Positions 1 through 64,000 of a stretch of 64,000 bases of DNA are shown here, one piece after another. The translations under genes and the position numbers were made by a program. The notes under the pieces were generated by a model. It searched no databases and was not told where the DNA came from. It saw only the letters and a list, made by a program, of their open reading frames with translations. Each line of letters opens with the position of its first letter. Position 1 is the first letter of the stretch. The stretch is from Oikopleura dioica (lineage: Eukaryota > Animalia > Chordata), in assembly GCA_907165135.1 (NCBI GenBank), contig OU015567.1, positions 6,386,001 to 6,450,000 of the forward strand. The letters run 5' to 3'.

Positions 1-1311
1 CACGTGTTTTTATCATAACTCGGCAAAGGCAACTCGCATTCTAAGCAAAAAGTAATTCATTTTTAATGCGCGCGGCTGGTGGTGCTGATAAGTATATAGA
101 CTTAGTATCGCCGCTGTTGTGTAAAATTTAACTTGTATCTACCATATATTTTTGTTGCCGTTGATTTTACGCTCGTTCTTATTTTTTGTCAGCGTTTTCA
201 ATTTTGAAAATGGTTCCTTTTTTTTCTGATTTCAGATGCTAGTGGCTAGTCGTTGACCTTCTAAAATGAGCTTGTAGTCCTGTTTAATATAAATAAAAAA
301 TGACAAGAAAAAACTTGATAAATGACGGTTGCTCATTGATAGAACTAATGTATTGCCCTTGATCCTGTCATTGATCCCCTCTAGTTCCCTCTTCTGCTGG
401 ACAACTTGTCAATAATAAGCACCAAAGCACCGCGAAAAGTGTCGAAAACAACGGAGGATTTGTCTTGTTAACACCGCGCCAGGGGGTTAGAATTGTTAAA
501 TTGATAAGTCAGCCACGTTCCTGTTAAATATTTAGAGAAATATAATTTTTCTGCTTTCAGAAAGGAACAAGAAAAAGAGGCTCGCTTGGTTTTACGATAT
601 CATATCGTTGATAAAGTAATGTCGCTGGAACTTCCTGTCCATTTTATTAGATAGAGACAAAGCTCATGCATCGGAAGTAGTCTTTTGTCTCCACTTGAAA
701 CTTTGTTGGTTTTGAAGAACATTCCATTTGAAGAACGACAAAGCATTAATTTGCCACGTACCAGCTTTCGATTCGAGGCTTTTTCGGAACTTTGCGGAAA
801 TGCCGGCAAACTGTCAAAGTCAAAATTGCAGGTTATGAAAGATTCCGTTCAAAGAAAGAGTTCGTGGGTGAAAAAATAGTGCTTTTTCAGCAGAATCTTT
901 TTCCATCGCCGGCGATGACGAAAACTCCATCGCATAGATGGTTCATTCCGGAGACGGCTGTGGTGATATCGCGACCGATAGCTTGGTCATTCTGGCCATC
1001 AAATTTCATTCACATTCTTATCGCATATTATTCATAGAAACGTGCCTTGGATTCAATTTTTCAAAGGCTTGGAAGAATTTTGAAGCACGCTATCGGTGAT
1101 AAGGAGCGCCTTAGTTATCCAAAAAAGGGTCGTTCCTGGTGAGCGGCGGGAACACACGCTCTCAAGAAATCCGGGGAGGGCGCTCTCTTCTTTTTAGCGC
1201 GCGCCCATTGGTTTTCTAGACTGGCGCGTTCCCCCCGCAGTCACCCGCTGTTCGGAGCTCCCAGAGAGACAGAAAGGTTTTCTACAGCAGAAAGACGATC
1301 GGGCTCTCAAG

Positions 1312-2519
1312 ATGAAGACAGTCGAGACTTACAAAGAGATCGAAAAGCGCCTGGAACAGATCAGCAATGACGAAATGAACGATGAATCATTGCCGCATCA
1401 AAACATGCTTTTCATCACGAAACATGAAAAAGAAAAGCCTGGACGGATGAGAATCGTTCAAGATACAAGCTACTGGTTTAGGTACCCAGATGGCCTCAGA
1501 AAATTCAAGGTGAGCTTCCTTTATGTTTTCGCTTTTGCTGAGACCTTTTAGGTCGGCCCGATTCAAGACGAAAACCAGCCGGAAGACATCAAATCAGACG
1601 AGTTTCCAATCGGCCTCCAGTGCCGCGATCCAGCTTGCGCTGCTCGAGGAGTCATCTACGTCACCGATGCTGATTTGAGGGGCGAAAAGAGGACTTACAA
1701 CAAAGTTGGAAACCACTACCGCTCATCCGACTGTGACATCGACCAGACCTACCCAAAGCGATCGCTCTTCGAGTGCTACTCACGAGTCAGCATCAACGGC
1801 GACCATTCTTGCAAAGGAATCAAGATGAAAGACGGCTTGACCGATGTGGTACGAGATCATATCTTGGCGCGTGAGAAGATGCCTGATTTTCCGGAAGAGG
1901 ACGAATACGGCTACTACGTATTTACTCCGATCGAGGACAAAGTTAACAGAATGATCGATGACGAAGACTACGAAATGCGCAAATCGGAACACAAAAAGCT
2001 TTGTGAAATAGGAAAGGATTGAAAATTATTCAATTTCTTATGGCAATATTTTTAACTCAAATCAAAGACATTTTAAATCCTCAAAAGACTTCGACGAAAA
2101 GGAAATCGGACGAATTTGCAAAATTCAACTCAAGCGACTGGAGTTCCAAGAATCGCTAAAGAAGACGCTTTCTCGTATGCAGAAAATCCATCCAGGAGTT
2201 TGCTCTGACCCGGCCAATGTAGAAGCTTACCTGAAAATGGAGGAACTCCCTCTTGGTGCCAGCTACTGCAATACAGAGGAAACAAACGGAAAGAAAAAGA
2301 AAGCTCAAAAATCAAAAAAGAAGAAGTAAGTCGAATAGTTGCCATTTTTATCTACTGAAAACTTTAAGAACACCTGAAGATCAAGCTTGGAAGCCAGGTT
2401 CTTCTACAGAGAAAAGCATCAAGAAGAAGAAAGATCGGAAAAGAAAGCAAACTGAGCGCGCGGATGAGGACTCGGCTGAGGAAGGACCTTCGAAGAAACG
2501 CAAACCAAAGAAATCATAA
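1312..2519 (+). CDS. Orphan multi-exon gene, tandem copy 1 (Cys-containing central region, K/R-rich C-terminus)
   Basis: ORF 1312 joins ORF 1675 in frame through a 42-nt GT-AG intron (1510-1551). A later exon (QLKRLEFQ...ELPLGASY) differs from copy 2 mainly at third codon positions. The junction near 2015-2065 is unresolved. Family not recognised. Confidence 0.6.
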
Positions 2520-2769
2520 ACGAATTTTTCATACTCCTGCAGTCCTCATGCTTATTTTTATCAATCCCTCTGAAAAACATCGTTAGGATTTGTAAATTTA
2601 TAACTGAAAAATCTGATGCATTCAAACTGAAAAACAATCTACACTGCTTATTTTATTTTGACCACACTAAAATTATACTGACAAATTCAGAAATAAAAGC
2701 TTACGGTTATAGAAGATGTTAACATTTGTAAAAGTTTTAGACAGTATTGAGAAAGTCTACTTATTCATG

Positions 2770-5046
2770 ATGAGGTCGGTCGAGTCGTACACAGAGATCG
2801 AAAAGCGACTTGAAGAAATATCTGCTCTTGAAAATCATGACACCATTACCCATCGGAATATGCTGTTCATCACGAAACACGAAAAAGAAAAGCCTGGAAG
2901 GATGAGAATCGTTCAAGATACAAGCTACTGGTTTTGGTATCCGGATGGTCTTCGAAAATACAAGGTCGGTTTCTTCCATGTTTTCGCTTTTGCTGAGACT
3001 TTTTAGGTTGGCCCGATTCAAGACGAAAACCAGCCAGAAGACGTCAAATCGAACGAGTGTCCAATCGGCCTCCAGTGCCGCGATCCGGCTTGCGCTGCTC
3101 GAGGAGTCATTTACGTCACTGATGCTGATTTGAGGGGCAAAAAGAGGACTTACGACAAAGTTGGAAACTACTACCATTCATCCGACTGCGACATCGACCA
3201 GACGTACCCAAAGCGCTCGCTCTTTGAGTGCTACTCACGAGTCAGCATTAGTGGCGATCATTCTTGCAAAGCAATCAAGATCAAAGACGGATTGACCGAC
3301 GTGGTACGAGATCATGTCTTGGCGCGTGAGAAGATGCCCGATCTTCCCGAAAAAGACGAATTCGGCTATCAAATATTTCATTCGATCGAAGACAAAGTTT
3401 ATGAAATGTTCGAATGCGAAAACTGGGAAATACTGAGACGCAAGAAGCTTTATGAAATAGGGAAGGATTATAAATTTGTAGATTTTCTTTTGGCAAAACA
3501 ATTGTTTTCATCTTGAATCAAAAACGTTTGGAATCCTCAAAAGGCTTCGACAGAATGGAAATCGGACGAATTTGCAAAGTTCAACTAAAGCGACTTGAGT
3601 TTCAGCAAACGAAAAAAATCTGCTATGAAAATATGCGCGAATGTATGCCAGGAGTGTCTGATCTTCCAGAAGACTCGCCTTTTTTCAAGATCGAGGAACT
3701 ACCTCTTGGTGCTAGCCTAGGTCTCGAAATCCGGGTGCTTTCGCTGTGGCGGGAAAGTGGTGGCGCGCGCACTGCCGCGGCGGGAGCGGAGGAGAAAAAA
3801 TGCCGCACAAACGCGCTCGAGGCAGATTTTCTCACTTTCAGCTTTCAGCGGGCGGGCGCCCAAACATGCAAATAGGGCGCGATTCGCGCGCTTTCCTGGG
3901 GCAAGGGTTTTTTAGGAACGCGAGAGCCCCTATTTCTCATTCCCAGCTGGTCGAAATATAACGTAGTGTTCTTATCATTTTTATATGAATACCGTATTCG
4001 GAATACGTCATTTAACCTGCTGATTGAATATTGAAAATGATTTGGCAAAAAACTTCAATATTGAAAACTCAAAATAAATTTTTCGAAGAGGTAAATCATA
4101 TAGTCTATATGATATAGAGCACGCCTTACCGTGTCATTAATTTTTCGAAATGTTGTTTATCAGACACTTTTCTTGCGGCCCCCGATAGATAAATTTTCCA
4201 GATTCTTCCTCTCGTGCAAAATCGTCAGATAAGAGAGTGAAACTGACAGCGCACTGCGCAGGGAGGCAAAAAAGCATTAGGGCGCGCCATAATCTCAGTG
4301 GGTGCTTACTATGACCCAGTACTCGGAATCAGATGCAAATAACACCGGGTGATTAACAAAAAAGAGGTTCCCGAAGTAGTAGGTTCATTTTCGCTAAGAT
4401 TTTTTGAGAAGAAAAATTAGCAGGTGACCTGGAAAACTTGGGTGAAAAATCGCTCCATTTTAGAGGAATTCTTAAGCCTACCAATTCTTAAGCCTTCCGA
4501 TTCTTAAAACTTCCATAAGATTTTCAATAAGCTTAGTTAAATCTTAGAAGACTGAGCGCGCGGCTTGCCTTCTTAGCGCGCTACTCGCTGCCCGAGAACA
4601 CGACTCGCATCGCCCCGCGCGACTCCCCGCACAACCCCCTTCGCGCTAGGCACAAATCCCGCCGCGGCGAATTTTTCGGATCCGCCTCCGATTATTCGCG
4701 GCGAATTTTCGATTTCCTCCAGCGCGCGGAGGCAGCGAGGGCGCCATTAGTCTCCCGCCACAGCGAAAGCACCCGGATTTCGAGACCTAGGTGCTAGCTA
4801 CAGTAATGCAGAGCAAAGCGGCCAGAAAAAGAAAACTCAGAAGTCGAAGAAGTAAGCCAAATCGTTGTCATTTTTTATTTTAAAACTTTAAGAAAAACTG
4901 ATGAAGATCCAGCATGGAGACCAGGTTCTTCAAAAGCGAAAACGACCAAGAAGAAGAATGATCGGAAAAGAAAACAAGCTGACCGCGCGGATGAGGACTC
5001 GGCTGAGGAAGGAACTTCAAAGAAAGGAAAGCCAAAGAAAGCATAA
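2770..5046 (+). CDS. Orphan gene, tandem copy 2, interrupted by a MITE at 3717-4790 (pseudogene or rescued by splicing)
   Basis: Colinear with copy 1 from the ATG (MRSVESY vs MKTVETY) to the stop and 3' flank, with the same first intron position. Homology breaks at 3717 and resumes at 4791. Confidence 0.55.
3717..4790. mobile_element. Non-autonomous DNA transposon (MITE), 1074 bp, 8-bp TSD (hAT-like)
   Basis: Perfect 38-bp TIR CTAGGTCTCGAAATCCGGGTGCTTTCGCTGTGGCGGGA at both ends. TSD GTGCTAGC at 3709-3716 and 4791-4798. Paralogous copy 1 shows the empty site. No transposase ORF. Confidence 0.93.
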
Positions 5047-5346
5047 ACGAAGTTATCATTCTCCCGCAGTCGCTTATCGTTACTTTTATCAATTATTTAT
5101 CAATTGAAAAAATTACCTGCGAGAATCTCAATTACTGAATATCAAATATTTTCAAACTGCAAAAATGAATAAATTCAACAAGAATAAAATCCAATCGAAT
5201 AATTCACTTGATTTTAAAGCTTTTGAAAATATATATTATTAAAATTTGTACAGAAAGGCAGTAGAGGTCAATAATGCGCTATTATTGGAAGTATAAAATA
5301 AGAAAGAAAAGCTGAGTCGAGGATTGATAAATATGAATTGTTGGAT

Positions 5347-8300
5347 TTATAAGGCCAGGTCGTCGAGCGTGACCACGTGGTCGAGAAAGGCGTGTCTTTT
5401 CAGAACGCTGACAGAAGGTCGTACGTCGGGATTGAAGCTGAAGCATCTGAAGTATTATTTTTAGATGTTTTTCTTGGGGGTGGGCTTTACTTTTTGAGGA
5501 AGGTCTTTGCATTCTGCGCGAAAAAGGGGTATCCTGTGAATTCCATGATTTCGCCGTGATACTTCATCGGGTCATTCCTTTCTCGCAGCTGATAGAGGAT
5601 CGAGATGTCCTGGAGAATCTTGCCTCCTTTCGTCCACGGCAATTTACCGGTGATCATTTCCAATACGGTGCAGCCGATCGACCAAACGTCGCTTGACCTC
5701 CCATAGCCGGATTTTCTAAAAGTTTCCCGTCAAAAATCATTCGTGAAAGAGGACACTTACTCATGGACTTCTGGTGCAGCGTAGTGGAAAGTGCAGCCTT
5801 TGGCTCCTTGAGCAGGGGTTCCGATGTTTGTTTGCACATTCAAGTCGTCTGCGATTTGATGAGCGCTGCCGAAGTCACCGAGTTTGACATGGCTAAATTT
5901 AATTATTTCGAGTTTAGGCAAAATGATTTACTAGTATTGGCCTTGACGCTTGAGGAAGACATTGGAGGGCTTGATGTCTCTGTGGACCCAACTGTTTGTG
6001 TGCATGTATTCCACTGCATCCATTAGCTGGGTCGTGTAGGCAATGATCATCGTCGGCGAAATCCCGTTGCGCGCTTCTTTGTCCAGCGTCATTTCGCAGT
6101 ACTCGAACATCAGGAAGAAGGTGCGAAGATCGTTTTTAATCGAGTCAGAGTCTTCCTAAAGAATACAGTCAGACAACGTTTTTCGAGAGAACTTACATAA
6201 TATTGCCCGTAGTAGAGAACAATGTTTTTATGATGGAGCAGCTCGTTCGCCAGAATTTCTATGTAGAGATAGTGAGTCAGCTCCTCGATGGTTTTGTTGT
6301 GCTTCTTTATTTCCTTGATGACAACTTGATCACCGTTGTCACGACGAGTTCCAAGGTGAACCTTTCCAAACGCACCCTGTAATCAGTTTCAGACAGGCAA
6401 CTTTGCGTATTCTTACCTGTGCGATGTTGTCACGAATGATGACAAAGTCAAAGTTGATCTTCTTTCCGTTGTTCTCAGGGACATCATCGGAGTCTTCGTC
6501 CTCATCGTAATACTCCGTAAGAACGCGCCCAACAGTTTTCTTTTCTCTATCCTTTTCCGTCCTCGCTGTGTCTAATTTGACGGCGGACAAGCGGCATCTA
6601 TTCCTGAAAGACTTCTTGCCCTCGCCGCCCAGGTCAGTGCTAGCTTGGCTCAAGAGCTTTGGGCGGTTATCAACAGCCTTTGCTCCATCTCCAGTCTCTT
6701 TCTTTTTGTCGAACGCTTTCATAATCCTGTCGATGTGATCTCGATACATTTGCTCGTCCTGGCGCTTGAGCTTTTGCAAGAAGCTGTCATCAAGGTGTTT
6801 GTGTTCCAAGGTCGCTGGTCCGGTTCGAAGATTAGACTTGTACTGCTCCTCTGTCGCATAGGAGCGCATTTTCTTTGTTTCAAAAGTCGTCCAGTCGTAG
6901 AAGATTTCCAGCGCCAGTTTCTGATAAGATTGATAGAACGCGTGCTTCGAATTGAATTCGTTGATTGGCTTTCGCGTCAGTTTCTTCATTTCAGTGAAAT
7001 ATGAATTGTTCAGGCTTTCGTACAGGCGCCGAATTGCATTTGGATATTCCTTTTCGAGGTAGTCGAGATTCTCCTGGTGAAAAAACTTTTCGTCTTCGCT
7101 GGAAGCCCTGTCCTTGACATCGAGCAAGGCATTTTGAATCTCGCTGAATACGCGGAGCTGCTCGTTGATCACATTTTGGACAGTCTTCGTTGTTTTCAAA
7201 ACAGAGTCGCGAAGACGCTGGACCATATTCTTGGCATCTTTGGTAATTCCCGTCTGTTTTACGACCAGCTCAAGGTAGTCTCTGAAATCCTGAGTAAAAG
7301 ATCGCTCATTTCCTGGATTTATCGTGAGAATGTAGAGCTCGCATTCGGCTTGCATGTCGATATCGAAGATTGGCGTGATTCGATATGCGTCTGGCTTGAT
7401 TTCGAAGATTTTACCAGTCCATTTCAAGTCCGGAAGTGCAGATTTTCGGAAGATAAAGATACCATCATCGTAATGCCACTCTGACGCGGTACCTTCGATC
7501 GACTGAGTCGCCTGACTGTTCTGCGAGTAACCAGCCTCTGTGCCTTGAGAATCGTTGAAAGAGCTGTTCATCGTTTGTTGCGAGTCAAAGAGGCAATCTG
7601 ACGTAGCGCTCTCTTGACTAGCCCTGGCGCTTATTTGGCTTTCCATTTCGATCGTCATTGCTTTCCTTGGTTCTGGGAATTCAAACGCGCTTTTTTTCGC
7701 ATAAGGCGAGGCGATTTGAGTAGAGCCAGTGAAGCCTGTATCCAGCTCGGAAAAAGCACGACGCGTGGTTTTCAGAAAATGTCGCGGCTCATCATCCTGG
7801 TCGAGAATCATGGCGATCGGACCTCCATGAAACATTGTTCCGTCAACGGTGTTGTCGATTCGAACAAGTAGATCTTTCGTAACCGGAGTGACAGTTTCAA
7901 CGCGTTGCATCAAATCAAACAGCTCTTCTAGTACTGTACTCTTTCCATTTACAAATCGATCGATTGTTTCCGAGTGGCAGAAAATCCAAAAGTCGGAATC
8001 GTTGTCATTCAGTACTCTCACCATGCAAAAGTCCTGATTGAGCAGGTACTGCGAAATGTCCCTTCCCGCAGTCTTTTTCAATCGATAACCAATCGCTTTT
8101 TCGGCGATTTCTCGGAGATAAAACGCAAATTGAAAGACACCTCGGGCTTCGTTATCAACGAATGTGTTCTTGCCAACTCGAAGGTTGTGGAGCATTTGTT
8201 GTAAAATTTCTTTCTGGACTCGGTCTCTGAAGTTTTCTTGGTCTTCCGGCTCACTTGGGACGCGATCGAAGCTGATTCCATTAGGCAAGGTGATTTGGGG

Positions 8301-10646
8301 CTTTCTCAAGTCTTTCTCGTTTGTGATGTTGAGAAAGTCATCGAGATGCTTGAGCTGGGTCTTAATAATTCTCTCGTTGCACCATTCTTGTAGGACATCC
8401 ATTAAAACGACTGCTTTATCCTGGAACAGGTCCATAATCCGCGGCTTTGTTGAGATATGCATTCGTCGAGAAAGATCTTTGAACCTTTTCATCTCGAACT
8501 TGAGCACGTGACCAAGAGACTCGGCATCAGATTCGAACAGCGAAATGTTGTTCATACGCTGGAGAATATTGTGAAGATCGAAATCTTTCGATAAGAGGTG
8601 AACTTTAGGAGGAATAACAACCTTGTCGTAGTAACATTTCAAGGCCTTTCAAAATGGATAAAGATGGATCCTCGCTGTCCGAGACTCTCAGAATAAAGCA
8701 AAAAGCCGGTCATAAAACGCGATTTAGTTATTTTCTTTATCCTTTCCTTTTTGAAATTTGATTTCAATTCGTAGATAGTGTTGAAAAGCAAATCGCTGGT
8801 TGAGGAGTGTTCGGTAAGCGCCAATGTTTCGATGCAGAAGATAGTGACGGCACACTGATCGAAGACGGGGTGGAATTCTGCGATGAAATTGGAATGGTCG
8901 GCAGTGCAAGAACTGATGCTCTCGAACTTCTCGAGCACATGTTTGCAGAGAGTCATTGGGAAACGAGCGAGTGTTACGAGTAGGAATGTATAAAGACCAT
9001 TGAGATTTGGCAACCATTCTGGCAGGGGATAGGCATCTGGGTTGAATTCGTTGTGTACATAGCGTATTCTGATGTTTCGAAGCGACGATTCCAGCCAAGT
9101 AGAATTCATCTCGACCGAGATGTTTCGCTCGAAAACATCAGCAAGCGTGAGATCCATGACGTTTGGGATCCCGTTTTTGTTGTTTTTCGAGGACACTAGT
9201 TTTTCAAGGTCGGTGTGGAGCTCATCTTGGCCTTCTAAGTAAGGCCTGACTTTGAGTAGAAACGAGATCAGCTTCTCCAAGATGGAATGATTGATGATTC
9301 GGTAGGGTTCTTGCACACGAGATTTTCCACTTCTGGAGCGAGAACTCGAATTATTAGAGCTGGCCATCATCATCAAAGTCGTAGTCGACAATTTCGTCAA
9401 GCGGGAGATATGATTTTGCAAGCTTTCTACGAACACTCTTTGGCAAAATGGACTTTCCGGGTTCGCCTCTTTTTCGCTTTTGTTTATCTGCTCTTTCAAC
9501 CAGTACTTGAAGTTCTCAGTCGTTCCTCCACTAATGTCGTATTGCTGGCTTTCAAGTTCGGTCAGGTTCGTCGGTTGAAAGGAATCAATGACTTTGGATA
9601 CGTGACGCTCGAAGATAGTCATGAATCCAGTGGCGATGTTCATCCAAGAAAGCGCTTTTGCTTCTTCTTTCAAGAATGACTTTAGTTGGGTCGTATCATT
9701 TCGTGGATCATGGACTTCTTCGAGAAAACACTTTTCATGAGGGAAGAGCGTTTTCAGCTCGCCAAGACTTTCGAATGTCTCTTCGATCCAAAGAGCATTA
9801 AGTTGTGTGTTGAGAATCTCATAAATGAACATGTCGTGACGAGGAATGCAGGCAGGTTCGCTCATGTACGAGCTAAAGCGGCTGATTGTTCTAGGTGTTG
9901 CTTCCAAGCTCTCATTTTGCGACTTGGTCATTTGAGTTTCGGTCTCAAGATCGTTAAATCGCGAGGCGAGCTGTGAAATATCGAGACCTTTAACAAATGT
10001 TACTCACAAAGAACATGGCTAATAGATACTACGAGACTGCTATTGAAATTTCTTACCCGATGAGCTTTTTGTCTCGTCAAAACTAGGCCGTTCGCTGGCT
10101 GAGGTATTCGACCTGCTTCGAGAAGAAGGCGTGAGTGGAGGAGTCGCCACTTCCATATCATGAGAAGGCGAGGTCGGGTCAATGTCTGTAGCATCGGTCG
10201 AATAGTCTTCATCGTCGTAGTCGATTTTCAAAATGCGACCGAATTTCTTCCTCTGGATCGCGAACGGCCGATGCTCATTCGGTATCGAAACCATAGCTGC
10301 TAGCTCTTTGAATTGAGCATGCGGTCCAAAGGATTCACTGAATCGCTTCTTTCTGAAGAAATCATCGAAATCCGCGCTTCGAACTTGCGCAGTCCGCCTC
10401 TTGTCTCCATTTGAATAGTCGAAGACATAGATCTCGCGCCAGAAGTTCTTCATGTTTTCCTTTACATTTTGACTTGGTTCTAGTGTACATCTAAAAGTCA
10501 AGAGTTGATATGATACTTTTGCCAAGGACGCGAACCTCCGACGCTGGCTTTGGGACCGTCCGTCCGGCTGCTTATTCTTGGAAGGGGTGTTATCTTTCCA
10601 CTTTTTTATATATTGTTTCAGATTGACGATCGTTCCAATCTTATCC
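5347..10646 (-). CDS. Large (~1600-1700 aa) protein with C-terminal Ser/Thr kinase domain, MAP3K4/MEKK4-like; 5' end uncertain
   Basis: Spliced exons give AQGAFGKV, VVIKE, HRDIKPSN, KLGDFG, YAAPE, SDVWSIGCTVLEMITGKLPW and CFSFNPDVRPS. A 40-nt intron (6377-6416) joins these to ORF 6339-8642, which joins ORFs 8639-9931 and 10040-10525. A long N-terminus with a terminal kinase matches the MAP3K4 layout. Kinase is certain; subfamily is inferred. Confidence 0.7.
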
Positions 10647-12081
10647 TAACAGAGAAATTTTGTTTTAGCACCCTAGTAGTTCACCAATTTAAAGCTACTC
10701 GTCACCCAGTTTTTTTTTTGTCTAGGAAGCAAGGAAAACTCAAACATACTAAAAAATCTGGGACGAGAAAAAGCCGCAAACCTCTTTCAAGCCGACGCTC
10801 GATCTAAAGACTCTGCGTTTATTGATAACGTCTTTGACATCCATCAAGTGTTTGACATCACGACAAAGGCAAAGAATACTGTTTGGCTTTTATGTTGGTC
10901 GGTAAGAGTGATGGAAGTTTTGAAACTTGAAATCAACGAGGAGGACCCAACCTTTGAAGCAAAATTCTCGACAAAATCGTCTAACTCCGCGTCATTAGAA
11001 AATTCTCTGAGCACACGCGGCTGCAAATGTTCATAAAGTTTCAAAAGTTCCGCTTCAACAGTTTTCCAGGATAGCCCTCTTAGGAAAAAGCCCTCGTTAT
11101 TCTATATTTATCCAGCAATTATGTTCTGAGAAGCAAAAAGTGAACACGGTGTTGCTGCTAATCAAATAGATATTGCCTCCTGGGAGAGGAGAATTCGAGG
11201 GAAAGGGGTTTATCGGAGTTTTATTCTTCCCGCGAAACGCTCTCAGAATTAATGCTAGCTTTTTAATTGTCCGACTTGTCTTTTGTTTTCTTGACAAAAG
11301 GAAGGCTTTATGTTATCCTGGAGAAGGTGCGAGTCACTTTTATTCTTTGTGAACATTCTCTTTTTCCGGATTATCTGATGACTGGAAGTATTAATTTCTG
11401 GCGCTGTCTGTGGCCTAGTGATCGTAAGATCATTTCTATTGTGAATGCTTCGAATCAGCATCGTAAACGGGCTCTCTTCTGTTATAAAATTCATAATTAC
11501 ACTTTTCTTCCTAAAAAGCTTTCAAAAAAGAATAAGATTTGCGGCTTGGAAAAAGCTTGAGCTTTGAAAGTCAGGCGGGTTAAGTCCCAGCTAAATGTCG
11601 TTTAAAAAGTCACAACAAGAATAATCCCACCAAATTACTCGAACAAGGAGCGTGCGAGTCATGAACAGCTCATTATTTTTTCCGCTTGCTAATAGATTTG
11701 TCTCTCTTTTATCTGATATTTATGAACGTAATTATTTAATGACAAAAATGCACACCCAGTTGAATTCACTAGAGCTCGATAACACCCGCTACCTTTAGTT
11801 TACGAGGTCGCCCAGCCCCTTTGCCAGTCTTTGACCAGAAAAGTTTTCGTAATTTGCGAAGTTCGCGATCATCAGTGGCTCCTTGTTCTTCGTTGTTTCG
11901 ATCTATCTGAAATTCAATGTTAAAAAAATTGAACATCAAGTCCTCTTTTTTTCTTTTTTTGACGAAAAATGGGACTCTTTACAAATCACGCCCATTGATG
12001 ATCGTTAATCTATTGTCATACTAATAGAAATCTTTTCATCAATCAAAATCAAGGACATCCTATCGTAGATCATGTTCTCTT

Positions 12082-12977
12082 CTATGATATCAAAGATGAT
12101 AGAAGACGAAATACCTCTTGGTCACAGTCTGGTCCATAACAGGGAGGAAGTTTGGCAGTAATAGTTCGTCGGCTTCTTTCAGAAATTCGACGGATTCGTC
12201 TTCTAGGTTTCTTGGCTGGTGGGGGTTCCTCGTCACTACTAGAAGTTTCCCCTTGAAGCTCAAACATAATCAACTCTAAATCGAAATAGGCTAGGGAAAA
12301 ATTCGCAAATCCTCTTTTGCGAATATTTGAGAGAAATTCGAAATTTGCAAATCGTATAGTTTCGCAAATAAGCAAAAAACAGCACAAGCAAAACCTTCCT
12401 TGGGACAGTAGAAGTCATTGCACTTTCAGGGTCGTACTTTGCGATGTGGCGATTTGATTTGCGAATAGCATTTTTCTTCATCTTGAGCTTCCTGGCCGAT
12501 CGGATTTGCTGCTCTCGCTTTTTAGGGAAAAGAAAAAACGAATCACCAATTGATAGCCCACAATTATTTCTACGATAGTTCAAATATTTGACCCAGAAAC
12601 GACTGTTTTTCAACTCCTTTCCTGGCTCTTTCTCGAAGATGTCGAGGATATACTCATGCGATCTGAGTCCATATCGTTGTCTAATTAGTCAAATAAACAG
12701 GTGAGATAAATAAATGTTTTTGACAAAGATGAGAAAATGACACCAAATGCTCGAACAAGAAGAAACTGTCACCATTTGACAACTTTCATACTTACGGAAT
12801 CGATTTAACACAGTGTAATACTCCAATTGATTTGGTTCTTGATAAAGATATATTCAAATGTCTGAGAAACAGAGCCCTTGCTTCAAATCTAAACTTACCA
12901 ATAAGAGACTCAGGTGGGCCACTAGATCTTCTGGGCCCACCTTCCTTCGTTTTCGTCTTCTTGCGCTTTTCCGACAT
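12082..12977 (-). other. Probable multi-exon gene of unknown function
   Basis: Coding-like segments (ETSSSDEEPPPAKKPRRR; MSEKRKKTK) are flanked by GTAAG donors and TAG acceptors, but no consistent frame could be assembled. Confidence 0.25.
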
Positions 12978-13256
12978 GATTCACTACATTTTCCTAAATC
13001 AAGTTTTCAATTTCAAACTTTCAAATTTTGAATCATATTGCAGTTAAACCTCAAATTGTAACGTAAGCGTTTGAAATCAATAATTGTTTTTGTCAGAACT
13101 AAAAGAGAAGAAAGGCCAGTAAGGAATGAAATTGGAAAGAACAAGAATAGTAGCAGTTTAAAGTTAAAAGTATGAACTAGGATAAGATAAAAATAAAAAG
13201 ACAGGGAAGAATCTTTTGTTACAGAAATTCTAAAAAGAGAGCGTAAAAAGATAGCG

Positions 13257-15917
13257 CTAAACAAGACAGCCAGGCCAGGAAATGAACGTAAGTCGCACCG
13301 AGTTGGCAGATAATAGATCTCTTATTTCTTCTTGACTGGAGTCGGTGATTTTGTTTCCATTTACGGCGAGGATTTCATCACCTGAGCGTAAATACGCGCT
13401 CGCTGCGGCTCCGCCCGGGGAGCAAAATTTCACGAGCACTGAAAAAATCGAATAAATCTCTGAAATTATCATCGTTTGTTTTTTTTTATTTACCTGGCTC
13501 GCTTTCTCCGCCGACAATGGACAGTCCGAGGCCGTGAATATCCTGACGCTTTATTGTAGTCTCGCGATAAATAATGAACTTTGGGGGCAATGCCAGCCAG
13601 TGCCGCCAAGTAGGGGACCAGATGTTGTTTCGGTAGGAAGCCATTTCTTCTCGATCTCGATGTTTATAATCGAACTGGAAAATTGAAATTATAATTATTA
13701 GAAAAACCTCTGAATTTACCTCGCAAAGAACGAGTTGAATTTCCTTCTCTTTCTTGGCAATATCTTTAAGCAGTTCAACAACTTGGTTGTGCCTCATTGA
13801 TCCGACCTTTTTCTTGTTGATTGAAACAATAAGATCACCAGGTTTGACCCTCCCGTCGCGTGCTAAAATCCCCGAGCGGGAGATCTCCAGCACAAAGACA
13901 GGCAAATCGCCGAGTATCGAACCCAGTCCACCGGCGACGCCAAGACCGAGGGTTTCACCCGGTTGTTTTCTAACAACAATCACTTTCTCCCTATGTTTAC
14001 TCTTGACAGTCGAGTATTGACGAGCAGTCACTTGGTCAGGAATGACCAAATGGGGACGATCAGGATTTGAGCTCATCGTCCGGGCGGTGCGGGATATTGA
14101 TAAATTAATTTTATCGTGATTTCTCAGTCGGGAGATTTCCTTTGCTGCTTCCTCGGAACTCCGAACAGCGATGTTGCCAACTTTCAGGAGATAGTCGCCG
14201 ACTTGGAGACGTTTGTCGTGGTAAGCTAGACTTTCAAAGAAGTTTTCAAAGTCGAAAATTCCTTTTTATAATCTTTTCGAAACCCCTTTCCTTCCAGGAA
14301 CGACTTCATAAATCACCACGCGATCCATGACATTGTACAACTTGACGCCAACTTGCTGATTCGGCGCTTTCGGGATCGTAAGCGTGTGTTTCTCCTCAAT
14401 ATCATAGCCGGTTTGTCGAACAAGACTGAGGATCAGTTCTCGTTTTTCTCGACCGATGACTTCCGCGCAGCTTTTGGCGAAAATCGTCACCGCTTCGGAA
14501 TGATTTAGTCCATCCATTGTTCTGCCGTTGATTTTCATTATTCTACGAATCATTAATACGAAATCCTCATGAAAATGCCTTACCTATCTCCAGATTTGAT
14601 CAACCCTACTCTACCAACAACAGTATCAGGCAAAACATGCTGAACAAAGATCCCTCTCAAAGGCGTGTCAGATCCCCCAACGATGCAAACGCCGCAAGTT
14701 CCAGTTGATTCCGAAACAGGGACTCTTATGTCAACGACTTTGTCGATCTTTGGCGATGTCGGCGGCGCTAGAATTTCACTTGAGAAGCTTTTAAGAGAAA
14801 GGAGGAACCTTGAATGACCATGTTTGAGTATCCACGATTGCTGCTTCCGAGCGAGTCGTCAGAAGTTTCAAGAGTGAAGGCGTCGTTCAAATTGGGTGTG
14901 GATCGAGAGTCGACTTGAGCGAGATTGTCGACGCTCCCAAATCTGGAATTTCGCGTCGATCGATCAACAAGAGAGCGCTGAGCTGGCGCCGTGTAAGTAT
15001 TTAGATTTGCTGCAACTGCTGCTGCTGCTGCTGGAGGTGGTGGAGCAGGACGTCTGGAGCCAGATCGATCGTCGGTGTTTGTTCGACGACTTTCTGAATT
15101 TGGCTTATTCGGGGTTTTCTTTAATTATGTTTCCGCTACCTTGGTAAATGTTAATTCTTTCAATATCCCTCTCGATCGCGGCTGCAATGTCGATGGCTGG
15201 ATCTGGACCAGCCAGATTCTCAACACTTCTCGATCTGTTTCTACCTTGCCTTCTTGAGGAAGAGCTTCCCTGATCCAAATTCTCTCTCGACCGACTTCTC
15301 CCTCCTCGATCAGAATTCAGCTGGTCACGTGATCTACTTCGCTGATCGAGTCGATCGCGGCTTTTCTTCCAACGCTGCGGCTTCAGACGATCTCGCGATC
15401 TTTCCCGGCCTCGGCTGTTTTGTTCGTAAGCGAAGTCATTTTCTCCGGATTTGAGCCTGTGCTTCGTTGGAGAAGATAAGGCAGCTTTTGAGGTGGGAGC
15501 TTCAGTTTTTTCTTCCGGCGGTTTGAGGCGGCACTTTGCCAGGTGATCGGAGAGGAGACTTCGTTCCGTTTGGTACTGGCATTTTGGACAGATTACTGTC
15601 ATTTTATCGCACAAGCGCCTAATATTTAATGGGTAGAGGTTGATTTGGAGCCCAAGGGTTTACCTCAGACTAAGAGAAGAATCCCTACAGTCAGTTACTG
15701 TAGCTGGCTTGCGATCCTGCGGACAGTGTGGCGTCTTCCTCAAGTAGGGAAGAATACATGCTCGGCAAAAAGTATGACAACATGGCAAATCTGTCGGATT
15801 CAAAAAAGGAGAGAGGCAAATCGGACAACACAAATCTTCATCCGCTTCTTGGACGAAATCGTAGACATGGGGTCCCTTGGGATGGGTAGCTGCGCAGACG
15901 ATACACTCGACATTCAT
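13257..15917 (-). CDS. LNX: Ligand of Numb protein X (RING E3 ligase with 4 PDZ domains)
   Basis: N-terminal CxxC motif and RING (CPICLSPF..PCCHTFC..C..CPQDRK), four PDZ domains (e.g. GETLGLGVAGG, GLGLSIVGG), and a C-terminus ISWPGCLV typical of LNX1/2. Confidence 0.9.
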
Positions 15918-15989
15918 GTACAAATTTCATTCATAATTTTCTAAAGCATAATCGTCAAAAAAACAGTAAGTTGAGGAAAAAACGAAGAG

Positions 15990-15997
15990 AAAAAAAA
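15990..15997 (-). terminator. Pol III oligo-T terminator of tRNA-Asp
   Basis: T8 run on the minus strand 2 nt after the tRNA discriminator base. Confidence 0.75.
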
Positions 15998-15999
15998 TG

Positions 16000-16071
16000 C
16001 TCCGTGTCGGGGAATCGAACCCCGGTCGCCCGCGTGACAGGCGGGAATACTCACCACTATACTAACACGGA
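16000..16071 (-). tRNA. tRNA-Asp (GTC)
   Basis: TCCGTGTTAGTATAGTGGTGAGTATTCCCGCCTGTCACGCGGGCGACCGGGGTTCGATTCCCCGACACGGAG: 7-bp acceptor stem, CCCGC/GCGGG anticodon stem, GTC anticodon, GTTCGATTC T-loop. Confidence 0.97.
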
Positions 16072-16157
16072 TCTGGGGAAGGTTCGAAAAAGGTACTATT
16101 TGAAATGATTCTAGGACATCGAAAATACAATTACCGCAGTTGCCAGTCGTTTTAGAG

Positions 16158-16260
16158 TCGGAATGTTATTAGATCAGATTTTCGCTCTCTAGAATGCCTA
16201 AAATGAAAAGATATTCTAGAGCATTCTAGAGAGCTTCAACCTGATCTGACAAAATTCCGA
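16158..16260. repeat. Imperfect palindrome / degenerate foldback MITE
   Basis: TCGGAATGTTATTAGATCAG pairs imperfectly with CTGATCTGACAAAATTCCGA; the inner CTCTCTAGAATGC/GCATTCTAGAGAG pair is perfect. Confidence 0.55.
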
Positions 16261-16692
16261 TAAATTTCAATTTAGCATTTGTTTTTATTCCTAAAAATAG
16301 CGTCACGATAATAACTATCTATTAAATTATTTGTCGGTCAAAAATTCTCCGGTTTCTCTCGCCGGCAAATGGTCAGTTCCAAAAAAATCATAAAAATATT
16401 TAAACGACGCACAGTGTTTTTGAGCGCTGCCAAAAACATCACTCAGACCAGCCACTTGATCTAATTCAATTTCGCCCGTCAGGGCCAAAAAGTAAAAATT
16501 CTTGATCAGACCGCGCGAACGGCCGCGTGCACTCATCGTTTACCAAATTACAAATTTGAAATTAGCCACAATTTCAAATATTATTACTCGTAAAGGAAGA
16601 ATCGTAAAAAGGAGCTTTTGAATGGTATAAACATGTAATCTTCAGAAAGAAAGGAAAAAAGAGATACTTTGAGACTCAGTTCGTAATTTTTT

Positions 16693-17555
16693 TTACAGAA
16701 ATTGAAATGCAGAAGAGGAGTTTTTCTTTTCCAATTGTAGGGTTAACAGCTGATCGGGCTCGGAGTCCTTGGCGTAGTAATAGCCACGGATGGCGCCGGT
16801 ACTTTTCGACAGGGCGATGTAGTAAAACCCTTCATACGAGGCACCTAGATATTTTTACTGTTTGAAAAGTGCAATTGTTTCAAAAATAGGGGGATCGAAA
16901 ATTATCGCAGTTTTAACCAATCAGAATGCTCAAAAACAGCCTCCAGCCAATCAGATTGCTAGATCAATTTCCATCGATTCCGAATCGGTTTCTTACCTTC
17001 AATATCCTTAACCCTATGATCCGGCAAGCAAAACTGCTCCTTCCACCTCATAAACAGCGCTGGCGACTCTTCCACCTTCGAATGATCAAAGTCGTCGTTG
17101 TTGAAACTTTCCTTGAAGCATTTGAATTCTTCAAACTTGCTCCAATGCGATTTGTCCTTTCCATAATCGACGTCCCATTTGCGCGTCAAGAACGAATACT
17201 TTTTCCCAATTATTTCTCCCGTAAAGAAAGTCTCGATTTCTGGATTTTTCTCCGTCAAGCCGCGAATTCTCAGCCGTCCGCACAGATTTGAATGCGTCCT
17301 ACAATGAAGAATGAAATGAAATTTAAACTTTTTCAGACCCTGACTCAGGTTTTTTACACAGGTTGCCGACCCCAGGCTAATAGACACTTACCAATTGATA
17401 TCATCAATTCTGACTTCGATATTGTAAGTGTTCTTTTGGGACTCTTGCTGGCCTTTGTAAAATGCACCAGGGTAGATATTCGAATCTATAGCTCCGTGAG
17501 GGGGTTTAAAGCTCTCCCCGAGACACAGATTCATTTCATCGTCGAAGCAAGGCAT
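16693..17555 (-). CDS. GID4: GID/CTLH E3 ligase substrate receptor GID4
   Basis: IYPGAFYKGQQES..NTYNIEV, CGRLRIRGLT..PEIETFFTGEII, LFMRWKEQF..PDHRVKDIEG, GFYYIALSKSTGAIRGYYY. Confidence 0.9.
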
Positions 17556-17624
17556 CTAAAATCAACCATTTAAAATCTCGTTTGCTTGAAGATAAATGGA
17601 GGAAAATGTTTAGTTGAACTTTTT

Positions 17625-20128
17625 CTAAGCAGTGAAAGAGCGAGAGCTTCTATGATACGCCAGCCAGCGACTTTTCAGCGCGGCGTATCGGTCAACAAAT
17701 GGAATAAAATTGCTTCTACTTTCGTGCTCTTCGATTTCTTGACCATGATCATCATCATCCTCGTCAGAGCAACTGGTGCTTTCTTCCAATTCAGAATCGG
17801 AGATTTCTGAATTTTTAGAAGCTTCTGATTCTCTTTGAATGATGCCGAAATCGAAATCGTCTTGGATAGCTTTTGGCATTAGCTTTTCTTCTTTCGGTTG
17901 AAAAACAAATTCAACAAAACATTTACTCTAAGATGCTTTTCAACAGTTCCTGGTATTTTCTCTTCGTCAACTTCTTCTTCCTTCTCATAATCTTTTTCGG
18001 AGCTACTTTCGGCCTCACTAGAATCGAGAGTTTCTACCTCATCTTCATCCTCATAATCTTCCTTTTCCCATTCTTTTTCTCCCCTTGGCTTGACCGTTCT
18101 CCTCCACTCCTTGAACTCCTCATCCGTCATCTTGTCAATCGAATCGAGCAACTTTTCCGTATCCGCTTCCGCCGAATTTTCCACCCTCGGCCGAGGAACA
18201 CCGAGCGTCTCCCAAATCGGCGGGATCCGATTCTCCGTGCTTCGATTTCTCCCTCCCCGAGCGAAGGGTGTTTGAAAGTCCAGTCGTTTCTTTACAGGTT
18301 TTCTTATTGGACCTGGTTTGCTTATTGGACTTAACTTTACTGCTTCGCTGGAACTCATGCAGTCGCTCAGGCTTTGATCCGCGGCATCGTGAGGCTTGGA
18401 TTCTTCGATCATCGGAACACCACCATTATCTTCATCCTCCCTCTCGTCCTCCTCTTTTTCTCCGATCTTCAGAATAATCGCATCACCAGAAGAACCAACA
18501 TTTAGTAACCCGTTCAAACTCTTTTCCGGACTTTCCGCTTTTTCTATTTCAATTTGCGGCATTTCTAATTGAATAGCTTCCGTTTCAATCGTTTCTTCTG
18601 GTCCCTTGAAATGCTCTTTTTCCTGTTCTTTGATCTTGTGTCCAGATTCCAAGCGATCGTTGATCGTTTTAACCAATTTCTGCTGATCCATGTGAACGAT
18701 TTCGTCATACTTCATAAACCTCGCGAAGTCCTTGTATCTCTCCAAATCAGCGTTGTTGATCGCGATTTGAATCGACTCCCCATGTCCGCCAAAACGCCCC
18801 GATCTTCCAACTCGATGGGACATGTTCGCATTGTCTTTTGACGGATCAATGTGGATGATCAAGTCGGCGTGGTGGGAATCTAACCCGCGGCAGGCAAGAT
18901 CTGTGGCGACTAGAATCGTCGTGTTCTTGTCGACTAGTTGCTCCCAGGCTTGAGTTCGGTCACGCTGGTCGAGTGAGCCGGAAAGGTGAAAATCAGGTTT
19001 TACAAATTGAAATTTTCATTCTTTACATGAGAAAAAGAGAGAAAATTTTAGCTTTTATAAAACCTTATCAAAGTATTAGACCAGCCCTTTGCATTCAAAT
19101 ACAACGAAGCACTTTGCGCAAAAGAATGCGAACTGGCAAAGACAAAGCACTGCTGAAATTTGATGCTTTCAATCAGTTCCAAAAGGATATCGCGCTTCTT
19201 CTCCACTTCCGGTCGGTATAGAATCGAATTGTAGACCTTCTGAAGACTAACGTTCTTTGAGCGGATCATAATTGGCTCGTGGCACTTCAGCTGGTGGAGC
19301 ATCTTTGGCAAATCATCGGGGAAAGTAGCTGAAGTGCAGATTGTTTGGAGCTTTTTCACGAGCATGCCATCTCGGATGTTTTTCAATTGATGCCTGTTTC
19401 AGAGTCTTTTTGAGGTAGAAGAAATGCGAGAAGCTGCTTGTACTTCAAGATTGCCAAAAGAAAAATCATACCTATCATCCCTCGAACTCGGAAGAGGCTT
19501 CTCGATTTTGACTTAAAAATGACCCTTTCATGAAATCCCTCACAGAAAGCAATTGATCAGCTTCGTCCAAGACCAAAATTTCCGTGCTTGAAATATGAAG
19601 CGCTCCTCGCGAAGCCAAGTCCAGCGTTCTTCCCGGAGTGCCAACGACAATCTGCGGCTTCTTGTGGTGAAGTTGGCGCTTTTGACTGACCATGGAATCG
19701 CCACCGATTGCCAGAAGAACTTGCGTCTTGGAGTTGAGAAGGGAGCAGAGAGTTGCGTGGATTTGGAGAGCGATTTCTCGTGTTGGAGTCAAAACGACGG
19801 CTTGGATTCGGTTTGATTCAAAGTTTACTTTTTCCAGGATCGCGATGCAGAAAACGAGCGTCTTTCCAGTCCCGGATTTAGACTTTTAAAAAAGTTAGAA
19901 ATCAATCTTTTTGAGAAAAAAAAGCACCTGAATGACGACATTTTTCCCAGTCAAGACACTCGGCAACGCTGCTTCCTGCAACTTCGATTGCCAAGTGTAA
20001 TTGCTCTTTGTCAGCGCCTTCATTAGCCAGCTTTTCAGGTAGAGCTGCTCAAAGCTCAAATTGGACCCGTGAACATCTCCGCTTCGCAAATGACCCAACG
20101 CATTTTGTCCTTTTCCATACGACGTCAT
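17625..20128 (-). CDS. DDX20: DEAD-box helicase DDX20/Gemin3
   Basis: N-terminal RSGDV signature, SKSGTGKT, PTREIA, GTPGR, DEAD, SAT, RGLD and HRVGRSGRFG motifs, plus a long acidic C-terminal tail. Confidence 0.85.
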
Positions 20129-20184
20129 TCTGAAAGTGCGACTTTTGAAGAGGAGGATAGATTTTGAAGAAGATTGAGAGGGAA

Positions 20185-20901
20185 TTATTCAGAAGAATTG
20201 AAATCGCCCGACTTTCCACCAGTTTTTGATTTGAGCTTCGTTTGCTTTTATCAGAGTTCGGGGACGAAAACCAATCAAAATGCTTAAAAAATGTCTTTAG
20301 CCAATCAAAATTGAAGAATTGAAAATATTTTTTCGACCAAATTTTTGTAATAAAAATTCTCATTTTTATTTTCTTTTCGAACTCTTTCCTGAATGACAGC
20401 AGTTTTGTCGACAGCTTTGACCATGTCATAAATCGTCAGCGAAGCAACAGAAGCCCCCGTCAGCGCTTCCATCTCAATCCCAGTCTTTCCAAAAGTCTTG
20501 GCGAAGCATTCGACCAAAATCGAGCAGTTTTCTTCGTCAAAATCAAAGGAAATGTCAACTTTGTCAATCGGAATATTGTGGCAGAGAGGAATCAGCTCAG
20601 AAGTCTTCTTGGCGCCTTGAATTCCGGCGATTCTAGCGACGGATAGAACGTCTCCTTTTGACAGCTGATTGTCGACTATCATCTGGTAGCATTCATCTGA
20701 GACTTTTATCGAAGAAAAAGCGACGGCAGTACGAACTGTTGGCAGTTTTTCGGTCACCTGTTAAAAAGGGATGAAGATTTTGAACATTTTTCTTGGAAAA
20801 ATGAATTATTTTCAATCCCTTTCCGAAACCATATTCGCTTTTCCAGCCGAATTGATGTGTGAAAATTTCTTCGCCGCAAGATTCGCCACTGTTCGCCTCA
20901 T
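20185..20901 (-). CDS. moaC: Cyclic pyranopterin monophosphate synthase (MoaC / MOCS1B-type), stand-alone
   Basis: Three exons: MRRTVANLAAKKFSHINSAGKANMVS | VTEKLPTVRTAVA..GDVLSVARIAGIQGAKKTSELIPLCH..EMEALTGASVASLTIYDMVKAVDK.. | QTKLKSKTGGKSGDF. Confidence 0.92.
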
Positions 20902-21364
20902 TTTTCGCTTCGTTCTTTTCCTCTGTCGAAGGTTTCAAAGTTCAAATTTTCGACCATTTTCTCGTTTCGCCATTTCCGACAAAATATTGGTTCGATCCTC
21001 GTTCTCCGCGCCAATTGGCTCGTTCCTTGGGCCACGGAGAATTGAATGTTAGTTTCAGAGTTTATGGCTTTTGGTTATTTTTTTCGTTGTTTAGAGAAAT
21101 GAACGCCATAATAACGGTAGATTTCAAGTTCAAGTGCGTTTTAGTGAAAGTTCGAAAAGTCAAAAGTTGAAACGAAAAGGAAGAATCGATCCTGGCTTAT
21201 TCATTTTATCAATAATTCGCGGCGAAAACAGATCGCGCCAATCCAGAGCGTTTCTATCGGGCCTACTTCCCTTCTTTTTCAATTTTTTTTACAACATTTC
21301 TTGAAGAGAAAAATCGTTTCCAGAATAACTGTTGTCTACGTGCTTTTTTATTTTGTCTATTTGA

Positions 21365-22438
<1,074 letters not shown>

Positions 22439-22811
22439 ACTCTTCAGAAAAAAATAAACAAAAAAGATAGATAAAAAATGCTTTACACTTGTTGTCTCCC
22501 GTGATCATTTTCTCGATGTTCGAAACGTCCAAACGTCGCCTAGAATCTTCTTTTCAATTCTCTAATCCTTTGAACCAACTTCACAGTATTTCATCTGACA
22601 GTAACAGTATTTCCCCTGTATTCATCCTATCACCCTTTTTATTCTACATGTAAGAATGGATCTCCGATTCTTCTTGGATAATTGCAATAATAAAATCAAA
22701 ACCGCTTCTGTTCAAAATTATTATCAACACACAAAAATCAACTATTGTTTTTTCGCAGATTATTCAGATGTCCAGGCTTTTCTCAAAAAATATCACAATC
22801 CCCTCCAGTCT

Positions 22812-22911
22812 GGGCTTAGCAACCTGTGTAGAAACCTGAGCCAGGGTACTGAAAACGTAAATTGAGTTCTGCAGAACCCTGACTCAGGTTTCTACACAGG
22901 TTACCGAGCCC
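22812..22911. mobile_element. 100-bp hairpin MITE with 36-bp inverted arms
   Basis: GGGCTTAGCAACCTGTGTAGAAACCTGAGCCAGGGT is inverted as ACCCTGACTCAGGTTTCTACACAGGTTACCGAGCCC. A single related arm lies at 17337-17373 in a GID4 intron. No TSD recognised. Confidence 0.65.
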
Positions 22912-23499
22912 ACCTTCAAGTTGCATTTTCTACGAGACCTCGAAAAGCTTCGCTTTTGTCAATTTGAAGCCAGTTTTGCCCGGGCATGTTCTCGTTTCGC
23001 CGATACGAGTTGTGCCTCTTTTTGAAGATCTGACTTTGGACGAGGTTTCGGATCTATTTCAAGTCGCTCAGAAAGTCGAGAAAGTTGTCAAAAGTGCTTT
23101 TCACGGGCAAGGGGATTAATTTTTCACGATTTTCTTGAGTTTTCGGCTCAAAAAACGATGGGCATGACGTGGCCATTAGTCAGCAAAACGTAAACACGTC
23201 GCTCTGTCCCCGGATGATCCCCCAAAAGAGACTCGTCGACGATTTCGGTTCAGAACGGGCCCGAAGCGGGCCAAACCGTCCCCCATGTTCATGTCCACAT
23301 AATTCCACGGCGCAAGAACGATTTTGAAAACAACGACGATATTTACTCAGAGCTCGAGAAGCATGATAAAGATGATAGAGCAGGGCGCACGGCAGAAGTC
23401 ATGGAAAAAGAAGCAGCAATGCTCAGAGCTCTTTTCAACTCTTGAAAGAACCTTCAGTTTCAACAGTTGGTTGGTGTATTTACAGTTGATGTGTTTTAG

Positions 23500-24300
23500 A
23501 TGCTGCTGTCGGCTCTTTTTATCGGAGCAGTTTCTGCAACCGACTTCGTAACATGCGGAAGTGTCATCAAACTCGTCAACAAAGCCTATACGATGAGACT
23601 TCATAGCCACGAGGTAAAAATCAACAGACTATCTTGATTCATGTACTTTTGCAGGTGACGTACGGTTCTGGCTCTGGGCAGCAATCAGTAACCGGTTTCC
23701 GCGGTGAGACAGATTCCAATTCGTATTGGTGGATCCGCGGAGCTTCTGAAGACAGCTGCAAACGAGGTGATTCAGTCATGTGCGGTAGTGAAGTGCTTCT
23801 TACACACATTAACACGATGAAAAATCTCCACTCTCATCATCACAGGTTTGCTCATTCATCCCTTTCTCATTAATCCAATCCCTTTTCATTATAGAGCGCC
23901 GCTTACGAACAATCAAGAAGTCAGTGCGTACGGCAACGACGGGGCAGGAGACGCGATGGACGTTTGGGAAGTAATTTGCGGAGGCAACAATCCCGTAAGT
24001 CCAGAACAACACCCGGGCCACCGGCCAAGCCTAATTAATTTCGCTTTCAAACGCCGTTTATATCCAATTAAACAGCCCCTAATCCTTGTTTATTCTCAGT
24101 GGCGACGAGACAGCGCGGTGAAACTGAAACACAAGGGAACGCAAAAGTACCTCGCTGCCAGCGGTCAACAATTCAACCGACCCATCAGCGGCCAAATGGA
24201 AATCGTGGCGCAGTCGAAATCTGGCGGAGCAACTGAGTGGAAAGTCGCCGAAGGTGTTTTCGTCTCTCCACCAACCCAAAGCGGACATGACGAGCTGTGA
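23500..24300 (+). CDS. SDF2L1: ER MIR-domain protein SDF2/SDF2L1
   Basis: Signal peptide, VTCGSVIKL..RLHSHEVTYGSGSGQQSVTG, three MIR repeats and a C-terminal HDEL. Confidence 0.88.
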
Positions 24301-24972
24301 TAATTAGACTACTCTTTCTTGAAAAATTCGCTCTTGCGAACAAAAAATCCACTTTCTGAACTTTCTTCTGAGCTAAAAAGATATCTGAAGCGTGCCTTTT
24401 TTGGACCCTGACTTCTTTTATGAAAATATTCCATCGTGCAATAAATTATAAGTGCGCTTCCTTCTCTGTTGAAGTTTTTTCTTTTAAAAATTCAAAGTAA
24501 AACAACTCTTAGTAAACTTGACCTAAATAATTGTAGATTTTTATTATTCTTTTATTCCCTTGTCATTGACTACAAAAAGTTCCACTTTTGAAAAAGAAAC
24601 AATTCAATACCGCAATAAATAAAAATCCGACAAGATAATAAGTGATCGTAAACTGATCTCCGTTTCTGAATCCGATTTGTGGTGTCGCATCCCGCCGAGA
24701 CGAGATAATCGATGATTTCAACTTTTTGAAAAGTGCGCCGGCCATCCCACTTGGCCCATAAAAATTCGACGTTGATCCTTTTACACAAACTTGTGACTGG
24801 CAGTGAGTGGATCCACTCTTATTCAACCCCCTTTATTCATTTTTTGTTTTTGATCGCTGTGTAGCCGCGGGAGAAAGAGAGAGATCAATTTATTGCTCAT
24901 TCAGAAGGCAGTTGAGAGGGAAACAGCCGAACGGACGAAAAATAATAAAAACAGATATAAAAAGAAAGAGAA

Positions 24973-27900
24973 ATGCGGCTGAGTCGGACCCTGGCCTCTC
25001 TTTACGGGGCTTTTCAGTTCGTCAATGGAGGTAAAAATGAATTCCGTGGATGTACTGATCATAAAATTTTCTTGCAGAGACGCAGTTTTGCCAAGATCCG
25101 TCGATCGAAACCTGCCGGGATTGCATTTTACGCGGGCCCGACTGCGCCTGGTGCGCTGATAACATAACTGCCGAGGATATGGGAACACACAGGATGAAAT
25201 GCGGCCGTCTGGACGACCTGAAGCAGCAGGGCTGCAAGCAAATCGAAGCAGACAAGAAGAGCTCGCGGAGCATCACTGATGCGGGCAAAAAGATCCGGCC
25301 GAAGAAATCGACCGTCGAACTGCGTCACGGAGAGTCGTACAACTTTCAAATCGAGTTTCATTCAGAAGAGTACTACCCGATCGACATGTACTACGTCATG
25401 GACCTGTCGCAGTCGATGCAGGACGATCTGGTAAAGCTGAAAGACCTGGCGTCGAAGCTCTGCGAAAAAATGACGGAAATCACGGGAAAAGACAACTTTA
25501 GGATCGGCCACGGCAGCTTTGTCGACAAACCAGTTATGCCCTTCATTTCGATCACCGAAGAAGACCTCAAAAATCCGTGTGGAAAGGAGCGGCCGTGTGA
25601 GCCCGCGTACAACTTTCATAACAATCTCAACTTGACGCTGGACACGGATAAGTTCTTTGACATTGTCGACAAAATGGATCACTCGAGTAACTTGGACCAA
25701 GCAGAAGCAGGACTCGACGGCATCCTGCAAGCAGCTGTATGCAAGGATCTCATTGGCTGGGGCGATGACAGGCACAAACTGATCGTATATTCCTCTGATG
25801 CACCCTTCCATGTCGCTGGGGATGGCAAGCTCGGCGGGATTCTAGAGCCACACGATATGCAATGCCACACTGATGGGTCAACCATGCCGAATGAAATTCC
25901 ACGGGACAAGGCAGTCCAGTACGATTACCCTTCAATCGGGCAAATTGTCGACGTAATAAGCAAGAACGAAATCATCATGATTTTCGCCGTGACAAAAAGT
26001 GTCAAAAAGACTTATTCACTTTTGGCGGATTTATTGCCGCTAGCAGCTGTGGGAGAATTAGAAGACGATTCGAACAATGTGATAAACATCATCGAAGAAA
26101 AATACAACCAACTAGCGCAGAAAGTCCGACTCCAGCACTCTGGAATTCCGGAAAACGTCCAGGTCGCTGCGAAAGTAATGTGCCATGCGGACAAACCTGA
26201 TGTTTGGACCGACGGATTCGAGTGCGAAAAAATCAACAGGAACCAAGCCGTTACTTTTGATGTTACGTTAACATGGAATAGCGATGGGGTCTGTCCAGAA
26301 ACTACGACGGCACTTGCTGACTTCCTGATTTATGGAATGGATGCCAAATCGGAGGTGGAAATCAAATTCATCTGCGACTGCGATTGTCCTGTTTACCCTG
26401 CGCCCAGCTTCATGGTCGATCCAAAGTTCACCCTGGGTAAGTCTGCTTTCCGTTTTGATTTTTTCCAATGAACAGTCATCCACTTTAAATTTTGGCTAGA
26501 CAAGAGGAGCGTCCCGTTCTCGTGCAACAGCGGAAACTATTCCTGCGGACAGTGCGTCTGCCCAGAAGGCCAGACTGGAAACATGTGCGAGTGCGATGTG
26601 GAAACTGATGCCGCAAATGTTTGGGAAGGCTGTATCAATCCAAAGGTAACGGAAAATATTGCGATGATTGGCTCATTTTTGTAGGACGTGGACGAAAAGC
26701 CATGCTCAGGCTTTGGCAGCTGCGTTTGCGGCAAATGCCAATGCCAAAAGTATCTCGGACGCGACATCACTGGAGAGTTCTGCGAGTGCGACTCTGACGA
26801 GTGCCACAAGTTCAACAACTTGCCCTGTGGCGGACCAGAGCATGGAACATGCCAATGTGATGGAACTTGCAAGTGTGCTGATGGCTGGAGTGGCGACAAT
26901 TGCTCGTGTAGTACGGACAAGCGAGTCTGTAAGAATCCAGAAGGTATCATTATGAAGGCTCGTTCTAAGTGCATGATCAAAATTTAGACTTGAGGCGATA
27001 CGGGGACAGCGCAGCAGAATGCTCTGGCAATGGAGACTGCAACTGCGGAAAGTGCGAGTGCAAGGAATTCCCCGGCATCGGCAAGTACACCGGTCGATAT
27101 TGCGAGAACTTCAACTCCAAATGCGAACAACATGAAGATTGCGCCAAGTGCCTCGCAAATGCATTTTTCGATGATGAAGACGGACCTGTTCTGAGTGAGT
27201 TTTTACGGCACGTTTCTAGCTCTAGAACAATTTATTAGACAAGAAATGTGCCGATGATTGCCGCTCCGTAAACCAGGAAACTGAAAAGCGAGAGGACTTC
27301 TACATCGAAGGCATCGTCGAGGTCGAAGGCGAAAAAGGCCGCTTTGAAATCGAAAATGTTGAGAAAATTTTCATCCCAAAAGACGAAAATGCAGATTCCC
27401 TGATGTGCGTTTCCAAGGACCGGGAGGGTTGCCAGTTCAACTTTGGTTATAAAATGTCAAATGAGAAGAAAGTTCAGTTGATGATTAGCGACACGCGAGG
27501 TAAGAAAAAAGCTTGAAATAACGATGTTATTCTTGCCGAAAATGGTGGTTATTTTTTGTGAAAACAAAGAATAACAGAACGACTACTAATCGGATTTGGT
27601 GTTTAACATTGTTATGTAACTAGCATGTCCCGAGCCGGTCAACGTTTGGATGGTTGTCGGTGGCATTCTTGGCGGTGTTGTCTTCCTTGGCTTGATCATT
27701 TTATTACTGATCAAGCTGATTATTTGTTGGATCTCCCGAATGGAAGTCAAAGAGTTTGAAAAAATGCGCTCGAAAGAGGCGCTCACTAGTGTAAGTTATT
27801 TTGACATTCTATCGGCCCGAAATCCTACTAAAGTTAGTATAAAAAGAGTGACTAAATGTTGCATGGTGTTAAACTTGGTGAAACCGGTGTTTGAAAATTA

Positions 27901-28254
27901 ATAAAAACTGATTTTTTATTCAATAAAATTGCTAGAGTGCCCGGTTCCGATGGATCCACTCGTCGCGATGGCCATTATCGCTGGTAGTATCCTTTTCCTA
28001 GGTCTTCTGATCTTAGTCCTTCTCAAAATTGCTCTCATCGTTTATGAGAGAATGGAGTACAAACAGTTTTTAAAAGACCAGAAGCTTTTGCAGTACCAGG
28101 TATCAAATAGAAAACGCCTCTTCCTCCCCAAATCAGTTTTTGCCGAGAATCGAGAGTAAATTATTTTTAGGGAAATAATCCAATCTACCAAAAGCCGGAA
28201 ACAACTCACAGAACCGACAATATCGTTTATCGAGGCGCTGCCCTAAGGTCGTAA
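24973..28254 (+). CDS. Integrin beta subunit with two alternative TM exons
   Basis: Signal peptide, PSI domain (TCRDCILRGPDCAWC), betaA MIDAS DLSQSMQDD, DAPFH and YDYPS motifs, Cys-rich I-EGF repeats, TM segment, and a tail with NPIY and NIVY. Confidence 0.95.
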
Positions 28255-28737
28255 AAACGATGGTGATCAAATCGAAAGTATCCCAATGACCCAAATGATG
28301 AATGAAAAAAATCCTTCATGATAAATTTAACAGATGCACTACTTCCTCCGTCCCGAAACTTCAAACAAACTGATAAGCTCTTCAAAAACCATGGACGTAC
28401 TACCTTCTTTTGTAAAATAATAAAAATAAAACTACTCATTGTTTCTTTTTTTGCCTATCTTTCTTTTTTCAAGTAATGCTTGCTGAATTCCAAAAAGCTC
28501 GTTTTGCATACTTTTATCTGACAAAAGCTTATTTGTATTTTCCTTAGATCATTCTTTTCCATAAAATCCAAACCTGTAACTTACACAGTCTAACCACCAA
28601 AATGATGATTTCAATTTTGCCTTTCTGCATGTTCAATCCACCACTGACCAAAACTCGTTTTCTCTTACAAATAAAATATATAAAAAATATCTTTAATAAT
28701 GAAATTTTGATTGTTCTAGTTTGTGCATGCTAGCAAG

Positions 28738-31700
28738 ATGCCTAAGAAGAAGGCAAACAAGAAGGTTGATGATGACTGGGAAAACGACGTAGAGGAGATG
28801 GAAGCGGAGACCAACCAGGTTTGAAATCAGCTTTCTGAAATTTTAACTATTCTGTTCAATACAGGAGGCCCCTGAAGTATCAGCCAAGGCTGCTCCAGCT
28901 GCGGAGACTGTTGATGACATCGATGATATGTGGTCGGACGATGACAAGAAGAAGAAAGGAAAGAAGGGCAAGAAAGGAAAAGGGCAAGACGCCCAAGAAG
29001 ATCAAGCCCCAACTCCAGGTTTTATTCTTTCTCGAATTGTCATATTCCTTACACTTCGTTTTTAGAACCTGCTGCTGAGGGCCCTGCCATAAAAACGAAG
29101 GCCCAAAAAGCTGCTGAAAAGAAAGAGCGTGAAAAGCAAAAGAAAAAGGAGCAAGCAGCCAAGAAGAAAAAAGGCGGTCAGCAAGAAAAGACCGTGGCCG
29201 AAGTTGCCGCTGAACTCGCTGCTCAAGATGACGAGCCCCAAGACACTGGCAAAAAGGGCAAAAAAGGAAAGAAAGGCGAGGAAGAAAAGCCTAAGAAAAA
29301 GAAGGGCGGTCCGCCAGCTGCTGCTCTCCGTGAAATGCTCGAAGCTCAACGCGCCGCTGAAGAAGCTGAAAAGAAAAGGCGCGAGGAAGAAGAAGCCAAG
29401 GCTGCCGAAGCACTCAGGAAACATAACGAAAAGCTCGAGCAAGAACGACTACGACGCGCGAAGAAGAACGAGCGTGAAAAGAAACGTCTCGAACGACGAA
29501 AAGAAGAGGGTAAAGCCCTTACTGAGAAGCAAAAGCGAGACAAGGCGAGAGCAGAGGCTCTCCTAGCTGATCGCGGAATCGATGTTGATGATGTCGATCA
29601 AGAAGAGGTCAAAGCTGCTCCAGTCAAAATCCTATCAAAAGCACAAAAGAAAAAACTCATGGAGCAAGAAAGACTCCAGCGTGAAGCAGAAGAAGCCGCG
29701 GCAAAAGAAGCTGAAAAGGCCGAAGCTGAAGAAGAGGCAGAAGAAGGCCAAGAAGACTCTCCCGAAGTCAGTGAAGCTGACGAAGAAAGCTCTGGTGACG
29801 ATTGGGACAATTCCTCTTCTGACGAAGACGAGGCGGAGAAAGACGAGGCGGAAGAAGAGGCCGAGAAGCCTGCCGTAAAAGAAGCGCCCAAAGCTGCTGC
29901 CAAAAAAGAAACCGAAGACTTGAGTGTCAAACAATCCGGCCCGCGACCTGATGACTTCTTCGAAATCGCCGACGTTCACAAGCGAATCAAAAAGCGAAGA
30001 AAATACAACAAGGAAAACGCGATCGAAGGCGATTACAGATGTCCCATTGTTTGTGTCCTTGGCCACGTAGATACCGGAAAGACCAAATGCCTCGACAATC
30101 TTAGACGGACGAACGTCCAAGACGGAGAAGCTGGTGGTATCACGCAGCACATTGGCGCAACGAACGTTCCTCTTGATTGTATTGAAAAGCGAACCTCGTT
30201 TGTCAAAAAAGTCGCGTTCGGCGAAAAACTTGACATTCAAATCCCCGGCTTGCTTATTATCGATACACCCGGTCACGAGTCTTTCTCGAACTTGAGATCA
30301 AGAGGATCCTCTCTTTGCGATGTTGCTATTCTTGGTAATGAATAATGCAATGAATCTGATCATTACCATATTTCTAGTGGTTGATATCATGCACGGTCTC
30401 GAAAATCAGACCCGTGAGTCCATTAAGCTTCTCAAAAAGAAACGCTGTCCCTTTGTCGTCGCTTTGAATAAAATTGATAGAATTTATGAATGGAAGTCTT
30501 CCCCTCATCCAGAGTTGCAAATTTTTGAAATTTTTTTCTGAGCTGAGCTAGCTGAGCTGAGGTTGAAACTGAGCTGAGCTGAGCTGAGCTGGCTCCTCAT
30601 AAAAAACAACTGAGCTGAGCTGAGCTGAGCTGGTTTTTTTCAAAAAAATTGAGCTGAGCTGAGCTGGGGCATATTTGAAAATTTTTGAGCTGAGCTGAGC
30701 TGAGCTGACGATTTCTCAAACTGAGCTAGCTGAGCTGAGCTGACCATTTTTTTATGCTGAGCTAGCTGAGCTGAGCTGAGCTAGCTGAGCTGAGCGGAGA
30801 AAGCTGATTTTTATTTACTACAAAAAATGTCAAAATAATGTGTTGAAGCGAATTTCAACCTTCTTGAGTAGATGGACAAGGAGCCCCTGCCCTCACACAC
30901 CCCTAGACCAGCATCTCACTCGCAACATCGCACTTTTTTGACATAAAAAATTTATTCTGTCATTTAACAATAAGGAATTCTCCAAAATATTATACAGTGG
31001 TATCATTTATGTGGATGAGCCAATGTTTCAACCTTCTAGCGTAGATGGACAGGGAGCCCCTGCCCTCGCACACCCCTAGACCAGTCTCTCACATTCGCAA
31101 TCACATATTTACCATCTGTACTTTATTATTTTTTTATTGGAAGCCCTTTTTTATTTAATTTCTCTCTTGTTTCAAAGAAAACTCGAATTATTTCTATATA
31201 AAATTGACCAACAGGAAAGCATGAACAGAAAATACGTCGAAGTTTTTGAAAAAAAGACCAATCAAAAGTGGTTCGATCTTTGTCAGCTCAATAGACTGAG
31301 CTGAGCTGAGCTAGCTGAGCTGAGGTCAAAATTGAGCTAGCTGAGCTGAGCTAGCTCTTTTCGAAGAACCATTGAGCTGAGCTAGCTGAGCTGAGGTCAA
31401 ATTGAGCTGAGCTGAGCTGAGCTGACCCTCACCTCAAAATTTCTGAGCTGAGCTGAGCTGAGCTGTAGCTCAGCTAGCTCAGATAGCTCAGCTCAGCTAG
31501 CTCACAAAATTTGCAACTCTGCCCTCATCAAGTAAGTGGTTTTACTCGGAACAGCAGACTCATGCTTTCTAGGATGTTCGAAAAACGATTGATAATCAAA
31601 AGGAAAGCACGAGGAACCAGTTCAAGAAGCTCTATGACAATGTATATACACAGATGGCCGTTGAGGAGCTGAACGTCAAGTTGTTCTGGGAGCTTGAAGG

Positions 31701-33193
31701 CGAAGATGCAGCAGAATGGATCCCAATTGTCCCTACCTCCGCCATTACAGGTCAGATAAAAAGAATCTCTCATCATTAACTTTTTTTAGGTGATGGTATG
31801 GGCAACCTAATCGCTCAAGTCATCGATTCTGCTCAAAACATCGTCGGTAAAAAGATCACTTACAATGCGTAAGTCATAAAAACATCTTTATTTTTCTCAA
31901 CGATTAATTCAGCGGTGTCAAATGTACCGTTATGGAAGTGAAGACAATCGAAGGACTCGGAAAATCAGTAGACGCCATTCTTGTGAATGGCTGTCTTCAA
32001 AACGGCGACCAAATGGTCCTCGCCGGTCAGCAAGGACCATTCGCCACGCATATTAGGCAAATCTACACTCCTCCGGTCAACAAGGATCTACGAGTGAAAA
32101 ACGCTTGGGTCAAACATGACCGGGTCAAGGGCGCAACTGGTGTCAAAGTCGTCGGTCGAGGAGAAGAAATCGAAAAGGCACTTGCTGGCATGCCGATGTA
32201 CATTGCTCGGCAAGATGACGAAGTGGAATACTTCAAAGCAGAGCTTGAGGATGAAATCGGCGATGCTTTGGATGCGATTAGATGCTCAGGAGAAGGTGTC
32301 TACGTTCAGGCATCTACTCTTGGCTCTCTCGAAGCCCTCCTCGAATATCTTCGGTAAGAAAAAGTGGCTGAATTCAAACTTGACCGTCTTTTAGAACCGA
32401 AAAAGTCAAGTACTCTGGCATCAACATCGGCCCAGTCAACAAGCGTGACATCATGCGAGCGTCGACAATGCTTGAGCACGATGAAAAGTACGGAGTTGTC
32501 CTCGCCTTCGATGTTCCAGTCACCCGAGATGCACAAGAGCTCGCCGATAGTTTTAAACCGCCAATTAAGGTACTGCAAGCATTGTTACAGATGCTAATGA
32601 TTCGATTTAGATTTTCACGGCAAATATTATTTATCACTTGACAGACATGTTCGAGAAACATCTCAAAGACCAGAAGAAGCAAAAACAAGAAGAGCTCAAG
32701 GAAGTTGCCATCTTCCCTGCTAAAATGTCTATCCTGCCAGATTGTATTTTCGCAAAAAGAGATCCTATCGTCATCGGTGTCAAAATCGATGATGGCCAGT
32801 TGAGAGTAGGAGCACCAATTTGTGTACCAAACAAGGTTTGCAAGAGCTGCTTTGTCTTTGTAAAGACTGTGTTAAGGAAAACATGTGTATTGGCGCAGTT
32901 TCATCCATTGAAAGCAGTAACAAGCCGGTAGATGTGGCCAAGAAGGGCGAGGAAGTCTGTATCAAGATCGAAAACACGACAGGCGATGCACCAAAAATGT
33001 TGGGTCGCCACTTCGAAAAGACTGATTACCTCTGCACGAGGATATCCAGAGATGGAATCGACGCATTGAAAGAGTAAGTTTGAACTTTGCCCGGGCGTGA
33101 GTCATCCTTGTTTTCAGATGGTTCCGAGATGAAATGACGAAGCAAGATTGGAAGCTCTGCATTGAGCTCAAGAAGACCTTCAAGATCCTTTGA
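28738..33193 (+). CDS. EIF5B: Eukaryotic translation initiation factor 5B
   Basis: K/E-rich N-terminus, G-domain motifs [38 protein letters not shown] and NKID, and C-terminal domains ending [15 protein letters not shown]. Confidence 0.96.
30510..31521. mobile_element. Non-autonomous hAT-type element, 1012 bp, with subterminal (GAGCT)n arrays
   Basis: 15-bp TIR CAGAGTTGCAAATTT and 8-bp TSD CCCTCATC at 30502-30509 and 31522-31529. CAG...CTG termini with an 8-bp TSD are typical of hAT. No ORF. Confidence 0.93.
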
Positions 33194-33458
33194 GTGGTGC
33201 AATTCAATTGCGTTTATGTGATGTTGTGCAGCGATCACCGGGTCAAACGCGACCCAGTTCTATAGAATTTTTTACTTATGAGCCGGACCAACTTAAACTC
33301 CGCCAAGTTCATGAAAAACTAATAGGTCAATTTCTTCTTCTGTTCACGGTTCTGTTTACTTAACTGAGACAGTTAAGTTATCAGCGGTTCATTAGGTTTC
33401 AATTCCATGCATACTACGCCTAATCACCATTTTTGTCTATCCTAAAAATGGGTCGATA

Positions 33459-33847
33459 CTGAATATGTAACGAATGTAACGAATGTAACGAATGTAACGA
33501 GTTTGCTGACAATGTAACGAAAACGGAGACATGTTGTTTTTATTAGCTGATTCTAGAAACTTTTTCTAAAGAGCGATCTTGGGGAGTTTTACTAAATACA
33601 ACAATTTAACATATCCAAAATAGCAAAAAAAGCCAAAAAGGATACAGAATAGCATAAATATGGTAGATTCGTTTTCCATACCCGCTCTGAATGATTCAAA
33701 ACGCCCGCTCCGCGGGTAAAAATGTAGGAAACTCAAGGGGGTGAAATTAGAAAAACAAAAAATCTCTAGAATTTTACTGACAATGTAACGAGAAAAAGAC
33801 ATGTTTATGAGTTTTCGTTACATTCGTTACATTCGTTACATATTCAG
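33459..33847. mobile_element. MITE with TA TSD (Tc1/mariner-like), 389 bp
   Basis: TIR CTGAATATGTAACGAATGTAACGAATGTAACGA, built from ATGTAACGA units and flanked by TA on both sides (33457-33458, 33848-33849). Confidence 0.85.
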
Positions 33848-33877
33848 TACCGTCGTAAAAATGCTCTTCAGAATAAA

Positions 33878-36063
33878 ATGTTTCGCCGGGCCGGTGTGGT
33901 CTTATCACAGCGGTTCCGCTCCCGCCAGGCGCTTGTCGTGCCCATGGTCGAGGACGGAACAAACCAGACCTTTCTAGAGCTGAACGAAAAGTCTGGCTCG
34001 ATTCTTCAGAAGCATCTTGACGCACTCGGCGGTCCACCAAAAGCCGGGCAGGTTAGGCAACTGCCCTCCTCTGATGACGAGTTCGACATCATCGCCATTG
34101 TTGGACAGAGCAACAAAGCTGACCCAAGCGAAAATCGGGATGTTAATTTGGAAAACGTACGAGCTGCTGTCGCGAATGGCGTCAAAGCGCTGAACGGACT
34201 CCAAATTGAAAAAGTTCAAATCGCGGTTGATTCTGAAGCAGCGCAGGCCGCAGGAGAGAGTGCTAAAATGACGGCGTGGACTTATAAAGCGGATAAACGC
34301 GAGAAAATCCCACAGAAATTTTCTGTTTTTAAAAAAGATAGTTTGGAGTTTGATCAAGGAAAGCGTTCAAAAAAATCGTTGTTGATTTCATCGATGTTTC
34401 AAACGACAAAAAATAACGCTGAAAAGGTTTAATTCTTGGTGAGGCTCAAAATATCGCTCGTGAATTAATGGAACTCCCTGGAAACTTATTAACGCCATCA
34501 ATTTTCGCGGATAAATGTGTGGCTCTTTTGGAACCACTCGGAGTAAAAGTAAATGTCTACGGAGCTGATTGGATTAAAGAACAAAACATGAATGCGTTTT
34601 GGTCCGTCGCAAAAGGCAGTAGTGAGGAGCCTAAATTTGTCGAAATGATCTGGGAACCAGAAGTTAAAAACCGAGAGGAAACCTTTGCTCTTGTCGGAAA
34701 AGGTGTGACCTTCGACAGTGGTGGAATCTCTATCAAGCCATCGGCAAACATGGGCGACATGCGAGGCGATATGGGCGGAGCTGCCGTCACTGTTGCAACG
34801 ATGTACGCCGCTGCCAAGCTTAAAATCCCCGGAAAAGTCCTCGCGACAACCCCTTTGGCCGAAAATATGCCCTCATCGAACGCTTCAAAACCGGGAGATG
34901 TAGTCATCGCGCGTAATGGAAAATCCATTCAAATTGACAACACAGATGCGGAGGGTCGTCTTTTGCTCTGTGACGCGCTAGGTACCAATCATTTTTTCCT
35001 CGAATCTTCTCTAATTTCATTTGAAATTCAGATTACACAGCCGAGGTTCATAAGCCAGCTGCGATGATTGATTCAGCAACATTAACAGGGGCTATGGTAA
35101 TCGCTCTTGGTGACGGAGCCACTGGCGTTTTCTGCAAAGACAACGACTTGTGGAATTTAATCGAGAAGAGTGGCCACGAAACAGGCGATCGAGCTTGGCG
35201 AATGCCCCATTATCAGCACTACTTTGGTGAGTGAAGCTTTCCTCAACCCCTTTTTAAAACGTGTCATTTACTGTAGAATCTACAGTGTAGATAAAATCAG
35301 CCCAACTCATAATGCCGAGTTAAACAATACTGGTGGTCGCGATGCAGGCTCTGCAACAGCCGCTGCATTCCTATCCGCTTTTGTACCACAAAATGTTCCC
35401 TGGGCTCACTTAGACATTGCAGGAGTTGGCGGCATTTTCCCAGGCGAAGGGGATCCCTTTCCTTATCTTTGCAAAGGAATGAGTGGCCGCCCAACGAGAA
35501 CAATTGTTCGAACGCTTCAAAATTTCTTCGATCCTTGAACTGCTACGAAATATATTGAAAAACTTATAGAATCACGGAAATAATTCAACGTCTAATTTTA
35601 GATGCGATATCTCCCACGCACAATGCTGATTTGAATAACACCGGTGGTCGAGCGGCAGGTATGAGTCTTCGTTGTTTTCCTCTTGGTTCACAGAGGACCA
35701 GAATATTGATATTTACGAAAATCTACAGAATTTATGACTAGAAAGACGCATCTTGGATCATGGAAGTGTTACCCACACGTTTTGTAATATTTGAATAAAA
35801 ATTATTTACAGTCTTCCCATTTGCGGAACATCCTCATTGTCATTTTCCATCATCATTTATTCTCCTCATGCTATTTTAATCCAGGCTCCGCTACGGCCGC
35901 CGGATTCTTGTCGGCATTTGTACCAAAGGATATTCCATGGGCTCATTTCGACATTGCTGGAGTCATGGACACGACTGGATCAACCAACCCTTACATTTGC
36001 AAGGGGATGACAGGAAGACCTACTCGAACTCTTTATCAAACCCTGAAGAACTATTTCAACTAG
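33878..36063 (+). CDS. LAP3: M17 leucyl aminopeptidase with two alternative C-termini
   Basis: R-rich presequence-like N-terminus, [46 protein letters not shown] and GRPTRT. Confidence 0.93.
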
Positions 36064-36187
36064 TCAACTCTTCATTTGAGCCTGAAATTCATAAGTTACA
36101 TGTAACAATTAATCTTAATTTAATTCTAAAAGAATAAACGCTCGTGCAAAGTTCTATAATTGTTGTAATCAATCTTTTCATCGCAGA

Positions 36188-37128
36188 ATGACTCGAGGAA
36201 CCGAGTCGGGAGACCAGCGAAACGTTGCCTCCGCCGCCAACCTCGGGGGATCCTGGAAGCCTGGCGATGATGCCGCTCGAACTCAAGGACACGTCGCTTA
36301 CGGACCATGCGAAGATCCCATCAAGCAGGAGGTGAAAACAAGGAGGAGATAACACTTTGACAATTTTTTCTAATTTCAGGCCCGAGATGCCAACTTTGCT
36401 GACATCGTCACTCTTCCCATTCTCCCAGAGCCCCAGCAAAATCCTCTCACTGCTGGCATGAACATGTGGAGATCTGGCGAGTTCTCTGCTTACGCACTCA
36501 AGGATCGAATTCTCGGTAATTTTTAATTATTGAAGAGCTGATCTGACTTGATCTTAGGATTCTGGCGATGGGCTAACCAGAACAACACCAACGGCGAGAA
36601 GTGGTTCCACGAAGCTCGCCGACGAGTTCCCGGAGTCTGGGAGTGTTCAACAAATGATCGAGCTTGCATTTACGAAGCTGAGATGCAGTTCAAAAAGGAT
36701 CGAGAAGTCGATCGAATGGTCCTTCAAGTTCTTGAAGACCGCCTTCGATCTGTAAGAAAAAAACCCTTTTTGGGCACATTTTGACATGCCTATCTAGTGC
36801 TGGAACGCCCAGGGATCGCTCTGGGGCGACCGAGACATGAACACAGAGAAATGCAACGAACTCGCCATGTTTAAGCGACAAGCTGATATGAATTACGCTG
36901 CCAAGTACCGAAATTTGAACCACTGGGGTGTCCAGTCCACCAAGGCTCTTATGAAGGTCCTTTCCTTCATTCCATAAAATTTGTTTAAAATCTTCTTTTT
37001 AGCAAAAGAACAGATTTATCGAGAAGAGATGGCTCGAACGTCAGGGAAAATCCTTCGACGAAATCCAAAACATGATGCACGAACCTCTTTCCCAGGCCTT
37101 CTTTTATGACATGTGGAAATGGGTATAA
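36188..37128 (+). CDS. NDUFB10: Complex I subunit NDUFB10 (PDSW)
   Basis: RRVPGVWEC..DRACIYEAEMQFKKDREVDRMVLQVLEDRLRSC..KC..KQKNRF parallels the NDUFB10 core, including its Cys pattern. Confidence 0.85.
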
Positions 37129-37280
37129 ACTGTTTAAAATCAGCTCCATACTACTTTAGTAGTATAAATTGTGTCTGCGAATTATTTATTTTCTAACCAC
37201 TGAATGTTAAAAGAGTGGCCCTGTTCAAAAATTTAATCCAATTCTAACTCATTTAATATTCGATTTGCTTTATTCAGACG

Positions 37281-39453
37281 ATGACTGTAACTCGGGTGTT
37301 GGTTCTCATCGACGATACGATTTCCATGGCTGGAATTCATCCTGAGACCAATCGGTAGTTGAATCTTTTTCAGACCTTGCAATATTCTCTAGCCAGCGGA
37401 ACTGGAATAAAATTAGACTCAATCATACCAATATGTGTCAATTCTTCTTTCCTAATTTGTCCAATTTAGTTCCTTTTTGGACATGGCGAAAAGCATCGCT
37501 TCGGACTTTTTGGACGCACTGGCCGAGTCAAGATTTGACGTCCACATTATCGCCCAGACGATTTTTCTCGACAGTGACATTGATCCTCCTCGAAGTGCAT
37601 TCAACCGTGACTGGATTCAGATGAAGAAGAACATAGAGAATATTACTATGAGCACTGAAAGAAGCTGTAATTTAGATGCCATTATCAAGGTGTGCTATTT
37701 CTCTGACCACTTAATAAATTCGATTAATTCAATCTCGATCAGGCCTCGCGACTTCTGGCTGGGAACGATGACGAACAGCCCGGTCATCTTGTTTGTTTAA
37801 CTGATGGCAATGTGTTCTATCCTAGGCTAGGGTTAGATCTATACAGTATTGTTATACGAGTAGTCCTTACTTTCATGCAGGAGACATAGAGGAGAATATC
37901 TAAAACTGTCTAAACCTTTTCGAAGAAAAGAATTTCCGAAAATGTTGAATAAGTTTACATGCATGCCGGCTACGTTGCATATCAGAAGCCTGGGCCCAAA
38001 GCCGAAAATAGACCCCGTCACGTCGCTCGTGAAGGTCGTCGATAAAACTATCGCTAATGGGAAGCGGGCGTCAATTAAACGCGTCGCAGCTAACGAAGTT
38101 GACACCGCTGCGAGGAGATTATTCGTCGATGAGTTTGCGCCGATGACGACGAAACTTGTTCTCGGCAAACTTTCGTCAGGTAAAAATTGAAGATAGAAAA
38201 GAGTGTCAGTAACCAGACTGTGTCAAGAAATGGTGTTGCATCCTCGACCTCCAGGAGTGCTCGATCAAACGAACATCATGTCGATTCTGGGTTTCATCCC
38301 AATCAAGCATCTAAGCGGCCCTCCCATCGACTCAAACCACCAAATCATTCCTGAAGCAATCAATCAGGAAGAACCCCACCTTGTCATTCTTCTGATTCAT
38401 TCACTTCTACAACTGCCAAAGGCGGATAGGAAAGTCGCCCTGGTCAAAATTGGCGACCGCTACGGACTTTTACATGCTCAAGAAAAGGATGAAAGTCACA
38501 AGTGGCTGACGTTTTCGTTGTTCTTTCCTGGAGACACGCCGCTTCCGTGGATGGGTAGCTTTGATTTAAGTTCGTATGCTTTTTTCTTTGAAAAGCTAGT
38601 TATAAAAGTTGTCTCGTCAGAATTTTTGTTGTAAGCTGAGTGACTAATTAGTATTAATGAGGCCCTTCATGGTCGATAGCGTAGGTCTGACCCGTGCCTG
38701 ATTAAGAAGCCGATAAAAATTGTGAAGTCGATACTCTCTAGGGACCCGAGACTTTTTTGCCTTGTATGGCGGTTTTTTTTCTCGATGTTACTATGATGTT
38801 ATGTTACATAATAAATTTGAAATAAGTGGTGTACGGGGACAATGCTGCCAAGCAAGATTATCCGCTGGTGGATGACTTTGCGAAGAGAAGGTCATATGCA
38901 ACGCCGACGATTGTATGGTCAAAAGATAACTGGATCATTGCGGATTTGCAAAAGGCCGCCAGAGTAGCGAAGAAACTCCCAGATAAGCAAGGAAAGTTTC
39001 AAACAACAAATAAGAAGGGCATGTTTTACGATCAGTTAAAAACTTTCAAAGTTGCATTTTACAAAGAAGTAAATCGAATTTCACGAGCTTGTTGTGTTTA
39101 CTCAAATGATGCGGTGCTCGAAGGATTGATGAGGGATTCGAAATAGTACTAAGAAGCTTCGTGAATTTTTAATTTAGGCCATCAACTAATGAATCGCTCG
39201 CTTACAAGGCAGTCTGATCCCTATTGCAGATTTACATGCTCACCACCGAAGCTGCTAATTACAAGGACTCAAAACCAAAAGCCACGGAGGAGATCACTCA
39301 TTGCATTCGCCAACTCAAGGTTGAAAATGTTCTCCGAAAGAGAATTCTGGTAAATAGTATCTTCAGATAATCCTGGCTGCAATCAACGACGAGGACGATC
39401 GGAAAATGCATGAGCTTGAAAATTACACTATCACGCCGATGAGCAGTGGCTAA
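37281..39453 (+). CDS. INTS14: Integrator complex subunit 14 (VWA9)
   Basis: N-terminal VWA domain (VLVLIDDTISM..VCLTDG), FSLFFPGDTPLPWMG, and RRSYATPTIVW..DLQK..AKKLPDKQ..FYKEVNRI, all matching INTS14. Confidence 0.8.
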
Positions 39454-39544
39454 AACTACATTTTTTTCTTTTCATTGCCAGTTTTTTTGTGCTCCACTGC
39501 CACTTGCCCTTCCATTTTCGCTCATTTCATCAACTTCAGAGCTC

Positions 39545-40633
39545 ATGGGAGTCGGACCTTCTCGATTATCTGAAAGCATTGCTCTCTATTTGGGCTCAAT
39601 ACGGGATGCGACTGATAAGAAAAAGCTAAGCGGCGCTGAAATCACTCATCTAGTCAGCATCCTCTCAAACAAACAGATCTCTCAAATGAGAAAATCGACG
39701 AGTGATAAATTTACAGAGCCACTGTTTGAAGACAGAAGTCAGCGAAAACGATTGCTGATTGCAGAAGACGATCATAAAAACTCAAACCTATCGAAGCACT
39801 TTGAGGAAACATCGGAATTCATCCACAGAGGCCTTTGGATTGACCATGGGAATTTACTAATTCATTGCATGATGGGAAAATCTCGCTCAGCAACAATTTC
39901 AACCGCGTATTTATGCACTATTACTGGGCTACCCTGGCTTACAGTATTGAACTCTTTACGCTTTTGCCGCGAGGTAGTCGATCCAAACGAGGGGTTCAAA
40001 GAACAACTCCGGCTATACGAAGAAAATGGATTATTCGAGGTATCTTTGTAACGAATAGAAGTGAATATTTGCCAAGATACAGTGAAAACCCAAAATTTGC
40101 CCACCCGAAATTTGGCCGATTTTTGTATAAATCTGCCTTTTTTGGAATCTGAAATCAAACCAAAATTTGGCCGCTTTTTCAAAAATAAGAAAAAAATTTC
40201 ATCAGAATTGGGCCAAAATGATTCTATTTCTGTTTTTTGAGCTTTTTTAAAGTATTTTAATCATTTAAAATGACTAAATTCTCCTAAGAGTGTCTTCAAA
40301 GAAGCATAAATTTGAATAAAATTCATCAAAAATATAAAAATCATGCCGATTTTCGAAAATTTCGAAACTTTGCTTTGTGAAGGGGCAACTTGGCTACCCG
40401 GCAAAAAACCCAAAATTTGGCCGCATTTTTCGGGAATTTACATCTGAAAACCGGCCAATTTTTGGGTTTTTACTGTATAATATTTGATAATTCAATATTC
40501 TAAAGAATTTGCATAGCGCGATTCTCACAAGCTCGGGCAAATTCACACCATTGATCAAGAAATCCTCGATAAATTGAAGAAAGAGATCGTTAATAATGCT
40601 GAAAATTATCTACAGGAAAGTGGTTCTTACTAA
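39545..40633 (+). CDS. Atypical dual-specificity phosphatase, DUSP22/15-like
   Basis: MG start, LYLGSIRDA, ITHLVSI, AEDD..NLSKHF, catalytic HCMMGKSRS, PNEGFKEQL. The last exon starts at 40517. Confidence 0.85.
40080..40475. mobile_element. Tc1/mariner-type MITE in the DUSP intron
   Basis: TA-CAGTGAAAACCCAAAATTTG ... TTTGGGTTTTTACTG-TA, with internal repeats of CCAAAATTTGGCCG. Confidence 0.75.
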
Positions 40634-41064
40634 TCATAGTTGTAGTGAATTTCTATTGAAAGTATTTTCTAATTTTGTATTCTTTAAATAAGCAGATTTT
40701 TCTTTGTCTGTTATTGACAGCCCTAACTTTACCCTAACCTAGTTGCCCTAGTATTAACTTTTTACCGAATCAATTACAGTAAATACCTCTTTGGCAGAAA
40801 ACGCGCCGGCAAAACGCACGGAACAAGGAAATTGAAACGGTTCTGTACACAAAGTAATTGGTAGTTTTTTTCTCGAAAGGTCGGATCACGCGTGGAGCTC
40901 TAAAGTTGCGCAATCATCTGGAGCCCGAAATCGATTTATTTTTGTATACTAAATATCGGTTGAAAACACAGTCTGTCTGCAAATTGCACTTGCCAAACAA
41001 CTGCCACTATTTTTTGATACTAAAGAGAATCTGCTAAATCAACTAAATTCTTTTGCGGAATAGA

Positions 41065-42355
41065 ATGAAAGATGGCAACGAAAATGAGGTGGAAAAGAAG
41101 GATAAAATTCTCGTAACGCATGGAACCGGCGTTTACGATGTTACCACATTTGCGGACATTCATCCGGGAGGAAGCAAATATCTCAAAGCCTTCAATAAAA
41201 AGGTAGTTTTTTTCATCAATTTAATTGATGACAACAGTGTCTGTTAGACAGGAATCTATTAACACCCCTTTTAGGACATCACAAAGGCAATGGAAGGTCC
41301 CTCTCACAGCCACGGGCCTTGGGCGATGAGATGGCTTTCCGAATTCCGCGTTGGTTTTGCAGAAGACTATCCTGACTTTGAAACTCCGAAGCTTAATCTG
41401 CCCGACAATGATGGCTTTGTGGACTGGACAAAGCCCGTTTTATGGCAAGTCGGCGACCTCAAAGAAAGATATACCGTAATTTCTCACATAAGATTGCAGT
41501 AATTCTTACTTTCTTTTGTAGCAATGGATACTGACTCCTACAGATCGCCCATTGAGGCTGTTCGAGAGTGATTTCTTCGAGTACTTTAGCAACAATACTT
41601 GGTACATCGTGCCGATCTTCTGGCTCCCCATCGTCTTATTCTTTGCCTCTCGATGCATCACTGGTGGTTTTAGCCCTCTGGAAACGTTAACTTTATTCCT
41701 CTTCGGGATCGGAGTTTGGACTCTGACAGAATATGTTCTTCATAGATTTGTGTTTCACCTGGAACCGTATAAATCTTCCGGCTTATTGTCGATCCTAACT
41801 GACAATAAGTTTTGGATCACTTTTCATTTTATCATGCACGGTCAGCACCACAAGGTATGGAAGAGGAAGAATCCTTATATAACTGTTTTTGTATAGGTAC
41901 CGTTCGACAAAGGTCGACTTGTGTTTCCCATCGTTCCAGCTGCCATCATCGTTTATTTCTTTCGAATTCTGATTCACTCCCTTTCTGGCCCTGTTTCCGG
42001 TGAAGGTCTTGTTGCTGGTGGTATCTTTGGGTAAGTTTCTTTTGGCGGACCTTTTCTGAATAATTTGCCGTATAATTTCATTATTACTTCAACTGACAGA
42101 TCTTTACTGATTCTTTATTGTAGTTACGTCCTCTACGACATCATGCACTACTTCACGCATCATGGAGATTTCGCCAAAGGAAGTTATTTCGATAAAGTAC
42201 GACGAGCTCACGTGGGTCACCACTTTATTGATCCAAATAAAAGTAAGTACTCCCCATTATTACTCAATATCTAGCCATTTTCAGCTTTTGGAATCTCGTC
42301 ACAATTCTGGGACGGTCCATTTGGAACAAAAAGAAAAACTGCTAAAGCAGATTAG
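41065..42355 (+). CDS. FA2H: Fatty acid 2-hydroxylase
   Basis: N-terminal cytochrome b5 domain (YDVTTF..IHPGG), then RLFESDFFEYFS..WYIVP, EYVLHRFVFH, HGQHHK, HYFTHH and HVGHH histidine boxes. Confidence 0.93.
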
Positions 42356-43314
42356 CTTCAATTTAAAAGAAAATCACGACTCCACCTCAAGAGATTCAGA
42401 AAAAAACGTCTTCAAGAACAGGCTTTTTCAAAAAAACACTAACACACAAAAATATGCATCCGCGAAAGTTTCAAAACTGACATCAATATCTTCAACCCTC
42501 AATATTTATTAGAGTGAAAGTCATCAGTTTTTGATTGTTCATAAAGAATGTTCAGTTAGAATGATTTGATTCTGATACTATCAGACAGAATTAATGATAA
42601 TTTATCTTTTCCACTGGTAATTGCTCTTTCTCCTCCTGAAAGTAGACTATTTCCTTCTTCACAACTCCAGAACTCAGGTTCAAAAAGTCCAAACTCAACT
42701 AACAACTACATCTACTGTCCTTTCTCACCCTTTTCTTCCCTTTTTTTATCTGTAAATTTTGAAAATAGCACCACTAAACACCTTTTCTTCAAGTTTTGTG
42801 CTCAACGAAATAAATACCTTTTCCATATAAATCTTCAGTCTGACTGATAAAGTGTCCTCAATTTGAACTCTTTATTTGCAGACGTCTTTTCATTTTTCTA
42901 TACACCTGGGAGGAAATATGGACAGGAGGTAGTCTACGCAGAAGTTTTAAGCTGTGGCCCTCCTGTGGGCTCCTGTAGACGTATTTTTGTTGATATTATG
43001 TCCGGGTATTCGTCTTTATCTTATCTTTATCTTATACTTGATGCTGTTCTTCCTCGATACTTGAATTGAGATCACGAAGGTTTGTCGATGAGGTCGACGA
43101 TCTACGTGGTCGATAAGTCGAAATATTGTCCATCAAGACGACGATTTTGCCTCATAAATCGACGACTTTGTCATGGAAATGGTCATTTTTGCCGAGAAAA
43201 TCGAAAAACTAAAAAACCCTTCGAAATTCATATTGAAACTTTCATAAATTGAAATTTGAAAGAATATATATTGATCTTTGATAACTTGCGCTTACAAGCC
43301 TAGAATGAACTAAA

Positions 43315-46300
43315 ATGTCTTCCCAACGCGTTGATACCAAGCAATTCAACACATTCGGTCATGCTTTGCCTCTCCTGCTCGACGAGAACACTGGCAAAGA
43401 ACTCGTCAAATCCAGTCGAAAGCGCGAAGATGATATTTTCAAAATCGACGGGAAGCAGAGATTCCACGGCGCCTTCACTGGTGGCTTTTCTGCTGGCCAT
43501 TGGAACACCGTCGGAAGCGCAGAAGGCTGGGCGCCGCAAGAATTCAAATCGTCGAGGAAAGAAAAGGGAGCGCAGAAACGACAGCGTCCGCAGGACTTCA
43601 TGGACGACGATGACTTCGGCGAGTTTGGAATCGCCCATCGAAAGATTCAAGCTCGAGCAGACTTTGGGAAAGCAGATGTGTTCGTCGATAGTGGCGTAAA
43701 AGACTCGGACGCGTTGAAGTTCACTCTTGGCTTGGGTCTCGCAGCAGCAACGAGAATCGTTCAAGGCTCAGAAGCAAACTGGGGCAATAAGCTGCTCAGA
43801 AAACTCGGCTGGAAAGATGGCCAAGGAATCGGCGCGCGGAAAAGGGCAAAGCAATCGGAAATTCATGGAAATCTTGGAAAGAGAATCGGGCCCACGATGC
43901 CTTCTCGAGAAGCGCTCGTCGCCAACCAGCCTATTTCTTTTGCACCGAAGGATTGCTGCCCGATTACATTTCAAGCTAAAGCGAATAATAAAGGTCTTGG
44001 TTTCAAGGGCGTCACGGCTTTTGGATCCGAAATGGCGACGAACTCAAAGGTTCGTAATTTTGTCAAAAAAGTCGGCGATTTTGTCGAAATCATCAGCAAT
44101 TTGTCACAAAAATCGCTGTTTATTCTTTTCTAAATGGTATCTTAGGCGCTTTCGGTGACTGTTGAAGGTCGAAAAATGAATATTGCTGGACAAGCGTTTG
44201 GCGTTGGCGCACTTGAAGAAGAAGATGCTGACATTTACGCGCAAGACTCGATGATGAACTACAACTTTGACATCAAAACGGAAAGGGAAATCCAGCAGGA
44301 TAAACGACGAGCGAAAATAGAAGAGGACAACAAATTCCGCGCTCGTTATGCCCTCAAAGCACCCAAGATCGAGGGCGGCTACAACGATGTTCTCGAAGGC
44401 TTCGTTCGAGGAAGACCGGTCAAGAAGAACAAGAAGTTCAAAATGCCTGATATTCCAAGAGGCTACACGGGAACCCACGAATTCGACCACGATTGCAAAT
44501 CGGCGATGATAATTCAAGCCTGTCAGGATATTGCTCGTTCCGTGGACGAAATGGCTTCGAAATACAAGGTCGCCATTCCTTCGTACGTCAAAGGAGGGAA
44601 AAGCACACAGCTGTCGGTGGAACAGCGCGCGCACATGCTACACGAACCCGCGCCGAATATTAAAAAAGAAGAGCCAAAGGAAGGGGTTTCTTTTGAATTG
44701 TTCGTTTCTGTAGGGAGCAATTTCCATCGCTTATATAAAGTTTCCAGTGAAAAACCCGCCTAGGCCGAGATAAATTTCCAGTGCAAATGGAAAGATCACG
44801 AAAAGCAAGAACGCTACGATAGATATTGTATCAACGTAAAAGATGGAAAACTCAATCCTTACGACGGCCTTGCGCGAGGTTTTGAAATAATCGATCAATC
44901 AAATTTCAAATTTAAATTTAGATGATTATACAAAATGGGAAATTGACAAAGAAAAGGCGGAATTCGAGCGAGCAGCTACTCAAAAATCTGCAATTACGGA
45001 AATCATGAAGAATCGATTCAAAAGGGCACAGTATCAAGACAAGGACGAGAACGTCTCGCTTGCTAAATCGAAGAGGGAGAAGATGTATCAGGTAAGATGC
45101 CCTCACATTCATCGTTGGAAAATGTCTGAAATTTTGCCCAGGAAAAAATTGATGCCGTGAAGATGAATTTCTTCGGCGCGATGACGCATGAGTGCTACGA
45201 CTGGTATCCATCGAAGATTGTTTGTCGAAGATTCAACGTTCCTGAACCCTATCCCGGCTCGACCCAGCTTGGCTGTCCTTGGCTTGAAGCAGAGAACAAG
45301 TAAGAACATCTCTCTTCTTTCCAATCGAACCCTTTTTGTAGAAAAAGTCAAGCTGCCGAAGAAACAGTTCAAGATATCTTCGGCGCGAGCGACTATCAAA
45401 TGGGTCTTTTCAAATCAGAAGAAGGGAAAACTGCAAGCTCTTCTGATGCTCCTAAAGATCAAACTACAACTCAAACTTCAAGTTCTGAGCCTCCAGTACA
45501 AATGAGCGGAGGACTCGCTTCCGCTGCTGATTTATTGAAAATGGAGGAGCAGCAATTCTCTGCTGCTCCAGCTCAAGCGCCTGTGAGAAAAAGTCTGATG
45601 GAGTTGAAACGCGAGCTCGTTCAAAAACAAGTGCAACGGGAGGTCAAGAAAAAGTTCGAAATCAACCCTAGGCCTGTCCCTGGCTCTGCAGAGAGTAAGC
45701 TTCCAGCAACAGTTAAAACGATCGTCAGAGAAGTCGATTTGAACCAACAAACAAAGGTACTGTTCTTCCCTATTGCTTCAGCTTGAAATCTCCATTTTTT
45801 CTAGCCAATGTCAAAACAGCCCTCGCGATTTTCCAAATTCGCTGAGCCGGAAAAAGCGGATTCGGCAACCATCAGCGCGAAAAAATTACGTATCAAGCAG
45901 AGACAAGAGAAGGTGTCGGAAAAGCTTACGACGGTTGCCGTTACGGATAAGCCGCCCGTCGACGTCTTCAAGTCAATATTCTCCGATTCAGTGAATGGCT
46001 TCCAAATTTATACGGGATAAATTATCCCTAACGTCACCTAGTATAAATTATCGTGACTTATGCTTACTGAATAATAAATAAATTGAGCCACGTGAAGATT
46101 CAAGTGACTCAGAATCGGAAAATGACAGCTCCGACGATGATGAAAGCTCGAGTGCTCTAACTATCAAAACTAAACAGGCCCCAGCTAGTTCCACAGATGC
46201 AGAATCAGCATCTGCGCCTCCTGAGCCTGAAAAGCCATCTGGGCCGGCGCCACTTCAGTGGTCGCGCCCGGGATCAACGTCTCTTCTAAAAAATCTTCCC

Positions 46301-46747
46301 AAAGCAGAAGTCAAGGAGGAAAAGAAAGATTCTGATGATGATCTTGACGCAATGCCTAAATTTGTCTTTACGTCCAAAAAGGATCGCCAAACAACCAAAA
46401 ACAACGAGAAAAACAAGAATTCTGTCGCGACCAACTTGAAAATGGAAGTTGACGATGATGGTTCTCATGGACCAGCTTTGCCTAGCGGATTTAAAATAGA
46501 AAATTCCACCGAGTTCCCCAATTTGGAAGATGAAGTGATTTCGTCTGATTCTGATGAAAATTGCTGGCAAGTTTCGGTGAGTTAGAATCCATCATTCTAG
46601 ACTCTAGAATCTAGAATCTAGAGTCGTCTTGTTGACTTGGAATTTTAGACTGATAAAAAATCAAAGAAGAAAAAGTCCAAAAAGGAGAAGAAGAAAAAGG
46701 AGAAAAAGGAAAAGAAGGAGAAAAAATCGAAAAAGTCAAAGCGCTAG
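43315..46747 (+). CDS. GPATCH1: G-patch domain protein 1
   Basis: RFHGAFTGGFSAG..NTVGS.EGWAP..FKSSR, RPQDFMDDDD, G-patch GNKLLRKLGWKDGQGIG, WYPSKIVCRRFNVPEPY, and a Lys-rich C-terminus. Confidence 0.9.
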
Positions 46748-46851
46748 AATCAGTTGACCTCCATCTTGCATCATTTAGTATTTAATATTTCTGGCCCTGA
46801 GATACAGATAAACAACGGTTGATTCTACTGTTTTAATTCTTGGTTTTTAGA

Positions 46852-48629
46852 ATGAACGGACTTACGAGAGGTCTGCGAAGGTCACTGGTGACCGGCGTTA
46901 GAAGCCAGTTCTTCTCGAAAAATGTAAATAAAAATCAATCACACAATTAAAATAACGATTCATTGATTTTTAGAACGCTTTTTCATCAGAAATTGGCAAA
47001 GACAAATCAGAGCTCATTTACAAAATTCAAAGGCGCGGAGCTCTAGAATCGATACGACAAACCATAAAGTCGTGATTCTGACTTTCCAAATAGTTTTTTA
47101 TTTTTTCGATTCATTAGCTCAGATGGTGATCTGGGGTTGAAGTACCAAAGGAGGATTTCTAGCTCCTTCTTTTGTGTTTCAGAAGAGATTTTTATTGTAA
47201 ATAATCAATTAATTTTTCTAAGCCCCGCCTGCCCTGACTCCCTGAAACAAGAGTCAGAGGGGCCCTTTTCTCCGAACAAAATGAGCATTCTAGAGCTCTA
47301 AAAAAAGTCACCGAGTGAAGCCAGAAGACCAGCAAAATTACCACGATCTTCTGGACGAACACATCCTCAATTTGCACAATGACGAGAATCTACCGCAAAC
47401 CCTTGTTGGCTCCTTCCAGGTCACTTTTGGCACTGAAGATGAGGTGATCCACATTTGGAAGTACTCGGGCGGATATGGCGCGCTGCAGAAGAGCGAATTT
47501 AATGTTGAGGCGAATTCTAAATACAGAGGTACTTGTTTTTGGGGTTGAATTTAATTATTTAGATTAAGGGTTGTCTAAGGATAAGAACTAGACTGGTCGA
47601 ACGTCTCTTTTTAATAAATAATTTGTCGGTTTAAATTGGATTAATCCTTCCTTCCGAGAGATTTATTAAGAAGGTCAAAGGGTGGTCTTCCTTTCAGAAA
47701 TTTTTGGGGTCGTCCGCTTTCCTAAGGATCACATTAGGTCTACATTCTCCCCTGCAGCAAAGATGCAGCGACTCGGCCCAACTCACGGTAGCTCATAGGG
47801 CAAACGTAGGGCAAGTCTGAGCGTGTGATGACTGAGCCTAACTGTAAAAATTGTGCACATTGAGCTGCTAATTTCTCGCCAAAAATCCTGCCCTTACTGA
47901 GGTATTTTCTGGATCATAAGTGGCATTTTTCTTCAGGGCGGTAAATTTGGCTGCCCTTTGAAAGAACTTTGATCTATAATCTTAATAGAATCCTGCCCTT
48001 CAAGGTATTCTCTGGATTTTGAGGGGGGTCTGACCTGCTGATGTGCGTCGACCCGAGGCAAGGAGAATCTCAGCAGGAGCTAGGTTTTAGAACAGTATTT
48101 TCTCACTCGAGAGTTACTCTCACTGAAACTTTAATTCAGAATACCGAGAAGAACGACGAAAGTTTTTGCGGTCTCGGCAAAACCAGATCTTGGTCCAGTT
48201 CGGACACATGCCTGATCCAGTGCCAAGAGCAGGGAATTCCACTTACGAAATGCGCAGCTACAAGCTCAAGTCAGGCAGCATCGGCGAGTGGCATTACAAT
48301 TGGGCGAACATTGGCCTCAAATGCCGATCGCCAGAGGAGGTTGTTACTGGCTTCTTTACAAATGCTGGGCCACTGTAAGTCCTATTTTCTTTCATTGATG
48401 ACTGTATTTTTAAGAAACTTGGTCCACCACCTCTGGTGCTACAAAGATCTCAAGGATCGAGAAGAAACTCGTTCAAAAGCTTGGAATCATCCTGCCTGGG
48501 CAACGCATGTTCGAAATACAGTAAGAATCTTTCCTCAGTCGAGCTTTTCAGACCCCTCTTTAGACCCCTCTGATCAAAAGCTTCGAAACGAAGTTGATGA
48601 CTCCTCTTCCCTGGTCACCACTCCAGTAA
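46852..48629 (+). CDS. NIPSNAP: NIPSNAP family mitochondrial protein
   Basis: IYKIQSHRVKPE, IHIWKYSGGY, YEMRSYKLKSG, VHHLWCYKDLKDREETR, and a C-terminal PWSPLQ. Confidence 0.92.
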
Positions 48630-49233
48630 ACACCCAGTTCCTCCGAAGACCGTCAAATTGAATACGAAATCAAGTGATTCATTGTGAAAAATTTATGCTT
48701 CGAGATTCGAAAATTTACGCTTGTCCCAACAACAAAAATCACCTCTGATCGATTTACCCGATCAACATATTTCGGTGCCATCATTTTACATTACATAATC
48801 ATTTTTATTCGCTCAACATTCTGTCTTTCTGTTTCTTCTGTTTGAAAAACGGTGGTTTTATAAAAAATAAATGATAAGAAAAAAGTACAGCAACAAGATT
48901 TGGCGATATTTGCCAAACTTTTGGCATTCGATGTCAGATGCTATAAAATTTGCAAAAGCACGGTGGAGGTTATTCAGTCACTGAATTTTTCATCGAATTA
49001 TTTGACTAAAAAGGCGCAAAAAAACTGGCAACTACATCAGTTCAAAGAGGGTCTCCTAAAAAAGAAATAAATGAAATGAGGATCAGTGCGATTTTATTTT
49101 CCGTAGTTAATTTTGTTGCAGGTAGGCTCTAAATCGGAGCATAACTTCTATTTGATTCAGTATTATCTTACAGTCTTGCTGATTTATGAGGACTGCAAGA
49201 GCGCTGTGAAAAAAGTAAGAAAGAGAGGGTTTA

Positions 49234-49486
49234 GGGCGGCTACGTTCGAAATTTCGAACGCTGTTCGAGATTTTTCGAACGCCGTTCGAAAAATTTCTGA
49301 AATTGCTTATAAAAATGAGCTCATATGCGCTCCGCGCCTGATTTGTAAGTAAACTCTCCCATAATGATGCCAACTTCCTTTACTAACACAATTTCAACGA
49401 TTTCAGCTCATATTTTGGCAATTTTTGGAAATTTCGAACGCCGTTCGAAAAATGGGCCCAAAAACCGATTTCGAACGTAGCCGCCC
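49234..49486. mobile_element. MITE with 19-bp TIR GGGCGGCTACGTTCGAAAT
   Basis: Perfect 19-bp inverted ends and internal TTCGAACGCCGTTCGAA palindromic units. The left flank is TTA but the right flank is not, so no TSD is confirmed. Confidence 0.7.
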
Positions 49487-50235
49487 GCCACCCGAAAGAG
49501 ACTGTAAAAAAAGAAGGCCTTACCTCTTTGTAGGATTGACGAAAAAGTATGGATACAGCGGATTCGTCGCTGACAAGTGTTACAATATCATGGAAAAGAT
49601 GCTATCATCAAATGCTATTGAAATCACAGATTTCAACGACGACGATCACCACGACGCGGATCATCAACTTGAAGACCCATTTTACGACAGCAACATATTT
49701 TGAACTATCAATTTTGCATATTTTATACATAAAGATGAAAGTTCCCGACTCTTGATTTTGTGATGGAAAATTTGTTTCAAAGATGTGTATTAATTAAGCA
49801 ACAGAATAGATATTAACAGATTTGAAGCAAGGTTTGAAAATGGTTCATGGTGAGCGATGGCATCCATCGGATCTTGAGTCTTCTTTTCTTTCCGCAACGG
49901 ATTCGATCTTGGGCTTCTCAGCGTCGGAACCGATTTGACCCTTGTTTTCCGAAGCTAAAAGAGGGATTGTGCTGCCGATGGCGACTGATCCGATCATCGA
50001 GCTGGAACTTCGTTGCTTGGTTTTGTCTTGCTTTTGACTGCGTAGTCGTTTGAACTTTAACTCGCGCTTGTTGCTGAAAAAAGAAATGACTACCGAGAAG
50101 GCCAACATGGATTAGCTCTGTCAGCTGGAGAATTATCTCTACCGCGCGTAATGGCTAAAGCTAGCGATTTTCTATCTATTTTCTGCTAAAGAAGTAATAC
50201 GAAGTAATTCTCTTCCATGATTTCCAAATGACTTA

Positions 50236-50790
50236 CTATTGTCTATTCAAGTACAGCATCGCTCCACCAACACTTGCAACGAACACAGCAACTCCAGCGA
50301 TAATGATATTTGAAGCCGCTTCGAGGTTTTGAGCGCACTGAACCTCAGCGGGCCGTTCCTCAAGCTCGTCTTCGTTTTCTTCGAGGAGTAATTCGACTTC
50401 CTCGGACATTTGGTCGCCTGTGATTCGTGTCATGCCTCTTAGATCAACTTCTGAGAGCGGGATTTCGACTGCAACGGGTTGGATGCGATTGCCGCATTTG
50501 TCCTTTTGAACCCTTAATTTTCAGTAAATGGCTGAAGAAAAAAGTGGTTACTTACGTAAACATTCCACCAATGTGCAGGAATGGAGTACAGCAGCCTTGC
50601 ATGTTGAGCAACTGTAGGCACTGCTTGTGGCTTACTTTCTCCACTTGAACCATGTAGTAGCACTAGAAAATCACTATGAAAAAGGACATTCAAAAAGGAG
50701 ATCTTACATTTTGGCAAAGCTTTTTCGAGCAAGGATTCTTTTTCATCGGCGTAGCGGTGACGGAAGATTGAAGCGCAATCAGTAAGAGTA
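50236..50790 (-). CDS. Small orphan protein with a C-terminal hydrophobic (tail-anchor-like) segment; 5' end uncertain
   Basis: Exons join in frame to an ORF ending IIIAGVAVFVASVGGAMLYLNRQ*, using canonical GTAAG/AG junctions. Confidence 0.4.
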
Positions 50791-51824
50791 ATCTCGTCAT
50801 TTTTCGATTTTTTTTTGTTGTTGATTTAAAAATATATTCGTGTCTCTCGATCACAGGTAAATGATAATTAGCTCTGTCTTAGATAGTCGATGATTTTATA
50901 CAAGAGACCCTGACAGCGCAGGGTGGCGCTGTAGCAAAATACCCTCGCGCTCGAGTATGGAGAAGGATAAGCCAAAGCAGGTAACGAATGAGTTTCATAG
51001 AAAGTGAAGGATCATGCGTTTTTTATCAAGAGTTAAGCAACTAAATAATCAATACTCAAATGTAATGTAAATGTGTGGTTCGAATAAGACAGAACCAAAA
51101 CTACTTCTGCAAAATAAGAAATTCTTATGATAAACATCACCATTACCATAATGAAAACCATCAAGATTCTTGAGACTCAATACTTGGTCGGAGAAAGATT
51201 CTTCCTTCCAAGCAAGATATTCGAGAATCGAGAACATTAGCTGAGAATTTTGATTTATGCCCGGATGTCAAGAAAAATGTTTATGTTGACATCAAAATTT
51301 CAATATCCAGCCTTGGTAAAGCATTTAGTATCAAAATTTCGAATGGTAGACGATGTCTAAAGCTTTCCATATTTGATGTAGACATTTCATGAGATTCCTC
51401 TTCAAGAAACTCGAATTTCCAGCGCGGGGGCTTATGCTTTTATCATGGCACGATTATTTCGAAGAATCTTTCTAGCTTTGCTCAACAGGATGTTCTATAT
51501 TATCATTCTTTCAAAATCGACTGAATATGCATAGAATCCTGATTCTGCTAAATGCATCCTGCTTATGAAAGTAATCTGCAAGGAATAAAAAGTCAATTTT
51601 AGACATTGTGAAAGATTTACATTTGCCTAAAATTCGATATTGGAACAACTTTTCTTATAAATATATTTTCCTGCCGTTGACAGTAGTGATGTTCCACAGG
51701 GCCCGAAAGAAATTTGTAAAGATTGAACTTCTCGGAATAAATTAAATTTGACCTATTAGAGTGACATACAGAAAGTGATATCAAACGGCGCACATCAGAC
51801 TTTTTTCGTTGATTATTTTGTTTC

Positions 51825-53161
51825 TTAGTTGTAGTACTCGGACCAGGCTCGGACCATGCATCTGCCCATCTGAGCGGGCGAGTTGGTGGTGACGACTCCA
51901 ACGTCGTCGAGAGCCTGAAAGAGAATTTATTTACGTTTTTTACATGCGGAGCTGACGCGCCGGGGAAATGTTAATCCCTACGTAGAAGTTTGACTTTCCG
52001 ACGCGCTAACGTTAAGTATTTTCTACAGAATCCAGCATATTCCAAACTACAAAGAACAGAGCGGTCATAAAAATGGCATGTTAACCTATTGATGGTGTGG
52101 GAAAGCAACGCCAGAGCATCAAAATAACTGTCTCAGAGTAATTGAGAAACTTACAGCGAATTTAGCTTCGGCAGTTCCTTTGCCGCCAGAGATGATAGCA
52201 CCGGCGTGACCCATTCGTCGTCCGGGAGGAGCAGTAGAACCAGCGATAAATGCAACGACGGGCTTGGGGTTGGCCTGAAAGCGAATTTTGAATAAAAGAA
52301 TTACGTTGCTGATGAAACCTGGCTGAAGTTGTGCTCTCGGAGGTATTCAGCAGCCTGCTCTTCGGCATCACCACCGATTTCACCGATCATCATGATACCC
52401 TTGGTCTCTGGGTCGTTGAGGAAGACTTCGAGGCAATCGATGAAGTTGGTGCCGTTGAATGGATCACCACCGATACCAATGCAGAGGGTCTGGCCGAATC
52501 CAGTCTCGGTAGTTTGGTGCACAGCTTCGTAAGTGAGTGTGCCGGATCGAGAGACGATACCAATCTTTCCTCGCTGATGGATGTGACCGGGCATGATACC
52601 GATCTTGCACTGCTCGGGGGAGATGATGCCGGGGCAGTTGGGACCGATAAGTCGGGTCTTGTCCTGCTGGATCAGGGCAGATTTGACGCGGACCATGTCC
52701 TGGGCGGGGATACCTTCAGTGATGCAGACGGCAAGAGGAATTTCGGCTTCGATGGCATCAAGGATGGCGTTGGCGGCGAACTTGGGAGGGACGTAGATGA
52801 CGGTAGCGTCGGCACCAGTTCCCTTCAATCGTTAGATGATAAATATTCAACAGATGTTAATCATACCTTTCTTGCGTCAGCGACGGAGTTGAAAACAGGA
52901 ACGCCAAGGTGCTCCTGGCCACCTTTGCCGGGAGTGACACCACCGACGACCTGTGTACCGTAAGCAATGGCCTGCTCGGAGTGATAAGTACCCTGCTTGC
53001 CGGTGAAGCCTTGAACGATCACCTTAAATATATCGATGAAATAATGACGATTACAGAAATAAAACCTTAGTGTTGGCGCCAATTTTCAAGTTTGGTCGAG
53101 TAGCATCGTAGACCAACGATCGGGAGACCTGTCGGGCGACGTTCTGGGCGATCAACTTCAT
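51825..53161 (-). CDS. SUCLG1: Succinyl-CoA ligase alpha subunit
   Basis: [51 protein letters not shown]. Confidence 0.97.
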
Positions 53162-53619
53162 CCTGAAAAAGCTTTTTTAATTGCAAATAATGGTATTTTC
53201 AGATATGTTCGGGAATGCATTCGAGTATTATATATTTTAACAATCGTTTCATAGGCAGAAAGGCTCGATCAAAGTCAGTAAGGTTTAATCAGATGGACTT
53301 CATCGATTTGTCCTGTCTGAAGATCATCTCCTGATTAGTACAGGTAGAGAGATTCACAGGTATATATGCTGCTAATGAAAGAAACTAAGCACAATCAATA
53401 AGCGAGTATAACCGCTAAACGAAGAAGAACTGAAATTTTCAAAGGGAAAATATTCTAGATTTTGATATCAAGGAGGAGAAATAAAGTAAAGGTCAATATT
53501 CTTCAAGATTTATAGACCTTTGAACTTGTCAAGTATTCAACAGGGGCAGTGTGGAATGGTCAGGAAGGCATTAGTTTTGAGAAGATTCAGGTTGACACAA
53601 TGTTAATTACGATCTTCGT

Positions 53620-55445
53620 TCATGAATTGAGCGTTTTCCGACTGGATTCGCGCTGCTGATTTATCGTGTGACTGATGATGTCTTTCAGCGTTCGGCCAAA
53701 TTGTGCGAGAACAGCTCTTTCCGCGGCAACAGGATCATCCTAGAACATTTGCTGTTACAAAACACACGAAGGAAATTTATCTCAAATGGACCAGAGAGAT
53801 CTGACATGGATGAAGGATTACTCCAACTTTTCCGAACATTCTCGTAACACATTTTTTGGAATAACGTACGGTACATGAAGTATGATACGTACCGGCTTAG
53901 ACCGAGCTGACGCAATCAAGCAGTTAGCAGCAGCGGAAACAACAGCTGGACTGAGAGTCGTTTGCAGAATCCTTGAGACGCCCAGCTTTTGGCGCTTGGC
54001 ACCAGGAGGTCCGAGATCATTGAAAATGCTTAAAAATTATTCAAACCCAATTATATAAAGAGTTCTAGAATATCCACAAAATAGCCGGATAAATGGCTTT
54101 CCAATTATTAAATCAATAAATTAAATTTCAATAATTTTCAAATATGATCGAGATGATTTTCTTGTTTACAATAAGCTGTAGGTGCAAAATTCTTCCGGTG
54201 TGGTATTCTCTGACTCACAAAGTAATGATCTTTGACCTTAAACAAATTGAACTTACTCATGGTCGTCTCGATTTTTGCATCCAACACAATTACAAATGTC
54301 ATTGCATGGCACTCCCGCCTGATAACACTCGCAGTACTTTTTCAAGCAGCCAGAGCGTTTACAGTTGCACCCGCGCAGGTGCTTCCCTTTGTTGTTTACT
54401 TGTTTCCCGCTTTTGGCGACTTTGGGCTAGAAGAAATAAAAATCGATGAAAACCAGTTCTGAAAATGGAAAATTCTAACCTTGAAGGCGTCTTCGTTGCG
54501 ATCAAGTGCTGATTTTATCGCTTTTTGGCGGAGATCGTTGTATTGTTCCTAGATTTCAAACTGAAAAGAAACAGCAAACTGCTGTACCTGATTATGACAC
54601 ATTGTACAGGCACAGTAAGAGTGGCAGTATTCTCCTCTTCGAAAACATTCGCAATAGAGCTTCAGGCACTTTGATTTTGAGCAAGAACAACCCTTGTTAT
54701 TTCCAGAGACGGTAGCGTTGGGGTTGCTCCGGTTGAGAAGGTTTTCGGTGATCATGTGTTCCGTGACAGTCGCGGAGACGGGCATTGGAGATGGAAGGAC
54801 GTAAGGATGACTTGCTGGAGCTAGGTTGAATGAGCTTGACGTTCCCTCGTTTCGGCCGCGGAACTAGAAAAGACACTCAGACCGATTAATTCTCTGAGTA
54901 CGTTACCTCGTCACTCATTGTGCTTTCAAGTTTCACGGACTGAACTTGCTGCGGTCTTGCTGATTGAATCAGAGTTGGCTAAAAAAACTCTTAGCTCGTA
55001 TAAGGGGTAAGCGAAAGTACCGATTGCTGGCTTGGAGCATTTTTCTGAATGTAGGTGATTTGGCCATTTGAGTTCGTAACTGGCTGGAGAAAGACGACGC
55101 GTTGATTTTGAGGAGCTTGAATCACCTGTTGCCCGCTTACGTTCACGACTTTTAAGGGAGAATTAATGAGGAGATCGGGGTTAGATGAAAATACCTTGTT
55201 GGCTCGGAATTACGACTCGCGTTTTCGCCTTTGCTGGCCGGATTGTTCTAGGACTGAAAGGCGTAAGATTAAATTTGCGCATGTATTATTTTCTTATTAA
55301 ACCTTTTGGTTGGGACATGGAATTGAATTTGGCCCGGCTGAATGGGCCTATTCTGACCCTGCGCTGGAGCGATCGGCCTGATCTGGATGTAATTTGTTTT
55401 CGGTGCATTTTGCGGCAGATTTTGCCTTGGCTGATTTGGATCCAT
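53620..55445 (-). CDS. Tesmin/LIN54-like twin CXC-domain protein
   Basis: [16 protein letters not shown] and [26 protein letters not shown] domains, plus a C-terminal [20 protein letters not shown] like LIN54/tesmin. Confidence 0.85.
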
Positions 55446-55884
55446 TACAATTTCATTCCTGAAAAAATTGACTTCGATGACTTTTTTTATAACATTTTAT
55501 TGTGATCGAGCTACTAGCATTCAATTGTATCCGTGTAATTGTTTAAATGTTTCCAGTAATTGATCTGCACTTGATCTGCACTATTTAGATGTTTGGTGAA
55601 GCTTTTTTGAAATGAAAGAAAAGGTAATTGAGAGATAAAGAAAAGTTATCGTAAATCAAGTGAAAAGAAATTTCAAATCAGAGAGTATTTGGAACAAGGT
55701 TAAATTGAAGCATTGTTTTATTCGGGCAGAGGAGTCGAAAGAGGGACGAAATCAAGTACTTTCGGTGAAACAAAGGAAATGAGCGTAAACGCTTGAATTT
55801 TTTAGATTTTTTTTTTCGTTCTTATTAGTGAAGGTAATTTCGTGGCTTTTAGGGGTTTTAATATGATTATTATCATTTTGATTT

Positions 55885-56917
55885 CTACATTGGATTGTAT
55901 CCACTGTATGTTTTTCGTCTTCCAATAATGTAAGCGACACAAATAGCGAGAACCAAACCAGCGAGAGCAGTAGCAACAATGATCGGCACTAGAAATCATT
56001 ATCTATCGGCCAATTCAAATTCATTATCATACCAAGAAGCGACTCTTCAATATCAGCAGCGCAACTGATTGCCTTTGAAAAGTGTGTAGCGTTTTCAATC
56101 GGGTAGTTAGCCAAGGCGACTTCAACCCACAAGTCGGACATTGTAATGCTAGCCGTCGAATTCCTTAGTTGAAATGTAAAGGGAGTTGAGTTTTCGAAGA
56201 CTTACTGTTGTTCTTCTACAGTCAAGTTGGAAGTGAAGCCAGTAATGCAAGAGTATGCGATTCCTCCGTAGATCCACTCCGCTTTGAGATCTTCAGTGAC
56301 CAGTCGAACATCATCCGCTAGAATAAAAACTAGAATCTCTTATTCTATCTCTATCTTACCATCAACAGCTGTGATAGAGTCAATCTTCCATTTAGTTTCA
56401 TTTCCAAGGCCAGTGACATTGTAGCTGAGCGCGAAGTTGAGCTGAACATCATCGCTAAAAACGAGAATTAAAGCTGACCGCTTCATAATGGTCTTTACTT
56501 GTAATTGACAACAAGAGCGCCGGCTTGCGTTCCGTCAAAGCCAAGGCATGATGATTCAGAGGTGATGACTTCTGTTTCGTTTGATCGAATAGTATCTTAG
56601 GATTTAATAAAAAGGAAGGTGGAAAGGAAAAGAACTTACAGTTGTTTGTTTGAGTTTGAACTTCTGCGACGAACTGCATCATGATGCAAGGCTGGTCAGC
56701 CTCGTCGTAAAGGACTTTGATCTCTAAATGAAGGGATTAACAAGATTGGGGGTAGCGCTGTCTTGCCTGATGGAACAACCGGTTTCGGCGTTGGCTCAAT
56801 TGTTGTCGGCACTTGTTCTGGAGTTGTTGGATCAGGAACGGGCGTCGTGGGAGCCGGCTCCGGAGTCGTATCATTTTGACCAAACGCGAGAGCGACAAAG
56901 ACTGATAAGAGCTTCAT
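55885..56917 (-). CDS. LAMP-family lysosomal membrane glycoprotein (single LAMP domain)
   Basis: Signal peptide, Pro/Thr stalk, four-Cys LAMP-like domain, TM VPIIVATALAGLVLAICVAYII, and tail GRRKTYSGYNPM* (GYxxPhi). Confidence 0.85.
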
Positions 56918-57034
56918 CTTTGATCTATAAAATGCCATTTATTTTCTCCTAATGATCTTACATTCAATGAGAAAGTAAGAGTTTAGGGCAGTGGAGAACA
57001 GAGAGCACAAGATAATCAAATGAACTATTTTTTT

Positions 57035-58379
57035 CTAAAATACGCCGGCTTTTCTTTCTTCTTCGCGGACTTGACGCAGTTCCCCGCATTCCACAATTTT
57101 GACCTAAAAACGCTCAATTTCTAAAATCAAGGAAGAGAACAATTTTACCGTCTTTTTGACCACGCCACTTTTGGCACCGCAAGCTTCCATTTGACGCAAG
57201 CAGTCCAGTCCTTTGATTAGTTTTCCGAAAACGACGTGTTTTCCGTCTAACCAGTCCGTCTGAATAAATGATATTAATCAAAATCTCAGACAGAGATTAT
57301 TCTTTTAATCATGCCTTGCCGAACACGGAGACACACGTAAATAATCTCTTACCTTTTCCGTACAAATAAAGAACTGCGACCCGTTCGTATTCGGACCACA
57401 GTTCGCCATCGACAGTATTCCCGGTCCGTCGTGCTTCAGGACAAAATTTTCGTCATCGAATTTTTTTCCGTAAATTGATTTTCCACCCGTTCCATCTCCA
57501 TGCTGAAAATCGCCTCCTTGACACATGAATCCAGGAATAATTCGATGAAAGCTCGAGTTTTTGTAGCCGAAACCTTTTTCGCCTGTGATGAGTTTTCTTG
57601 TGAAAAAGAATTAGCTCAGGTGTAGAGAACTAAAAGTTTGCCAACCTGAAGTTTTCAGTCGTTCTGGGAACTGTATCCTGCCGGAGCTCAAACTCCATTC
57701 GCCCGGCAAATTGGCCGCCAATAGTGATGTCGAAGTAAACTCGCGGATTAGCCTCGTTGGTCATTCCACTCTTTGTCTTATCTGAAATATAAAGGATCAG
57801 CCCCGACCGTAGCTGAATGAATCTTGCATATTTTGATAGCTATCCGTTCTTAGGAAATGAGAAGCTGTGACTGTAACTGTAACTCACCAATGGTTGCTGT
57901 TTTGCCAGTATGCTCGACGGATACATCGCCCAACGGACCAGTTCGCTCATCTTCCAGCGTTTTACCTGCGTATTTCGCGAGCCACGAATCATCCGCCCAA
58001 ACCGGTCTCGAATAGTGACCATCTTTCATCTACACACATTTCGTGTATTTTATCCTTAGGACTAGAATCTAACCTTGATTGGTCGCGCAATATTGACCTT
58101 TAGCGTCCTTCCAAAAAGCTCAGCATCGTCCATGTTGTCCATGGCCGAAGCAGCGTCGCCGACTTCTTTGTATTCAACAAAAGCGAAGCCTCTGTGAGCT
58201 TCAGTCTCAAAATCCAGTGGCACTGTGATATCTTAAAACATCATCATCAGACACAATTCAAGCTCATATTTCCTACCTATGATATCACCAAAAGGAATGA
58301 AGGCCGCGTGGACCATCTTTTCGTCCACCTCTTCGGCCAAGCCACCCACATAAAGCAATTTCTTATTTGTCGTAGCCAT
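57035..58379 (-). CDS. PPIE: Cyclophilin E (RRM plus PPIase)
   Basis: [22 protein letters not shown] and the cyclophilin motifs [40 protein letters not shown]. Confidence 0.95.
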
Positions 58380-58572
58380 CTATTTATGATCTTAAATCGA
58401 TAAAATTTGAATTTTTGACGGCTCTAGTCATTTGTAATTGAAATGTGTGACGAGCGCAAGATGTGGGAACAGTTACAGTTATTTTTAACATTCTGGTAGT
58501 ATTTCATACTCAATTCCTTTCGGAAAAACGTTCGTTCGATTCAAATTGAGAAGATGAGATCGAAATTCTCAA

Positions 58573-59548
58573 TTACGCCACCATTGAGTCGATGAGAGCG
58601 TGTCTCATGTCGCCAGTAACCTTGTCGGGCTGCTGATCGTTGAGACGGAAAATGGACTCTATCACCGAGATTTCCGTTGCAGTCGTGTCTTGCCCGACGA
58701 AGGAGACCCAATCATTTACAACCATTCCGCCTAAAAACACAAAAATTTATTCCATTAGCAACAACAAGAAGTCTGACAGCCAAGAAGTCTAACAGCAATG
58801 AAGTCTGAGAGAGCTACGTACCTCCGATAACATCGGATCCTCTGTTGACCGTTCCAGCCACAAGGGGCACCTGCAACAAGCTCGCTAATTCATCCTGATC
58901 CTCTGGCGTTGTTTTCGGGTGCACAAGGCCGCCCTTGTTTGTAAACTGACAATACGTCCCAACCAAAACCTGATCTGCAACTGTTTGCCTAAATAAGAGA
59001 AATGAATAATATTATTCAAATTTCGCGTGGAGCAGCTGGCGCACCTAAAAACTTCGACATTGAGCGTGTCGGCGATGATTTCTTCCGTTTCCCGATCAAT
59101 ATCTGGGTGGACGAGGGCGACGTAGTCATTGCAAGCGATAACGTTTCCAAGAGCTGATAAGCGTTCTTCTATCCGCATGACTCTGACACCGTCGGGGAGC
59201 GAGTTACGGATGTGCTGGAAGAGAAAACGTTTATGTAGGGCCCGATGTAGGTTACAATACCTGAAGCTCCTGATCTGTTGTGTTCTGAGGGCAGAGGACG
59301 CCGTTTTTGTTTCCAGCAGTCAATCGGCCGATAATTCTGCATCCAGCAATTGATGTGTGCACAACGGGAATAACGTCCGTTAATTCAGACTCAAAAACGC
59401 TACAAAACTATTTCCGCATCTTCATAAAAAAGATTAAATACCTGTAAAAGTTCTCGTTGGCTCCAATGCCGACAAGGGCGTACTTGTTTGTAAGTTTAGC
59501 AAAGACGCCAACTTCGTTCGAGTTCTCAAAGTTAGTACGAAGAGCCAT
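58573..59548 (-). CDS. EIF6: Translation initiation factor 6
   Basis: [59 protein letters not shown]. Confidence 0.95.
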
Positions 59549-60143
59549 TCTGAATGATAAGAGTTATTAATGCATTTGGTACCGAAAGGGACTTTTATCA
59601 AGAATTTTTTTGTAGCCAGCTGAAAAAGTGGCAGTGAACCTGTCAACTAGGGCCGAGTCATCAGTGGTCAGTTCGTGGTGGTAAGAAAAGCGATACAAAA
59701 CATGTACAAAACTTGTAAATGTAAATGCAAATAAGGGTCGAATAGTGTAAATTTGTACAGATAAATGGAGGATGCGTTAATTTAGATAAATCAGGTTAAT
59801 TTACAGATGCACGGTAGGAATAAAACAATCGGAAAAGACGTATCAATGAGTAATTTTTGACTGTCAAGGAATATAAAAAGGAATTTTAATTGAATTGAAG
59901 AGAGAGAGCCCAAAAATACAAACTGATAGTCACTAGTTGGCCGGTAAACGAGGTTATAAAAGAGATCTAATGTAATAAGTGAATACTGGATATTTTATAA
60001 CAGAAGATAAAGGATAGAAACTTGGTATTGAACAATTATTATATAATAATAGTAATAATAAAATAATGAACAAATTGGAGCACATTTTAAGACAAAACTT
60101 GAAGTTGCGAATCATAAAAATGAGAGGGGTTAACTCAAAATGT

Positions 60144-62019
60144 TCAGAACTTTATTTTACTAATCTCGTCGTCCCAGATTGCGTCGCTGGTTGGGATGCG
60201 GCCTGGTCGGGACTTTGGCGTTCGCGCTTTGAGTTGGATAGAATCAGCCTCTTCGTTCATCTCCTCTTCGTCTTCCAGCGTTATGTCAGGATTGAGAGAC
60301 CTACGTTTGCTCACTGGAGTTCGTAAGCGGCTTTCTGAGAAAGAAACGCGACTCGAGTTCGCTGAACGATGAATGTTTGTTGAGGTCTCTTGAGGCTGCG
60401 AGCTGGCCGTCTGCGACATAAAGTCACCATGAAGCGATCGAGTGCTACTGGGAAGAATCGCCGGCTGGGAAAACGAATGATGCAGCTTCTTTTGTGGCGA
60501 TCTATGTGCGTAAATCGCATCCCATCGCTTGTTAGGCACTCTACGAGGAGTACCAGAGCCAAGGCTGCTCACGGAAATTGAAGGAGAACGGGAACCGCTT
60601 GACGCAGGAGGAGGCATCGAAAGCACTAAAGAATCACTTTGTCTCCTGTTTGAGCTTAGATATAGATTACCTCGGCCTAGTTGCGGAGCAGGCTGGCTAT
60701 GAGAAGATAGGCGTCGTTCAGAGAAATGTGATGGGCGAACGGGAGTTTGTTGAGAGTAGATTCGCTCGCGTCTTGGAGACAACATCGTCACTTCGTTGTC
60801 GAAATCTTCTTCTTCGTCGATGTCTGATTGACCAGGGTGGCTAACGCCAGATAGTCGTCTATTTCTGACGAGGAGGTCGAGAGAAGTGGGATCAGCAGAA
60901 TGAGTTGATCTCGGTGAAGCTGAACCAGCAAGGATGGGCTTCCGCACTCTCATCGGCCACGGCCGAAAAGCCTTTGGCTTACCAACGTTTGTGTTTGGTG
61001 TTGATGTCAGGATGTGCACCGGATCTTCTGGCACGTGGATTGGTGGCGGAGGCAAACTCATGGTATGGGATGTCGATCGCGATTCAGAAGGAGGTGATGG
61101 AAAGATTGAATACGGAACTGGTAACTTTGGCGAAGAGGATTCTCTCCGGGCTAGAGCCTTTTTCGTAGGCCTCTCTTCTGACCGAGGCTTGCGAGGCTTC
61201 CTCGATGGTGTTTTCATTTCCGATGGTGAGGTCTTTTTCTTTGGCGTAGAAGCAACTTTAGGAACAGATTTACTTCGCTGCTTAACTTGCTGAGGTTTGG
61301 AGGTCTTTTCTTTCGTCTGTTTGCCAGTCCTGTTAGCTGATTTAGCCCGAGGTGCAGCTGCTTTTTTCGTCTTTTCAGATTCTGGTGGCTTTTTTGCAGT
61401 GGACTTTGCCTTTTTTGCTGTGGATTCTTTTTTCCCTTTTGGTTGGACTTCGTTATTGTTGTCCCCCTTCACATTCTGCATCGGAAAGAATTCGTAGTCC
61501 GGCTCATCGAGCCAAAGGTTCTTCGGCGGCAGTTTTGTCTTGTAGGAGTTCTTGTACAAGTAGTCCACGAGAATGTATTCTCGCTGCTTTTTATGGCCTC
61601 GGCGTTGAACACTTGCTCGGAAAAGCCGCCGTTCTGGGCCGACGAATTCGATCTTGGATGATTTTTTGATCCAATCGTTGTTCTTTGGCTTGTAAGATGG
61701 CTGCCGCTTGTTTCTCCGGGAGACGACGACGTCCAGAATCACTGGACCGTCATGAGGTATCTGAGGAATGAGGTTAGTTATGGGAAGAATTTAAGGGTCT
61801 TACATAAATAGGCGATCTTTGCGGAGATGGAGCTCGCGATGGAGGAGGAGTTACGTACTCTTCCTTGATTTCTTCTGTTGTTTTTTCACGACCACGGCTC
61901 TTTTTCGATAATTTCCCATTATTGACCTTCTTGGTTATTTGCTCCTTTTCGACCTTTTTTGAAGCTGTTTCAAGTCTTTTCGACTTTCTCGGCGCCGATT
62001 TCGATCGTAACGTAACCAT
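60144..62019 (-). CDS. Orphan ~610-aa basic, Ser/Pro/Arg-rich protein
   Basis: ORF 61774-62019 joins the 532-aa ORF in frame through a 43-nt GT-AG intron (61761-61803). No family recognised. Confidence 0.65.
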
Positions 62020-62493
62020 GGTGCAGTTACATTCACTTGTTTGCTCTAAAGAATTCTTTTAACTCCTTGTTTGGTGGAATAAATTTACATATAATATTTA
62101 GTGAAATAGAAAGAAATAAAGTAGTTTTACGATAATATAAAGTTTTATGAATTTTCACTTTGGTTTAGTTCTACTATTTTTTTCTCTGAACTTTCATCAG
62201 GGGTGAAATTGCTGAAGATATCTTAATTTTAAACATGGAAAACGGTATTCATTTAAAATTATCAAAACTGTCAGTTGCTTATCTGTGACAAAAAAGTAGT
62301 GAAAAATAACGAAGGAACATAAAAAAACAGGTGATTGGAGGATATCTTGAGGCAGTGAAACAAAACAAAACTACAACGTGTAAGAACCGTGGGTGAAAGA
62401 AATCATGGTCACAAAAAATATCAAAAAATATGAAAAGGGGAACAGAGGGGCAGTTCAAAGTGATCTAATTAACGAAATAGAAGAAACTGCACA

Positions 62494-64000
62494 TCAAAAA
62501 TATCCTTTTTCATGATCTGGAGCGTCAGGAATTTCACTTTGGCAAGTGTTTTCTTCGACCTAAAAACTTTAGTAAGGGGCTGAATACAGTACTATTGGCA
62601 ATAGTCTATTGCATTTACCTGGTAATCCAGGTCGAGATCGAGCTCTTCTCTGTCAGAACCCGGCGAGCAGTTGTTGATCGATCCGTCAGGAGAGCATGAT
62701 CTGATGTTAATTGACCCGCCAACTCTTCTGATCGGCGAACCGACGGGAGAAACTCTCGGTGGGTTCGCTGGCTCAACGTCCGGTACTTGCATCCACAACT
62801 CCTCTGTCGAATCCATCGTCTGTATTTGACAGCTTTGCATTCCCGGCTCTTCAGTATCGAAAATTACATTTGGAGCTTCATGATGAAGGGCTTCTGGAGC
62901 GTTCGAAATAACTGTATCGAGGAGTGTTTTCTCCGCTCCAGCTGCGTTTTCCCTTTTTCAAACCAATTAGATTTCAATAAGAAAAGATGGTTTTATATTA
63001 AGAATAACCTGATTCAATATAATTGTGAATAAAAGACCATCAAACCTCCTGTAGAAAAGAATGTAGACATCCTTTGCATCCCTCGCTGTCGGCCGTTTTA
63101 CACTAACATCTTGGTCATCGTAATAATTCCACTTTCCGTCGAACGGATTCTTCGCATAGGCAGTGTAATGCCCGACATTGGTTGTTCCAAAGTGCTAAAT
63201 GCTTTATTAGGAGTTAAATTTATTTTGAATCTTTACCTGAATCGAGCCAATCAAATTATACTTTCCCGATTTTTCTCCGTCAGCTGTTTCTAGCGCGCTC
63301 ACATCCAGTCCAATCCGATCGAAGAGCACCTCAGTGTCGATTTTCTTCGATATTGCGTTTTCAAAGACGAAGCGCTTTAGGTAGATTATCAATGTGTCAG
63401 GAAACCTCTGCACCGTCATCGTCTAAAGACAAAAACCATGATCAAGGAGAGAGCGGAAAGAAATCATACCTTTGTCGCGCTTGTGTTTTTCTGACATTTC
63501 TGACAGTAAACGCAATTTTCGCCCATTTCTTCAGGTGTTGTAAACTCTTTCAGGCATTTTTCTAGCGAAGGTCTTTTTGATTTGTCGAAGAGGTTATTGT
63601 AGCTCTCGCTGTTTTCCCAAGTGACGTTGCTGATTTCTGATTTCGTTACAATTTTGAAATGGTCGTTGCTTAATTTGAATAAGTTCAAAGGAATTGTTAA
63701 ATTGTCCTACGATTTGAGCTGGATATCGAAGTCAGGAGGTACGATACATCCTTGACAAGTGGAGCCGCATTTTGAACAGTATTCGCCGTTTATATTCGAG
63801 TAGTGAATGTCGAATTCCGGCATTTGTTCGGAAAATTGAAGCATGTACATCGTCACGTAATTATACAGCTTTGATGAATTGGCTGAACAGCTGATGAGCG
63901 CCGTTATCATGAATTTTGTCTTACTTTTTTTGCTTATTCGAATAGAAAAGGGGACAGAAACAGATCGCAGCTTGTCGTCAAGATCCTCGCTTTCTATTTT
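62494..64000 (-). CDS. Ubiquitin-specific protease (C19), 3' part; gene continues beyond the window
   Basis: CLKEFTTPEEM..YCQKCQK, LIIYLKRF, KYNLIG, GHYTAYAKN..WNYYDD and VYILFYRR (His box). Confidence 0.88.

Follow-up and report, generated by a model that had tools for sequence, protein, structure and literature searches.

A conserved pair of tandem transmembrane exons in an integrin beta gene of Oikopleura dioica

Can a single integrin beta gene offer its receptor a choice between two membrane-spanning segments? Activation of integrins is generally taken to depend on a clasp formed by the alpha and beta transmembrane (TM) segments and the inner-membrane region, a view that comes almost wholly from mutagenesis of vertebrate alphaIIb-beta3. 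The vertebrate beta variants (beta1A/B/C/D, beta3B/C, and beta5B) have the TM and membrane-proximal segment in common and differ in the distal tail. In the stretch of O. dioica DNA analysed here (64,000 nucleotides, referred to as the window), an integrin beta gene carries two tandem exons, A and B, each encoding a TM helix and its membrane-proximal segment, between a beta-tail exon (E6) and a final coding exon that are common to both. Full-text literature searches turned up no description of alternative TM exons in any integrin beta. We consider it likely that the locus reflects an old duplication of the TM exon that now yields two productive mRNAs, with exclusivity enforced by the reading frame, differently tuned receptor forms, and an intronic switch governing the choice. 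The features on which this account draws are as follows.

24973-28254, + strand: complete integrin beta coding region, from Pfam domains, open ORFs, and the cDNA-like contig L004
24973-25030, 25078-26436, 26500-26645, 26685-26943, and 26988-27194, + strand: exons E1-E5 of the gene model
27239-27499, + strand: beta-tail exon E6, common upstream partner of A and B, with its donor after 27499 in phase 1 (GAG|gtaaga)
27500-27623, + strand: intron 1, 124 nt
27624-27790, + strand: exon A, TM helix and membrane-proximal cytoplasmic segment of derived type, 167 nt (ctag|CA ... AGT|gtaagt)
27791-27935, + strand: intron 2, between A and B, 145 nt
27936-28099, + strand: exon B, TM helix and membrane-proximal segment of canonical type, 164 nt (ctag|AG ... 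CAG|gtatca)
28100-28170, + strand: intron 3, 71 nt, with little conservation
28171-28254, + strand: common final coding exon, read directly as G-N-NPIY ... NIVY ... stop
28177-28188, + strand: NPIY motif in the final exon
28219-28230, + strand: NIVY motif in the final exon

The gene encodes an integrin beta subunit, having a PSI domain, a betaI domain, I-EGF repeats, a beta-tail, a TM segment, and a short NPxY/NxxY tail. Pfam matches include Integrin_beta (VWA; 1.1e-89, 300.8 bits against a cut-off of 24.8), PSI_integrin (30.7 bits, cut-off 27), and EGF_integrin (31.6 and 33.9 bits, cut-off 27), while Integrin_B_tail scores 20.5 bits, under its cut-off of 33.6, and Integrin_b_cyt gives weak matches only, on single exons including exon B. 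Direct reading gave the TM helix, Lys, R-M-E, F, NPIY, and NIVY, which were set against vertebrate beta1/2/7 in an alignment; these are also the closest named relatives (37-41% identity). The gene model matches the full-length A-form cDNA-like contig L004 and leaves open ORFs of 846 codons for the A-form and 845 for the B-form; the 3' UTR extends to approximately 28430, with RNA read depth reaching approximately 28424.

A and B had been described in an earlier note as paralogs, and they are 41% identical over 46 residues (single-comparison E = 7e-4); direct reading bore out every coordinate that it gave. Both exons run from phase 1 to phase 0 with AG/GT at all four splice sites, in agreement with the gene model, and these sites are conserved in all relatives. 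Because both exon lengths equal 2 mod 3 and the phases run from 1 to 0, including both or neither shifts the frame. Joint inclusion in the gene model meets a stop 21 codons into B, as the note had anticipated in general terms, and skipping of both meets one after two codons. No third copy exists in the gene region, where an HMM built from the A/B pair finds exactly two matches.

RNA data bear directly on which of these combinations occur. Junction reads came from three runs whose source lineage is 5-12% diverged from the window, such that E6 and the introns do not map. The major class joins A to the final exon (9, 17, and 38 reads in the three runs, 64 in total), as does a contig from run X1. 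Together with L004, these reads dispose of the case in which A serves only as a terminal exon without the NPxY exon, and the gene model confirms that the NPIY/NIVY exon is common to both forms. Splicing of E6 to A is seen in the loose ends of RNA reads (12 and 33 reads). B is joined to the final exon by 6, 5, and 7 reads, and X7, the third of the runs, adds four that use a shifted cut (28101 to 28168), for a total of 18-22. A is joined to B in 2, 4, and 0 reads (six in total), all frameshifted, and an A-to-B-to-final contig, L015, comes from another taxon. A further RNA contig, L016, has E5, E6, and A spliced in order, intron 2 retained, and B spliced to the final exon; in two of the runs, reads also pass from A into intron 2 (4 and 10).

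Mutual exclusivity, as originally proposed, therefore stands for productive mRNA, through the reading frame, and falls at the splicing step itself, given the A-to-B reads, L015, and L016. A and B are not found together in productive mRNA: forms joining A to B are rare and frameshifted, and in every lineage the frame set by A runs into stop codons within exon B. Products of double inclusion or double skipping would be removed by way of their premature stops, presumably through nonsense-mediated mRNA decay (NMD), and splicing from A to B would itself meet no steric or structural block. Under our favoured account, the mRNA running from E6 through A to the final exon (846 aa) would be the major form in bulk RNA, and that running from E6 through B (845 aa) a minor or restricted one.

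The upstream partner of B is where the strongest competing explanation finds its footing. The claim that either exon joins the beta-tail exon holds by direct observation for A, and for B it is inferred from codon constraint. The E6-to-B junction (27499 to 27936) was not seen among the best-supported loose ends, which derive from reads of a diverged lineage. Where RNA contigs show the upstream side of B, it is intron 2 (L016, P0144) or exon A (L015), and no assembled RNA contig of this kind has E6 there. RNA-derived ORFs in a representative search comprised A-to-final, A-to-B-to-final, and intron 2-B-to-final products with none joining E6 to B, and when exon B or the beta-tail exon was searched against protein databases, only genomic read-through ORFs came back. 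In run X7, unspliced reads from A into intron 2 (10) are about as numerous as the depth on B (approximately 11), so that much of the bulk B signal could come from RNA in which A, intron 2, and B are continuous and B is joined to the final exon.

These observations could mean that the A-form is the sole productive mRNA and that B is a regulatory "poison" exon, its transcripts to the final exon being frameshifted or truncated so as to lower integrin output or to give a tail-less, beta1B-like protein. The A-to-B junction reads, the contig L015, the sole retention of intron 2 in L016 with B spliced onward, and the missing E6-to-B junction in the RNA data examined would all fit. A poison exon needs no protein constraint, yet B shows dN/dS of approximately 0.03-0.06 in precisely the frame that those transcripts leave unread (dS 0.43-0.78, dN 0.016-0.027, in the E6-to-B frame). 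Moreover, distant taxa retain the integrin hallmarks of exon B (Lys, (E/Q)-R-x-E-Y, F, and Trp at -5 from NPxY); the peptides that result from reading out of A into B in the shifted frame show no conservation from one taxon to another. Since B carries stops in the frame of A, its codon-periodic constraint can only stem from translation after E6-to-B splicing. By this protein-level constraint and its retained motifs, exon B would not class as a poison exon, and we regard this explanation as unlikely, though clearly the best placed of the alternatives.

Far less probable is that B (or A) is a decaying duplicate, a pseudo-exon picked up now and then by the spliceosome, as might be read from the minor share of B in bulk RNA and from slightly more amino-acid change in B than in A. 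Decay does not agree with what is found in at least seven taxa or lineages, where A and B keep their frames open and their AG/GT sites conserved and are under strong purifying selection while the neighbouring introns have diverged to approximately 50% identity. For both exons, dN/dS is approximately 0.01-0.06 across at least four diverged lineages, a range that excludes the possibility, raised at the outset, that one of them is decaying. The window differs from five or six relatives at 14-17 synonymous and 0-2 nonsynonymous differences in exon A (dS 0.5-0.69, dN 0-0.016), and at 9.5-17 synonymous and 2-3 nonsynonymous differences in exon B. At the protein level, exon A is 98-100% identical in six relatives, exon B is 94-96% identical, and the final exon is 100% identical despite 9-14 synonymous differences. 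By comparison, the protein of the beta-tail exon E6 reaches a mere 70% or so among relatives, and the introns flanking A and B are 48-58% identical between window and relatives. With dS of 0.4-0.8, these relatives are not near-identical strains.

The age of the two exons speaks against decay as well. A tandem pair in the order A then B, with the same AG/GT sites and phases, is present in three distant plankton taxa (L012, L013, and L014), the ectodomain of L014 being only 41% identical to that of the window. In a phylogenetic tree, A exons form one group (support 100/100) and B exons another (96/92), such that the A clade and the B clade are each old. Judged from these separate clades, the pair is an ancient tandem duplication of the TM/membrane-proximal exon; a single exon was duplicated long ago, and two natural versions of the clasp module have been kept in one gene since before the split of species whose ectodomains are now approximately 41% identical. 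An assembly or haplotype-collapse artefact in the window is scarcely conceivable and nothing was found in its support, since the pair recurs in independent assemblies (L001, L005, L008, L009, and L011), Logan, ENA/TARA, and JGI contigs, independent and drawn from different samples, have the A-intron-B order, and RNA reads show A-to-B junctions across the intron.

If two productive mRNAs are indeed made, the ectodomain and both NPxY-type motifs would be common to the two proteins, and the helix and inner-membrane clasp would differ. In vertebrate integrins, a clasp Asp keeps the receptor "off" and a Trp binds talin. Exon B has Glu at the clasp-Asp position, seven residues past the snorkelling Lys, a position that we take to be that of beta3 Asp723, the partner of the alpha GFFKR arginine; it also has Tyr adjoining the talin-Trp position, and exon B of other taxa retains Trp at -5 from NPxY. 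In exon A, Ser stands at the clasp-Asp position, and the talin-Trp position is occupied by Leu, an aliphatic residue where B of other taxa has Trp; the outer half of its helix also carries an extra GGxxGG motif. With Ser and an aliphatic residue at these two places and the extra GGxxGG, the A-form should, we predict, be clasped weakly and differ in its dependence on talin, a reading of the Ser/Glu and Leu/Tyr differences that draws on homology to vertebrate beta3 and beta1 positions. As A lacks the two vertebrate "off" and talin residues and B is canonical, a single gene probably has the means to produce two receptors that are tuned differently. We also considered palmitoylation of a Cys in exon A and dropped it, since other taxa do not conserve this Cys.

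A more far-reaching version of this idea, which we offer tentatively and think rather doubtful as a whole, is that splicing sets the activation point of the integrin: A would be the "unclasped" and B the clasped form, the conserved intronic module, bound by Rbfox and a GU-binder, would direct tissue choice, and detention of the A-B intron would add a tail-less, beta1B-like product. Should clasp strength or talin dependence prove different between the two forms, this small laboratory chordate could provide an in vivo test of the clasp through isoform-specific knock-outs.

The exon that is duplicated here is presumably the counterpart of the vertebrate beta1 exon that ends in "WDT", and alignment places the intron just ahead of G-x-NPxY at the position and phase of the vertebrate "WDT|GENPIY" boundary. 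As with the vertebrate tail variants, one beta gene would give receptors with different intracellular behaviour. Unlike beta1A and beta1D, however, it is the NPxY tail that is common here and the TM helix and inner-membrane clasp that are swapped, a contrast that had been pointed out from the sequence and is borne out by our analysis. The vertebrate beta1B variant arises when transcripts read through into the intron that follows the common exon, and the intron-2-retained RNA L016 resembles it in this respect. Tandem mutually exclusive exons also exist in the Drosophila integrin beta gene betaPS (myospheroid), but its exons 4A and 4B encode part of the extracellular ligand-binding region instead of the membrane helix and clasp. 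Closer in the segment affected are Drosophila Dscam1 (17.1/17.2) and N-cadherin (18a/18b), adhesion receptors in which mutually exclusive exons arranged as a tandem pair likewise supply the TM segment; these belong to other protein families, and to our knowledge their TM pairs do not change an alpha/beta heterodimer clasp.

Conserved elements lie in the two introns that flank exon A, and the one in intron 2 suggests how the choice between A and B might be made.

27860-27871, + strand: TGCATGGTGTTA, a candidate Rbfox site (UGCAUG) with an adjoining GU-rich site, midway between the A donor and the B acceptor
27549-27559 and 27564-27574, + strand: arms of an AU-rich conserved hairpin in intron 1
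27610-27623, + strand: 14-nt block directly before exon A

The first of these is invariant in seven sequences (the window and six loci), and L012, L013, and L014 also have GCATG followed by a GU-rich run in the intron between A and B (four independent taxa in all). Its shuffle-based joint chance is approximately 4e-5 for GCATG alone and approximately 1e-8 for the composite as defined post hoc. TGCATG is not enriched in the window as a whole (23 found, 28 expected), so the site at 27860 matters by its conservation only. In C. elegans, the egl-15 (FGFR) exons 5B and 5A are switched by Fox-1/ASD-1 and SUP-12 acting on juxtaposed UGCAUG and GUGUG elements (PMC2777236). The present locus is similarly a two-exon mutually exclusive cluster with UGCAUG and then a GU-rich stretch upstream of one alternative exon, here UGCAUGGUGUUA, located 75 nt before exon B and conserved across taxa. 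It differs from egl-15 in that the module sits in the intron separating the two alternative exons, not upstream of the first, and in that the GU part is GUGUU in the window. The A-B intron thus has the sequence make-up of a putative Rbfox and SUP-12/RBM24-type switch. The choice of exon would probably be set by factors acting on this conserved UGCAUG and GU-rich module, and by the Rbfox position rule, binding in the A-B intron would favour A and repress B. Having three short introns and a single invariant element of 12 nt, the locus is a compact and conserved case for studying exclusive choice between two exons, and it also suits study of the fate of the frameshifted double-inclusion product.

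Two other means of enforcing exclusivity were considered. Steric hindrance was rejected, with an A-B intron of 145 nt and A-to-B splicing seen. Looping-out or docking-selector RNA pairing is not a supported mechanism, as duplex energies of intron 1 against intron 2 are no better than those of shuffles in six lineages. RNAalifold on intron 2 gives weak hairpins only. The constitutive introns of the gene are tiny (39-63 nt), which fits O. dioica. Within intron 1, the stem of the AU-rich hairpin is kept in six sequences while its loop varies, and the 14-nt block before exon A is invariant in the alignment.

The integrin beta gene was modelled from reading frames, splice sites and one cDNA-like relative, with A and B as tandem alternatives for its transmembrane (TM) and membrane-proximal exon.

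Exons (forward strand, +) and intronic elements of the integrin beta gene, in window coordinates
24973-25030, +, coding exon
25078-26436, +, coding exon
26500-26645, +, coding exon
26685-26943, +, coding exon
26988-27194, +, coding exon E5
27239-27499, +, beta-tail exon E6, phase-1 end at 27499
27549-27574, AU-rich hairpin in intron 1: TTATTTTTTGT, GAAA loop, ACAAAGAATAA
27610-27623, 14-nt block adjoining exon A's acceptor, TGTTATGTAACTAG
27624-27790, +, exon A, 167 nt, AG and GT at its borders
27860-27871, longest invariant intronic block across seven sequences, TGCATGGTGTTA
27936-28099, +, exon B, 164 nt, AG and GT at its borders
28171-28254, +, last coding exon, encoding G-N-NPIY ... NIVY, then stop

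By Pfam the product is an integrin beta (PSI, I-EGF and beta-tail domains besides a VWA-type domain at 1e-89); among named proteins it is closest to vertebrate beta1/2/7 (37-41% identity). Direct reading confirmed all coordinates that the earlier note had assigned to exons A and B, the E6 donor and the final exon; the AG/GT borders and the shared NPIY/NIVY exon are likewise seen in the sequence. A and B are paralogous, as it had held (41% identity across 46 residues), and a profile search of the gene region returned no third copy. In the gene model, the ORF comprises 846 codons with A only (A-form) and 845 with B only (B-form), while A and B together lead to a stop 21 codons into B and the omission of both to a stop after two codons. 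The earlier interpretation is correct in structure and in productive exclusivity. Overall, we consider it probable that an old A/B duplication now yields two productive mRNAs, in which E6 is joined to the final exon through either A or B.

Searching an A and B profile against 1.84 billion representative proteins, we identified exons of both types in additional plankton sequences: the A-like ones bear the hallmark I-S-R-x-E-V-K-E-W/F-E-K-E ... T-A-I-T, the B-like ones E/Q-R-x-E-Y-x-x-F-L/V-K ... W. Three contigs from distant taxa, L012 and L013 (TARA metagenomes) and L014 (JGI), carry the A-then-B pair with unchanged phases and AG/GT borders, the L014 ectodomain being 41% identical to that of the window. 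In a tree of roughly 55-residue segments, which rests on a short alignment and is trustworthy only for the A-group and B-group splits, A exons formed one group (100/100 support) and B exons another (96/92). Because A exons group apart from B exons across taxa, the duplication is older than the divergence of these taxa, with both copies retained since. In L013 (906-941) and L014 (3386-3418), the stretch of exon A that encodes the conserved K-E-W-E-K-E contains an out-of-frame ATG, because of which ORF callers report P0139, a spurious 99-residue 'protein' starting out of frame in A and running through B and the final exon; such ORFs are a trap in interpreting database matches.

Among closer relatives, both exons are present in independent contigs (L001 and L009 from Logan, L005 from JGI, L008 and L011 from ENA/TARA), and L010 has B together with the final exon. 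Over their DNA as a whole, these lineages share ~75% identity with the window; introns stand at 48-58% and exons at about 88-89%. Window and relatives differ in exon A by 14-17 synonymous and 0-2 nonsynonymous changes (dS 0.5-0.69, dN up to 0.016) and in exon B by 9.5-17 and 2-3 (dS 0.43-0.78, dN 0.016-0.027); at the protein level the final exon is 100% identical, A 98-100% and B 94-96%, against about 70% in E6. The possibility that one exon is decaying is contradicted by this near-freezing of both at replacement sites.

B varies freely at synonymous sites but hardly at replacement sites, a pattern that is periodic in one frame only, and the phase-1 donor of E6 is the sole way into that frame. 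Entered through A's donor or intron 2, B's frame differs or is closed; the A-imposed frame contains stop codons in every lineage compared. B as a purely regulatory poison exon would show neither this single-frame constraint nor the residues defining the integrin beta membrane-proximal segment, which distant B-like exons retain. These two features, together with the lack of conservation in peptides from the A-into-B reading, favour a translated B-form, and the one-frame constraint points to a B-only mRNA running from E6 through B to the final exon.

RNA evidence came from one plankton metatranscriptome and three oligo-dT RNA-seq runs (X5, X6 and X7) that carry the same species label. Because X5-X7 reads come from a diverged lineage (88-95% like the window, matching L005), only exons were mapped.

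Junction reads in X5, X6 and X7
A to final exon: 9, 17, 38
B to final exon (GT..AG): 6, 5, 7, plus 4 in X7 at a shifted cut (28101 to 28168)
A to B (GT..AG): 2, 4, 0

A is the major productive form. Its use solely as a terminal exon is contradicted by the A-to-final reads and by the assembled RNA contig L004, a full-length A-form; a metatranscriptome contig 95-99% like the window also joins 27790 to 28171. The junction-read count proposed in the earlier note thus yielded A-to-final and B-to-final junctions, along with E6-to-A splicing in loose read ends (12 and 33 reads among those listed), but no E6-to-B junction among the loose ends listed for the runs or in the assembled RNA contigs; protein-database searches for it returned genomic ORFs only. 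Unspliced read-on from A into intron 2 was seen in 4 and 10 reads. The donor of B is used efficiently, and double inclusion and intron 2 detention both occur. Exclusive use accordingly holds in productive mRNA, where A plus B shifts the frame, but the splicing step does not itself enforce it, as A-to-B reads exist. If B always followed A, similar counts would be expected for the A-to-B and B-to-final junctions; 6 versus 18-22 reads were found (one-sided binomial probability about 0.002-0.01, hand calculation). Whatever this imbalance, much of the B signal may stem from intron-2-retained molecules.

Among assembled RNA contigs, L016 (close lineage) joins E5, E6 and A, retains intron 2 and splices B to the final exon; L015 retains intron 1 and joins A, B and the final exon; and L017 (distant taxon) retains intron 1 before an A-like-to-final junction. 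P0144, in the same set, runs from the end of intron 2 into B spliced to the final exon. RNA-derived contigs with constitutive introns removed keep at least one intron flanking A or B (L014:2515-4002, L015:1-372, L016:555-1015, L017:1-156), which suggests that these introns are spliced slowly or detained. The five constitutive introns measure 39-63 nt, and introns 1 (E6-A), 2 (A-B) and 3 (B-final) 124, 145 and 71 nt. Over the 3' UTR (28256-28430), reads from diverged-lineage RNA show loose ends and, several times, an apparent 'skip' of 79-94 nt; both are indel differences between lineages in this 3' UTR and not splicing.

We aligned both forms to beta1/2/7 and counted positions from the conserved Lys. 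Common to A and B are a Gly eight residues before it and, beyond it, R-x-E and Phe. At position +7 from the Lys, which corresponds to beta3 Asp723, the partner of the alpha-subunit GFFKR arginine, B has Glu (Glu or Gln in other taxa) and A has Ser in every taxon. Five residues before NPxY, at the place of the talin-binding Trp of beta3/beta1, other taxa's B-like exons have Trp and A has Leu or Ile; the window's B places a Tyr one position after this site. The outer helix half reads GGxxGG in A and A-x-x-A-G-S in B. Judged by these residues, B would be the canonical form and A a weakly clasped one whose dependence on talin is altered.

Vertebrate beta variants keep the TM/membrane-proximal exon in common and swap the distal tail. 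The window gene is the reverse, at the same conserved intron position: the contrast drawn in the earlier note stands, with 28171-28254 shared and the TM exon variable. Mutually exclusive TM exons likewise occur in other adhesion receptors, Dscam1 and N-cadherin, whereas the mutually exclusive pair of fly betaPS lies in the ectodomain. An integrin beta whose TM exon comes in alternative versions did not turn up in full-text literature searches.

As to how the choice is made, steric hindrance is excluded by the 145-nt intron 2 and the observed A-to-B splicing, and no pairing between introns 1 and 2 was found beyond shuffled controls. The block TGCATGGTGTTA sits 70 nt past A's donor and 75 nt ahead of B's acceptor. 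The otherwise unalignable A-B introns of L012, L013 and L014 each contain GCATG with a GU-rich run no more than 12 nt downstream (joint chance about 4e-5 for GCATG alone; about 1e-8 for the composite, post hoc). A GCATG-type site beside a GU-rich run resembles egl-15 in C. elegans muscle, where Fox-1/ASD-1 and SUP-12 repress exon 5B through juxtaposed UGCAUG and GUGUG (PMC2777236). Under the Rbfox position rule, binding at the candidate site 27860-27871 would favour A and repress B, a role that we propose tentatively by analogy. A second TGCATG lies at 26970-26975, in the 44-nt constitutive intron 4. The stem of the intron 1 hairpin is retained in six lineages, with loops varying in length and sequence (relatives have TTATTTTGT/ACAAAATAA and loops of 5-8 nt). 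The block adjoining A's acceptor varies little or not at all across all the close lineages, unlike the acceptor region of B, which is not conserved.

Gene order is the same in the window (21365-24297 and 28847 onward) and the ~75%-identical lineage (L008, L009): ARF-like GTPase, HIT-family protein, MIR/SDF2-like protein, integrin beta, eIF5B-like GTPase and leucyl aminopeptidase, with Arf and GTP_EFTU called on L008 and Peptidase_M17 on L009.

What the first reader, a model, noticed from the sequence alone, without database searches (positions are those of the whole stretch)
30502..31572. 1-kb hAT-type element inserted in a coding exon of the core translation factor eIF5B
The TSD CCCTCATC is coding sequence (..KSSPHQ). 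The original donor GTAAGT now lies at 31532, 10 nt after the element. Unspliced RNA stops at 30539-30541, inside the G domain. Two splice routes restore the frame. (a) A GA donor at 30512 to the native acceptor at 31572 gives a single Q-to-P change. (b) A GT donor at TIR position 5 (30514) to AG 31500 followed by the native 41-nt intron adds 11 aa ([11 protein letters not shown]). As in the 3717 element, GT sits at TIR position 5. A null allele of eIF5B should be strongly selected against, so rescue by splicing or heterozygosity is expected.
Basis: partly seen in the sequence, partly recalled or inferred. Interest (0 to 1): 0.85.

Follow-up and report, generated by a model that had tools for sequence, protein, structure and literature searches.

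The report
Young transposon splitting eIF5B exon
A 1-kb non-coding cut-and-paste transposon has recently landed inside a coding exon of the essential translation factor eIF5B in an Oikopleura dioica genome. Two DNA samples show only the interrupted copy, so the element is probably cut out of the RNA, but no RNA from carriers could be read to show this.

Summary
A 1012-bp non-coding element (30510-31521) has perfect 16-bp inverted ends and an 8-bp target duplication, CCCTCATC. It sits in exon 4 of eIF5B, 2 nt before the native 5' splice site, and read-through stops at 30539-41.

Seven public contigs of related Oikopleura lineages have the uninterrupted site with one copy of the 8-mer, so the insertion is derived and young. 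Contigs of two DNA samples cross both junctions, and neither shows an empty allele. This argues against an artefact. It also argues, less firmly, against a heterozygous null.

The rest of the gene is intact: 11 exons and 10 native GT-AG introns of 39-47 nt.

The splicing question stays open. The only RNA runs reachable come from a lineage about 10% diverged that lacks the insertion. No mRNA or protein of the window's own lineage was found.

My reading is removal at the RNA level, either by weak spliceosomal sites or by inverted-repeat-triggered 'SOS' splicing. The main rival is a masked null allele.

The scan has already noted at least eight similar exonic hAT insertions elsewhere in this genome.

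The parts
28738..33192 (+). eIF5B gene. It has 11 exons and 10 native GT-AG introns of 39-47 nt, and is intact apart from the insertion.
   Evidence: tblastn of P0121 covers residues 1-981 across the region. P0121 is a 981-aa spliced eIF5B of Atlantic-type O. dioica. The related cluster of P0127 holds CBY15337.1, which UniRef names eIF5B of O. dioica. Pfam GTP_EFTU matches. Exon boundaries were read.
30378..30509 (+). Exon 4, the part before the element. It encodes the G4 motif NKID and ends ...YEWKSSPH.
30502..30509 (+). Left copy of the 8-bp target-site duplication CCCTCATC.
   Evidence: D17. There is a single copy at the empty site in L001 and L002.
30510..31521 (.). 1012-bp non-autonomous hAT-like element.
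   Evidence: TIR and TSD. The longest ORF lying wholly inside is 55 aa. Interior k-mer depth is 6-11 times that of the flanks, and 13 X1 contigs run on past the right end into unlike, mutually dissimilar sequence.
30510..30525 (+). Left terminal inverted repeat (16 bp, begins CAGAG).
   Evidence: It pairs with 31506-31521 in the RNA fold.
30539..30541 (+). First in-frame stop (TGA) if the element is not removed.
30538..30799 (+). Left subterminal blocks of (GAGCT)n separated by short spacers.
   Evidence: All 13 exact (GAGCT)3 matches in the window lie inside the element.
30853..31092 (+). Internal pair of 67-nt direct repeats (30853-30919 and 31026-31092, 91% alike).
   Evidence: D4.
31282..31505 (+). 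Right subterminal (GAGCT)n blocks. The last 40 nt are in the inverse orientation (AGCTC) and mirror the left end.
   Evidence: (I8-I10, I15-I17).
31506..31521 (-). Right terminal inverted repeat.
31522..31529 (+). Right copy of the target-site duplication.
31530..31531 (+). Last two nucleotides (AA) of the original exon 4.
   Evidence: The empty site reads ...CATC|AA|GTAAGT in L001 and L002. The spliced mRNA contig L004 reads ...CATCAA|GATGTT.
31532..31572 (+). Native intron 4 (41 nt). Its donor AA|GTAAGT is the best of the gene, and its acceptor is ctttctag.
   Evidence: The intron position is conserved in L001-L003 and L005-L007.
31573..31750 (+). Exon 5 (DVRKTIDNQ...).

Best explanation
Shown: a member of a young, multi-copy, non-autonomous hAT-like transposon family inserted into exon 4 of the single recognisable eIF5B gene of this Oikopleura dioica lineage, 2 nt upstream of the 5' splice site of intron 4. 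It duplicated 8 bp of coding sequence. The insertion is absent from every related lineage that could be read. It is present, with no visible empty allele, in two DNA samples.

Inferred: the allele still makes working eIF5B. The reasons are that the factor is generally essential, that the animals appear to carry only this allele, and that the rest of the gene is intact. The element must then be removed from the transcript.

I favour removal as a separate unit whose junctions lie in or next to the two inverted ends, followed by normal splicing of the untouched intron 4. This could be done by the permissive Oikopleura spliceosome at weak sites, for example GT 30514 to AG 31500, which adds 11 residues. 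It could also be done by spliceosome-independent excision triggered by pairing of the inverted ends (SOS-type splicing), which leaves small indels, some of them in frame.

The scar would fall in the least conserved stretch of the G domain, just after the NKID motif.
For: - Insertion anatomy.
- Empty site in seven loci, of which six are genomic contigs of three or more lineages and one is a spliced mRNA contig with the native junction.
- X1 contigs at depth 183 and 148 run unbroken from the flanks 27-28 nt into the element. That is close to the limit for a 31-mer graph entering a repeat.
- X2 contigs do the same, and no joint skipping the element is listed for either sample.
- No intron-less or second copy shows up in those DNA runs.
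- The gene is otherwise colinear with full-length O. dioica eIF5B and has no other break.
- The site lies among columns whose top residue reaches only 32-48% in 246 eIF5B segments. The flanking NKIDRxYxW columns mostly lie between 83 and 100%.
- The 16-bp TIRs close the element as a stem in the predicted RNA fold.
- 11-12% of O. dioica introns are non-GT-AG (PMC8008620) and GA-AG is frequent (PMC7072748).
- DNA transposons are excised from exons of worm and human mRNAs when their inverted ends pair (PMC12779559).
Against: - No RNA from a carrier was seen. Runs X20 and X21 are a lineage about 10% diverged and show no joint across the element.
- No mRNA-derived protein of the window's lineage exists in the collections searched.
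- Every in-frame spliceosomal route uses sites well below the gene's native ones.
- The segment between NKID and the next conserved block has the same length in 245 of 246 eIF5B sequences. An insertion of 5-15 residues would be unusual.
- Contigs can drop minor variants, and X1 and X2 come from one study and perhaps one culture.
- Relatives of the element are found in poly(A)+ RNA of the other lineage, so removal is not universal.
- SOS factors were not looked for in Oikopleura.
- Tc1 ends are 54 nt long, against 16 bp here.
Confidence: 0.55

Rival explanations
1. Broken allele. The insertion simply inactivates this copy of eIF5B by premature stop and nonsense-mediated decay. The animals survive on an uninterrupted allele that the contig data failed to show, or on an undetected paralogue.
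For: - No restoring junction has been observed.
- All candidate splice sites are weak.
- Earlier notes of this scan describe many private exonic hAT insertions in the same reference genome that look like ordinary deleterious variants.
- Logan contigs show presence, not absence.
Against: - A heterozygous empty allele should break the 31-mer contigs at 30509/30510 and 31529/31530 and give a 1020-nt skipping joint. Neither is seen in X1 (depth about 150-180) or in X2.
- Two samples carry the insertion, unlike the private insertions reported elsewhere.
- No other copy of these exons, at 90% likeness or more, appears in the DNA runs.
Confidence: 0.33
2. One reading: (a) the GA donor at 30512 joined to the native acceptor at 31572, giving Q to P, or (b) GT 30514 joined to AG 31500 followed by the native intron, adding 11 residues.
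For: - Both are in frame and free of stops.
- GA-AG introns are common in O. dioica (PMC7072748).
- Route (a) keeps the length of a segment that is length-invariant across eIF5Bs.
Against: - The donors match 1/8 and 2/8 of the consensus, against 4-7/8 for native donors.
- The GA donor lacks the reported AG|GAA context.
- Route (a) must bypass the intact, strongest donor of the gene, 10 nt downstream of the element.
- The acceptor of route (b) has only 2 T among 13 upstream positions, against 5-8 natively.
- The paired TIR stem would bury both route (b) sites.
- At least 16 other in-frame G*-AG combinations exist.
Confidence: 0.2
3. Rescue at the DNA level. The active element is excised somatically by a hAT transposase often enough to restore the gene in most cells.
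For: - The family is young and multi-copy.
- The TIRs and TSD are perfect, so the copy should still be mobile.
Against: - DNA contigs of whole animals show the insertion at full flank depth and no excision or empty-site product.
- hAT excision usually leaves footprints, which would often shift the frame.
- Mosaic rescue of an essential factor needed in every cell is implausible.
Confidence: 0.03
4. Assembly artefact. The element was misplaced into the gene by the assembler.
For: The element is repetitive, and its interior could not be spanned by short-read contigs.
Against: - Unique flank-to-TIR junction sequences exist on both sides in two separate runs.
- The exact 8-bp duplication, compared with the empty site in relatives, is the signature of true transposition.
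Confidence: 0.02

Closest known systems
Non-autonomous hAT-superfamily DNA transposons (Ac/Ds type; hAT MITEs)
   Same: - 8-bp target-site duplication.
- Short perfect TIRs beginning CAGAG, which fits the YARNG rule as I recall it.
- Subterminal short repeats.
- No coding capacity.
- Multi-copy and nearly identical copies.
   Different: - No transposase or autonomous partner was seen, so the superfamily call rests on the ends alone.
- The TSD does not fit the loose nTnnnnAn preference.
- The subterminal repeats are unusually regular (GAGCT)n blocks.
Exonic DNA transposons removed from mRNA: SOS splicing (Zhao et al. 2025, PMC12779559) and earlier Tc1 and Ds observations
   Same: - A DNA transposon with pairing inverted ends inside a coding exon of a gene that apparently still has to work.
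- No good GU-AG sites at the ends.
- The insertion lies in a poorly conserved stretch, the situation in which SOS splicing rescued rsd-3.
   Different: - Removal was not observed here.
- The ends are 16 bp (plus imperfect subterminal pairing) rather than 54 nt.
- The host is a tunicate in which AKAP17A and CAAP1 were not checked.
- The element lies 2 nt from a splice site.
Introners and transposon-born introns (Micromonas and others; review PMC11282704), and MITE-derived non-canonical introns of Fritillaria borealis (Henriet et al. 2019, as cited in PMC13326754 and PMC11282704)
   Same: - A TIR-plus-TSD element in coding sequence of a larvacean with a permissive spliceosome.
- In-frame removal is possible on paper, including an AG...AC pair (30513...31517) that would add 15 nt.
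   Different: - Introner families carry or co-opt usable splice sites and are documented as introns in RNA. Here the sites are weak and no RNA is available.
[quoted passage not shown] AG-AC splicing in Oikopleura is therefore not expected.
Other exonic hAT insertions noted by this scan in the same genome (for example s1-338578, s1-322901, s1-365281)
   Same: - The same kind of element, with the CAGAGTT end group.
- The same open question, and the same lack of carrier RNA.
   Different: Those were mostly private to the reference animal. This one is also present in a second sample, shows no empty allele in either, and hits a core translation factor.

Membership tests
hAT superfamily (non-autonomous member) | 8-bp target-site duplication | tested here: met
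   CCCTCATC flanks both ends. The empty-site contigs overlap the two flanks by exactly 8 nt.
hAT superfamily (non-autonomous member) | Short TIRs (about 10-25 bp) starting 5'-YARNG (criterion from my own knowledge) | tested here: met
   16-bp perfect TIR starting CAGAG.
hAT superfamily (non-autonomous member) | Mobilised by a hAT transposase (DDE with hAT dimerisation domain) of an autonomous partner sharing the ends | not testable with these tools
   There is no long ORF inside and no second copy of the TIR in the window. The host genome could not be searched.
hAT superfamily (non-autonomous member) | Repeated, mobile family | tested here: met
   Interior depth is 6-11 times the flanks, and 13 contigs in X1 (8 in X2) run on past the right end into unlike sequence. 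Contigs of other copies differ by 0-2 letters per 100-200 nt.
Transposon-born spliceosomal intron (introner-like) | Removed from the transcript by splicing | not testable with these tools
   The RNA runs reachable are from a diverged lineage without the insertion. No carrier mRNA or protein was found.
Transposon-born spliceosomal intron (introner-like) | Element and/or TSD supply splice sites of ordinary strength | tested here: not met
   The best in-frame donors within the TIR or TSD match 1-4 of 8 consensus positions, against 4-7 for the gene's native donors. Acceptors in the right end have 2-3 T of 13, against 5-8 natively.
SOS-splicing substrate (PMC12779559) | DNA transposon with base-pairing inverted ends inside an exon | tested here: met
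   The position is exonic. The 16-bp TIR stem, extended by subterminal pairing, appears in the minimum-energy and centroid folds.
SOS-splicing substrate (PMC12779559) | Heterogeneous non-GU-AG junctions near the ends in mRNA; dependence on AKAP17A, CAAP1 and RTCB | not tested
   There is no carrier RNA.
eIF5B | Translational GTPase domain plus full-length colinearity with known eIF5B | tested here: met
   PF00009 matches on exons 3 and 4. tblastn of a 981-aa O. dioica-type eIF5B covers all residues. The related cluster of P0127 holds a member that UniRef names eIF5B of O. dioica.

The most novel reading that the evidence does not exclude
Oikopleura dioica has an efficient RNA-level way of removing inverted-repeat transposons from coding exons. 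This could be its permissive spliceosome or an SOS-type, spliceosome-independent system. It would let an active hAT family sit homozygous even in an essential gene. This eIF5B allele would then be a natural reporter of that system, and a snapshot of an intron being born or enlarged next to an old one.
Probability: 0.45. Interest if true: 0.75.

Novelty: new member of a known kind. Interest (0 to 1): 0.5.

Why it matters
If the allele is functional, it gives a simple natural test of how a chordate with a tiny, gene-dense genome tolerates active DNA transposons. One RT-PCR across exons 3-6 in carriers would show whether junctions are spliceosomal (fixed, G*-AG) or SOS-like (heterogeneous, near the inverted ends). 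The first result would document the birth or extension of an intron in an animal. The second would extend SOS splicing, known from worms and human cells, to tunicates. If the allele is dead, it is an ordinary deleterious insertion variant in a laboratory line with a very active hAT family.

Tried and rejected
1. Reads. The two raw-read RNA runs of the same species label turned out to be a lineage about 10% diverged. They cover exons 5-7, show the native intron 31869-31912, and show nothing across the element. The tool only skipped the repeats at 30537-30671 and 31373-31475.

2. Protein collection (cluster members). This found only genomic read-through proteins of a close lineage with an empty site, and spliced full-length eIF5Bs of Atlantic-type lineages. 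Nothing came from the window's own lineage, and no fragment carried an altered junction.

3. JGI contigs by exon 5. Four loci were found, all of the 88% lineages.

4. A de novo splice-site model from the window failed. ORF-based intron candidates were mostly false, and the EM fit drifted to coding repeats. I fell back on the gene's own ten introns.

5. Rfam. Only sub-threshold hairpin-like miRNA matches in the palindromic GAGCT/AGCTC region.

6. Exon skipping was rejected. Original exon 4 is 134 nt, so skipping it shifts the frame, and it would also delete the NKID motif.

7. Fritillaria-type AG...AC removal (30513...31517, +15 nt, in frame by my own reading) was considered. It is unlikely, because the U2AF duplication tied to it is reported for the Fritillaria lineage (PMC13326754).

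8. Denoeud et al. 2010 could not be read.

Frames and short local peptides of candidate routes were computed only in a local script.

Full report
**What is there.** The window reads ...GAATGGAAGTCTTC-CCCTCATC-[element]-CCCTCATC-AA-GTAAGT....
- The element spans 30510-31521 (1012 bp).
- Its first 16 nt are the exact reverse complement of its last 16 nt.
- It is flanked by a perfect 8-bp direct repeat (30502-09 and 31522-29).
- Inside there are blocks of (GAGCT)n near both ends, with the last 40 nt inverted so that the ends mirror each other. There is also an internal pair of 67-nt direct repeats.
- No ORF lying wholly inside exceeds 55 codons.
- Nothing in Rfam reaches threshold.

**The host gene.** The exons on either side match the translational GTPase domain.
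- A 981-residue spliced eIF5B from Atlantic-type O. dioica transcript contigs aligns over its whole length to 28738-33192.
- A closely related cluster holds the GenBank O. dioica protein that UniRef names eIF5B.
- The alignment gives 11 exons separated by ten GT-AG introns of 39-47 nt.
- The only break is the element. It splits exon 4 two nucleotides before its 5' splice site, and read-through ends at TGA 30539-41.
- Earlier notes of the scan identify the genome as Oikopleura, and one note as the Okinawan reference. I did not verify the strain.

**It is a true, derived insertion.**
- Two ENA metagenome contigs about 5% diverged (L001 and L002, the latter from a record named as a marine metagenome under PRJEB4352) align to the window up to 30509 and again from 31522. 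The overlap is exactly 8 nt, so they have one CCCTCATC followed directly by AAGTAAGT.
- Four further genomic contigs of more distant O. dioica-type lineages (L003, L005, L006, L007) are also uninterrupted and keep intron 4 at the same position.
- L004 is a spliced mRNA contig that reads across the native junction.

**It belongs to a young, repeated family**.
- In DNA run X1 the element interior has 6-11 times the k-mer depth of the flanks.
- Thirteen X1 contigs leave the right end into unlike, mutually dissimilar sequence.
- Contigs of other copies differ from this one by 0-2 letters per 100-200 nt.
- The 8-bp duplication, the CAGAG start and the subterminal repeats fit a non-autonomous hAT element. 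No transposase could be examined, so this is a classification by ends only.

**Who carries it**.
- In X1 (probably the source sample), a 7.6-kb contig at depth 183 runs from the left flank to 30536. A 2-kb contig at depth 148 runs from 31494 into the right flank.
- In X2, another sample of the same study at depth 6-8, contigs cover 30435-30525 and 31495-31761.
- In a 31-mer graph these contigs go about as far into a repeated element as they can.
- An uninterrupted allele at comparable depth would force a branch at the junctions and give a joint skipping 1020 nt. Neither is seen.
- No intron-less or second copy of these exons appears.
- I therefore read both samples as carrying only the insertion allele. 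The caveats are that contigs can drop variants, that not all joints and pieces were listed, and that the two samples may come from one culture.
- This differs from most exonic hAT insertions reported earlier in this genome, which were private to the reference.

**Splicing could not be observed.**
- The two raw-read poly(A) RNA runs of the same species label differ from the window at many exon positions in all reads. They are from a lineage about 10% diverged, consistent with the 88% loci. They show the native intron 31869-31912 but no joint across the element.
- Searches of the protein collection with exon 3, with a close read-through protein and with a junction-spanning part of a database eIF5B found no product of the window's own lineage other than genomic read-throughs with the empty site.
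- The one metagenome scan found only the distant lineages.

**What the sequence allows**. I listed all stop-free, in-frame G*-AG combinations with the donor between 30470 and 30538 and the acceptor either in the last 140 nt of the element or at the native site. There are 18.
- Their donors match only 1 and 2 of the 8 positions of AG|GTAAGT. The ten native donors match 4-7.
- The GA donor lacks the AG|GAA context described for O. dioica GA-AG introns (PMC7072748).
- All acceptors inside the element lie in AGCTC repeats with 2-3 T among 13 upstream positions. Native acceptors have 5-8.
- The best donor of the whole gene (AA|GTAAGT) remains intact 10 nt after the element, next to its strong acceptor. 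Intron 4 will probably be spliced as usual, which argues against route (a).
- The predicted RNA fold closes the element with the 16-bp TIR stem, extended by subterminal pairing. That stem would bury the route (b) sites. It is also the feature that triggers spliceosome-independent SOS splicing of exonic DNA transposons in C. elegans and human cells. That process cuts at varying non-GU-AG positions near the ends and rescues genes when the scar is in frame and in a tolerant region (PMC12779559).

**Tolerance of the site**. In 246 distinct eIF5B segments the residues around the site (K-S-S-P-H | Q) are the least conserved of the region, with the top residue at 32-52%. They sit between the near-invariant NKIDRxYxW and the better conserved D-V. 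However, the segment has the same length in 245 of 246 sequences, and the exception looks like a retained intron at this same position. A substitution would be unremarkable. An insertion of 5-15 residues would be new for the family.

**Verdict.**
The element and its consequences are as described, but no junction is shown, the two proposed routes are weak, and the expected heterozygosity is not seen.
- I put about 0.55 on RNA-level removal that keeps the allele functional. Roughly 0.3 of this is spliceosomal use of weak sites and 0.25 is TIR-directed SOS-type excision.
- I put about 0.33 on a masked null allele, and a few percent on somatic DNA excision or artefact.
- In kind, this is a new member of known things: a young hAT insertion variant, with exonic transposons tolerated by RNA processing already described.
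- Its particular value is that it sits in an essential gene, is shared by two samples, and can be settled by one RT-PCR.

Noticed in passing
window 33455-33850: Between the eIF5B stop codon and the leucyl aminopeptidase gene there are inverted arms built of tandem 9-mers (GAATGTAAC / GTTACATTC) around about 300 nt. This looks like another small foldback or MITE-type element.
   Followed up: no
window 30639-30851 and 31278-31348 (reads of X20 and X21): Poly(A)+ RNA of the diverged lineage holds many reads with GAGCT arrays joined to a variant end, CAGAGTTGTAAATTTGG, in both orientations. Relatives of this element are therefore present in RNA there and are not always removed (tables 5 and 7).
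   Followed up: partly
It has the 8-bp duplication GTGCTAGC and long inverted ends starting CTAGGTC, with GT at positions 5-6 as in the eIF5B element. It is already noted by the scan as s1-390056.
   Followed up: partly
L001 2114-2155, L002, and one sequence in the alignment: Gene callers on metagenome contigs read straight through the tiny Oikopleura introns. This produces 'proteins' with 14-21 extra residues exactly at intron 4 (for example P0001). These are useful as empty-site evidence, but they are a trap for alignments.
   Followed up: yes
window 30830, 30979, 31226: At three positions inside the element, all X1 contigs carry a different letter from the window (table 3). Either the family majority masks this copy's own variants in the contigs, or the assembly has small errors within the repeat.
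   Followed up: no

Follow-up and report, generated by a model that had tools for sequence, protein, structure and literature searches.

A leucyl aminopeptidase gene of Oikopleura dioica with two tandem copies of its last coding segment, very probably used as alternative C-terminal endings

The last coding segment of a LAP3-type leucyl aminopeptidase gene (family M17) was very probably duplicated in tandem in the ancestor of several appendicularian lineages, with both copies kept as alternative endings of which the second (B) predominates and the first (A) is a minor form with a changed substrate pocket. The gene was delimited by three-frame reading on the plus strand at 33878-36063 of the window, by which is meant the whole stretch of 64,000 nucleotides of Oikopleura dioica DNA that was analysed (assembly OKI2018_I69, C5:6386001-6450000). 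The interpretation of the locus as one gene with two alternative endings is well supported by the selection acting on both endings, by synteny in related lineages and by the transcripts of those relatives.

Genome-wide searches covered the assembly of 64.3 Mb in 19 contigs, and the window exons were searched singly; full-length comparisons refer to database proteins. The gene model with ending B coincides exactly with the model chr2.g5716.t2 (P0227) of the OKI2018_I69 annotation. The features of the gene, in window coordinates, are as follows.

33870-33877, plus strand: trans-splice acceptor (AG 33870-33871) and 6-nt 5' untranslated region, placed in the window by homology
33878-34358, plus strand: coding exon 1, M17 N-terminal domain (Pfam PF02789, E 5e-10)
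34359-34426, plus strand: intron 1, 68 nt, non-canonical GA-AG, junction deduced from P0227/P0060 and L016, with a boundary that may move by one base
34427-34983, plus strand: coding exon 2, catalytic core (translation; PF00883 profile positions 1-177, E 6e-69)
34984-35031, plus strand: intron 2, 48 nt, GT-AG, read from the sequence and removed in L016 and P0227
35032-35226, plus strand: coding exon 3, the last common exon, ending in phase 1 (PF00883 profile positions 181-241)
35227-35290, plus strand: intron for the A form, 64 nt, read from the sequence, with the homologous junction spliced in P0191, P0196, P0204 and P0223
35291-35538, plus strand: ending A, 82 codons and a stop (TGA 35536-35538) (PF00883 profile positions 247-310)
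35539-35601, plus strand: gap between A and B, 63 nt, lacking a canonical poly(A) signal; the homologous gap is present in the polyadenylated contig L016
35602-35658, plus strand: ending B, part 1 (B1), with the exon 3-B1 junction seen in the assembly protein P0227 and in numerous transcripts
35659-35884, plus strand: intron inside B, 226 nt, GT-AG, read from the sequence
35885-36063, plus strand: ending B, part 2 (B2), stop TAG 36061-36063, canonical DIAGVM loop type
36133-36138, plus strand: AATAAA poly(A) signal 3' of B, whose homologue in L016 precedes a poly(A) tail

The end of exon 1 is set by the assembly proteins P0227 and P0060 together with L016, a transcript contig from a sister lineage of O. 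dioica that has about 82% DNA identity to the window. Every related transcript has the Oikopleura spliced leader at its 5' end, attached a few nucleotides before the ATG. The shared phase-1 donor that the original prediction had placed at 35227 was found there, with the refinement that 35226 is the final base of the common exon and that the donor GT occupies 35227-35228; the context of this donor is the same in four lineages. The acceptors all end in AG, and the phase-1 G at the end of exon 3 is completed by the AT that opens both A and B1.

By its domains, catalytic residues and predicted fold, the gene is a member of the M17 family, and its product is a putative homohexamer with aminopeptidase activity. 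Both PF00883 and PF02789 score above their gathering thresholds, in the separate exons of the window and in full-length proteins, with 375 bits for the full-length A form P0191 and 382 bits for the B form P0227. The translation of exon 2 contains the whole set of metal-binding and catalytic motifs ([21 protein letters not shown], NTDAEGRL), and the corresponding columns are invariant in an alignment of 94 animal LAP sequences. The equivalents of the bovine residues Lys250, Asp255, Lys262, Asp273, Asp332, Glu334 and Arg336, which form the metal-binding and catalytic set, map to this exon. At the other end of the protein, the first 21 residues are basic and resemble a mitochondrial targeting peptide, with a second Met following them (33878-33943). 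Either Met serves as the start in database models, and the enzyme may accordingly have two start sites that direct it to two locations.

The two endings were described in the original prediction as intact paralogues, each with its own stop, and both peptides were reproduced exactly. Alignment gives 55 identical residues out of 78 and 152 identical bases out of 234 (65% of the DNA), a resemblance far above chance, and a six-frame search of the entire genome with A matched B2 at E 6.7e-21. The proportion of differing sites between A and B is 0.81 at synonymous positions (pS), which are thus saturated, and 0.21 at nonsynonymous positions (pN). A has three extra residues directly after DIAGV and one extra residue at its C-terminus. 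Comparison of the window with L016 gives dN 0.065 and dS 1.23 for ending A (dN/dS about 0.05), dN 0.014 and dS 0.91 for ending B (dN/dS about 0.015), and dN 0.053 and dS 0.89 for exon 2. The low dN/dS in both A and B indicates that both are constrained in the manner of ordinary coding exons and that neither is a relic; the possibility that A is a decaying pseudo-exon was rejected by this comparison with the sister lineage.

In three further appendicularian lineages, tblastn and motif scans of metagenome contigs reveal the tandem layout as well. Short open frames of marine metagenome origin, retrieved by a word search with A as the only query, fall into two signature classes according to the loop that follows DIA, with G-V-G-G-I/L-F-P in the A class and G-V-M-D in the B class. 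In the relatives, as here, one phase-1 donor after exon 3 is followed by A, by a gap of 46-82 nt and by B. The contigs closest to the window (L014/L015), in which A is 90% identical, carry a 66-nt intron (L014 about 526-591) at the same position inside B, and this intron is missing in two more distant species. One of the more distant species (L010-L013, exon 3 81% identical) has three tandem endings, each with an acceptor and a stop. The third of these (L010 6767-7003, also in L011 and L012) follows A and B and has its own loop type; no transcript carrying it was found. In another species (L017-L019), A is split by its own intron inside the loop and is then followed by B. This 66-nt intron lies within the A-specific loop of the ending A at L017 642-946, and it is removed in the A-form transcript P0204, as seen against the genomic records P0006 and P0017. 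In the genome of the present strain, the intron inside B (35659-35884) is single-copy in a search of the whole assembly, and the idea that its 226 nt represent a repeated introner-like element was rejected on that basis.

A maximum-likelihood tree of the endings places all nine A endings in one clade (support 98/93), which is nested within an appendicularian clade that also comprises B and the third ending (91/87) and is separate from the ascidian and other animal sequences. The existence of a single A clade implies that the A/B duplication is old, having preceded the divergence of at least six sampled lineages; the loop motif specific to A is kept in 9 of 9 A sequences from at least six lineages. 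The third ending clusters with B from the same species group (91/85) and is, to judge from the tree, a later copy than the A/B duplication. A second M17 LAP gene is present in the O. dioica genome at C5:13,245,000-13,249,000 on the minus strand (L003, L006, L007), and its catalytic core has 65-71% identity to exon 2. It keeps the pocket Met, and it also has a long loop after that Met; it differs in having a single ending with no tandem copy, and it is very divergent, lying on a long branch outside the A/B clade. The derivation of ending A as a copy from this second gene was rejected because of that position in the tree.

Evidence for the use of both endings comes from transcripts. Transcript proteins were gathered by searching with the long open frame of L016 and by including the members of 90% clusters, and the contigs, from metatranscriptomes and Logan, are about 1.5 kb long. 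Among the spliced and leader-capped transcripts, exon 3 is joined to A in P0191, P0196, P0204 and P0223, and it is joined to B in P0059, P0061-P0066, P0226 and many more cluster members, so that spliced transcripts with A or with B are available in four related lineages. Before the junction, A-form and B-form proteins from the same lineage agree at 410 of 411, 409 of 409, 419 of 419 and 408 of 408 residues in the four lineages respectively, and such matching upstream parts within each lineage are expected from the alternative splicing of one gene. There are 4 A-form contigs and more than 25 B-form contigs; contig counts reflect abundance only roughly, but they make B the probable major form and A the minor one.

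For the strain of the window itself, the record contains the B junction only (P0227). The assembly annotation has no A form and offers just two models, g5716.t2 (B) and the truncated g5716.t1, which uses an acceptor within the B intron and loses the last 59 residues. The A form is represented in public annotation by CBY13945.1. A further database protein, CBY39421.1 (P0181, 520 residues), is a chimera in which a cut ending A is fused directly to a complete ending B. Homology suggests that this strain would use A as its relatives do. A CAG at 35283-35285 lies 5 nt upstream of the A acceptor (TAG), and its use would lead to an immediate stop; in the other species there is one clean acceptor.

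These results can be combined most simply in a mechanism in which the duplicated segment, about 80 residues long and forming the C-terminal quarter of the catalytic domain, would be supplied to the enzyme by either of two splicing choices. The single phase-1 donor (35226|35227) would be spliced to one of two acceptors. If the A acceptor (35290|35291) is chosen, translation would stop at 35538 and whatever lies downstream would be left untranslated; if the B1 acceptor (35601|35602) is chosen, A would be skipped and translation would stop at 36063. Each mRNA would thus encode a full-length enzyme with one ending. Since A has its own stop, the two endings would be exclusive at the protein level with no need for a further mechanism. 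The A product would differ from the B product in that the nearly invariant S1-pocket residue Met454 (bovine numbering) is replaced and three residues are inserted beside it.

The original prediction had also described B as a canonical LAP3-like ending and A as having a longer loop after DIAGV, and both descriptions are borne out. In the HMMER alignment of the ending to bovine LAP, D-I-A-G-V-M corresponds to residues 449-454, which include Ala451 and Met454. In bovine LAP, Ile421, Ala451 and Met454 are among the residues that contact inhibitors, the last two of them touching the hydrophobic portion of a bound ligand (PMC7180978, PMC8151835). The column of Met454 is occupied by Met in 87 of the 94 animal LAPs, and four of the seven exceptions are A forms, which have Phe there; B keeps the Met. 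The three-residue insertion just before this column is found in the four A forms only. If A is instead read without a gap, the Met454 position is occupied by Gly. Two further motifs mostly separate the A clade from the B clade as well, with A-A-A-F-L and G-M-S-G-R-P in A versus A-A-G-F-L and G-M-T-G-R-P in B.

For the A form from a sister lineage, an AlphaFold2 model reaches a pLDDT of 88.5 and a pTM of 0.90, and it superposes on bovine LAP with a TM-score of 0.88-0.90 and an rmsd of 2.6-2.8 Å at 43% identity; the new loop, with a pLDDT of 66, has the lowest confidence within the C-terminal region. The superposition, taken together with the loop change, suggests that A is compatible with the M17 fold and that it would alter the wall of the pocket. 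It is therefore reasonable to infer, from the alignment and the model, that the A form may have a changed substrate preference. The existence of two specificities and of mixed hexamers is a hypothesis for which the predicted pocket change provides a concrete structural basis. A fuller version of it, in which A remodels the S1 pocket, the gene makes two aminopeptidases of differing preference, A and B, being identical in the rest of the subunit, co-assemble in mixed hexamers, and the arrangement has been kept in place of a second gene since before the main appendicularian split, is tentative and, taken as a whole, rather doubtful.

Alternative explanations of the locus differ in what they predict about the fate of the A mRNA, about selection on A and about the layout in relatives. 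If A and B were true alternative last exons, the A mRNA would be cleaved and polyadenylated in the 63-nt gap, and the choice of ending would be coupled to the choice of poly(A) site. Three of the four A-form contigs do stop 2-24 nt after the A stop, the weak hexamer variants AATATA and AATAAT occur in the window gap, and Oikopleura tolerates very short untranslated and intercistronic regions. However, a hexamer scan found the canonical AATAAA in the A-B gap of none of the four lineages, no A-form contig ends in a poly(A) run (the fourth continues for 105 nt past the stop and is likewise untailed), and the polyadenylated contig L016 contains A, the gap and spliced B in succession, followed by AATAAA and a tail. 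The intron preceding A is still present in L016, which for that reason is no productive A mRNA and may mix precursors and isoforms. The separate poly(A) sites that had been anticipated for the two endings are thus not supported so far, given gaps that lack AATAAA and a contig that reads through from A to B. A single poly(A) site after B, which would serve the A mRNA as well, is slightly favoured; cleavage in the gap nevertheless retains a substantial probability, short of an even chance.

It is also conceivable that the A acceptor is non-productive or regulatory, so that A acts as a poison exon which lowers the amount of B enzyme and yields no A protein of importance. The rarity of A forms among the assembled transcripts and the incomplete splicing around A in L016 would fit this, and if A mRNAs continue through B, then the spliced B intron would fall 3' of the A stop; a spliced intron downstream of a stop is the classic trigger of mRNA decay in vertebrates. 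A stop alone would suffice for such a role, yet 81 codons have been kept at a dN/dS of about 0.05 with dS above 1 between lineages, the A loop motif is conserved in the nine A sequences from at least six lineages, and the A-internal intron of one lineage is correctly spliced, all of which makes a purely regulatory A quite improbable. That A is a relic in this particular genome, no longer spliced in, with B alone in use, agrees with the B-type models of the assembly annotation and with an A acceptor that is weaker here (TAG, with the CAG 5 nt upstream) than in other species. It is very improbable in view of the intact open frame, stop and acceptor AG of A, and of the absence of any excess of amino-acid change on the window branch (A end branch 0.042; dN 0.062-0.065 to two sister lineages). 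The remaining explanation, that the tandem copies are an assembly artefact caused by collapsed haplotypes or a misplaced paralogue, has nothing found in its favour and can be given only a negligible probability: the copies share just 65% DNA identity, independently assembled metagenomes show the copies in this order in three other lineages, and the sole other close LAP gene (C5:13.246 Mb) is single-ended, on a long branch outside the A/B clade.

At 33454-33852, 26 nt upstream of the LAP start codon, there is a non-coding element of 399 bp whose terminal inverted repeats are 39 nt long and built from a 9-nt unit. It has at least 15 full-length copies in the genome, 78-98% identical and spread over five contigs; its copy number and identity suggest a young MITE family. 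The next gene begins at 36188, at a distance of 125 nt from the LAP stop, and is preceded by an AG that resembles a trans-splice acceptor. The same neighbour lies 3' of LAP in two other species (L010 about 7093; L017 about 1283), which is an operon-like arrangement, and its first exon has no Pfam match.

M17 leucyl aminopeptidases have been studied as housekeeping peptidases, as enzymes of the glutathione pathway and as drug targets, and their S1 pocket has been treated as fixed within a species. A search of the literature on Oikopleura in connection with aminopeptidase or with mutually exclusive exons turned up nothing about this gene. If the reading given here is correct, a whole animal class appears to exchange the pocket-lining C-terminal module of this enzyme by splicing, which would constitute a natural experiment on the way in which that segment determines specificity. 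The locus is also a well-supported example of tandem alternative exons in the very compact Oikopleura genome, and it carries a lesson for annotation, in which the A form is missing, the t1 model is truncated and the two endings are fused in CBY39421.1.

The closest known enzyme is the bovine lens or human cytosol LAP (LAP3; PDB 1LAM, 1LCP, 2EWB, 2J9A), which has the same two-domain architecture, catalytic motifs and fold, and the same DIAGVM pocket segment as the B ending; the A ending differs from it in replacing the Met454 equivalent and in adding three residues there. We know of no alternative catalytic-domain endings in the vertebrate LAP3 gene. Tandem exon duplication with alternative use is a known kind of event, and exons 9 and 10 of PKM provide a familiar case of adjacent homologous exons of the same phase, kept by selection, of which one is used per protein so that a functional part of an otherwise identical enzyme is swapped. 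The present gene resembles PKM in its tandem homologous exons, in the use of one of them per protein and in the identity of the rest of the enzyme. It differs in that the swapped part is the last coding segment, each copy of which has its own stop, in that B can stay in the mRNA as untranslated sequence, as in L016, and in that an intron interrupts B in O. dioica.
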